Shown: positions 1 to 64,000 of the stretch, in pieces
How positions within the stretch are numbered: the first letter of the stretch is position 1
How the letters are laid out: the number at the start of each line of letters is the position of its first letter
DNA from: Octopus vulgaris
Taxonomy: Eukaryota
Assembly: GCA_951406725.2 (NCBI GenBank)
Contig: OX597815.1
Coordinates: 177,754,001-177,818,000 of the forward strand
Length of the DNA stretch: 64,000 nucleotides
Reading direction: 5' to 3'
Program-made: the position numbers and the translations under genes
The notes under the pieces: generated by a model
The model's database searches: none
The model's input: the letters and a program-made list of their open reading frames with translations, nothing else
Told to the model about the DNA's origin: nothing

Positions 1-164
1 GGATTTGAACTTAGAATAATAGTAACTAGAACAAACACCTCGAAAGCATTGTGTCAGACGCTCGAATTTCTCTAACATGATAATGAATGAATCTCTATGA
101 GATTTCAACAAATTACTTCTGTAAACACCTAAAAGATGTAATTCTTAATATACATATAAAGGTT

Positions 165-700
165 AAGGCAGCGAGCTGGCAGAAACGTTAGAACGCCGGG
201 CGAAATGCTTAGCAGTATTTCGTCTGCCGTTACGTTCAGATTTCAAATTCGGCCGAGGTCGATTTTGCCTTTCATCATTTCGGGGACGATAAATTACGTA
301 CCGGTTACGCACTGGTGTTGATATAATCGTCTTATCCGTTTTTCTGTCCTTGTTTATTCCCTCTGTATTTAGCCCCTTGTAGGTAGTAAAGAAATAGGTA
401 TTTCATCTGTCTATACGTTCTGAGTTTCTGCCGAGGTCGACTTTGCCTTACATCCTTTCAGGGTCGATGAATTAAGTACCAGTTGCGTACCTGGGTCGAT
501 CTAATCGACTGGCCCCCTTCCCCAAAATTCCGGACTCTGCGCCTAGAAAAGAAAATAATGTTTAGAACGGCCGACTTTAAGTTCTGAGTTCAAATTCAGC
601 CGAGGTCGACTATTCCATTCATCTTTTCGGGATCAACAAAATAAGAACCAGTTAAGCCCTAGGGTCGATATATTCGACTTACCCCTCCCCACAAGCTTCC
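165..700 (+). mobile_element. tRNA-derived SINE, family A, composite with repeated central domain
   Basis: Head aaggcagcgagctggcagaaacgttag, B-box-like gttcaaattc, and a gtcgactttgcctttcatcctttc..gtcgat..aagtaccag core repeated three times. Near-identical copies occur elsewhere in the window. Confidence 0.85.
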
Positions 701-2479
701 TGCTGAATAATATTTTAATATATATTAAGGTTTCTATATGAGCATGAACGAAACATAATGATCTAGATAATTGAAAGTGTCAATATACCATTTTCTTGTT
801 GATATCGCTCCAAGAGAATAAGATGAGTCTCAACCATAACATTGAAAGTTCTCATCAATCTTGCCAGGGCAAAAATTAATACCATTACTATATCGTCAAC
901 ATACGTCACTGATAAATCATCTCTCTTTAATACGTGTACTTTTTTTTAATATTCCAATCAATATGTTCTGTTTTGAAATCATTGAAATTGCAGTGATGTA
1001 AATTAATATATTCTAATAATTTATCACGTAGATATATCGTTGTTGATATAAAAAATCGCTTAAGTTTTGTTTATAATAACGTTTGTTTTATTTAAAATAC
1101 ACTTTTTCCCCCTTTAGGAATACGTTTTCGGCAATTTTTTTCCTTCTGCTTTTTTTAAATGCTACCTTTTTTTGTTTGTGTCATTTGGCTAAAGCTAATA
1201 TTACTGAATCTGAATACGCCAGGGAAATTAAACTGCCAGCTGAATATTTAAAATAAAAATGAAAATAAAAAATGCTTTATTTCTGCTTTAATGACAATAT
1301 TGACATATTTATTGATGAGCTGAGTGAAGATTTTACATTATTCTACAGCAATATAAAATTCGTCAAGCAATATATTTTAAATTAGATGTTTGTCACTGAC
1401 TAAATTATATAAGCTGAGCGCAGTATCAGAAGTTTTAAGTTTCACTATATCATTTTAGAAAGCATGTCGGAGATAATGCTGGGTTAAATGACTACAGTCG
1501 TTTTATATATGTTTGTTATTTTACACCAATTTCATTATTTTTCAGGTATTTTATTTTTTTCGGTTTCTTTTAGAAAAGAGAAATATGATCAAGAGAAAAA
1601 GACGGTGAGGCTGTGCGAGCGATGCAGAGACCATAAGAAAAAAAGTAAATGAGTGAAATGAATAAAACATCTAATTGAGAAAGATGAAATAGTCATTAAG
1701 AGAGGAAGAAGAAAAGAGTTGGCAGCGAAGTCAACGGTGCTAGCGTGATACTGACGGTTACGATAGCTACAGAAAGATCATACACAATTATACTACTATA
1801 CAACGTATGTAATTTTAGACTGACAAAACTGCAAATTAGCCAACCTGATATCGTGTCTTCAAATCTGAACTACAAATGACCCTTGAACTTTAGAAAATAA
1901 TCCGCCCTAATAAGATGGACGTATGCTTTTATATATCATATATCAAAATGAATTCAGAAAAGATTAATAACATATTTGATGAATGATAATTCATTAAGGG
2001 AGATTAAATAGAAATAGTTGTGTTTCCGATATGATATACGATGCCTGCGAATAAAATGAAAAAGAAGGAAGCTCACATGCAGGGACCGAAATGGACGTAG
2101 TGCAAAACCAAACAAAATGTATCCATTAGTGTAACATGCAATTTCACTTCAAGTGAATATTAACCTTTAGGAAATTACACATTATTTCATCAGCAGACAC
2201 CATAGAAATAGTAAGTCAGTATGCAGAAAGTTAAAGTTCTTTTTTTTCCTGGCACTGTACTATTCAAAATTATACGTTATACTTTTTCATGCAACACTGT
2301 GAAATCAAACAAGAATCGATTTTAAAAAACAAGTTTAAATAACAGAATTAGCTTATGGACAAAGTTACTTTACGGCAGTAAAACTTCAGTGAAAATGCAC
2401 CAACATTCCTCACACATTTATCTATTTTCGAAAATGTAAATCTAACAAGTTAACATTAACTTTAGTGGATTTTATATCC

Positions 2480-3200
2480 GTGAAGTCGCGTGGATTAGCG
2501 ATTAGGGTATTTGGCTCACAGGCGTAAGATCTTGGGTTCGATTGCTGGCAGCGCGTTGTGTCCTTGAGCGAGACAATTTATTTCATGTGGCACCAATCCA
2601 CTCAGCTGGCAGGAAATGAGTCAAAAGCTGTAATCAACCGGATTCACCTAGTCACATTCTCTGTGACAATGAATCTTCCTACAACTACGTATAAGATACG
2701 TGTCTTTGAAGGGCACGTGAATTTCAGTAGGAGCAAGGCGGCGAGCTGGCAGAAACGTTAGCACGCCGGACGAAATGCTCAGCAGTATTTCGTCTGTATT
2801 AACATTCTGAGTTCAAATTCCACCGAGGTCGACTTTGCCTTTCATTATTTCGGGGTCGATTAAATAAGCACCAGTTACGCACTGGGGTCGATATAATCGA
2901 CTTAATCTGTTTGTCTGTCCTTGTTTGTCCCCTCTGTGTTTAGCCCATTGTGGGTGGTAATGAAATAGGCATTCCGTCTGCCGTTACGTTCTGAGTTCAA
3001 ATTCCGCTGAGGTCAACTTTGTATTTCGTCCTTTCGTGGTCGATAAATTAAGTACCCGTTGCGTGCTGAGATCGATATAATCGACTGGTTCCCTTCCCCA
3101 AAATTTTGGGCCTTGCGCCTAGAGTAGAAACAAATTTCAGGAAGTGCACGTTGTTCCGTTGATCCAGTCAATTGGAGCACTCGTCATCGCAAGCAACCAA
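2480..3200 (+). mobile_element. tRNA-derived SINE, family B, interrupted by a family A SINE
   Basis: tRNA-like head with gggttcgatt, then tgtgtccttgagc..cactcagctggc. The family B tail (gttccgttgatcc..ctcgtcatcg) resumes at about 3140. Confidence 0.75.
2735..3131 (+). mobile_element. SINE family A nested in SINE family B
   Basis: Full family A head and duplicated core; aatttcag occurs on both sides (about 2720 and 3133). Confidence 0.85.
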
Positions 3201-3989
3201 TTGCCATTTTGGAGAAACATTAAATAGAAATGTGTTAAAGCATTATACGGGAACAAATTTTCCCACAGGAATAAATGTATCCTAATTTGCTATTTTATTC
3301 CATTAAATGCGGAAGCTCAAATCGCAGCAATGTTGAAGTCTGAAAAAAATAAAACGTTCTAGGTAGGAAATTATCTGTATATAGCGGATATGCACCCTTC
3401 TGATCTAATAACCGTTTCAATTAAAATATCGTTTAACAAAAACCTCATGACAGGAGACAGTATGTTAAACGCAATTTAGCTTTGAATTTATCATGAATAA
3501 ACGATTTTGAATGAAATGTGAATTTCAGAATGGGTGATATCGAGAACTACTCAAAATGCCTATATGCGATCAGTGGGGAAAAAAGTCAATTTTTATATGA
3601 ATACATGTATGCCTATCCTGCTCAGTGTGTCTTACTCGTTACGACTGCAAAAGTTCCTTCTTATCGATAACAGAATGTTATAGAAATGATATCAAGTCAT
3701 AGCAAAATTATGTGTAACGTAGATCGATAGAATATTTTGTAATTAACGCATCATGTTAATTACAGTAAGCAACACATTTCATGTTTGCTAATTTTGTTTC
3801 GTTACAGATACGTAAATACAGATTCCTACCAAATTGCCAATTTGCTAATTTCAAATCTTATACCTAATTTCCCTATCACGTCCAGATTTTGTGTAACCGA
3901 AAACCCCTATTTTTCATCTTTTTTTTTTCACCCACTTAGGAAAGTCGTCTGATATACTTTTCTGTGCCACGTTTTATGTTAAACATACT

Positions 3990-4721
3990 TAACTGTTTAG
4001 TGAACAGCGATGAAGATTTTTCATTGCCGTTGAGCTGAGGCTATCTTTACAAGAGTCAATGAACAGTCTCCATTCTTTTGGATCATAGCGAAATCCAATC
4101 TTTTTCATCGCTGATATCGTGGCAGAAACAAAATATTTCCTCCTGCAAGTGAAATGATGAAAACTACAAATAGCGATGGCAGAAATGAGAAAATTTGGCG
4201 TTTGGCTCCTATTCTTCAAGTCTGGAACCAAGTAGCTCTGCCCTATATCTTGGTAATTCCAAATCGCACTCTGTCATTTAACTCTGCCTGACTTAATTAA
4301 AGTGAGTAACTGGTGGCATCTGGAACATTTACTCCATCTTCCGATGGACAGATGCCTGTGGAATTGGTGGTGGATTTGTTTTAATGCTGATTCGCAGTTT
4401 GGGTACATGAGTTTTAGTTTGTTTTTCTTTATGAAACTAAAATAATCAGTGAACGGATTTTTCGTCTCACACAAAACCACGAGGACACCAGCATAGATTT
4501 TCTTTTACCATTCCTCCAAGCTATGAATATTGCTTTGCAAAGTTCACTGCAAAAATACGTACCCATTCTCTTTCTTGCTCTCCTAACTTACAGTCAAAAT
4601 AATACTTGTAGGCAATGTTAATGTTTGTTGCTAAGTTGCTACGTTTTGGCTTTGGTGTATATTGTCCACAGAATTAGCAGACGTTTGGATGGTTTACGCA
4701 AGCACGTCTATTTATTTGCAT
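3990..4721 (-). mobile_element. Decayed DDE-type DNA transposase, N-terminal part (Tc/mariner-associated, m44-like)
   Basis: Minus strand reads MQINRRACVNHPNVC*FCGQY..AYKYYFDCKLGEQEREW and later YDPKEWRLFIDSCKDSL, matching the CxxxPxxFCYICG...WRLFIDSSK signature. Stops and frameshifts present. Confidence 0.7.
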
Positions 4722-5399
4722 TGTAATTACCAGACAATATCTGAAAAAAAAAGAAAACGTAGAGATTAATAATTATGATGTATGAAATTAATAAAAAAGA
4801 AATACACATATTTTAATAATTACAAACAGATGCTAATAAAAACACAAGTTACCGCAATAGGTTATTTGCTTATTAGCAGTGAATTTCAGAAGCCACTCTA
4901 CTTGACTGTCATGTAGGGACTGACCGTTGGGCCGTTACTATGTTCTTTACCCAGTGTTGCCAACTCGGGACTAATTTTATAGATCAGAATTATCAGAATT
5001 TGTATATAGTTGAAATTCACTGGAAAGGATTAAGCCGATTATAACCAAAATTTGAACCTGGAATGAAATTTTACTAAATTATTTCTATTTTACACAAAAT
5101 TTAGACGGGATTGTAAAAGTCTAATTATAAATTTGCGATCAGCATAATGGAATTAGCCAGGAACACGTATTTAGTCTTCTGTAGTAAACTCTTTGATGCC
5201 TGGACTTATAAAGAGACGAAATCTGTTTAATTTCTCATCAATGCATGTACAGTCACTTTTAGAATATTGGTAAATAAGAACTTTATATAAACTGATTCAA
5301 TGCATAAAGTTAATTTCGTCGCTTTAAACACTTCGCATACTTTATTAAAATATGTAGAAAACTGAGAATATAAGGTTTCACTGCTGACCGCAAAATTAA

Positions 5400-7158
5400 T
5401 GTTATTGGAATATTGATCTGCACAATGTTGAGTATATACGAAGCGATTCAGGTTTTAGCTATTGCTAATATTTATACATTAAAAATACTTAGATAGTGGG
5501 TGGGAAGAATCGACTGCATACTTTCCAAACCATTTTATTCCTTCCCTTCAATTACATCTCGATCTCTAATGCCACCAGTGTGGGAACATGTTAACTTTAT
5601 TGAATTTTAAAAATAAAAAAACATGAAAATGAGGATAAGATTTTCATCGTCAATTGGAAGTACCTCTTAGTGGCATGGCATTCTTGTATTTTACCTCTTC
5701 ATTTTCGTTATGAATTCGGCAATATCTATAGTCTTGGAACTAGAAGAAAGATAATCTGTTATTAGTAAGCTAAAAGTTAGATACCGTAAGTTACTTTTGT
5801 ACGAATATAGTGCAGATATGGCATCGAACAGTCGAATATTTCGAAATATAGCCGTGATGAGAACTGTACTCTGTCAGTTGTTTCCACTAATGAAAAGGTC
5901 CACGATGTTGGCCATTTGCATGTATATCAATTCCACCATCTGCAATTTCTAAGATTTATGAAATCAAAGTTATATGTAACAGCAATAGTATGTACCGTGT
6001 TAAACATTTACTGGATCACAATATTGAAAATATAATTTATAATTAAAATCCCAATGCAAACATTGCACTATTTTCATTGTGAAGCGGCACGCAAAAATAG
6101 CTAATTTACATTGTTTTCTTTGTACAGCCATTAAAAATATTGTCAACAATAAACAGAACTCTTTAGCAAAGAAACGAAACAAATCATATTGGAAATCATT
6201 GTTTACTTTTGTTTGTAATTGCAGCGATTGGCCTGCTGTTCACAGTTCACGTTGTCTTTTGTGTGATGTTTAGAAAACTATATCAATTGATTTAGAACCG
6301 TCTCAATTGGCAACAGAAATACAATATTATGGCAAAAGAAGATGGAAGAATAAATGGAGATTGGAAAAATTATGAGCATTTCTTACATCTTGTATCATTT
6401 CGCTGTTTTGGAGTTTATACATCGAGGACTGTGAAGCCGAATGTGTATACATCCGTTTGGGGTTAAAATATGTAGTATTAGGCCGGATCCCAATTCGCAG
6501 GAATTTGGGCAAGTCTCTTGGGTTATTCTTGCAACTTGACTAAAGATGTTGAATTCAATTTGGTGTAGCGTCTGTTGGGTGGTAAATTCAATCTGTCAAA
6601 CAGCTTGTCTTCGTCATTTGAAACCTGGTTATCTTCAGTAGCGGAAAATGTATTCTTCCATTGAAGAACTCCTTTCTCTCTAGTAGCTACACTTAAAATG
6701 GTATATTCACTATGGAGGTAAATTAATGAAATTTATTTAAACAAATAAATAAACAAATGAAGTTCAATGAAATTGGTAATCACTGAAGTTGCATTCCTAG
6801 TTGATTCGAAGAGTCGATAATAAATGCCAGAGGTAACTTAAGGGCAATAACGCCGAGGAATTCAAAAACGATCCAGTGGACAGCATTTACTTGACTGTTG
6901 TATTTACTAGAAGCAATGTAGAATTCACACGTGTTTTTACCACGCCCTATCAGCAGAGAAAAGTTGATAAAGCAGTCTTAGATACATTGTACTTTACCAA
7001 TATGAGACATTGCAGCCAAAAAGCATTTGACCACGTAACATCCCGATGAGCGCTTCTCTCCTTTACCACCCACAACACAATTAACATTGTACTAATATAT
7101 CTCAGTCAGCTGAGTTGGCCACAACAATATATTTCCACTAAAAGGACCAAAGAACTAG
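5400..7158 (-). pseudogene. Decayed exon with two tandem protein-kinase-like domains
   Basis: Acceptor ttttatcag before 7158. Motifs appear in kinase order: YVVKC (~7030), HWIVFEFLG (~6865), LIYLHS (~6715), QTDVYTFGFTVLDV (~6445), FCCQL..IN*YSFLNI. A second set follows: KIVQCL..LYFQYC, LEIADG/LIYMQMANIVDL (~5920), LKPES. Many stops and frameshifts. Confidence 0.55.
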
Positions 7159-7485
7159 CTGATAAAACAAGTATATACATAGCTGAGAAAAAGAATATGC
7201 ACCAAAATGAATTTTAAAAATATGGAAGACAAGGGTGGTATTTTCTGGTATTTAAGTTATTATATGAGATATTAAGATAGAAAATCGTGCATTATCTGCA
7301 ACTAAATATAGAGGTAATCATTGTTGAATCATTCTTTGATCGAGGAAATGTTTTTGTGCTGAAATTTTATAATTGGGCAATTGCTTCCGTATAAGATGTA
7401 TGTGTGTTTGTATATTCGGTGATCGTTCATCAGTTGATATATACATAACGATAAACATAAGAAGACACTTGCATATATATATATA

Positions 7486-7763
7486 AGTTCAGCAAAAATT
7501 TAGATCCAAATGAATATCGTACTTAATTTAGATGCACCAGAATTTTGTATAGTGTTATCCATAAAAATTTGTGGGGTGATTATAATCAAAATAAGCAACA
7601 AGAAGGACTCCGGTAATTTGGAAAACCTCTATAATGGAAAACCTCTATAATTGGCTGATGAGTACTCAGCATCTTAAATCTGTTGTAATACAACATTTAA
7701 TAAAATGATGTAGTACGAAACGATTGTACCAAATTACCGGAGTCATTCTTGTTGCTTATTTTG

Positions 7764-7769
<6 letters not shown>
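7486..7769. mobile_element. Penelope-like pLTR-derived foldback element between (TA)n tracts
   Basis: 41-bp inverted repeat at 7581-7621 and 7729-7769, an internal direct repeat ggaaaacctctataat, and a hammerhead motif. TA repeats flank both sides. Confidence 0.7.
7649..7735 (+). ncRNA. Type I hammerhead ribozyme with minimal stem III
   Basis: AAUUGG-CUGAUGA(7655-7661)-GUAC..GUAC-GAAAC-GAUU-GUA^CCAAAUU. Predicted cleavage after 7728. Confidence 0.75.
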
Positions 7770-7808
<39 letters not shown>

Positions 7809-7835
7809 ATATATATATGTATATGTATATACAGA

Positions 7836-8154
7836 GAATGGAGTAGATAAGATCCGAGCTACATATGTTTCATAGCGAGACGGAGCATTGGAAATGGTAA
7901 ATATCCAAGCGAGGTGTATACCGCAGGCTACTCTTCAGGCCAAGGATGTCTTGATTAAATGAAATTTTAGATTGTCTGATATAATCTTCCATGTGTTAAA
8001 GCGTACTTCCTTGCAACAATGTAAACTTTCATTTAATCAAGATATCCTCGGCGGGGAGAGCAGCCTGCAGTACACACCTGGCTTGGATATTTACCACTTC
8101 TAAGGTTCCACTCGCCATGAAACATAAGTAGCCCGGATCTTATCTACTCCATTC
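7836..8154. mobile_element. Foldback element (arms about 140 bp) carrying a hammerhead motif
   Basis: gaatggagtagataagatccgagctac... mirrored by ...gtagcccggatcttatctactccattc; abuts (TA)n on the left. Confidence 0.75.
7854..7945 (-). ncRNA. Type I hammerhead ribozyme with long stem II
   Basis: CCUUGGC-CUGAAGA-GUAGC..GCUAU-GAAAC-AUAU-GUA^GCUCGG, with palindromic CAUAUG at stem III. Confidence 0.7.
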
Positions 8155-8159
8155 CTTAA

Positions 8160-8372
8160 CTCTTGTATTCTTATCCACATACACAACAATCCTGGTCGCC
8201 AAACGTAAAATATCAAGAGAACTTTCAGTATATCGTACTTCGATACGAAACAAATCCACAACCTTCCGTCTCCATAAACAACTATTGTCACCTAAATTTG
8301 CTGTTTGTATATTTACTACGGATTGCTTGAAGCTAACCGCAGAAAATACAGAACCCCTACGATGTAGCACAT
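8160..8372 (-). pseudogene. Candidate relic exon of the minus-strand fossil gene
   Basis: Open frame DVLHRRGSVFSAVSFKQSVV..RIVVYVDKNTR after a ctgcag acceptor, in non-repetitive sequence. Confidence 0.3.
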
Positions 8373-8389
8373 CTGCAGCAGTAGTTGGT

Positions 8390-9290
8390 CTCAATTTACA
8401 GATGGGCTGAGGATAATAGTATGCAGTTTAATGCTGAAAACTTCCAAGCCCTGTGCTACCAGCATCCAAAACCGAATATGAAACTTACAGGGTACACTGG
8501 TCCAGATGGGATTACAATCCCAGAGCCTAAATCAGTGTGGGACCTGGGTTTCGACATGAGTGATGATACCTCTTTCCAAGTTCACATTACCAGGATGGCG
8601 ACAAATTGCAGACGACTGACTGGCTGGATCCTAAGAACATTCAGAACCAGAGATAAGGAAACCATGATGGTTCTCTGGAGGGCATTCGTCCTCGGCTGCC
8701 TGGATTACTGCTCCCAGCTAAGATCACCCAAAAGTGTAAAATTAACAGCGAACCTTGAAGCAATCCAGCAAAGCTTCACACAGATCATCTCATTGCAACA
8801 GCTCGGCTCCTGGGAAAAGCTGAAACAGCTAAGACTCTACTTCCTGGAGCGAAGGCGGGAGAAGTATGCAATAATATATATCTCGAAGTTCCTGGAAGGA
8901 CTTGTGCCACATTTTGGCATTGAAAGCTACACCAATGCCACAACGGGTCGACACTGTACACTACCAAAGATCCCAGCAATGACATCGCGCTTCAGGACCA
9001 GTTACTGCAACAGCCTGGGTTTCAGGGGGCTACAGATTTTTAATAGTCTCCAAAAAGCCTGAGGAACCTGCACAAAGTAGATCTAGGCGTTTTTTAATCA
9101 AGACTGGACCTCTTCCTGTCGAGAGTACCAGATCGATCTATCTCAAGGCAAGAGGTGCAAATGAAGGTAGCGACATCAACATCCCTTATTCACCAAATGC
9201 CACATATTAGAGGAGGCTCTCAGTAAAAGCTGTGTAGCAAAACGGCGGTGCCCCAGCATGGCCACGGATCTGAGCTGAAACTACAAAAAA
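8390..9290 (+). mobile_element. 5'-truncated CR1/L2-group LINE (RT C-terminal region and 3' tail)
   Basis: ORF 8385-9062: YRWAEDNSMQFN, DLGFDMSDD, GWILRTFRTRD, LDYCSQL, LERRREKY. Tail ggcggtgccccagcatggccac. Confidence 0.85.
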
Positions 9291-9380
9291 TCTATGTATG
9301 TATGTGTGTATATACATGCACATACAAATATACACGTATGTACATATATTTAAATATACATGTATATATTTACATACATA

Positions 9381-9432
<52 letters not shown>

Positions 9433-10007
9433 TACATATGTGTGTATGTATTAATATATATTTATATATACACGTTGATATGCACAACTCTTAATCAATA
9501 AATGATAAGAACGCTGAATAAATTATACTTCCTATCTTGTTGTAAGAAAGGGGGTCTTACATAGAGTGTTTAATAGTGGCTAATAACCTTTTATTTCAAA
9601 CGACTTCAGGTGCTTTTTATTCCAAAGAAATATACGCTTCCAATATAATACCGATTCCTTTTCCTTTTTATTCATATTTTTAATTTTCTTGGGAATCATA
9701 AATGGCAAGAATAAATTTATTCAACAAATCATAAATTATCGATTTCATGCTCAAGGATATTTCAGTAATTGCTAGGAATAGGCGATAAAAGAAAATTAGC
9801 ATAACTGATATGTAATCAAAAATCTGATGAATTCTGAGCCAATCAGAAAAGGATATTCGAAATGTGCTCTAAATATTTTTGTTTTCATTACGAATCAAAA
9901 TTCGTTTCATAAAGAATATAGTTGGTTCTCCATTTACTAAATTGAATATATGGCATCATTGTAGCTATGTATTTAATGTATATATATATATATATAAGTA
10001 TTTATGC

Positions 10008-10038
<31 letters not shown>

Positions 10039-10279
10039 AGTGTGTGTGTGTGTGTATATGTGTTTGTGTATAGGGCGCTTGAAACCCCTACCAGTGCCAT
10101 GTGATATTTGACCTGCTGCATATTCGCAGGTTGGCGGCCTTGAACCTTGCTGAGTGAGTTAAGTGATTTCGACACCCACAAGATAAAAATCAGGACCTGT
10201 GAAATGACATCTGAAGTCAAAGGATTCAAATGGCATCCAATGACGTTAACTAATGCACAATTAAAACGTCTTTACTTTA

Positions 10280-10948
10280 GGTACCACGTTCTCATTTATT
10301 TAATGAACTACGGTTGAAGACAATAGGCAAATGGAAGCAAGGTTTATTGGTGGTAATTAATCTTGGCGCTTATCTAGAAGCTATAATGCTGGGCAAATAT
10401 TTAGAATGTAGTTTTATTGTCTGGACACAAACTAATTTAGGTCTTCCTGCAGTATTCGGAAATGTTTTCTCTCATGCTGGAGGTCCTCATTCCTATTCAG
10501 GCTTAAATATTTTTCTACTTTACTTCGACGCTGTGCATATTGTGTGAGAAACAGGAAGTTAGTCTGATGCACGTGCAGCTCATTCTCATTAAAAATACAC
10601 TAATGACTGAAGAATATGGTTGCGCGGCACTTAATTTACAGACCTTCAACGAATACTCAAATAGAATTGATGTAGTGGCTGGGCCGTACCCCACGTTAGT
10701 GTCATAAAAATATCGAACTGTCTGTAGATTCAGGCATGCAGAATATGAAGTTTAGACAAAGCGGAAGTAATTTCAGTTTTCTGAGTCCCTCCACTTCAAT
10801 ATGTCTCTTGTTTATCTGCTGCTAGTTAGTCAATAGATTCATTGATTATCGTAGATTTACACATCTTGGAGACATCAAAAGTGGTATTTCCAAAGTGACA
10901 GTGGGAGAATCTCGCGTCTTTGTAATTGAAATCCCATCATTTCCGCAG
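10280..10948 (-). pseudogene. Candidate relic exon
   Basis: Acceptor ttttgtttgtcgttag, then CGNDGISITKTRDSPTVTLEIPLLMSPRCVNLR*..KRHIEVEGLRKLKLLPLCLNF with sparse stops. Confidence 0.3.
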
Positions 10949-11189
10949 CTAACGACAAACAAAAGGCTGGAGCAGTGATGCTACACAATTCCTCGGTTTC
11001 GACTAGGCTCCAAGTAATAATAAATCCTGCTGTCGATTTATTCGACTAAAATTTCTTCAAGACGGTGCACCGGCGCGGCTGCAGCCAAATGACTAAGACA
11101 AGTAAAATGTGTGTATGCGTGCATGCTTGTGTGCGTATATGATATGGCTACATTTTGTAGCTACGTTGTCAGATGTCTTACACAACGAC

Positions 11190-11797
11190 AATTAAATGAG
11201 CATCAGCATCAGATTTAGAACTAATGACAGACACTTCAGCCTGCGAAGGCTGCAGGCCAAGACCAAAGTGGAAGAGGTCTCAGTGTACGATTTCCTGTTC
11301 GCAGACGTCTGCACGCTCACAACACCCAGAGACAACTGAGCATGAACTACTTTTCCAATGCCAGCAATAACATTGTCCTTAGAAGACAATGGCCATGCAC
11401 CAACCTGCCCAGCAGAAGCCGTATGTGGAACCAACTATACTTTTCGAAGAGGTAACTCTCAAGATTGTTTATGATTTCCTATACTTCGCCACCAAACTCT
11501 CCAGATCTCTGAACATTGACTATATAGTTGACACACTCATCGCCAAGGGAAGTTCAGGTTTGCAGGGTTGTGTAATGAGTGTGGATGAGTAGAAACATTA
11601 GACAGACCACCGGATTGAAGGTGCACTGAACGGTTCTATATCCTACGCTTCTATACTCTTTGAGACTTGGGCGGTTTACGAGCGTCACGCCAAAAAGCTG
11701 AACTGCTTCCACAGGAACTGCCTGAAAAACTGCTGAAAATCATACGGCAAAATAGGATTCCAGACACAGAGATCTTCTCTCACGCTGGTCGGCCAAG
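11190..11797 (+). mobile_element. RTE-clade LINE RT fragment
   Basis: IRFRTNDRHFSLRRLQAKTKVEEVSVYDFLFADVC and later RHAKKLNCFHRNCL-type text; frameshifted. Confidence 0.8.
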
Positions 11798-11879
<82 letters not shown>

Positions 11880-12521
11880 TGTGTGTTTGTGTGCGTATGT
11901 GTGTGTTTGTGTGTGTGTGTTTGTATATGTATGGTCGTGTGTAAATACTTGTGCGCGTATCTCAGTCGGGCCGAAGCTGACGTCAGCGACAAACCTATCA
12001 TGTTTGTTTATCACGGTGTCTGTCATACGTTTGTCACCACATGACTGAAGCAACGCTGCAAAAGTGCGGGAACTCAGGAGAGTCGACAGGCAACAAAGTG
12101 GTAGCGGTAAGAGGCCCTTAGTCCTTGTCGAGGCATTTATCGAGGAGAAGGAAGACTTTTATGTAAAACCTGTGGCTTTGTTTACAAGGGTTGGGGTAGA
12201 ATACTTCTTGTTTGCAAATGCATACGTTATACAGTGAGTGGGATCGTCTCCTGTTCAAGGAATTTCCCAACTTTAAAATGCTTTAAGCACAAGAATTAAT
12301 TGGGTTGATTTTTACTATTTATGTCATGTCTTGCATATTTTGTATGGACGTAGCCAAAAAAGAGAATATACGCAGGAGGATTTCTATGATAAGAATGAAG
12401 ACATTTGTCATTGTGAACGGTAATCTCTCTGAACTCTTGTTTCATAAGACGCTCATCATTTCATCATTGCTACATCTGTGCAAAAATTATAAGCAGGGAG
12501 ACAGTACAGACAAAAAGCAGG

Positions 12522-12524
<3 letters not shown>

Positions 12525-12596
<72 letters not shown>

Positions 12597-12597
12597 G

Positions 12598-12668
<71 letters not shown>

Positions 12669-12724
12669 GGATAGATGGATAGATAGATAGATAGACAGAT
12701 AGATAGATAGATAGATAGACAGAC

Positions 12725-12821
<97 letters not shown>

Positions 12822-12830
12822 AAGAGAGAG
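12525..12830 (+). repeat. (GATA)n followed by (GA)n microsatellite
   Basis: Directly visible. Confidence 0.95.
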
Positions 12831-12934
12831 TAAAAGTGGGAAAGAGGGATAGTCGATTTTACATGAATGGTGAATTTGTTTTCATCTTCGAAATGGCAGA
12901 AATTTAGTGAAGTGTATAAGCAAACATTTGTTAC

Positions 12935-13964
12935 TTAATAGCGAAGCGTCGTAATTTTTGAAAGAAGCATGCGTAGCAAGTATAATTCTCTATTCAACAA
13001 AAATATATTAATATATACGTCAGTGTACGCATACCGTATCTGGCTGTTATATGCAATCAATTTTGTCAGTGAATATACAACATTGAATTTACAATCCAAT
13101 ATCACTTCCTTGTATCTCAGCAGTGAGCCCAAATGCGTTTGGAAATAATCGAAGTTGTTTTTCTCGAAATCAGAATAGTTCGGCATATTATATTGTTTAA
13201 AAAGCTCAAGATATTGTCCAGCAAATTTTTGATTCCATTAAAATGCGATATAAATTTCCTGCTACAATCAATGCTAGGGAAGCAAAATATTTCATTTTAA
13301 TGTTTGATATCAAATAAGAGAAAAGAATTACTGATTCCTATTATGCTATGCCTAAAATGTTAACCAACATTTATTAAAACATGCTATACAACTCAATGCT
13401 TGTAGGTATTCGTAAGAGAAAATTTGAGAAGAAAACATAAGCGAGTTGCTCATAAGTAAATATGTGTTCAAAGTATATTTGGTTCAGTAATTACCACCAA
13501 ACACTGATATAAGCATGGCAACAATTTTTATTTGCATGCGGAAAGCATATAGTTAATTGAAATCTTCGATTGATACAATCATTTGACTAATACTTATTAG
13601 TGAAATGAAATTATAAAGATAAATATTTTCATTGATGTTAAGGAGCAAATTAGAGAAAATCCTAAATTTCAATTGATCAAATTCAAACGGAGATATGCAG
13701 AGTAAAGGAGGCTAAAATACAGCAGACATTTTGACGTCAGCAGTCAGGCGTACTGTATTTTTATAAAGTACGCTTCGGGAGTCGTATTCATCGTAATATA
13801 CATGACTACGTAACAAACTGCATAGTACAAAACTGGAAATGGTCGGAACAATAGGCAAATAAATATGAGGATACTTGAAACTTCTCAATGACTTCAACAC
13901 GAAGGATTTATATTCTTTTGAATATGATGTTAATTCGGTGAGTCTCAAACGGTCAAAACCACAT
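12935..13964 (-). pseudogene. Candidate large relic exon
   Basis: Acceptor catttcag before 13964, then about 83 open codons (CGFDRLRLTEL..VKMSAVF) and further long open stretches, including ORF 12935-13186, in very AT-rich DNA. Confidence 0.4.
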
Positions 13965-14029
13965 CTGAAATGTATATGAAAGCCATTAGCATTAAACAGT
14001 ATTACGAACAAATATTTTATATTATAAAA

Positions 14030-14349
14030 GAAGGTCGGCTGTAAAGACATAAGCAAGGCAAGATTTTGTTCATGCAATGAGAGCATAAGAATTTCATTTT
14101 CCGACATAATCTCCTTCGCAGTCGATACACTTCGTCCATTGGTGTTGCTGCACCCGAATCCGTGGTGAAAAAGTTTTCAGCTTGTTGGGCCAACAACAGA
14201 TTTGATTTCTTCATCACTTCGATACTGGTTCCCAGCCAAGAGCATTTTCATTGCAAGGAACAGATGTTAGACAGATGGGACCAAGCCAGGAGAATAGGGA
14301 ACATGATCCACCAGTTCAACGCGACAGTCACGCACAGCAGTCAAGGACC

Positions 14350-14350
<1 letters not shown>
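14030..14350 (-). mobile_element. mariner transposase C-terminal relic
   Basis: ELVDHVPYSPGLVPS (YSPDLAPS motif), LAGNQYRSDEEIKSVV, and QHQWTKCIDCEGDYVGK* ending at 14094. Confidence 0.85.
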
Positions 14351-14448
<98 letters not shown>

Positions 14449-14459
14449 AATAATAATAG

Positions 14460-15630
14460 GTCGATATCTTTCTTGCCATATATGTGGAAATTATTGAATT
14501 GAATAATCGCAGAGTCAATGTACGGACATTTAGAAAAAATGGATTCCTGCCACATGAGCTGAAGGGTTGCAAGCGTAAATGCAGAGGTACCAAGGATCAA
14601 CCTCTGGTAGGCAAAACTCTACTTAGAGTGTGTAAAGGAAGGAAAAGTAACTTAGCCATGTTATAGATCGAGTATTGTAAGGCGTAAAGTATGATCCTAC
14701 ATTCTTCGATTATGGAATGTATCAACCTATTTGGTATTGCAGTGAATGTTGAACGATTGCTTGGAAAAAGTATGGCGAAGTGGAAGACGGAACTCACAGC
14801 ATATGGAAGAAGTTTAGGGATAATAGAAATCAGGAGAGGCACCTTTCAAGGAGACTGCTTGTCCCAACTGATCTTTGTACTGTGCATGATACAATTAACA
14901 CAGATTCTGAGGAAAGCAAATGTTGAGTATGTATTCAAAAAGTCAACCACATGTTATTCATGGATGACCTCAAACTGTATGGTAAAGATGAATCCCATGT
15001 CAGTTCCCTCGTTGACACGGTGTATATTTTCAGTGCCGGATTGAAAAAGTGTGTTATGTTAGTCTTCAAGAGAGGCAAAATCAAACGTATGGACGGATGA
15101 GCTAGCAATACTGTCGGGGGAAGTTATGAAGCAGCTAGAAGAGATGGGCTAGAAGTACTTGAGGATATCGGAATGGATTAATTGATGGAGAAAGAAATGA
15201 CAGAAAAATTTAATGTGGTGTACCTGCTCACTTGCGCAGACTGAAACTGATTTTTAAGTCGAAATTAAACGGACGGAATAAGATTGAAGCTACCAGCACA
15301 TGGGTGGTTTTATTCCTTAGATATGGAGCTGGGGTAATCGCATGAACAGCAGACGAACTAAACAGAAAGACAAGAAAGTTGCTGACTCGATATGGGATAC
15401 TCCACCCAAAACGTGACACAGAGAGACTGCATGTACCAACAAAAAAATGGGGAAGAGGACTGATTCGATGCGAACACAGTATTAGAGCAGAAGAAAACAT
15501 CATAGCATGGTATGTAAAAAATGCCACAGCACAGTATTGTTGGAAGTAAGAAGGTCAGGCTAATATAGGATAAAAGATTGCAAGGATAAAACACTGTACA
15601 AGCATTTGAGAATGAATGAAGCTGAAAACG
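14460..15630 (+). mobile_element. R4/Dong LINE, decayed RT region, bounded by (TAA)n
   Basis: [37 protein letters not shown]. (TAA)n/(CAA)n at 14351-14458 and (TAA)n at 15631-15685. Confidence 0.9.
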
Positions 15631-15685
<55 letters not shown>

Positions 15686-15689
<4 letters not shown>

Positions 15690-16040
15690 CAGAGAGTGCA
15701 AAACTCCGCCAAAGCAACGCCAACGTCCTCTCGACGATTAGCCGAAGATGATTTTTAAAATGGAAATATCTGAAATAAACTCGACTGCTCTCACAAACGA
15801 AATTACTAATAATGAATCCGACCGCTCTCAAAAATTAAATAAAAAAAAAAACGGAAAAATAATCCAGAATCCTTGTCTGGTATCGGGTCTATCCAAAACT
15901 CTAATCACTATGTGCCAGTCACGAGACCAAACATCCCTGTAAGATTCATCCAAATCCATCCAACAGTTCTTGAGATATCTTGTGCACGGACAAACAAACA
16001 AACATGACTGAAAACAATACCTCTCCCTCCGCTAAGGCTT
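15686..16040 (+). mobile_element. Non-autonomous element, possibly Helentron/DINE-like
   Basis: Ends ctccgccaaagc and ctccgctaaggc, with internal (CAAA)n. Related sequence at 32785-32870 and 63392-63516. Confidence 0.5.
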
Positions 16041-16451
16041 AAAGAGTGAAAATGACAAATTGTTGGAGGAAATAGTATAAAATTCATAAGACAAGTTTAT
16101 TACAATCTATTTACAAGTGTATCAACTCTCCCAATGTTTTGATGTGCCAAAATATAATTGAGTTCAAAATACAAGAAATTGTGCAATTCCAAAATCATTG
16201 GTTTACCCTGGCCTTCCTTCAGTTAAGATGTGGATGCAAGATATTTAACTGGAAAGAAGCCGCCATTTAGTAAAATTCATTGAAACTTAGTCATTCAAGC
16301 ATACTCAGGAAATAGTAATGCACATAGTCAAAATTTAGCGTGAAAATAAATTCATATCACATTTTATGTAGCTTATCCTTTTGGAATGATAATCCATGAG
16401 TTAGCTACATTTGATATTAATTAGCATCTATTATTATGTATTCTCCGAAGA

Positions 16452-16778
16452 TGAAGGTGCGTGGCTTAATGGTTAGGACACTCGGCTCACGATCGATTGG
16501 CCATAAGTTCAATTCTCGGCGATGAGTTTTGTCCTTGAGCAAGACACTTTATTTCTCCTTGCTCCAGTCTACTCAGCTGGAAAAATATGAGTAGTAACTG
16601 TATTTCAAAGGGACATCCTTGTCACACTCTGTGTCACGCCGAATCTCCCTGAGAACTACGTTAAGAGTACACGTGTCGGTGCAGTGATCAGCCACTTGCA
16701 CGTTAATTTCATGAGCAAGCTATTTCGTTGATCCTATTAGCTGGGACTCTCGTCGTCGTAAACGACAGAGTGCCGCTT
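16452..16778 (+). mobile_element. SINE family B
   Basis: tggcttaatgg A box, gttcaattc B box, and tail ctcgtcgtcgtaaacgacagagtgc. Confidence 0.85.
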
Positions 16779-18459
16779 CTTCGAATAGTTTACACACAAA
16801 TATATATATATAATAACATACACACACACACATACATGTGTGTGAGTGTGTACGTGTGTGTGTATATGCGTTTGTACGAGAATGGATTCATGTCCTTGCT
16901 CACTGCCAACCGGAATATATATGTAACCTCGTTGGCTGTTCTTCTCAAAGTGTGGTCAGATGGAACAATCAGTTATTGACTTTATATCTTAAGTCGATAT
17001 TGACAATCGATGGTTTTGTACTTGGAGACTGAAACGTGTCTTCCCTTTGCTTTATTGATGTCATTTGTAGAAGTGTAACGTTTTGTTATTAGATTTTTAC
17101 GGCGATTTCTTCCAAACTATTTCTGCTGAAAGGTGATCGCGCAATGTAAAATGTTACTTTATTTCTGTCATCATCACTGGTGCATATTTAAGTCCATAGT
17201 CTGAACGTTTAGTAAAATCTATTAACTCTTCGTTAATTACATTAACTACAGATTACTTACACGCTGGTTGTTTTTCTAGATCAATTATCGATTCTTTACA
17301 TCTAGATCCTTTATCGATTTTAACATCTATTAACCATTAATAAAATTTATGCGAAAATACCTCGTAATGTTATGTAGTATTATATTAGTTTTCATAAACA
17401 TTATATATAATTTTGTGTGAGAAAGTGCACATTACAAAATGTTAATTCCATTAGGCATGGGAATGCAGCTTACTGCAAGAATCGTTAGCGCGCCGGAGAA
17501 AACGCTGCGACTTTTCGTCTGGTTTTACATTCTGAGTTCAAATTTCGCTTGTTTAATTTTGTCTTTCAGCGATAAGCTAATTATTAGTCGAGCACAAGTC
17601 GATGTAATCAACTAACCCCGTTTCCATAACGTTCTGGCCTTGTTCCTGGAAATGAACTTTAGGTATAAGATGTATTAGATGTAACCAGTTATTATTAGAC
17701 AGCTTTTGGAGGATATTTTGTAAAGCAATCATATTAGAAAGAGAAAAGAAGAAATTACGTGTATGTTGCTTTAAAAATAGATTAAGAGAGAAGTAAAGTC
17801 ATAATTAAAAACCAATTTCAGGTAAAATATTAAATTAATGATTGAGATATACTCCACATTTCCTTATCGTTATCAACTCGAAAACACAAACTGAATTTGT
17901 TCATTTTAACAGCAATGATCAAAGTGAAATAATTAAATCCGCAGGTATTCAGTTCTCTAAATCGTATTAGATACATATATTAGAAAATTATGCTATTTAA
18001 AATTATATCTTATACTGCGTTGTAAACTACTTTGTGTACAGCCAACATGTAGGTTTTTGTTTATGGAAATATGCTGTGATATTTCAGTTAGAGTGTGGGA
18101 CCATAATGATAAAGTAATCAGGATAGGTGCTGAATAACTGCAATATTTTTAACTATTTTTGTATTTTGAAAAACATTGTTGAATATTTTAACATGTTACA
18201 AGCAAGTACATACCTAGAGATAAACATGCATAGCTGGACATACGTGTTATATACTTCTCAGTTATTTGGTTTTGTCTTTCCTTTACCACTCCTCTTTCTT
18301 TAGGCTACTTTTGACGTTATATCCTCTATCGATTTTTTAAAAACAAGAAGTTATCAAACTTATTACTTCTTTGATTTTTGCTACCCTGGTAACTATTTAT
18401 CTATTTTTTCCGTGTTAATTGTTAACAAGGGAAAAATACACTCATCTATATATATATAC

Positions 18460-18525
<66 letters not shown>

Positions 18526-18551
18526 GTATATATATACATATATATATATAT

Positions 18552-18660
18552 AGTTAATCCAAACAAGAAAACACAGGAAAAAAGAGAAAAAAACACAGCA
18601 ACGCGAGGACGTGGAACAATTAAAGTATTATTGACGCTCAGGAAAGAAGGGAAGGAGGAT
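18552..18660 (-). mobile_element. pLTR tail fragment between (TA)n tracts, no ribozyme core
   Basis: Reverse complement resembles the sequence downstream of the 36.5 kb hammerhead. Confidence 0.45.
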
Positions 18661-18671
18661 ATATATATACT

Positions 18672-18703
<32 letters not shown>

Positions 18704-18744
18704 CTTATACATATATATACATACCTATGTATATATATATATAT

Positions 18745-18779
<35 letters not shown>

Positions 18780-19065
18780 ACTTTGAATGAAGGAACACAT
18801 TTTTGTTGTTACACATTCACGCGTTCCATTTACTAATATGAGTCACAAAAGTGTACATGTAAGAGTAACATTGAAGATAACTTCGATTAACAATTTTTCA
18901 GGCAAACACGAATTTTAATTTAGAAATGCATAAGCATACACTTTAACATAATGCTATATATGTGTATGTACATATGTACGTACGTATGTATGTATGTATA
19001 CATGCATGTATGGACGGACGGATGCCTATTTATAAGCATACAAGCATCCATTTATATGGGTGTCT

Positions 19066-19324
<259 letters not shown>

Positions 19325-19519
19325 TAGAGGAGTAATGTCCATTTTAACCATCTTTCAGATATAAGCACCGGTGACGGTAAATATTTAATTCATAATTACA
19401 TTTTAATACTGTTCTCTTCAAATATCTTTTTGCAATGATTTGCTCACTAACGCGTCTTTTTAATGAAATTTTGCTGTGATACATTTCTAGCGGTGTGTAT
19501 TAAAATTTCGCCAATACAG

Positions 19520-20436
19520 TTACTTCATAATTACATCCAGAAAGGAAAGATCTCCACAGCATTTAAAACTGGTTTTTTTTTTAATATTCAATAACACGCT
19601 CATGATCATTGTACAACATAATAATGTAAGATTAGAAGGACGGGGAAAATTGTATGATTCGTGCACAGCATTTTCCACCCATATTGTGGTGGAGCATTTT
19701 GTCATAGTTTTCATAAATGAACACATCCAATTTGCATCGTAATGAAATGCACAACTTTTATACATTTTTCTAAACATAAACTAGGAGATATTCTATTCTA
19801 TAATTTCCAATTTCATGATGAAAATGAGTAATATCAATTGAGATATTGCCATGGTATACACGTTGTGCAGCAAATTATTGGCTGGTCAAAGTGTAGATCG
19901 CTTTCCTTCCAGAATGGAAAGATATTTTGTTCTGTAATTACATGAAAATAATCGTATTTTCCAACTTCAAATACGCACGACAAAACATTACCTGCAAATA
20001 TGTGTAAATGAATAATGAATAAATACATTCGGGGTGCACTAAACAAAATGTATTTTGCCAAAAATATCTACCCATGAAATTATCAGCAATTATAAAAGAT
20101 GGCGATAGTTTTTACTTGTAGAAAATATGCTGAACGCATTTTTCAGGAGAAATGGTTTGCAAACTTTATATATAATGAAACAAAATTACCGAAAACAAGC
20201 AAAGGTCTGCAAAAATTTATAATTATGTGGTTTAAGAAATTATTTAATATTACACTATTCAAAACATAACAAAGCATGAATAGCATTTATTAAAGAAGTA
20301 ACCAGGGTTCTAACAAAACATTCACTTTATGTGGTGGATAAATATTACCCTTTGGAATGAAGACTGTTTTTGTCGCTATTAATAATTATTACTAGTATTA
20401 TTATAATTATTAATGTTATTATAATTATTATTATTA

Positions 20437-20518
<82 letters not shown>

Positions 20519-21034
20519 TTTATTTAATTATCTCTTATGGATAAAAAAGTGACCTTGATATGGCGGAGGTTTGCAAATAGAAAAGTGTTAATTTCTTTCT
20601 ATGAATCTGTAAAGCTAGCATGCTCGAAGGGTTCTTTGTCTCCGACTCATAACATCCTATTGGGATCTAAAGAACTGGCGGATCCTCAATATCACCAGAA
20701 AGCTTAATACCTACGACAGAGCAAGAAAGCAAGGATTTGAAGATTACGTTTGATTTCAGAATGAGCTATTTTCAAAATTCCTGGCCCGAATTCCGAATTA
20801 TAATTTCTCTGATATGAAAATGTTGATGACATACCTGAATGTCCGTTGCAGCTGACACGTCAATGTCCGACACAACGTATCACAGGATTCTCATATAATA
20901 TTGTTTCTGTACCGAAGGCAATGGATCGGCGTCCTTGTATTCTTACAGGTTCACCTCTTACCAATGAGAATTCCATATGCTTTATCCGCGCATGCTCATA
21001 ATCAGTATCCAGTGTACTTCAGCAGCTCTGTTTT
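19520..21034 (-). pseudogene. Two phase-compatible relic exons (21034-20835 and 19991-~19520)
   Basis: ag and gtatg boundaries; the splice joins ..RVSCNGHS-G-NVLSCVFEVGKYDYFHVITEQNIFPFWKESD in frame. Two TGA stops lie in the first exon. Confidence 0.45.
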
Positions 21035-21281
21035 CTAAAAAAATACTGTGATATCGGAATTTAATAAAACTTGATTTTAAAACATCAGTTTTTAATTAAT
21101 ATGTAGGTAAAATACGAAACTAAATTTAAAACTTGATTAATAGTTGCATGAAGAGTCTAGATTGGGTGGGGACGACAGAAGGAAAAATCTTAATAGGGCT
21201 AAAACATATAAACGATAATAGTTATAAGAAATTCACTGATATTTAGACCAGAATTTCGTCTCACACCCCACTCTCTCTCTC

Positions 21282-21336
<55 letters not shown>

Positions 21337-21719
21337 CTCTCTCTGTTTCACCCATTCTCCCACTTCTGCAAATTAGTTCTCTAGATACATCAACTCGTTG
21401 GATGTGCAGGGATTTCTCAGAATAGCAATAATTCATATGTGGACACAGAATCAATAGTTTCCCATTATGATTCTCGCTGACAGTATCAAGTGGGATTAAT
21501 GTTAATAAGGAATTTACTAACTCTTGACAATATCTACCCAAATAGACCTTAACGTAAATTCCATCCGACTTCTCCGATATACGACAAAATAGAATACGTG
21601 TTTATGAAATTTCACGGTATATGTATATATGGTATAGCCACATACATAAACGCGTAGAATGATGGCTGGATCAAGAAAATTGGTTTACGCGTATATGCAT
21701 ACTTACGTACATATATATG

Positions 21720-21773
<54 letters not shown>

Positions 21774-21830
21774 CATCCATATATATATATATATATACCC
21801 ATACTTTATTTTAAGCAGCAGAAAATTCAA

Positions 21831-21880
21831 CAAAATCTGTTACTCTGAGTTTCTCGTTGCCGTTCATCAGACAGTTTTTG
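21831..21880 (-). ncRNA. Compact type I hammerhead ribozyme in a ~100-bp element inside (TA)n
   Basis: CAAAAACUGU-CUGAUGA-ACG GCAA CGA-GAAAC-UCAGA-GUA^ACAGAUUUUG; 9 of 10 stem I pairs form. Confidence 0.8.
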
Positions 21881-21929
21881 CTAGAAAAAGGGGTATATAT
21901 AGAGATATATATACCCATATATATATCTA

Positions 21930-21977
<48 letters not shown>

Positions 21978-22108
21978 AACATCCATATATGTATGGTTTC
22001 GTTTGACTGCAGACATGCAGTGAGTCGCCTTGAAGGGGTTTAGTTAAACGAACCGACCCTAGTACATGCAGCTTGTGAAGACTTACATGTATGTATGGAG
22101 ATATATGC

Positions 22109-22180
<72 letters not shown>

Positions 22181-22269
22181 AGAAGCTACAGGTAATTAAC
22201 TAGCAATTATCTCATCACTAATTATAAAACTGCATGATTATCACCTTTAGGGTTTGGTTGGTCAAGTAC

Positions 22270-22656
22270 CATTGAGCTTCACAATCATCACTTGTTGATT
22301 TGGCTTGATTAGTTAAATATCACCTGGCTTGAACTGGCCCCACCAGACGGTTTTAATATCACTTGAGTTTCTAAGATCTTCCCACCGAAGCTTTAGTCTG
22401 AACTGAGCTGAATGATCAGCACCAGATAGTCAAATATCACTTGTGTTTCGATCTTCTTCAGTTGGTTAGATTCACCTAAGCTTGCGAGATCCACACCAGA
22501 TGGTTAAATATCACTTGAACTTCCATATCCTTCCTACAATGTTTTAGATTCAATTGAGCCGCAGAAATCTGCATCAAATGATTAAATATCACTTGAGCTT
22601 CCATTATCTTTCTTTCCCCCCTGAAGGTTTATATCCCATTGAGCTTGTATGATCCT
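22270..22656. repeat. Degenerate minisatellite, ~39-bp subunits in ~78-bp dimers
   Basis: aatatcac recurs at about 22316, 22354, 22433, 22507 and 22584. Confidence 0.7.
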
Positions 22657-24719
22657 TATATATTCATACTACGTAGAAAGATTATGAGAGATAGACATTT
22701 AGATTACGTATGTCTGTAGATGCATATAAATGCTCACACATGTATATATATACATTTGCAATATACTCAGCTTATAATGTAATTTATTATATACAATTTT
22801 ATATTTAAAATGCTTGGAAATAGTCCTAAATCATAAATAAAATAGTTCCCACACTTCATCAATGCATATCATTAAAAAAAATCGAAAGCATTCGATACGG
22901 ATATTATTATCTCATGATTTGAATGTATATTGATTAACATTCAATGTTTTCTTCAGAATTTTTACTAGTCAACGTACCATATTTATGAATATGTATACTG
23001 TCCAAAAGTGATAGACATATTTGTAATTTTACAATATAGTTACCCTGTACATAGTTTAGAGCAGCGAATTCATTAATAAAATAATCGGTCGATATTGTTG
23101 TGATCTACTACCGACAGATAATTTAGATCGATTAAATGAGTAACTAAAATTTTGTAAGAATCTCCCACTATGCATATATTTCAGATCAGTTTGTATCTCT
23201 TCGTCATAAGTTTTGATAAGTCTGTGTGTCAATGTGAATTGTAGCATGTTATTGAATATCCTTGCGAACCCCCTGTTTACATTACTACGTTCTGATTTTA
23301 TACTTAGGCCCGGTCTATGATTCCCTTGTTTCCGATTAATAAATACAGAGCAGAATAGCTACAACACAGGTCACCGTCAATATTGCAACTCTGGCCTTAT
23401 GAATAGGCTTGTATATAATCATAAGACTTACTATTGTCACATGCATGATTATGAGTACAGCAACGAACATGTGCAAAGCCCTATACGCGTCCAGTTCGAA
23501 AGCACGTGGTTCTCCGTCAGACCTCCATGTGAAACTCAGGGAATATATTATAGCATCCAATTTATAGCAGTACGGACGTTGAAATAGCGAAGAAGAAATC
23601 AGTGGTGTTGCGTTGGATTGTCTGTGAAAGTTCTTCAGTGGAAGATCTGCTCAAATCCCTCCTGCTGACTCTGAGATTCGTTTAGTGCTTCTCCTGTTTT
23701 GTGCAAGTTCAAACTATGACACTTGTCTCGTTCATTGCTTTCTTATCTTTCTTTCTTCACCATCTGCAGAATCATTGCTACCACTGTTGTACTTCTCTCG
23801 TACCTATACAAAGCGTATGTTTCATACGGCCGTCTGTATTTCTCACCGTCAATAAAGTATGTTGTCAAAATTTTACTCAGTGCAATTAAGCTACAATATG
23901 GAGTGACAGGAATGGTAACACACTATATTAATATTTTCACAATTTTTCAGTTTTGTTATTTCTATGTTCTGAGATTAAACAATACAAATATCAGGAATTG
24001 TCATTATTTGTTTGATAATGACAATCTGCATTTCATGAGGAATAGAGTAGCGAAAACGAAATAGCAACAAAAATGTATGATTACATTCCTTTTAAATTAA
24101 TGATGCTTCGGAAAAACGTTTCCCAAATAATAAATGGAATGGATGTGTAATGAATTTATAAGCATCGTACTGCTGAACAGGAAACATGAGAATGGCGGCA
24201 AAAGAAATTGGCTGAATGATTTCTAAATTATTGATGACATTCCATGTGGAGAAAACCATACAGGACGTTGCTACCGTAAATAGTTAAATAATAATTAGGA
24301 CTCGGCTTTCAATATTCTATTTAACTTTTTTCTGCTCGATTAACATTTACAAAATCCATTACCCTCTTTTGCATCATATATACAGATCAGATCGGAACAG
24401 GAAGTATCTAAATATTTAGACAAAATTACGACTATTTGTATTATATTATTTACTTATTTATTATATTTTTGTGCAATAACGGAAATTGTTCAGACGTGGT
24501 TGATGCTTTGAGGAATGTTACCTTTCCAGGTTGAATTTCCGGAAAATATGGACGTTACAGAATTTAATTTAAATGAAAACTGAATAATAGAACATAAATA
24601 CCAATGCATTAATAAAACAATACAATAAACAAAGCAAAAATACAAGAAACAAAAGTATCTCCATAGTAGAAATGCTTAACAACCTCGTATCACGTTAATT
24701 TCATTTTAAACATGAATAA

Positions 24720-25769
24720 ATTACTTCACGTTATTATTAATGGTGCAGTTTCTTTTACAGCGTTAGCATACGTTTTTTTGTGGTTATCCTTTGGAATTCA
24801 ACTTTTCCTGACATAGTTGCAATTAATTTCGAATGTTGCTGAGATTAATATCGATGGTGGATATAAGTTGAGTATTTTTCATATCGATGTGTATTCTGTG
24901 CATAATGAAAAACAATCATGAGAGAAAGAAAACTAAGCCAACTATGAACGAATGTCTGGTACTTCTCGTTAAACAATCAATTTGAATGCGGGTCATTAGC
25001 AGAATTGTAGAGTACGAAACATTTATGCTATTAAACCAATATACATTTCAGTATTTAGTTCTTTACATTCCAGAAACTTCAATTTCAAGTCCCAACTCAG
25101 TGGTTGCTGCTACATTCTCTAAGGTTTTTATCACGTGGTCACGTGACCAACCAAACTATCAGCTGTTCTGACACCTTGCTGGTCACAATGCGCTTTGTAT
25201 CATTTTAGCCATCGAATGACACCACCTCATTAGTTAGGTGAGCAGGTCAACAAACCCTTGGTCGAAAGGGAACTGGAGCAACGTGAAATGAAGTGTTTTA
25301 CTCAAGAACACACGGAGCACGGCATGGGAATCGAACCCACGATCTAGTGATCATGAGGTCAACAGCCTAACCACTAGACGACGTGCCTTCACAAAGCCTT
25401 TATAAATGTGCATATTGTTGTATTCTGCTCTCTTCTAAGTCCAGATTCAAAAACACATCTTGCATCCGGGCATTGCATAAATTCACAAACAGGGTGTGCA
25501 ATGCGATTAAAGACATATTTGGCAATTTAATAAAACAACATTACCCAAAAGAAAAACCAGATGGGTTTTAAAGAACTCGGTGCACATGATCCCGATAAGA
25601 TCTCTTATGATTTTATTCCATGAATTCGCCATTAGCTTCCGCGACTCTTTCAATTCGAGACTAGAATATTTGATATTTCTCCAACAGATACCATTTATTT
25701 TGGCCATCACCCGAACAATAGCAGCCTTCAGTAAGAATGTCACTTAGTCTGCCTTTCAATACTACAAAC
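24720..25769 (-). pseudogene. Relic exon with death-domain-like segments, split by a SINE
   Basis: Acceptor ttactag before 25769. Reads LHTLFVNLCNARMQDVFLNLDLEESRIQQYAH and EFQRITTKKRMLTL*KK, resembling the ITxxMLxxW motif. Confidence 0.4.
25255..25392 (-). mobile_element. SINE family B-type head
   Basis: Reverse complement of tRNA-like head gtggttaggctgttgacc..gggttcgattccc. Confidence 0.7.
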
Positions 25770-28253
25770 CTAGTAACATATGGGGTTAATATCCGCTCAC
25801 ATGTTTCGTGTTACTTTTGCTGACAGCATTTTTAAGTTACATAATTTTTGCGGGAGTGTGTTGTGTCTTGTTAAAACACGCATGGCCTCTCGCAGCAAAC
25901 GGCAACCATCCTCGACTTAACACGCTCTCTACAACTCTTCAACGTATGCAGGAGACTTGATTCTAACACCTTGTGCTATTATGTGAGTTTACATGGCATG
26001 ACCATTGTTTTTTGCCACCCCAAAAGCCATCAAAGCTGGAAATATTTAGTAGAAACATACCGACGCAACACACAATCAGATAATAAACAAGATAACAGTT
26101 AAACTTTCATATTCCAAAACTCAAATTTCAATTGCTACAAAAGCAACCTGAATCAGAATTAAATGAAATTGGTGGGGAAATTCTGCACAGTCAAGATTGA
26201 TATTTTATAGTAAGAATGGCGGTAAATTAAATATTACGACTTCAAATTATGCACGTTAAAAATTTTCTAAGTTGTATCTAAGTAGAGATTAGTTTAAAAT
26301 AGCCCTGTAATATTATGGCAATCTATACCCTCTCTTAATCTTTAGAAGGCCCAGTCTGCATTCTCACACGTATCATCTTAGGCTGGATTTTCTAAATTGT
26401 GATACTCCCAATGAATTTCAGTCTCTAATGAGTGCCCTTTCGACAGTAATTACATATGTAATAATGTAGTGCATAGATGCATTGTAGAAATGCATAACAG
26501 TTTAAATATCCGTTTCGACAAGAACCACACTTCTGTCAATCCAAATCTAAAATCTACTCTTCCCTTAGCAGAATATTTTCTCTTTAAGCTTAAGGTTGTT
26601 CAGATTAAAGCCCGTAGGTTATTTGTCGATTCTGCTAAACCTTAATAGGGGCATCAGGGATGCAGATTATTTACACGTTAAGGCAATTTTATTTGTTATG
26701 ATTGATAATCAATACCTAATAAATACGCGAAACGGATTTGTTATTGATAAATGCAGTCATCGTATAAAGTGGGTATTTAGTGCAGAATTAACCAGTAATC
26801 GATTACAAAACTTACCGGTATATGTAAACCGTCTGCGTATAGTGTAATATTCTTTCTGCCCTTAATCTTCTCATAATCTTCTCATTCTAGTTGGAAGGAT
26901 CCTGTACAGGTGAAACTGTGTTGAATCATGCTAGTACTCAATAAATACCACACAAATTTTACGTACTCATGGTGGTGGTGCAGCGTGAATATTGTCCAAT
27001 GAGAGAATCTAGTAAATATCTCATATTGTCATTTTTGTGTTTCAATTTTGTAAACCCCAGACACTTAGATGTTCAAAGGTCCGGAAATATCAGTTAAGGG
27101 GAAGTCAACAAGTTGACAAAGGTCTCTGACTGCTTTCACTCCTGTACCTTACATAGACAACACTTCCCTTACAATCCTTGTTGTACCGAGAAGTACTGTC
27201 TTCTGCATGACCTGTAACCTTGCATAAATTCCCATTATATATACAGAGACCTCGATACCACCTGATAATCATCCCAATGCAGTGAGGTTTGAAGAGTAGG
27301 TGCTGTTCACCAGTATTTTGTGGACAGAAGACCAGTGTGAATGGGCCTTTCTGAGAATGCACATGTAATCCGAAGGGCATAAAGACGAGAGCGTGCCTAC
27401 ATGGAGTGCGATTGGTGATCGAGGTGACTGAAATGTGTGGGGTTCCTTAGTTGACCCTGGGTGAAGCTTCCCCATTTTCGGGACTTATATTGTTTAATGT
27501 TATTGTCGATTGTAAATATTTTCCTGTTTCCCTGCGCTACATGAAACCCACAACGGTCATTTGTTTATGTTTCAACCTTTTTGTTTTGTGTGCAGCAATT
27601 ACGGCCAACGAGAAAAGTAGAGAATTATTATCATTATCATAATTATAACAAAAATATCCATCACAACAATATTATATCTTGCTGGATGTTTTTTTTATTT
27701 TATTTTTTTTTTTACATTTCTGTCACATATTTGATTTTATTTATTCTCTTTAGTCCTTTATCGATTAGATTTATTTTTATTTTTCATATTTTTTTTCCTT
27801 TGAAATTGATACGTATGTTAACATTTTTATTTTTTGTTTATTTCTTTTTGTTGTATTATAAACACTTTGGCCAGCTGACTCATTTACTCTGTTCATGTTT
27901 ATTGCTATTTATCTTATTCTGTCTGTGATTTGTTTCCTTTTTATCTGTTTTTCGTCATAATTCCTATAATTTATGCATTAGTCTGCGTTTCCATTTTTCA
28001 TGTGTTATCTTTTTCATGGTTTTTTTTATTTGTCTTTAATTTTCTTTATTTTAACATTATTTCGATTTTTGTTCTACGTCTCCGAATAGTCTTACATTTA
28101 TAAAAAAAAATATAAGATTTGCATTTTCAATCTCCATTTAAATTTCAATATCTTTAGTTTGTCAAAGATCAATGAAACAATTCTAATGAATGATTCGAAA
28201 TGTCAGTAACGGGACTACAGCGATTATTTCAATTATACATTTATACACACACA

Positions 28254-28330
<77 letters not shown>

Positions 28331-28336
<6 letters not shown>

Positions 28337-28447
28337 GAAGATATAAACTTCGGTTGTCAGTCAGTAATTTACACCCAAATAAAAAAAATTAGGATATATA
28401 TGTACACAGACACAGACACACACACACACATGCACACACACACATAC

Positions 28448-28514
<67 letters not shown>

Positions 28515-28605
28515 GAAGATATAAACTTCGGTTGTCAGTCAGTAATTTACACCCAAATAAAAGAAATTATGATATATATGTACACAGACACAGACACACA
28601 CACAC

Positions 28606-28643
<38 letters not shown>

Positions 28644-28650
28644 GTATATA
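28331..28650 (+). repeat. Tandem duplication of a ~180-bp unit including (CA)n/(TA)n
   Basis: atagtagaagatataaacttcggttgtcagtcagtaatttacacccaaat occurs at 28331 and 28509. Confidence 0.9.
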
Positions 28651-28681
28651 TATACTATTTATATACTAGTTATATGCAGTG

Positions 28682-28882
28682 TGGAAGGCGTTTTTAAGTC
28701 GTATAAAAACACACAAATGCCGTTAGATTCACTTCAACATTCAAATATAATTTGTCAAAATTTTCCTTGCTTTGAAACCGCGACCTGTTCATTGACAAAA
28801 GTTTTAGCAAATTAAAATTTAAATGTTAAAGTGAATCTTACGATTTTTTCTGTGTTTTTAAATGACAAATGAACACCTTCCA
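28682..28882. mobile_element. Degenerate foldback element with hammerhead-like centre
   Basis: Arms tggaagg..gattcactt..acatt and aatgtt..aagtgaatc..ccttcca; centre 28751-28800 is closed by tttgtca/tgacaaa. Confidence 0.55.
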
Positions 28883-29018
28883 TGGTACAATTGTAAAATA
28901 TAATAGGAGCGATGGAATATGATGTTGAGTTTTATTTTTTCATAAATGAGTAATGGGAAAAGTCAAGTGACGTAAGCAGAAGCTATAGGGTATGGAACTT
29001 AGAATATACACACAAACA

Positions 29019-29117
<99 letters not shown>

Positions 29118-29627
29118 TGATAGATAGATTTGCCTGTATGCTTAAAGAATAAAATATCTAGATTACTTTTATGTACTGCTAGTCTGAGATGTTAAGCATT
29201 TTCTAATCTTGATTTCTAGTTTGTCTTACATAGGTGCTGATATGTACTTTTATTTACAACGGTGAATTTACACTTTGTTATGTTGAAAGACTGACTGCGC
29301 TGCTTTTTCCCTTTTATATGGAACACTCTGTTATTAATGCGTTTGAAAGTTTTCCTGTTCTTGCATGTGGTGTGGTTGCGCGAATTTGTCTTGTGTTCTG
29401 ATCGCGTTTTCATTTCTCCAGCTATTGTTTTAACGGTTGTTCTGATGGTTTGTACACTTACGGGATCGTTATTTGTTTTCCATCTAAATTTCTAAGCCGT
29501 TTCTCGACAGTGGGACTGTGGCCTGTTCTTTTCTTTTGATAAATGTTAAAGGTGTATTAACCTCCTTGGTCTCTCCGTTGACAGCTTTCCATGTTTTGAT
29601 CTGCGTCTCTTTCGCACAAAATCTACC

Positions 29628-29851
29628 TATTTCTTTATTACCCACAAGAGGCTAAACACAGATGGGACAAACATGGACAGACATAGGTATTAAGTCGATT
29701 ACATCGACCCCAGTGCGTAACTGGTACTTAATTTATCGACCCCGAAAGGATGAAAGGCAAAGTCGACCTCGGCGGAATTTGAACTCACAACATAACGCAG
29801 ACGAAATACCGCTAAGCATTTCGCCCGGCGTGCTAACGATTCTGCCAGCTC
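29628..29851 (-). mobile_element. SINE family A with TSD tctacc
   Basis: Reverse complement of family A; tctacc at 29622 and 29852. Confidence 0.9.
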
Positions 29852-30221
29852 TCTACCGAGGAATTTGCTGCAGACGGAGAAGCTTGGTTAAAGTATAAGC
29901 TTGTGTGATTTATACTGACATTGCTGTTAATTCTGTTTGAGAGAACAAAACGTTCTTGTTAATTATCCGCTTTCAGGGTCGATGGCAATACCCTCCTTCG
30001 CTGTTTTTGCAATATCTTGGACTTCTTGATTTCGAGATTGGTGTCGCTTTCGTTGTTGTAATTGGTCTCGATGTGTTTATGGTGTTAGTAAACAAGAGTA
30101 CTTTCGGCCTCTTTGCGGGAGGACAGAAAATGTTTTGGTGGTTGGCCCTACTGCATGAGCATCACCTAGCCTTCCAGCCTAATGGCACAACGCTGGTTGG
30201 TTCTCCGTCTTCTGTATAAAT

Positions 30222-30607
30222 GATGGAAGCACTCCGTCGGTTACGACGACGAGGGTTCCAGTTGATCCGATCAACGGAACAGCCTGCTCGTGAAATTAAC
30301 GTGTAAGTGGCTGAGCACTCCACAGACACGTGTACCCTTAACGTAGTTCTCGGGGATATTCAGCGTGACACAGAGAGTGACAAGGCCGGCCCTTTGAAAT
30401 ACAGGTACAACAGAAACATGAAGTAAGAGTGAGAGAAAGTTGTGGTGAAAGAGTACAGCAGGGATCACCACCATCCCCTGCCGGAGCCTCGTGGAGCTTT
30501 AGGTGTTTTCGCTCAATAAACACTCACAACGCCCGGTCTGGGAATCGAAACCGCGATCCTACGACCGCGAGTCCGCTGCCCTAACCACTGGGCCATTGCG
30601 CCTCCAC
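30222..30607 (-). mobile_element. Full-length SINE family B with 10-bp TSD
   Basis: A box tggcccagtgg and B box gtttcgattcc; ctgtataaat at 30212-30221 and 30608-30617. Confidence 0.92.
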
Positions 30608-30901
30608 CTGTATAAATAATCGGCTTGTCTATCAAATTTTCAGCTGTCAACAGCATCTATATTTGATCGCTATGAAGTTCCCCTGGGTGTCAATAGTGCT
30701 GATTTTTTTTTTTACTATGATATCACATTATTACGGTGAAATATTTCAAACCCGATCTTTGTGTCACTTTTGAGAATATCACATTATTCATATGTGTCAT
30801 AAACTATGACAAGCTCAATAAGTATTCTTTTGAAGAGCGCGTACTGAAATTTTACTTAAGTTCCCCGTCCAATACCAGTTCGTAGAGTCTTTCTCTCCCC
30901 T

Positions 30902-31124
30902 GAAACGTTAGCACGCCGGGCGAAATGCGTAGCCGTATTTCGTCTGCCGTTATGTTCTGAGTTCAAATTCCGCCGAGGTCGACTTTGCCTTTCATCCTTT
31001 CGGGGTTGATAAATTAAGTACCAGTTACGCACTGGGGTCGAAATATAATCGACTTAATCCGTTTGTCTGTTTTTGTTTGTCCTGTCTGTGTTTAGCCCCT
31101 TGTGGGTAGTAAAGAAATAGGTAT
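30902..31124 (+). mobile_element. SINE family A
   Basis: Near-identical to the copy at 2755-2970. Confidence 0.9.
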
Positions 31125-32014
31125 ATCGAACCGCAAAACTCTATCGAGCACTCTGCATGTTCTGCGATCGGTTTGTTCACATTGATTATTTTGTTGATAG
31201 ATTATAGATTAAGGACCTCCTCCTTATCAGGTCATTCACTCTCGTAGCATGGCCACGAAAATCAGTTTTACACGGTCGTTTGCATATTTTTTCTTTGCTG
31301 AAATCATTGTCAACCGTGTTAAACCCACCGTCGCTTTGCCAAACAACTCTTATTTGCCAGCAAATGGAGGCGTTGCTGTTGTTGTGTGCTATTGTCGTCG
31401 TTGTTGTTGTGGTGGTGGCGGCGGCGACGGTGGCGGCGTCGGCGTCGGCGTCGGTGGTGACATCGTTACTATATTTTGTCGTTTAATATTCTATCTGGAA
31501 TGTCATTTTTACACTTATCTTTCTCAATATTGTTGTTATCGTTGTTGTTGTTGTCGTCCTTGAAATCCAGATTGGTGGTTTTGTTCTTGTGGTTGCCTAC
31601 CTGCAACACAGCATTGGCTGATGTAGCACGGAAGCTCCATAGCTCTCCTTTTCCTTTATAGTATCACCGCCATTCTCTTCGTTCCTTCTCTGTCTCTCTT
31701 TCTCCTTCTCTGTTTCTCTCCCGTGTTTATATTTATTTCTCGACTAATATTATTGTTTAATTAGTTGAAGATGTTCTAAAATTTTAAAAGAAAAATATTT
31801 GTTCTAACTAAAACAAACATCATATCGGAAATCCCTTCTAGTATGGAAATATTATACGAAAAACGTCTCCTGAACAGCTACCAGATTCTTTCCTCGCTTC
31901 ACTTATACAACAAAGAAAGAAAATACAGTCCCATTCAGTCTTGATTCCATCACAAACTCCTAGCAGCCAAAATTATGGCTGTCTTGCCATTATTATCATC
32001 ATCATCACCCTTAT

Positions 32015-32133
<119 letters not shown>

Positions 32134-32134
32134 C

Positions 32135-32165
<31 letters not shown>

Positions 32166-32178
32166 ATTATTATTATTA

Positions 32179-32235
<57 letters not shown>

Positions 32236-32256
32236 ATTATAATAATAATCATAATA

Positions 32257-32915
32257 ATGAGAGCACTATACTGGCAGCATAGGACCCTGCTTTGGTCACA
32301 AATTAGAGGTTCAACCTTTGGAATGAGCAAGTGTCGCCATTGTGCCACATCAAGAAAAGAACGGACGAAACCATTCCCAATATCACGAACGAATACCCCA
32401 AACTTGCTCAAAACCGCTACACGTTGTGGCGATACGATCAGGTTCCGAAAGTGTCACGTTGGAAACTGCACCAAAAGTCGGGTCTATAGAGAGTGAAACC
32501 GCAGAGAGTGGCTGAGTCGTAGACTTGTGAAATCCTCTGGGATTTCCCAATCAAAACAAGTCAGGCGCCAGAGCATTACAGATCTGACCTAGTTGCGGTG
32601 GACAAGGTGCACCAATGTGCTATATAGTCGATGTTGCATGCCCCTTTGTACCACGAAGAGTCAAGAAGGAAGGCGAAAAATAGATATATACAATCCTTTT
32701 AAGTAAGAAATAACCCACCCCTAGAAAATGAAGAATGTGAAGATAGTGCAAATTATTGTTGGTTCTTTTGGGGACAATATCAGGGAATCCTTGACCGGTA
32801 CCGGATCGATCCCCAAATCTAATTAGTTTGTGCCAGTCAAGGGGTCAAACGTCCCTGAAAGTTTCATCCGAAGTATTTGGTGATATCTGAAATGGATAAA
32901 GAAGCAGTGCAAAGA
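32257..32915 (+). mobile_element. Decayed R4/Dong 3' fragment between TAA/TTA arrays, with a small nested insert
   Basis: LWDFPIKT, DLVAVDK, IVDVACP and IIVGSFG endonuclease-region motifs. Confidence 0.7.
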
Positions 32916-32955
32916 CAACAACAACAACAGCAACAACAACAACAATAACAATAAA

Positions 32956-33034
<79 letters not shown>

Positions 33035-33067
33035 TTAATAATAATAATAATAATGATAATAATAATA

Positions 33068-33602
33068 GCAGTGGCTCTCATGGCTTCTGATCTTAACTGA
33101 TTGGAAGTGTTATCATGTACATTGTTTTGTCTTGGTATAAAAGATGGGCTACAGCAAATATTCTGCTCAATACCACAGATTTGCTTGTCAGTTGTTTGAC
33201 CTTAACCAGTTGAGCATGTCCCTTAGTGGCTGACGATATGTGCATCTCTGATCACGAGCAGAAGTAGTGGGGGAGCATCATAGCCATGTGTTGAGAAGGA
33301 TTCTTTGGGGTTTGAATAATTCACCTCTGGAAACATGGGTGTTTCTTCAACGTCCTTAAACAACCCTTATTCAGGGACCTTTTGAGCGGGATGGGTTACT
33401 CGATCTGAAGAAAATTCTAACTGGGCTCCACCTGCAAGGTCATGTGCTGTTTATCTTGATATGAGATCACCATGTCGCGCACATATGGTTGTGATGCATG
33501 TGCCTGGTGTACCCTTATCAGACGGGTAGTTATGATGGGTATACTGGGCTTCGTATATTTTACCCCAGTGTCACTTTGATGGCATGCTCTGCTCGCTCAC
33601 TC
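33068..33602 (+). mobile_element. (TAA)n-bounded non-coding repeat, probably an R4/Dong 3' UTR
   Basis: Flanked by (TAA)n; a second copy lies at about 34420-34840. Confidence 0.6.
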
Positions 33603-33690
<88 letters not shown>

Positions 33691-33692
<2 letters not shown>

Positions 33693-34407
33693 GTATCTCA
33701 ACAGGCACGATAGAGCTGCACAATATATTCACTGGGTAATCTGTAAAAACCTGGATTTGCCCCATGAAAAAAACTGGTGGGAACACAAACCACCCCCAGT
33801 GCTTGAAAATGACCACATCTCACTCCTCTGGAACTTCACCATTCAAACTGACAGGAAGATAGATGCAAATAGGCCAGACATCATATTGAAAAACTTCAAA
33901 CAAAGAACATGCCTCCTCATTGATATGACTGTCCCAATCGATATAAACGTATCTGTCAAGACCTACCAAAAACTGAGCAAATATAAAGATCTTGAAATAG
34001 AAATCAGCAAAATGTGGAAGCTGAAGACTAAAACAATACCTGTTGTCATAGGTGCCCTGGGAATGATAGCAAAAGGGGCTGATAGCTACCTAACTCAGAT
34101 ACCAGGAAACCCAAAAATGGCAGAAGTTCAAAAGATAGTGCTCATGGGAACTGCTCATATCCTACGCAAAATACTCTCTATGTAATCTCAAGGTTTAAAA
34201 CAAACATAATTTTCGGTTTAAAAAAAAAAAAAAAAAAACCTTTTTTTTTCTTTTTAGACATTCATTAGTACAACATCCCCACCCCCCAAATATATGGCAC
34301 ACTAGGCATAACAACAACATGAACTTCCAACCCTGTTGTCTCTTGAGGTCTCTGGGTGAGACTTGGAGCCAACTTGTACAAATATAAAGCAAAAGTCAAA
34401 CATAGAA
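33691..34407 (+). mobile_element. R4/Dong LINE 3' end (restriction-like endonuclease)
   Basis: ORF 33757-34185 with RPDI..LIDMTVP..KLSKYKDL; (TAA)n on both sides. Confidence 0.92.
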
Positions 34408-35210
34408 TAATAATAATAATACGAGCAGAGTAGTGGTGAAGCTATGCCCTGATGTTGTACCAGACAGTGGCTCTCATGGCCTCTGATTTTAACTGACTGG
34501 AAGTGCTATCGTGAACATTGTTTCGGGCTACAGGACATATTCGGCTCAATACCACAGATTTGTTTGTCAGTTGTTTGACCTTAACAAGTTGACCATGTTC
34601 CTTAGTGGCTGATGATATATGCATCTCTGATCACGAATAGTGGGTGGAAATATATCCATGTGTTGAGAGGAATTCTTTTGGGTTTTGATAACTCACTTCA
34701 ACATCCTTAAACAACCATTTTTCAGGGACCTTTTGAGCAGGATGGGCTACTCGACTTGAAGAAAACTCTAACTGGACACCACCTGCAAAATCATGCGTAG
34801 TTTAACTGAATATGAGATCACCATGTCGCGCACATATAGTTTTAGGAAAATATGCCAAAGTCAACGTAACAAGATAGAAAGTACTTCAAACTATGAAATT
34901 AAACATTAAATTGATATTGACACTGAAATCAAAGAATAAACCAGAGAATTCATAAAATAATGATAATTATTAAGATTAAATGGATAAAATAAAGCAACCG
35001 CAGCAGCAAAGAAAATATTCAGAATATCAGCAATACAGATGTGCTTCATAAATATTAAAATCTGAAACTAAAAATAGAAGACGCAAATCGTCTCATACCT
35101 AGACAACAGGTTCAACATATTATACAGCCATTAATTAAGAGTAGTGAAATACTTGGCCGAATCTACTACTTGAGTTCCAGAGCTACTTCTCTATATTTAT
35201 GTAAGTGAGG

Positions 35211-35291
35211 ATTTTCAACCATGTTTCGTGCTCTGCTACCACAACAGTTCCGTTATAGGATCCAGTTAGCTCAAGACATCATCAGGAGGAA
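35211..35291 (-). ncRNA. Degenerate hammerhead-like motif
   Basis: CUGAUGA (35285-35279)...CAC-GAAAC-AUG-GUU; stem I is weak. Confidence 0.35.
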
Positions 35292-35439
35292 CCACGTCCG
35301 GTTTCGGTACTTACTCCTCTCGTTTTGACGTGCCCTCCCCCCCCCCCTTTCGGAGGTGTCTTCAACTCTAGTGTTGGGTGCATGTCTCCTTTCTCCTTCT
35401 TTCTTCTGCTCCCTGGCCTTCTCGATGTAGCGTCAACAA

Positions 35440-35560
35440 GTGTCAGCGGGCGACTGGCTGTCTTGTCAAATTTCCCTTTAAATACCCGCAGTCGGGCTCC
35501 AGCAGGCAGCCCCAGCAACTTGTCACGTGACACTGTCTATATTTTAACTGACCAATGGAG
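35440..35560 (-). promoter_or_regulatory. Pol II promoter-like cluster (CCAAT, GTCACGTGAC E-box, TATA-like box, Inr-like site)
   Basis: ccaat 35552-35556, palindrome 35522-35531, TATTTAAA 35484-35477 about 29 nt before ccagtc; locally GC/CpG-rich. Confidence 0.5.
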
Positions 35561-36480
35561 GGTGCGTAGTCTTAGCCCACGCATTCTCTAAACGAGACCG
35601 TCACGTCTGTTGCTTCTATTATCATGTAATCAGAGCTAAAGAGACGTTTTTGATATATGCGGTTCTTTATGATGTTTACACGCATCTTTTCACGTCCAGT
35701 GTGAGACAAAAGCATGATGCAATTCCGTCATGGATGCAGAGCTCTCATGTAATTTCACTCATTCAAAAGCTACACGTGGAACGTTTTCTACTTAAGAAAA
35801 AAGGCTGAAAGTGATAGAGCAAGTATTGGAACACAAAGGCACGAAGTTCATAAATATATCTATGTGTGGATATGGATACAACTACAGATATGATCGCACG
35901 CATGCACAGATTATATAAAAATTTGTAACGCAAGCTACCGCGCCGTCTGATGCGTAATTGTGTGTAATTAATACCAAAACGGATCTCAATGCTTGTCATA
36001 AACAAGCTTCATTTAAAGAAGCATCCGAACAAACCAAGCAGTGTGATAAAATCCGGCACCATATCGATACAAAACTCATAGTGGTGCGCAGAACCATGCA
36101 AACAAGTGTGTTTTGTGTATGTGTGTGTGCGTGTGTGTGTCTATGTTTTTATACGCGTGCGTATGTGCGTATTGAGCGGTGTGTATATTTGTATCTTCGT
36201 CGTAAATGGATAAACATGGGTTCCAAAATAAAGCACTTTGTGTCCTTCACAGAGCAACAAAGCGCCTTTCATACAGCATAAATGGTTTTTAACTCTTATT
36301 TCTTGCAATAGAGGTGTTTCGGCGCCGACAGTCATAATTGGGGACGATTAAAGTTTTCCTTTTTGGAGTTACATTGCTTCTAGCTGTTTATGTTAATTTA
36401 TCTGTCCGGCAGTCGTCATGATACACCACTAACCGCTAAACCTTTTTCAAAAAATGTCCTCTCCGTTTATTTCTATGTTC

Positions 36481-36516
36481 CTTTCTGATGGAGAGCGTAG
36501 GCTCGAAACGTAAAAG
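36481..36516 (+). ncRNA. Ultra-minimal hammerhead motif in a pLTR fragment ending at (TA)n
   Basis: CUUU-CUGAUGGA-GAGC GUAG GCUC-GAAAC-GUA^AAAG. Confidence 0.6.
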
Positions 36517-36607
36517 ACTCTCTTACTTCTCGGGTGTTAAACTAATGCATTTGTTTGTTGCTTACACACCCAGCTTCGTCTTTTGTTTTTTTACGTAAAT
36601 TCTCATT

Positions 36608-36661
<54 letters not shown>

Positions 36662-37141
36662 CTGTGTGTGAGTGTGTGTGTGTATGCGTATGTATGTATA
36701 TATTTGTATAAATAGATACACGTTTTCCCATACATACGAACATAGGAAGAGGGAACGTAAAAAGTTAGACGAAGAAGAAGAAGAACAACAACAACAACAA
36801 TAACATCAACAACAACAAGAATGAAAATATGTAACATCCCAAATCTCAAGAGCCTAATCGAACAAGTGAACAAAGATAGAAAGATAGAAAGATAAATAGA
36901 TTTTAAGCTATGCCAAATATATTCGTGTCATATTAAGACGCAATTTTTACAGTATATTAAAATCTCAAAAGCTGCACGAAGTATTCTTTGAAACAAAAGT
37001 TGGTGGAATGTATGTTTACTCCATCTTTTGTAAGATTTCTTAAAACAAAAATATATTAGACTTTTTCTTCCGTCGAAACATTTCCTTCCATATTACTAAT
37101 AATATGCAATCTAGTAAGTTTAGTTTACTTTATTAAGCGTA

Positions 37142-37252
<111 letters not shown>

Positions 37253-38244
37253 TTATTTATTATATTTATATTTATATTTATAGTTATATATATGTGAGTG
37301 TGCGTGTGTTTGTATTTACATACATACACACATATGCATGAATAATGTTATTAAAAATCTTTACCGAGGGCACTTTGTATTGATAGATATTCTTTCTAGA
37401 TGTATGTAATTGTTCAGTGTATTTTTCATTGAAGAAATGATATGCAAGAACTCATAAATGGAAATTTCATTGTCTTTGGCAATTTTCAAAGCAAAATTTT
37501 TTTTTTTTCTCCACAGATTGGAAAGTAACATATTGCATTCATTTGCTTATTTTAGTTTGTGGAAAGATAAAATGTATTCAAGTTTTATTGAACCAGATGA
37601 CTGAATTCATATATTTTACGTTTTGATTGCTCATATCATCAGCTATGAAAGAAAGAGAAGAAATATTATATCCATTTGTATATTGAATACGCACAAAGAT
37701 GTAGTTAGACAAAGTGAAACATCGTTGTTCTCGAAACAGACAGTGACCAAATTGTACAACGTCATATTATTAGAGAGAGAAATCGGTGACTAAAAACTCG
37801 TCCGATGTACTTAATGTTTAGAACTGGTAACAACTAAGTAATCATCATTATTTGCCCACCGATAGAATTTATACAGCAATTGGAGTGAAAGAAATTTTCT
37901 TAGAGGTGTCAGGTCATGTGTTGTACATTCAAATGGCCAGAATATAAAGTTTGGAATTTCATTATTCAAATTTAGGCATCTTTCAATCTTGTGCATTTGC
38001 ACACTTCATTCAAACGTATTCTTTTAGTCTTTTACTTGTTTCATTGATCATATTATGGACATGCTCCAACACCGCCTGTAACAAATCAAATCGAGCGAAT
38101 CGACCCCCCCCCCCACCTTACTTTCTTGACGATTGATGGTGTGGGAGAAACCGAGAGACAGTCACACACACACACACACACAAACACGCACAAATACACT
38201 CACACACACACTTATATGTATGTTTATATAAGGGAAAGGCAAAA

Positions 38245-38416
38245 GCCGATACGGCTTGGCACCAGTGATGTCGCAACTCATTTCGACAGCTGAGTGAACT
38301 GGAGCAACGTGAAATAAAGTGCTTTGCTCAAGAACGCAACACCCATCCCGCTCCAGGATTCGAACTCACAACCTCACGATCGTAAACTCGACACTAACCA
38401 CTGAGCCATGCGCCTT

Positions 38417-38418
<2 letters not shown>
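38245..38418 (-). mobile_element. SINE family B-type fragment
   Basis: Reverse complement of tRNA-like head tggctcagtgg..gttcgaatcc. Confidence 0.75.
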
Positions 38419-38504
<86 letters not shown>

Positions 38505-38599
38505 ACTGTCTTTTCCAGAATGGAGGCGAACACCTTTCTCCATGTGATCAGCTTGATGTTGTTTGATAAATTAGTAAGGCACTAAGATATCTTCCTACT

Positions 38600-38930
38600 T
38601 CTCTTAATCTTTTGTTGGCGCAAATCTCATTAGGGGACCTCCACCCACTATGAACCTACACCAGCTGATCTGCCTATATATTTATGCATATCTGACAATG
38701 CTGCGTGTATGCCATAAGGTCTGCAAATCTATCGGAGGGCTTAAAAGACATTTTGAGTTCCACAAGGATCAGACTTAACTGCAGCTCTTGGTGGTCCAAG
38801 TCATATATGCAATCTATATGGGTGCAATCTATGTCTGGTTTAAAAAGCCATATCATACGCCATGATAGGTCTAAGGTATAGGTACAGGAGGTTGTCAGAC
38901 TCTACATAAGGAGCAGACAACCACCATATA
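38600..38930 (+). mobile_element. RTE-like LINE 3' end with two decayed C2H2 fingers
   Basis: RVCHKVCKSIGGLKRHFEFH and SGLKSHIIRH. Confidence 0.5.
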
Positions 38931-39299
38931 GTTACATATTTAGGAGTTGGTTATAGCTTTACTTATTGAAATTTTTGCCGATACTGTTGTACATAGGGTA
39001 AATGTGTTTCAAATTTGCAGCTTCTTTAGTATGTTTGTTCTGAAACAACACTTATTTTAGTACTGGTGATACCGCCGGATTGAATGGTACTGCCCAGGTG
39101 TCGAAACCATAATGATATCCGTAAGGTTTCAAATAGATGGATGTTGGATTGTTGTTGTGGCTGTTTTTGTATATGTGGATTATTATTAAAATACATCCTT
39201 TTGATATGTGTGTGTGAGTGCGTGTGTGTGTGCGTGTGTGTACATGTGTGTGTATGTGTGTACATATATATTCTATTCTGTCATTAATTGTTGATATTC

Positions 39300-39715
39300 C
39301 TCGAACGAAAAAAGGTCTCTTGATGTGTTTCATGTGATTGAGTTACATTATCTTTCATAAAATTCACAAGACGGTTCTATCTAAAGGGCTATAGCAAAAT
39401 ACTCCAAGCTATCCATAAATGCAAGTTCCTGGATTATCAAGTAAAATGCGAAATGCTGCCATGGAAAGGGAAGATTGAAAGAATGCCCGCTATATTTCAT
39501 AGAACTATTAAGAATAGGCCATATGTTTTACTACCTATAGTTCACATCTTGCACATTTCTGGGTGGAAATTGAAAATATTTCCAGTGTTCCCAAGGGCGA
39601 AATAAGTAACGAGCACTGAATCCGCTGTAAGGACAGCACATAACATATCTTCTTCTAGCTTCATTTCAAATCACTCCATGAGAATCAAACAAATAGAGAA
39701 TCGTTTTATTTCAAA
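39300..39715 (-). pseudogene. Candidate relic exon (ZU5/UPA-junction-like)
   Basis: Acceptor ctttgcctag, then FEIKRFSICLILME*FEMKLEEDMLCAVLTADSVLVTYFALG. Confidence 0.3.
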
Positions 39716-40839
39716 CTAGGCAAAGGAGGTGATCTTTATATATAATAGTCATAGTAAAACGATTACACCTTTTTTCCTTAAATTCTAATTTCCTGTCTTC
39801 AGTTACTGTTTATTTGCTTTATAGCTTGCACATAAAAAAGAATGCTAATAAAACTGAATGAAACTGCCATAAATGATTTTATATCTCTTACCTTTGCTGC
39901 AATACGTCTCAACTGCCGACATAAATTCCTGTCAATTATATTCTTTCAGTAAGGAAAGTTGTGTTTTTTTTTCTTTTTTTGGTTTCTGTCAGTTACACCT
40001 TCCTTTTTTATTTGTTCTTTATTTTCTCACATTTGCATTTATTTATTTCATTTCCAATTACCTACTTTCAAATCTCTAAGAGGGTAAGTGCAACTGTTCG
40101 TAAAAGTTATTAACATGTCTTTCAAAATAAATCGCATCAATATACCGTTACTTTTATCGCATTTTCTGCAATTATATTCCTGCAAAACTTTCATTTATGC
40201 ATGTCATTTGACACTTTGATTAAATTCTTTCATTCTGATTGATATCCCCTGATAGCGATTTCTGTTTTGTCATTTCAGACCAACACAAAAAAATTATATG
40301 TAGTTAGTATCTTAATAAAATTTATATAAAAAAAATCTCATATCTATCTATAGATGACATTGATGGAGAAATTACGAATAAAATTTGCATAATGTACGTG
40401 CATAACAATTTCTACATTCACTCCATTATTTATGCATCTTATTTTTCATAATTCAACATAAGATCTGACATGGTTTTTGGTTGCTCTAGGTTTCCGTAGA
40501 TATTGAAATGGTTGAAAAAAATCATTCCTTTAGACTCAAATAATAAAAATTATAAAAGGTAGCATTTTAAAAACGAAATTCTGTGGAAAATGTACTAAAG
40601 CACATATATAATACAGCCAGTATATATTTTCAGATGCTTTAATAAAGTAAGATTCCTTTCCTGTGAAAAGTGCAATGCTGCTGTCCATCATGAGTAAAAA
40701 AAGACATGTTAGTTTGTTATAAATATAAGATATATATTCACTTGGGGAGTTCGAAAGGAATGATGTATATTGTTTTCAATCAATCAATCAATCAATCAAT
40801 AATAATAATCATAATAATAATAATAATAATAATAATAAT

Positions 40840-42940
<2,101 letters not shown>

Positions 42941-42958
42941 GTAATAATAATAATCATC

Positions 42959-43030
<72 letters not shown>

Positions 43031-43852
43031 TTAATAATGAATGATCAAGAAGGGAACCGAAAATTATATGAGAATGATCACTGGCTTACCATCCCTGCAA
43101 GAAGTGCAAAAGATTGTCTTAACTGGTACATCACACGTATTGAGAAGAGCATTGTCGATGTGAGAACTGTTGCTGCTCATGTATTTTAATTTAACTTAAA
43201 AAAAAAATTAACGAACTATTGAGTTTGGTTTAATGGCCTACCAATGAGTTTCTTTGGTAAGAAATGGAAGCAAATTTGAAAGAAGAAAAAAAAGTAATAA
43301 TAATAATAATAATAATAATGATGATAATAATAACAAGAATAATAATAATACTGATAAAAAATGATAAAAATATTGGTTTAACTAATTTTGTTACTACAGA
43401 TACTATAGACAACGCATCACTATCGCAACGTCGATTTATATAGTATAACACACTCCTGTTTACTGTTTCCCCATATTTACTGCAATTAAAGATAAAACTG
43501 TGGAGAAATGAAACTGTGCTGCGTACTTTCTAGGATTTTGCTCGGATCTTTTTCTCGTGATCTTTCTAATGTGAGAGTAATTTATTCATCGGAACTGAAA
43601 TTGTTTTACTAAAAAATATTGTCATGCTCCAAAGTCTATTATTATGAAATCAAAAACCCCCCAAAAATCAACATTAGAATATATGGGATATAAAACACCA
43701 AGAGACAGGCTAGAAATATAAATAATATTTACACTATCAAAATCAATAATTATGAAACCGACAATCATCGGCTAGACACGTTTGGGGAAAGGTTATACTA
43801 ATTATATTAAGGAAACCAAATATAGCAAAGATCTTTAACACTGTTTTTTGTG

Positions 43853-43897
<45 letters not shown>

Positions 43898-43924
43898 TAT
43901 ATATATATATATATATATACATAT

Positions 43925-43980
<56 letters not shown>

Positions 43981-44069
43981 GTGTGTGTGCATACATACTT
44001 ATATATATGCATATATGTATAGAGATATCATATGAATATAAATACTGCGAGAAAGCTTTTTTTTTGTGG

Positions 44070-44392
44070 TGGCACTCCGTCCGTTTCATCGACGAGGGTT
44101 CCAATTGAACCAATCGATCGAACAGCCTACTCGGGAAATTAACGTGCAAGTGGTTGAGTACTCCACAGACACGCTTACCCATAACGTAGTTCGGAGAGAA
44201 ATGCACCGCGACACAGAATGTGACAAGGCTGACCATTTGAATTACAGGCAGTACTCATTTTTATCCGCTGAGTGAATTAGCGAAAAGTAAAATGAAGTGT
44301 GCTGCTTAAGAAGACAACGAAGCAGCCGGGAATTGAACTCACGACTCAACGATTCTGGGATGAGTAGCTTAGGCACAATGCCGGCCGCCTTC
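44070..44392 (-). mobile_element. SINE family B
   Basis: Homologous to the copy at 30222-30400. Confidence 0.82.
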
Positions 44393-44859
44393 CAAAACTG
44401 TCTGGTCAAAAACTGTTGGTAAGGCAATAGCATAGACAAAGCTTGTGTAGATAAAGCAAGAAGAGACGAAAACCCTCCAATACAGTTTATTAACAAATGG
44501 GTTTAATGCACTTGGTCTCATATCGATACAAAGCAGAATTTACAAGATAATTGCTGCTATACAGCTCCAGTATCAAAGGCTGGTTATTTTACTATAATTA
44601 AGTCCATTAATGACGGGAATGGAATAGGATCTTTGTCATCGGGTACTTTCCAGCTGTTAGAAGTTTTCTGCTATTATAAATTCGCCAAATGAAAACAGGG
44701 AAACATTTTACATTTCACCATTTCAATGGAGAGTGGAAAGAGGAATTGGTCAAGCAGGTAATTGCGTGATTCTTCTGAAAATATGCACTCGTGGTCGTTC
44801 ACACGCGCACACACACACACACACACACATGCGCACAAAAATATGTGCATACACACATC

Positions 44860-44927
<68 letters not shown>

Positions 44928-45059
44928 GTAGACGTACGTATCTATAGGTAAATATTAATACATACGCATATAAGTATGGCGCACGCGCACTCATATATAT
45001 ATATATAAATACCTTCACATTTGTGTCAGTATAGATATGATAGCTGTTGCTTCCGTTTA

Positions 45060-45300
45060 GGATATTGTCGTCGCTCCTAGAATGGTGGACACGTGAGTGA
45101 ATTTTAAGCACGGTCCCATAGCTGCGTATTTTCGTCCAAACACCACTCGACCCTGAACACGAACACGGGGGTTTTAATCACGTCAGTGATGAGAATTACG
45201 ATGCCTGATCAAACCACTTTGAGAACGACAAGTTTTTCTACAGACACGCCAGACATGATTATCTGGCCCCCGATGCACATTGTCATGATCACCCCTCTGT
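45060..45300 (-). mobile_element. RTE-like 3' end with a C2H2 finger
   Basis: HVWRVCRKTCRSQSGLIRHRNSH* in ORF 45183-45395. Confidence 0.5.
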
Positions 45301-45404
45301 TTCTCTCTTACGACTTGCAATATTTTGTGATTAACCCCCACCAACCTATAGAAAGCAGTTTGTGTGCATATACGTGTGTGTGTACACACACACATATATA
45401 TATT

Positions 45405-45783
45405 TCATTTAGAGATAGTAGGTCCCTTCCTCCCACTATTTAAATAATTTTAATTTAATTTAATACTTACTACTCATTTCTCAGCCACACGTGTTTCTTG
45501 AGGTTCCTTTACGGTTCGTTAAACACACAGTGTTTTACAGGAACCTTTCTTAAAATGTAACCCCAATCATCAGGCCTCTAAATAATTGGTATCGAAATAT
45601 GATAAAGTTATTTAGCGGCCTGATGACTGGGCTTACATTTTAAGAAAGGTTCCTGTAAAATACTGCGTGCTTAAGGAAACGTAAAAGAACCTCAAGAAAC
45701 ACGTGTAGCCGAGATATGAGCAGTAAGTATTAAATTAAAATTCTTTTATATGGTGGGATGAAGGGGACTACTATCTCTAAATG

Positions 45784-45784
<1 letters not shown>
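45405..45784. mobile_element. Foldback element (arms about 180 bp) with a hammerhead in each arm, inside (TA)n
   Basis: tcatttagagatagtag.. mirrored by ..ctactatctctaaatga, with a spacer of about 20 bp. Confidence 0.85.
45616..45711 (+). ncRNA. Type I hammerhead ribozyme
   Basis: CGGC-CUGAUGA(45620-45626)-..CUCAA-GAAAC-ACGU-GUA^GCCG. The mirror copy at 45482-45577 has a GUG triplet. Confidence 0.75.
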
Positions 45785-45821
<37 letters not shown>

Positions 45822-46409
45822 ATGTGTGTGTGTGTGTGTTGTGTGTGTGTGTATGGGTGTGTGCACATGTATATGCATTATTAAATCTGCATATTCACGT
45901 GCTTGCGTGTTCATGTTTGTTTGTTTGTGTGTGTTTGTGTTTGTATTCATGTTTGTTTCTGTGTCTGTATATTTCTGTGTCTATTTGTGCGTGTACCTCT
46001 GTCTCCTTGTGTGTGCATATTTAAGTATGTTTGTGTATTGGTTTGTGTGACTATGTATGTGCATCTGTTATGTATGGATGTGTGACTCCATGTGGGTTCT
46101 TGTGTGATGTGTGCATGTGTGTATATGGTCATGCGTTTCATGCTTAAAAAAGCGCGGGTAAAATAGATGATTTAGCTTTGAAAAAACATGTGTAAGCGAA
46201 ATAACACTTACTCCGTCACCAATTAATTTTTTTGAGTGCAGGTCTAGATTTTAGAGACATCAGTAAACTGTTATATCGGCCGAAAGATGTTTCGGCCAGC
46301 ACGGCGGAGGTCTGTTGTTGATGAAAGGCAAAACACCGAAATCACAAAAAAAAAAAAAACACTTCCGTCACAGTAGTATTTTCGTAGCTCCTATAATGCA
46401 TTCGCGATC

Positions 46410-46638
46410 GGCGGCAAGCCGCCAGAAACGTTAGTACGCCGGGCGAAATGCGTAGCCGTATTTCGTCTGTTGTTACGTTCTGAGTTCAAATTCCCCCGAG
46501 GTCGACTTTGCCTTTCATCCTTTCGGGGTCGATAAATAAAGTACCAGTTCGCATGGGGTCGATGTAATTGACTTAATCCCTTTGTCTGTCCTTGTTTGTC
46601 CCCTCTAAGTTTAGCCCATTGTGGGCAATAAAGAAATA
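46410..46638 (+). mobile_element. SINE family A
   Basis: Matches the family A consensus seen in this window. Confidence 0.9.
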
Positions 46639-48860
46639 TATATAATACATTCCCGTTAAGTAAAATATAAAGGTTGCCATTTAACAATAGTAATTGTTCG
46701 GTGATTTTTACAATCTGCCAAATAGTTTCCTAGATCTCGTCTAACAATCAGCCCATGTGAAATGTTTAGCCAAGCGTTCATAAATTTCTCAATACGCATC
46801 AGTAACCTCTGAGTACAGCAGACCATTTTCCATACTATCAAAAATTATATACAGAGAATGAGTAAAGGAAATTGCATTGTTTTAGATCATGCCGTGAGTT
46901 ATGATACACTAGAAAAATCAGAACAACATGACACTTAGTGATATGGTATCAAGTCCATCCTCTCAGACTGTATTTATAATAATGCCGTGTGAAAGAACAT
47001 TCCACATCTTTGTCAGAGTGGTTTGATTTTGTTCAAATACAAGGTAAGGCAATACGTTGTACATAAACCAGAATACGAAATTTGATCTAAGAACGTGTGA
47101 AAAATGATGATTAGCACGGTGTTGCTGTAAATGTGAATATAGATGAACAGCAGTTTGAAAGTCAACAATATTAATAATAGATATTTAAGAATAGCAATGC
47201 AATCTAAACGGCATTGAGAAATCATTAAATTGCTTTTATTCTGACATGTATTCGCAGTGTTCATCCGGTCATAACAAGTAATCAATATCGCCATTACGGA
47301 CGTTTACATATTAGATGGCATTTAAAATGGGAGAATGATTTCTGCAATTAATAGACTCTGAGATATGTTAATAGTAACCGACAAAACGTGCACGTGCAAT
47401 ATATTTCAATGAATTTCGAAGCAATCATTGATAACACTTATCTTAAACTTTGTGATTATTTGCGTTCGTTTTACTCATTTATTTCCGCTCTTTTAATCAA
47501 GACATGGCACGGAAGATTGAACGTTTTGTAGTGGGTATAGAGTACTTAGACAGATTTATGTGGTGTATGTCAAAACAATATATTTATTAAAGTTAATTTT
47601 AGAATGATGCCTCTGTATGTTTCCTGTCTTATTCGCTTTCATATTTGGTGACGTTGCAACAGCTTTCAAAGTTATCTGCATTCTCTTAAATTGGGATATT
47701 TCACCTGCTTGAAATAGAGGAGAGTTCGAATACAAAGCTTTGTTCAGTAATGAGGGCCATTATGTGCTCAATTGATCTGCTCCCTTTTTTTTATATGTGC
47801 TGAAAAATATGTAAAAGTAACTCAAATGTTGCCATTATTTTGTTTTGTATCTTCACTTAAAAAAGAAAAGGAATTTAATGTGAAATTATCTTCAAAGATT
47901 GAATTATGAATTTTAAGAGTACAGACGTTTTTAAAGACAACACACTTTGTTAGATTCCAGACTTTCTATATTTATTACAGTTATGAAGTAACACTTATAG
48001 AGTAGATTAATCGTCATTTTAATCCGCGCTTTGAAAGAAGTTTCTATTAAATACCACCATGAGTGGTATTTAATAGATCTTACATTTTACCGCGTCACTT
48101 TTCGCTTATATAAGCATATTCTAATATTGTTGTATTGTAAATTAAGTATTCTCTAATACTTTCAATATCGCAAAAGAGAAATAAACATTCTATAAGCGAG
48201 TAGAGTGATTCATTTAAAAATACTGTTATTATATGCCAATAATTTTGTGGTGCGATGTGGAGGCGGAAACGTTAGCATACCTGACAAAAATGATTAATAA
48301 CATTTATTCCGGCTTAGTTTTGAATTTTGATGCTTTATGGGTCAATAGAATACGTAACCTTTAAGCCCCTTCTCCAAAATGTCAGGCCTTCTGCTTACTG
48401 TAGAAACGATCACATTTGTAAAAAGTGTGACAGATTAAATAGAATGGATGTTGCACAATCATGCATTCTCCTTAAAAATATACAGATTGAAATTAGGTAA
48501 AAGGACCTAATAATACAAATAGCAGAACTTTGATGAGGTTGACTCTGCGCCTTAAGCCATGTTACGTAGCTTGTGGGTATTCTAGGTTCAATTTACTTGA
48601 CTACTTGTATTTTGGATGAAAACTGCTGTGTGGATCGATTAAGGATTGGATTTGCTTGCCACCCGTAATGCTTATGTTTGCTTGTGCTACTCACTCAGCT
48701 CCTTGTTTTCTTTTCTCTTCCAGCAGTCTGCTCCCATTTATGTTGGCGTCTTCAAGTTATAAGTGCTTAGCATCTGATAATCCTACGATTAAAAAATTAC
48801 ACTAAAAGGAAATATTTCATATTCTATATATGCCACACAGGTTTCGAGATATATATCTAC

Positions 48861-48914
<54 letters not shown>

Positions 48915-51300
48915 GAGGATAGTTATTAAGGAAGGATTGTCAATGCAGGCAAAATAGTTTTTAAAGCTCTCTGTTAATACAAATACACCAGGATAGAAAA
49001 CTTTTAGATGACTAAAGAACCCTACGTATGGCAGGGTTCTTAGGTTATATTTCATCACCATTCTCCATTGTAAATTCATGATTGTATTCAGAGATACAAT
49101 TCTTTCGCACTGAGTGATGCACAAGACAAAGTGTAAATAATAGTCATCACACATTGCTTGGTTTTTGCAAATACGCAATAAGGAATATGTAAAGATCATT
49201 ATTTATACCTTCTCTTATATCCATGTGTGTGTGTGTGTGTGTGTGTGCGTGCATCTATTCAGTCCGTTATCCTTTCAGAAATTATGAAAATTACTCCTAC
49301 GGCACACAACTGAATTTGCTAGACGTACCGGCAATAGATCCGAATAATGCCCTCAGTACTCTACTATATCAGAAGGACACGATTTTAGTCAGTACTCTAT
49401 AAATTTAGTTTATGTAGTTGTATCTTTCAACTTAGATCCTGAGTAATTTAAGCATTTTTGAAAAATGAATGATCTCAGTACATTGTAAAGATATACTCGT
49501 AGGTGTACTTATGAGTTTATAAGGTGACTTTTCCTATAAATTTAATATCTTTATATGTATATTTCACACGAATCAGAATATATTATATAGATGCATGTGT
49601 ACAGAAACGCGTAGAACACTGAAATGAATACAATTTAAGCAAGAACACACTATCATCTACATCTAACAATGCACTACTAAATATCAAATACTTCATTCTG
49701 TTTTCAGCGCGATATAACAAAACATTATCTCTAACGTAAATCATAAGGTTTATTAATCTCAATAGAATATATAAGTGACGAGGAATAAGGAAAGAACTGA
49801 AGTTTCAGAGGCAGTTTGAAATCAGAAATTTAAGGTAGCGGATATTAAAGCTGAGCCAAATCCGATTAAGACAAACACTTCCGTGTTCCGTTGAAGACCA
49901 ATTTTATAGATAAATATGAAGCGATAGTATTTTTTCCGTACGTTAGAATTTTTTAGATGAAAAAGGAAATGCACCCTAAACGATATGCTAACTATATTAT
50001 ATTGAGTTCCTGGTTTACAATCAAAGTATTCGAACGTCGAATATATTTCTCTTCTAATGTTACGTATTTTAGGGAGTTCTGTTAATGGACAGGGAGTTGT
50101 CAAGGTCGGGCGCACAACCTTTGAAAGTATAATGCTTTTCATTATACCAGCTATATTCATCAAACAAAAAATATTTGCTGCAAAACTCAAAATTCAGGTC
50201 TAATATAAAACTGCTTTTACATGTCTTCTGTCATTGAAATCCACTTTAGGAGAAAGGAAAAAAAGACAGAATACGTGAGTTATCATGAATACTCTGCATT
50301 ATTTGAATATTGCGATTATTTTTTTTTATTAATAGCACGTCAATGGCTATATAGAACAAGGTAGGAGAATGAATTTTCAGCTATGATTAGCGTGTAAAGA
50401 TCACGAATGACGATTACATTGGAGCTGTATAAAAGAAAGATGAATTCCGATACAATAGCAAACACAGTGAATAAAACAGTCAATGGAAACAGAACAACTA
50501 CTTAGAGTTTATCGGATGAAACATGTCAACATAAATGGATATTTTGAGCAGAGCAAAACCATTATCGAGCTTATAAATATATGAAACTCCATTGCTAGAT
50601 ATGACAAAAAATATGTATAAACTTAGGTTGATAACTGTATTTATAAATTTGTGATGTGTAACATTGATAACACACCACACATGTAATAAAATGTGTTTGA
50701 TTTATTGTATTTTACTGAAAAACATTTCCCTCTTTCCATCGATGCTGAAAAAGGAAGTTCTTTTTGTTGGTTGATATCAGAACACAGGTAAATGAAGGAA
50801 AATTCTCTAATTTCATAGTCAGGCCTACATCAGGGAATTTCAAAGTCATCTAACATTAATGCATAAACAGAATCAGTTTAAGAAACCGAGGACATATTCT
50901 GTTGAAAGCCGTTTTATGCACATACGAAACTATAGCATTTTCACCATGTTCGAATTATCAGGTTATATCCACTGATGATGGTACAATCCTATAAATTGAA
51001 TAATAACGATGACATGCATTGAAGCAGGGTGATACGATATCGAGAGTGCTTTAAAGAGAAACGAAGCAAGTTATAGAAGATCACAGGTACACGTTTATCG
51101 ATTTCCGAATAATCAAAACGTGAAAAATCAACACCACGTCCCACGCATGGAAATGTACACATATATCCGGAAGTTAGCGTAAGGAATACATCATGAGCAC
51201 TGGAGATGGTAATTCTGTAGACTCTGCGATTATGAATAAAATCACGCAAACATGGTTGAACTTTCAGCGATGTTGGTCATCGGGAGTTCAGAATTCAACT
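48915..51300 (-). pseudogene. Cluster of candidate relic exons (ZU5-like by eye)
   Basis: Four same-strand ORFs in largely unique AT-rich DNA: 48789-49199, 49822-50190, 50498-50680 and 50989-51249, all globular-looking. Confidence 0.35.
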
Positions 51301-51434
51301 GATATTCTCACTGGCTAATCTTCAGAAAACGATTAACAAGTATATCCTGAAGCGTATGGTTAAGTATATACACACACATACAGAAACGTAAAATCACACA
51401 CGCATACACACACACACACACACATACACACACG

Positions 51435-51478
<44 letters not shown>

Positions 51479-51621
51479 AACAAACGCACAAACAAAATAG
51501 TATACTGGAAAGAACAGAGATTGTGTAATGAACATCATTGGCTTACAGTTGTTTCTGCAATGGGATGCAGTATATTCTTATTTCAGAACTGCATGCTTTT
51601 TCTACTTTTTAATGGGTAGAG

Positions 51622-51718
51622 TTTTCCCCGTTTAGTCCAACAGCTGTTTCTATAGGCTTGGTGGTCCGGAATAATAATAGTTACTTGGATAACACCGCCT
51701 TCGTCTTCAGGGGAGAAT
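51622..51718 (-). ncRNA. Type I hammerhead motif in a pLTR-like fragment ending at (CA)n
   Basis: CUCCC-CUGAAGA-..AGGCGGUG..CACCAAGCCU..-GAAAC-AGCU-GUU^GG, with palindromic CAGCUG. Confidence 0.55.
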
Positions 51719-52799
51719 TTCACATTGGAGAATTTTAAATTAGGTGTTGACAGGGACAGTTTAAAGATGGAATGATTTTGTGGTGAGTTAAGTCTGTTAG
51801 GAAGGGGAGATGGGGGTGTTTGGATAGAGAGTAGTGGGAGGAGAAAATAGATTTCAGAGTAAGGGTTAATAATGAGGCTAGTGGTAGTAGGAGAGGTTGA
51901 AGGTAGGAAGGAGGAAGGTTTGTTTAGGTAGTGAGTGATGACCTTTGTATGAAGGCTATAGAGTTAAAGGTTGAGATATGAAAAGGGCTTTTTATTAACT
52001 GTGGAAATTCATTGATTGGTTCATTAGCTAAGGGGAATCTATTCATGGCTCACGTATCAATGTGGAATTTTTAAGAATTAATTTTTATTTTTTATACTTT
52101 TGCACACCTGAATTCATGTTCCTAAAAGAACAGGAATTTGGGTTGTTATACATAATAAAAGAAACTGTGTCGTCCCTACTCCTCAAACACGGAATTCACT
52201 TAGCAACAACAACGACAAATGTTTTATTTGTAACGAAGTTAAATCAGCCTCATCACTCATTTGTCTGGAAAATTTAATTTATGGTGTATTAAATCACCAT
52301 TCTAGCAAAAAAGAATATTTCAGCACAATGACTAAGAACTCATTCTAAGCAGGATATCTTTCTGTGAATATTTCAAAGAGTGTAACCCATTCATATATCT
52401 TGTAACACAGACATGTAGTTTCTGTGCCTGTGGTACACTCAATGTTTGTGAGACAAATTATTACCCGGTATTATTATCTAATGTTAGATTTTCTTTCGTT
52501 TCAGGTGAGATTGCCTTCAGCTTATTCCTCAATTTTTCTGACGTGGGAATTTGGAAACTACTTGCATAAAGGTATCTTTAAAATATGAATCACTGAAAAC
52601 GACAGCCACTGCCTTGAATTCATTTACCAACTGAAATCATTATTTTATTAAAATCAAATGTGGTTGTCTACATTTATCCGAATCCTAATCTTTTAAGTAA
52701 AAGGTATCTGGTAATGCATTGGAATGCATCGATAATTTCCAGCTCCATGAATATAAAACGAAATCAATGTTCAATCAATTTAAACCGCTTATATAATAT

Positions 52800-53425
52800 A
52801 CTAGCTTAAGGTGACCCGCTCTACGCGCGGGTAAGAGTGTGGTTCTTACTTTCTGTTTTTTATCACCACATTCTCCCTCTTTGTTTCTCTCTCCTTTCTC
52901 TCTCACTTTCCCACTTTCCCACTTACTTTTCCTTTCTCTCGGACTCTCCCTCGCTTTCTCTTACTCTCTATCTTTCTCTATATATCTCTCTCCCATTTAT
53001 AAACAACACAAGATCTTGAGTAAGTTGAGAAAGTAAAATATTTTGAAAGATCAATCATAAATATCAGGCAATGAGAACGGAAAGGTCTGCTTCAAGGCAG
53101 ACAGCGAAACATTAACATTTAAAAGGGACAGACGATCTTGCGAGCTGAATAAAAAAAAAAAATTGGAAACCAAAGTTTGAAGGGATAGAATCTAAGGATA
53201 GTAGAGTCACCATGGCTAGCATTTGTTAACGACGGACAGCAACGTAGTGGCAGTTTAACGGCTGGCGTAAAATTTTGAACTTGTTGTAAAAGAAAATTTC
53301 TAAACACCAAGTTTTGAAGTGATTCTTTCTCACGACAGTAGACTCACCATGGCAAGCATTCAAAACTTCTTCATCATCGACAACACATTAACGATTTAAA
53401 GGCTAGCGCAAACGCATTATATATC

Positions 53426-53476
<51 letters not shown>

Positions 53477-54332
53477 ATTATATATACAAATGTATACATA
53501 GTATATATATATATATATATATAAATTAAATTAGAGATAAAACCACTATTAGGCAAATTAAACAGTGAAAAACATAACCCAAAACATAAAAATAAAAATA
53601 TAATGTACAAAATATATAAAATTTAAAAATTTAAATTATTTAAATTTAAAATTAAATTTATTAATTTATATATATAATTTTTTTAAATATATATAACTAT
53701 CAAAAAGTATTAAAAAGTTTAATATACATAAATACAGATATATACACTTTGTATATATACATCATATATACATATTTATATATAGAACACACACACATAC
53801 GCACACACACACATATATATAAATTAACCCAATAAATATCTGATTCATAATATTTGTTCTCATGATTGTGTGGTGGTGGTTGTGGCGATGATAATTCTCT
53901 CTATGAAGGCAGACAGGCGTAGAGAGAGAGAGTGTGTGAAAACGCTGTCGAAGGCGGGGAGGAGGGGGAGATTGAGGACGCCGTGACACGACGTCATAAA
54001 GAGAAAGTGAAGGTAAGGGAGATAGACGCTGTGAAACAACGCTATATATAGAAAGTGATGGGAAGGGAGGAAAGAGAATGAGTGACGGAGGAAGACAGAT
54101 GCATAAAAGAATGAGAGTAGACTTGTCACAGTGAGTTTTTGGCCCTAGCAACGACACCTTTTAAGATGGGGATTTCTAACGTAGCCCACTGGCATCCTCA
54201 CCTCATTTTACATGTCCCTGTAAATTTTGGAGTCAATCCGACGGGATCTAGTGGCCTTTAACCCGTTCTCAATGCCAAAATCAAACAAACAAAAAAGCAA
54301 AATTTCGCATTTCAGTTTTATAAATAGCGATT
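52800..54332 (+). mobile_element. Helentron/DINE-like non-autonomous element with internal microsatellites and inserts
   Basis: 5' actagc..gacccg..cgcggg hairpin; 3' aaattttggagtcaatccg..caaacaaac..ttttataaatag. Confidence 0.45.
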
Positions 54333-54893
54333 AGGGCATTGATAAAATATTTTGCCTAATTCTATCGATTTTGAATTTCACTTTAACCCTATTGTCCACC
54401 CCCGTTCTGTTGGGTTCATTTCCGTGTATTATCCAGTATATATGAAGGTATATGCATGGTCCCTTATACTTGTTATGTATTCCATTGGCCTAAACCTTAT
54501 ACACAATCACTGGCTGCAACCCCATACATCTCAAGGCTCATCAATCCTTCCCCTTTAAGTGTTGTAGGTATAGTATTCCTTGAGTTTTGGTCTATTTTGT
54601 TTCCAAGATATTCGTGTTTCGACGACATTTTGTTTCCAGTTTTCAACAATGTAGTGTCATTTCATTTATTAAGTTACCCTGTTCTAAAGGAAGCGAGGAT
54701 TACCTTTGTGACTTATTCAAATTCCTATATCATCCAAATTTTATAATAAACCGATTTCACTGTAAAAGTAACATCATTGAAGACGCAAACCCACGAAATA
54801 TTAGTGGACGTAACGCCGCTTAGCATTTTGCACGGCGTGCTAAACATTCTGTCAGCTTGCCGCATTGGGCATAGGATTAGTATTAAATAATTA

Positions 54894-54968
54894 GTATGTG
54901 TCATGTCTTGAGTCACATTTACAATAAACTCTGTTTATTGTAAATGTGACTCAAGACATGACACATAC
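54894..54968. repeat. Perfect 36-bp-arm hairpin with 3-nt loop
   Basis: gtatgtgtcatgtcttgagtcacatttacaataaac, then tct, then the exact reverse complement. Confidence 0.95.
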
Positions 54969-55287
54969 AACAAATAGGCATCCTCTGCATGATCACTGGG
55001 CCTCATAAAATAGCATTACAATGCCCTCAATCACTCACATACATCCTCTCTGAAAGTAAAAGAAAATTTTGGTATAATCATATATGTATGTATATTACTC
55101 TCATTACTCTTTTACTTGTTTCAGACATTTGACTGTGGCTATGCTGAAACACCGCCTTTAGTCGAGCAAATCGCCCCCAGAACATATTCTTTCTAAGCTT
55201 AGTACTTATTCTATCGGTCGCTTTTGCCGAACCTGTTGTCAAGTGATATTGGGGGACAAACACAGGCACACAAACGTATACATACAT

Positions 55288-55320
<33 letters not shown>

Positions 55321-55323
<3 letters not shown>

Positions 55324-55660
55324 GCTTTATTTAAAAGCAGCAGAAATATAGCGAAAGCTGTTACTCAGAGTTTCACGTCCCTGTTCGTCGGACAGTTTTG
55401 TTAAAAAAGAACAGAAATAACAATTTGGTCAAAACTAGTTAAAGGATACACATATTTAAAGGTGTATCCTTTAACTAGTTTTGACCAAATCGATATTTCT
55501 GAACTATTTTAACAAAACTATCCGACGAACGGGAACATGAAACTCTGAGTAACAGCTTTCGCTATATTTCTGCTGCTTTTAAATAAAGCATATTACTCTA
55601 CCTCTGGTATTTGAGTACTCTTTTTTCCATCTTGGTTCATATTTATGTGCTTAATCCGGT
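55321..55660. mobile_element. Foldback element (inverted repeat 55321-55592) with a hammerhead variant in each arm, inside (TA)n
   Basis: Arms of about 130 bp; CCGACGA..GAAAC-UCUGA-GUA^ACAG on both strands; same family as the 21.8 kb element. Confidence 0.85.
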
Positions 55661-55744
55661 ATATATATATATATATACATATATACGACGGCCTCCTTCC
55701 AATCACCGTCTACCAAATCCAAATTTGAACGTATATACTTACAT

Positions 55745-55992
55745 ATACATACAAACATACATACATACATACATACATACATACATACATACATACATAC
55801 ATGCATACATACATACATACATACATTCATACATGCATACATACATACACACATACATACATACATTCATACATACATACATACATACATACATACATAC
55901 ATACATACATACATACATACATACATACATACATACATGCATACATACATACATACATACATACATACATACATACATACATACATACATAC
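55745..55992 (+). repeat. (CATA)n microsatellite
   Basis: Directly visible. Confidence 0.95.
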
Positions 55993-57519
55993 ACACTCAC
56001 ACATTGAAGGCCATTTTGATGTCTACAGCGCTTTGGATGAAAATTCATCTCATGAGTGATAACTTGAGTCTCAACAAAATATAAATTTATTAAATTTTGA
56101 TGAGTTATTATCCATCGCGTAATTTCTCAATTGATTTTTGATGATTTTTTTCCCAGTTATATGACGACATTAAATAGAATAGTAAAATAATTAGATTTCT
56201 TTCAAAAGTGGTATCATGAGAAGTAAACATTATCAAATATTACCATTTTCGGGTAAATAGTGACTAATTACCTTTCTGAATTGGTTATTTCTTTATGGTA
56301 GTTGGTTCGTTTATAAAATGAAATAAATATATTGCATATACATTAAACACTTCATTTTGTTTACAAATGTACTTGTGTATATCTTATAGCTTCAGCACGG
56401 TTATACAATATTTATTTTTTATATCTCTGTCTTACCCAGCTGTTTGCTTTATTTTTATTTTTTGCGACTTCCTTTCCATAAAAAGACAACTATATTAGAT
56501 TTTTTAGGAAACAAGTATAGCTTTATTAGTTTTTGTTTCTGAAGAACCCAAACAAAACAGTAAAAAATATGAAACAGAAAAGTTAGATGGAATCGCTCTT
56601 AGAAAGACAGCTTTTACGTTAGCTAATAATACGGTTTACTGCTGCCACCACAAATATCATGTAATTAACGATTATAAATAAATCTCTTTTGTTTAAACTT
56701 TTCTTATATATCTATTGTTATTGTGTATTTTTTTTTTTGGTTTTATTTTTCAGACGTGTATAGATTGCTTGATCATTTATTATTTGTATTTACCGTCTTT
56801 GTATGCAGTTAATATTATCACAAGGTAGATAGCAGGGAGCTATACTGTTTTTGATGGGAAATTATTTAACGACACATCACTAACGCACTTCAGAATTGTA
56901 TTAACATCACAATGGCGAGTTTCTTTGGCACTAAAATATGGGTTATGGATCGGAGAAAGCGTGCCCAATGTCCTTAATAATAGTGAATTAGCAGCAATCA
57001 TAAAGCAACTGACTAGATTATTTATTCTATTGTGTTCATAGTCCACACTAAAAACGATTGCGAATATCACCGCCAATGGCCATCAAACACTATTGGTTTG
57101 TTTTCAAAAGTCATTGTAATATATTGCGTGGTGGCGATCGATTTATTCTCCCGTTCGACGGATCTTGCCTTTTCCCAACTCTTTCATAACTTTACAGACA
57201 CAGTTGCCGAAAAGCGAAATGTTAATCTCCAAGCGAGACTAATGGTTTCGGAGTGGATTCTATTCCTGGTAGAGTTAATTCATTTCGCTGAAATGCTTAA
57301 TGACGTTGAAATAAACAGGGATATAAGTCCGCTTAAAAGCCTCTTAATATATCGAGTGTTTCGCTTCACATTCAAGGAAAACAAAATATTCATTTAACTT
57401 GATCAATATTGTGTTGTTTTATTGTTTTTCACGTCTTTCTTGTGATTAATGAATAGTTTTCATAACCTTGTCTCATTCTTTTACTACTTTTCAACTAAAT
57501 GACACAAATATCATATAAC

Positions 57520-57605
<86 letters not shown>

Positions 57606-57791
57606 TGTTGTTGTTGTTGTAGTCACTTCCAGCCAGTCTGCTGCAATCAACTCTGACCTGGTTGTGCCGTCGTGCCGGCGATTTCCTTCGCCAGACACAG
57701 TTTCACTTCTTAATTTCTTTTCACTTGCGGCCTTGCCCAAGCTTTTCCTCTCCACGAGCTATATCGCCTTTGATAATTTCATGAATATATA

Positions 57792-57858
<67 letters not shown>

Positions 57859-59834
57859 CCCTACCTCTCGATCATTCCAGCCTCTAACCGGCAGTCACCC
57901 CATTACTCAGACAATGATTCTTAATCACACCAAACTCTATACAATTTCCCTAATCAATTCTTAGCACTGCCGCCTACAATCGCGATAACATTGTTACCTG
58001 TGACGCTATGTAATGCCCCTTCCTATTTCCCACACTTGTTTACTTTTTATTTACCCACAATCTCACCAAATCATATTTTGAAGAAAAAAACTCGCATCTC
58101 CTCTAGCTTGAAGGTTCGCTTTTAAAACTTCACCTAAGAATGTCATCTCCCTATCATGTGATGCAGCTGCTACTTACCAAGTTATTTTCCTTGCTTTTTT
58201 TCCATATCTCCTTCATTCCTTTCTGCACTCATCATAAAGCCTCAGCTTCCTGTCGATCCCTGTGCAATATCTACTTCTTTTTACAAACACCTCCAACGTT
58301 ACTCCACCCAACACGTTATTCATTCACCTCTACATCAAAGGTCATTTTATGCTGGACAAAATACCAATCGGTGCCGTTTGACATATAGGAGAGACACGTT
58401 GGAAATCGATAGTACGTTATGGAGACTGTCGATTATTTGTTCACTCTAACAACAGATCACGTTCTTCCGAAGCTTGCAACTGAATTCCTCTCGTTATGCC
58501 TAACAGTATCACCATATCTGGACTGCCCTTTATACCATGGATCAATTGCATTTTGATGGTGCGTAAGAAATAAGCTTTAACCTACACACAGTTTGATTCA
58601 ATGGAAAACACACCTGTATTCCTCTAGTAGTAGTGATTTTTGCTAACGGCGCATGCAATCATAAACACACACCTGTATATACTCTCCCTTACCACAGTCA
58701 TAAGAGCAAAAACGAAGACTTTGTCGCACATAAGTTCCTTTCACACAACCTAATCGACAGAACACACAACGCCACACCAACCAACATGACACGCTCGTAC
58801 ACACTATCCCACACACACACATACACACGTGTCTATGCATACAGGGAGAAATTCGCACATTTTATTTTCTTTGCCTCCTCCAGTGACATACTTGCAAACA
58901 TCTTCACTGATAAAATAAACGCAGCAGCACATCTTGTCCATTCACAAGAATATCCTCTTCCAATTTGCTTCCTTCATTTGAGCCATTAAATTAAGCATGT
59001 AACGATCTCCGAGAAAACCTTCAAAGAACTATTTTCTTCGCTTAATTTCTCTGATATTTCTTGGACGGAAACATCATCCCAGGGGCTCAAATCTCTTTTC
59101 TTTCCAGTGTAAACTACTGATACTAGCATATTTTTTTGTTTCGCTATGAAATATTTTGGCTATCATATTAGACCTATAACATGTTGTCATATTGACGAAT
59201 ATCTATTTCTAGATGGTATTTCAAAGATCCCATTTACAAATTTTCTCTGAATTAGATTTCAGTGCTACTCCCAAGAGATAGAAGGATTGTATATAGTCTT
59301 ATTCGTTAACGTGTTTGCCAATTTTTATTGTTTACAATCGGATCTCATCAGTTGGACATATTGTCGATGGCGTTCTGACAATAAGTATCATCATTACATT
59401 ACTTTACAACATATAATGTCTACTTCAACGTTATTGAATATGCATTTCCTCTTATAAGAGAAAATGTGTGATTTGAGGCTTACCTGGATCCTTTTATATC
59501 AGGTAGCGTGACTGCTTCATGCCTCACTTGTTTGCATGTAATTTCATTAACTTTGATGGATTAGCGAAAATAGTTAAACTTCGGTATAAATACGTTAGTG
59601 TATTTATTACGTTCAAGATTCCAATTAAATTTCTCCGGAATGCAATTCACTTTTTATCTTTTCCACCGTGAGAAATCAGTCATATCAATTCAATTAGATC
59701 TATGGAGCACAAGATAGTCACCGATCCGTAAACACTATAAGCACTATTCGGAAATGATGTTTGTTCTTATAGTCAGAAAATCGTTATAACTTCACTCTCT
59801 GGCTTTTTCTCTCTTTCTCTCTTTCCCTATGTAT

Positions 59835-59865
<31 letters not shown>

Positions 59866-59874
59866 CATGCATAC

Positions 59875-59959
<85 letters not shown>

Positions 59960-60224
59960 AATGTATATATTTGTACATATATATACATACATACATGCAT
60001 ATATTTACATTATCTATATATATAGATATACATACATTATATACACATATATATATATATAGCGTCATAACGTTATTTAAAGAGTAAAATAATCACAGAA
60101 TATATGATTTTTTTATTATAAGTTTACTGTTTTTTCACAGCTGCCTTTTAGTGTTTCCGCCATAGTGTATATTTGCCAGTGAGCCTTCGGTAACTAATTA
60201 GACAGGTTTTAAACTTTAACACAT

Positions 60225-60535
60225 GGCTAGGAATTTGTGGGGAGAGAGTTAATCGATTACGTCGGCTGCAGTGATTTATTGATTGAGAAATGATGAAATT
60301 CAAAGCCGGTCTCGGCGAAATTTTAGCTCAGACCATCAAGATGGACGAAATGCCACTAAGCATTCTGCCCGGCGTGCTAACGATTCTCCCAGCTCGTCAT
60401 TTTAGCAGATGATAATATTGCAACATATTTTTGGCCAAAAATGTACCAGAATTTCGACTCAGAATGTAAAGACGGACGAAATACCGCAAACATTTCGCTC
60501 AGCCTGCTAACGTTTCTGTCAGCTCGCCGCCTTAA
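60225..60535 (-). mobile_element. Two adjacent SINE family A fragments
   Basis: Reverse-complement family A heads end at about 60397 and 60533. Confidence 0.75.
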
Positions 60536-61336
60536 ACCATCGATTCTTTAAGTAATTCAGTAGATTCTTTTAAATATATTTACATCGTGGTTCTTTTTAT
60601 GTCTACATTGACATGACAGCCGACATGACATGTGTTACCAAGTGGTCCGGATTACACCAAAACAAGCCCAAACTTTCTCACAATACTTTGCGAGAAAGCT
60701 AAACAAAAAAATGCTAACTGTAGAATAATTAACTCCGTCATCGGGTTTAATATTCTTGGTTAATTATTACTGCCTCATGATTTGAAACCGTTTGCATTAA
60801 TTTACTGTTGTAGTGTTATTAGTATCATATAGTAACATTGAGACTCTAATTGATTTTTAGCAGAGTTAGAATATTGTTGCTTATCCTCTTATTTTTTGTT
60901 CTATTTATTAGTTAATCTGCTGCTTTTAAAATATTCATTTTTAATCATTTGTCAGTGGCTATGAGGCAAGAAGTTTGCAAATCGATCACATGGTATCGGA
61001 TTCAGTCCCACTGCTTTGCACTTTCCGATAAGGTCAAGTGAATGCATTTGAAGATGGAAACTGAAAAGAAGCCCGTCGAAGTTCTTTTCATCAGACCTGT
61101 TCATATTAGGAGCATAAACACTTCTCGAGTGCAGACACAGAGTCCTCAAACGGTCACTTATAGGGAGAGAATGCTTTTCCAACTTCTCGTTGAGAGAATG
61201 CTTTTCCAACATACATGTTAACTGACGTACGAATATAAATACATACCATATACAAACATGCATGCATACATACATACATACATACATACATACATACATA
61301 CATACATACATACATACATAAGACAGACAGACGGTC

Positions 61337-61435
<99 letters not shown>

Positions 61436-63391
61436 GAGAGAGAGTGAGACCCAGTTGTACGATTGCTTTTGCATTCAAATTCCCACTAGCTGTCTAACAA
61501 GGCAAATCCATACAACAATATCCCCTAGCACCTATGCACCGTGGGAAAGTGCCCACATACTTAGTCTTAATTGCCATACTGAATGTCGGATTAAAAAACA
61601 AAATGCTCGCGTTCCCAAAGTTGAGAGATCACAGAGCAGATAGACATAACTAATTTGCTCTGCGAACGGCTACCGTTAAGGGTGTCATGGTATGTTGAAG
61701 CTATATTGCATGCGCCATATCCACTGAAGACGAGGAGATTACCTTACTTTTGTTATGGATTATTATATATACCTACGTTTTGAGGGTTGTATAATTTTGT
61801 ATATGACTCTAAAAGAACACAATTCTTCTAATACGAGTTACTATACAACAAAGTAAAGATAAAATATTACCGCGTTTGGTGTTAGAACTGCAAGTAAATT
61901 ACAGGAGATAAATCGATTGGTTCACTTAGAGCATTGACTCTGTTTCAATCTTATAATTTCCTAGAGGTAATTTGAATTTATATTAATTGTTCGTACGCCC
62001 ATTGTATTATATTCCGGCGAAACACATTCTAAGTGCTCGAAAACATTTTCTTTCTTTAACATATATTTGATAGATGCATTATGTGTGCGGAACGTGGTGT
62101 TTAATTTGGAACACATTTAGAGGCAAATTAATGATCCTATGAAGGGATATATTGAGGTGAACATGTGAATTTACTTGAATAATGAATGCTAATGCGGATC
62201 AACATTTAAGTACTTCTACACTCTTTGATTTAAAGGAAAATTTATCAAATAATGTGCACTATCAATAGCATTTGCTCTTTATCTTTTTGTATATTTTGCT
62301 TGATTTTTGTCTCTATATTTACCGATAAAAAAGGTATCATAATTCTGGTTTCTTATGATACCGGTCTAATTAACTTATCAGGTATAGCCGTGTCCCATTA
62401 ACCTTGCAGAACATTTACCTTTCACACGAGCGAAATTCTATTCAGTTAATAGGTACAGGCAATACTTCAGACACTCATTGATCTCATAAACTTCATAATG
62501 CTGCTATATTGACCAAATCCTATTATATATGGACGTGTGTGTGTGCGTGTGTGTGTGTGCATGATGTTTATACTTTATGTGGGTGAGTATGTGTGGGTGT
62601 GCCCCTACAAACTCATTTCGTTTCATTCGGATTATTCTTTAGAATGCATCAAAGTAGCACCAAATATTATTGCTTCAAATGTTAGAAGTCCAAGTAAATT
62701 ACAAGAGATGAATCAATTCCTCCGCCTGCAGCGTATATAGTGCAAGTTATGACCTTTCGTCAATTCTAACATATCCTGATTACATTTCAAACGTCAATGT
62801 GTATAATGATTATATCTTTCATTTTTTTCTGCAAATAAATAAATAAATAATCCTCAAAATATGTAAGCTAACTTCCTGGAATACGTTTGATTCCCAGGAC
62901 ATCAATAATTCTTAGTGTGATTATTTTGCAGTGTAATCAGGATTGTCTGTTGAAAACAACGGCATTTTTTTTTTGGTATGTATAAGTTTGAACGACGTTA
63001 AACAGCTCATAAAATAGTCTTACGTTGAATAAATATTCCGGAGTCCAATTTTAGCGGGAGCATATACATGTCATTTGACGACGAACTAATTCTACACGGT
63101 GTTTTTTTTTCTAAATATTAAAAATACGGCACTCTTTAACATGACATTTCTCACAGCTTCATAACTACGTAGAAGTCCGTTATTGTATAGAATTAATGTG
63201 AGGATAATATAATACCAGGCTTTTATAGTAAAGCACAACATTTGTTTCTGCATTGGGCACCAGCTGAGTCCACCATTCTATATCATTATATAAGATTATT
63301 CTTTAGAATAATTATATAATTAAATGTCTGTCATAAATTGCCCTATATGGATGCTTTCTCGTGTGGAGTGCAATCAAGTTGTCACTGTATT

Positions 63392-63516
63392 TATTAGCTC
63401 CGCCTTCGCTAGGGCAGAGGTATTGTTTCCAGTCATGTTTGCTTGTTTGTTTGTCCGTGGACAAGATATCTCAAGAACCGCTGGATGGATTCGGATGAAA
63501 CTTTCAGGGATGATTG
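63392..63516 (-). mobile_element. End of the element family seen at 15686-16040
   Basis: Reverse complement aligns to about 15935-16038. Confidence 0.7.
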
Positions 63517-63589
63517 GAGAAGAAGGAGGAGAAGAAGAAGAAGAAGAAGAAGAAGAGGGGGGAGAAGGAGAAGGAGAATGCGGGAGTGC

Positions 63590-63900
63590 CATGATAGTAA
63601 TAGAATGTTAAATGGTCAAGTGCCCTGAAAGTGACTTGTTGTGGATGGTAGTAGTGATTAAATTCTTGAGACATCTCTTTTGAATGTATTGTATATAAAA
63701 TTTGCGTAGTGGTAAAGTTAGGAAGGAGGTGTCGGAGAGGGAGAAGACGAAGAAGAAGAATGTGAAAGATAAGGGTGAATAAGAAAGGAATATAAATGGT
63801 GTGATAGTAGTCGGATGTTAAATGGTCAAGTGACCTAAAAGTGACTCGTTATGGATTATAGCAGTGATTGGGACTGTTTTTTAATGAATTCTTGGAAATC
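63590..63900 (+). repeat. Diverged direct repeat with ~210-bp period
   Basis: gatagta..atgttaaatggtcaagtg..aaagtgact at about 63593 and 63803. Confidence 0.75.
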
Positions 63901-64000
63901 GCTTGAGTGTATCGTTTTTAATATTTGTGTGTGTGTTTGTTTTATTCTAAGGCCGTGATGGATATGTCGTTTGTTGTAGACGCGTTCAAAAGGGATCTGT

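Follow-up and report, generated by a model that had tools for sequence, protein, structure and literature searches.

The locus at 7473-7831 of the window, the whole 64,000-nt stretch of Octopus vulgaris DNA that was analysed, is an ordinary Penelope insertion in (TA)n: the copy is truncated, has two arms, comes from a Hydra-clade-like element and shows a shape that is already known. In the wider family, an excess of arm ends at the predicted hammerhead cut is real in subfamily D and weak in the other subfamilies. The best explanation, to which a probability of roughly 0.6 is given, is a head-to-head insertion of two cDNAs that were primed on opposite target strands and joined through a 3-nt microhomology; a minority of the family's cDNAs would run off cleaved RNA, and the arm in the window would have ended by ordinary truncation.

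In the numbering used here +1 denotes the base that directly follows the predicted cut (7729) and -1 the A of the GUA triplet (7728), and an arm end is the last element-matching base when a copy is read toward its own 5' end. From left to right the locus consists of (AT)n, an inverted arm from +140 to +1, TGG, a 17-nt forward piece, TAAT, a forward arm from -97 to +41, and (TA)n. The left side of the target, (AT)n at 7473-7486, has TATAA (7482-7486) in common with the 3' end of the inverted arm. This arm occupies 7482-7621 on the minus strand and matches L329, a natural copy of the element, at 91% over 140 nt; against L020 it shows 142 matches in 149, TA included. A sequence-only reading had described the arm as 7581-7621, the reverse complement of 7729-7769. 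That segment (minus strand) does pair with 7729-7769 at 40 of 41 positions, the single mismatch being the pair 7605/7745, GTA does lie at 7726-7728 and pairing does fail at the next pair, 7622/7728; the chance expectation for such an inverted repeat is E 3e-8 for 37 nt in a search of 2.8 Gb, the size of the assembly in which the window lies. The arm does not start at 7581, however, as its real extent takes in a tail from about +42 to +140 (7482-7580, minus strand) that is present on the inverted arm only. Because these 99 nt have no counterpart on the right side, the arm is not a local copy of 7729-7769. The forward arm (7632-7769, plus strand) is a 5'-truncated pseudo-LTR (pLTR), about -97 to +41, that spans an intact hammerhead and matches both pLTRs of L329 at 96% over 142 columns, with 1885 first-look candidates in the 2.8-Gb assembly (G000). 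Its TTATA end runs into the right side of the (TA)n target (7765-7831). The two arms end 3' at different points, +140 and +41, both of them at TTATA and both abutting (TA)n.

At the junction, TGG (7619-7621) is common to the inverted arm and the forward segment, in the family context before GGAAAACC. Since TGG fits both arms the true break may lie anywhere among four positions, and of the claim that the arm stops exactly at the cut what survives is that the maximal match ends at +1; its exactness is blurred. The first, short copy of the forward segment (7619-7635, plus strand) ends in TAAT (7632-7635), the family letters before the second copy, and in family copies GGAAAACCTCTAT is preceded by T, the context reading TTAAT in 103 of 135 and TTGAT in 17 of 135. 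The direct duplication that had been noticed at the junction is confirmed as a 16-nt repeat (7619-7634 and 7635-7650) that is private to this site: among 442 loci it occurs in only two entries, both of which are the window site itself.

The parent element is represented by two near-full-length, frameshifted copies, L329 (G000:C14:19642300-19647300) and L330 (G000:C1:70123900-70127900), in which reverse transcriptase (RT) pieces are followed by an endonuclease-like domain, all between two direct pLTRs. L329 is about 3.6 kb long, partly owing to internal microsatellites, and encodes the motifs RFRWI and ADKTG, a CxCx5C linker (CNCRIRSKC) and, in a C-terminal endonuclease (EN)-like domain, CxxC (CQLC) and CxH (CIH). 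Atlas look-alikes of the parent proteins at 0.93-0.97 carry RVT_1 in 17% of members and GIY-YIG in 22%; Pfam returned no match on the parent proteins, and a PDB search returned a maturase RT (E 0.18) as the sole match. The marks of an EN+ Penelope-like element (PLE) are all found, namely RT and then GIY-YIG flanked by direct pLTRs, an inverted copy that lacks its 5' part, and a tail on one side. To judge by its motifs the parent would be a Hydra-clade-like PLE, as L329 shares with the description of that clade DKT, the CxCx5C linker, a C-terminal EN with CxxC and CxH, the hammerhead and (TA)n targeting, and differs from it in having RWI instead of RWK and a length of about 3.6 kb instead of under 3 kb (PMC8557442). 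Two other candidates were rejected. The Naiad clade, with its N-terminal EN, DKA and no hammerhead, is ruled out by the C-terminal EN-like domain, DKT and hammerhead, and a non-LTR retrozyme, which would form head-to-tail hammerhead tandems, is ruled out by the single core and lack of such a tandem in the window and by the dispersal of the copies. Several thousand arms of the family lie in the genome, divided among at least four subfamilies whose hammerhead stems covary; anchor matches number at least 2,164 in A-C, which include the window copy, and 2,483 in D. Copies of the family have two 3' ends, both TTATA (+41 and +133 in L329; +140 in the window), and are often head-to-head pairs in which a single arm carries the tail.

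PLE insertions in which a 5'-truncated copy is inverted and a tail lies on one side have been described before (Craig et al. 2021, PMC8557442). The window resembles those elements in its 5'-truncated pLTR, the inverted copy at the 5' end of that pLTR, the one-sided tail, (TA)n and the pLTR hammerhead, and differs in tail length, about 95-100 nt here and 30-40 nt there; the relation between breakpoint and ribozyme cut that is examined here is not drawn in the cited passages of that paper. It is proposed that the endonuclease nicks both target strands of (TA)n and that the two cDNAs would start at the two TTATA sites, each primed on a different target strand. Their far ends would be joined through TGG, and the forward strand would slip back once at TAAT, the likely origin of the 16-nt duplication. 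In the anole element Poseidon PAc two internal RT start sites explain the tail (Frangieh et al. 2024, PMC11167929), and the proposed double priming fits those two sites and the cutting of two strands; PAc and the window family share an AT-rich target, and the window family would also resemble PAc in having two RT start sites at the limits of the tail and cuts in both strands. A single cDNA that folded back and copied itself into a second arm would suit many short loci of the family, whose partner arm begins 3-20 nt downstream of the end of the first arm, but it is given almost no weight and is excluded at the window locus. There the forward arm reaches about 95 nt further upstream than the inverted arm and holds sequence absent from the latter, so that the fold-back of one cDNA could not have made it. 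It is likewise highly improbable that the junction goes back to an assembly error, or to an older copy that later received an insertion or lost a segment. At the site the arm has GG and then TA, which is what the element targets, and no junction-spanning public contig is listed for four runs, which proves nothing either way; the outer ends, however, correspond to the two 3' ends usual in the family and abut (TA)n, nothing remains of an older copy, and the same architecture recurs at dozens of other loci.

The forward arm contains a type I hammerhead core at 7655-7728, with CUGANGA and GAAA boxes, an NUH triplet and the type I order. On the plus strand, the 5' strand of stem I (7649-7654) offers TTGG for pairing with CCAA at 7729-7732, and the catalytic box CUGAUGA (7655-7661) reads CTGANGA in 130 distinct copies, which were selected on that motif. 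Stem II (GTAC/GTAC) with a long internal region follows at 7662-7716 (plus strand), and 7717-7728 (plus strand) comprises the GAAA box (7717-7720), a 2-bp stem III with the near-palindromic ACGAUUGU, and GUA (7726-7728). By the rules of hammerheads the cut falls after the GUA triplet, which predicts it here between 7728 and 7729. Stem I pairs in 88% of positions across the 130 distinct copies, compared with 76% when partners are shuffled (at most 81% in 500 shuffles), and covaries between subfamilies through the compensatory swaps GC/AT, TA/CG and TA/GC, which amount to few independent events because the copies are related. The long stem II region and the 2-bp stem III are atypical for a hammerhead. 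Rfam gave no hammerhead at gathering score in the window and none among the 13 matches at E<=10 in 7400-8300, and in free folding of 7640-7745 the hammerhead is not the minimum-energy monomer, as expected for a 2-bp stem III. The near-palindromic stem III region is predicted to form a self-duplex, and with it a dimer helix, of -5.8 kcal/mol, or -10.0 kcal/mol for a common variant. PLE hammerheads have been described as minimal variants for which dimer action is proposed, those of metazoans having low cleavage activity in vitro (Cervera and De la Pena, PMC4209133), and their function in PLEs has been called unclear (Craig et al., PMC8557442).

The sequence-only reading had suggested plotting the breakpoints of all copies against the GUA, with uniform scatter counting against cleavage. 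Such a plot gives a divided answer: the ends are widely scattered and form no lone peak in A-C, and a significant peak at +1 appears in D. An unselected set of 60 distinct arms was drawn from the first 68 of the at least 2,164 A-C matches, five rows being omitted, two of them with ends at +9 and +4. The ends in this set run from +10 to beyond -400, and 0 of 60 fall at +1. The hazard of ending is 0.96% per nt at +11 to +1, 0.97% at -1 to -10, 0.2-0.3% at -11 to -60 and 0.6-0.8% at -61 to -250, the last being probably inflated by divergence from the references. As the hazard is equally high at -1 to -10 and at +11 to +1, the low stretch may represent a trough across the core and not a step, a point that rests on few events and weighs against the best explanation. 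Most arms cross the cut, which means that most templates were uncut; the share of arms that end at the predicted cut is about 1.3-1.5%.

Filters that used two- and four-mismatch patterns were biased by the partner sequence, one of them catching 4 of the +1 junctions, and same-anchor and one-mismatch designs were used for that reason. With one mismatch in A-C, 47 of 48 matches at +1 were examined and gave 20 junctions, or 18 after removal of one point mutant and one duplicate, compared with 3 junctions in 27 at -8 (p=0.015). At +9 there were 36 in 67, or 34 without two point mutants, and 26 of these lie at a palindrome. Filtered matches gave 78 junctions among 97 examined (of 109 matches) at +11 to -4 and 19 of 27 at -9 to -18, a 2.4-fold difference per anchor and position. 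In the same-anchor count all 68 matches were examined and duplicates and double-counted arms removed, which left 10 ends at +1, 0 at -1, 8 at -2, 3 at -3, 4 at -4, 10 at -5 and 13 at -6. Position +1 holds 10 of the 48 ends over these seven positions (p=0.14), and the pooled ends at +1 to -2 are not above those at -3 to -6 (p=0.81); the lack of a lone +1 peak in the window's own subfamilies is a further point against the best explanation. Ends at +9 outnumber those at +1 in A-C, and since both +9 in A-C and +7 in D are well used, microhomology can make peaks as high as that at +1. The joins at +1 themselves are a different matter, as 16 of the 18 in A-C match over 0-2 bases or contain inserted letters, so that local homology fails to account for them. 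Joins that need no more than 1-2 matching bases recur at +1 in all four subfamilies, with 3 in A, 5 in B/C and 5-6 in D.

Subfamily D, which has different stem I letters, served as an independent test that was set before its data were seen. Its 99 matches, of which 73 were checked on loci and 26 classed from eight adjacent bases, place 23 ends at +1 (plus 3 duplicates), 12 at -1, 12 at -2, 7 at -3, 4 at -4, 3 at -5 and 8 at -6. Position +1 holds 23 of the 69 ends over +1 to -6 (p=5e-5), and 47 ends at +1 to -2 stand against 22 at -3 to -6 (p=2e-5). A search with one mismatch is consistent with this, as the first 30 of its 128 matches contain 9 true junctions (11 minus one point mutant and one deletion). 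On the 3' side, 97 matches on 2,619 anchors gave junctions in 24 of the first 30, the commonest end being +7 (8 of 24 checked), and on the far 5' side there were 77 matches, 30 of them checked. The resulting rates, which rest on estimated filter capture, are 0.9% per nt at +8 to +3, 1.5% at +1, 0.7% at -1 to -2, 0.3% at -3 to -6 and 0.44% at -7 to -18. The rate at +1 is about four times that of the 5' side but 1.7 times that of the 3' side, an excess over the 3' side that is not clear (p=0.06) and counts against the best explanation.

These patterns could also arise with no cleavage recorded at all, if RT stalled at the folded, uncut hammerhead (its core or dimer helix) or if palindromes near the site favoured joins, an account that is a serious alternative, though held to be less likely than not. 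It draws on the frequent A-C ends at -2, -5 and -6, positions that need an uncut template, on the self-complementary words that flank the site and are used by many joins, and on the poor cleavage of metazoan PLE hammerheads in vitro (PMC4209133). It is at odds with D, where the maximum lies at +1 and declines through -1 and -2 as chance matches to T or TA predict, and follows the cut although the stem I letters differ between subfamilies, and with the sparse matching at most A-C joins at +1. Under the best explanation, dimeric self-cleavage would be the source of the +1 excess, and a minority of cDNAs would likely run off the 5' end of the hammerhead-cleaved RNA; a step and peak at +1 together with short partners would be the trace of such a minority of cleaved templates, both of them cut if the ribozyme acts as a dimer.

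The partner arms bear on this point. For arms that end at +1, the partner begins 3' of the cut, and so lacks the ribozyme as well, in 15 of 17 cases in A-C and 20 of 23 in D; in A-C the 15 of 17 compares with 14 of 29 for arms ending at -2 to -6 (p=0.01), the 14 being made up of 12 by script and 2 tail partners added by hand. An automatic partner classifier was kept out of the final counts, as it mis-assigned many intact copies, and the partner pattern was noticed after looking at the A-C data, the D count being without a formal control. In A-C the accumulation at +1 is seen among longer arms, of which 8 of 22 end there (p=0.009), and not among shorter ones, with 1 of 16. It is somewhat less than an even bet that the genome record of the family documents self-cutting of the hammerhead in the germ line, with the cut 3' product being packaged and reverse-transcribed. 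On the same tentative reading the distinct tiny palindromic insertions would have both arms from cleaved RNA, as a dimeric hammerhead gives, and the longer arm would end at the first base beyond GUA in four subfamilies whose stem I letters differ.

For the window copy itself the matter stands differently. The arm might be cDNA that ran off the self-cleaved 3' product and then, through TGG at its free end, annealed to another template that was uncleaved, and this reading is consistent with the maximal match that ends at +1, with the over-use of +1 in D and among the longer A-C arms, with the tail on the arm, as for a cDNA primed at +140 on cleaved RNA, and with similar joins at L037 and L580, which resemble that of the window. 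TGG, however, leaves the end anywhere from +4 to +1, and the partner comes from upstream of the cut and spans an uncut ribozyme, a class in which the cut is not over-used (1 of 16 in A-C; 3 of 23 in D). A blurred end in a class without excess makes run-off unlikely for this copy, and it is more likely that the arm ended at the cut by ordinary truncation. The earlier view that the arm is element cDNA joined by short homology to a second element segment is upheld; the view that it is a fossil of in vivo cleavage is not, since the 3-nt microhomology and a partner spanning the intact ribozyme weaken the inference at this locus, and such a record is plausible for the family instead.

The nearest known systems differ in instructive ways. 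Cleavage is dispensable in vitro for PAc and no RNA-seq reads begin or end at its site as reported by Frangieh et al. (PMC11167929), compared with about 1.3-1.5% of genomic arms here, and the anole result counts against the best explanation. For the octopus sequence no RNA data set was listed, and the runs listed were all contigs, in which RNA ends do not show. The R2 element with its HDV-like ribozyme (Eickbush et al. 2013, PMC3774820) follows a like logic, in that cDNA ends at the cut and is joined by chance microhomology, but it differs from the window family in ribozyme and element class, and its cut defines the end of full-length copies, whereas here no more than a small class of the scattered truncations can be ascribed to the cut. 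Non-LTR retrozymes (PMC7229834; bioRxiv 10.64898/2026.07.22.740005) are alike in having a type I hammerhead with predicted dimer action and a relationship to PLEs; they form head-to-tail tandems, whereas the window holds a head-to-head piece, one of many dispersed copies, of a PLE that codes for protein. In the main texts of the open-access literature, judged by titles, opening lines of abstracts and selected passages, no report was found that places the ends of PLE insertions relative to the hammerhead cut. The family-level excess bears on whether and why PLE hammerheads cut in vivo. If it holds, assemblies alone would provide a cheap read-out of ribozyme activity for each subfamily, most insertions would come from uncut RNA with cleavage mainly yielding short dead-end copies, and a limiting or processing role would be favoured over a required step.

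Several further observations concern the junctions and their surroundings. A head-to-head junction with a changed letter pattern between its two arms (ends +9/+4) recurs in L051/L071, L145 and L146 and also inside L091 and L188; it represents three separate loci in two subfamilies, perhaps because the repair of a short hairpin has repeatedly had the same result. In A-C some 20 mini-insertions that form perfect palindromes, with ends at +9 to +14, are joined through a self-complementary 6-mer (for example L289, L291, L311, L314, L344, L350), and this palindromic join is the commonest single junction seen in subfamily A. The junctions of L091, L188, L416 and L448 contain several short pieces templated by the ends of the arms, as if end joining had involved several rounds of re-priming. 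A subfamily D copy about 51 kb to the left of the window (L462, G000:C2:177702908) also has an arm that ends at the cut. Within the window, a second inverted repeat (7882-7975 and 8016-8109) has 94-nt arms that are 84% complementary; it does not belong to the PLE, and related pieces occur in L024. A 225-codon open frame at 8385-9059, for which Pfam gave no match and of which a similar piece occurs in L011, presumably resembles the end of a LINE reverse transcriptase.
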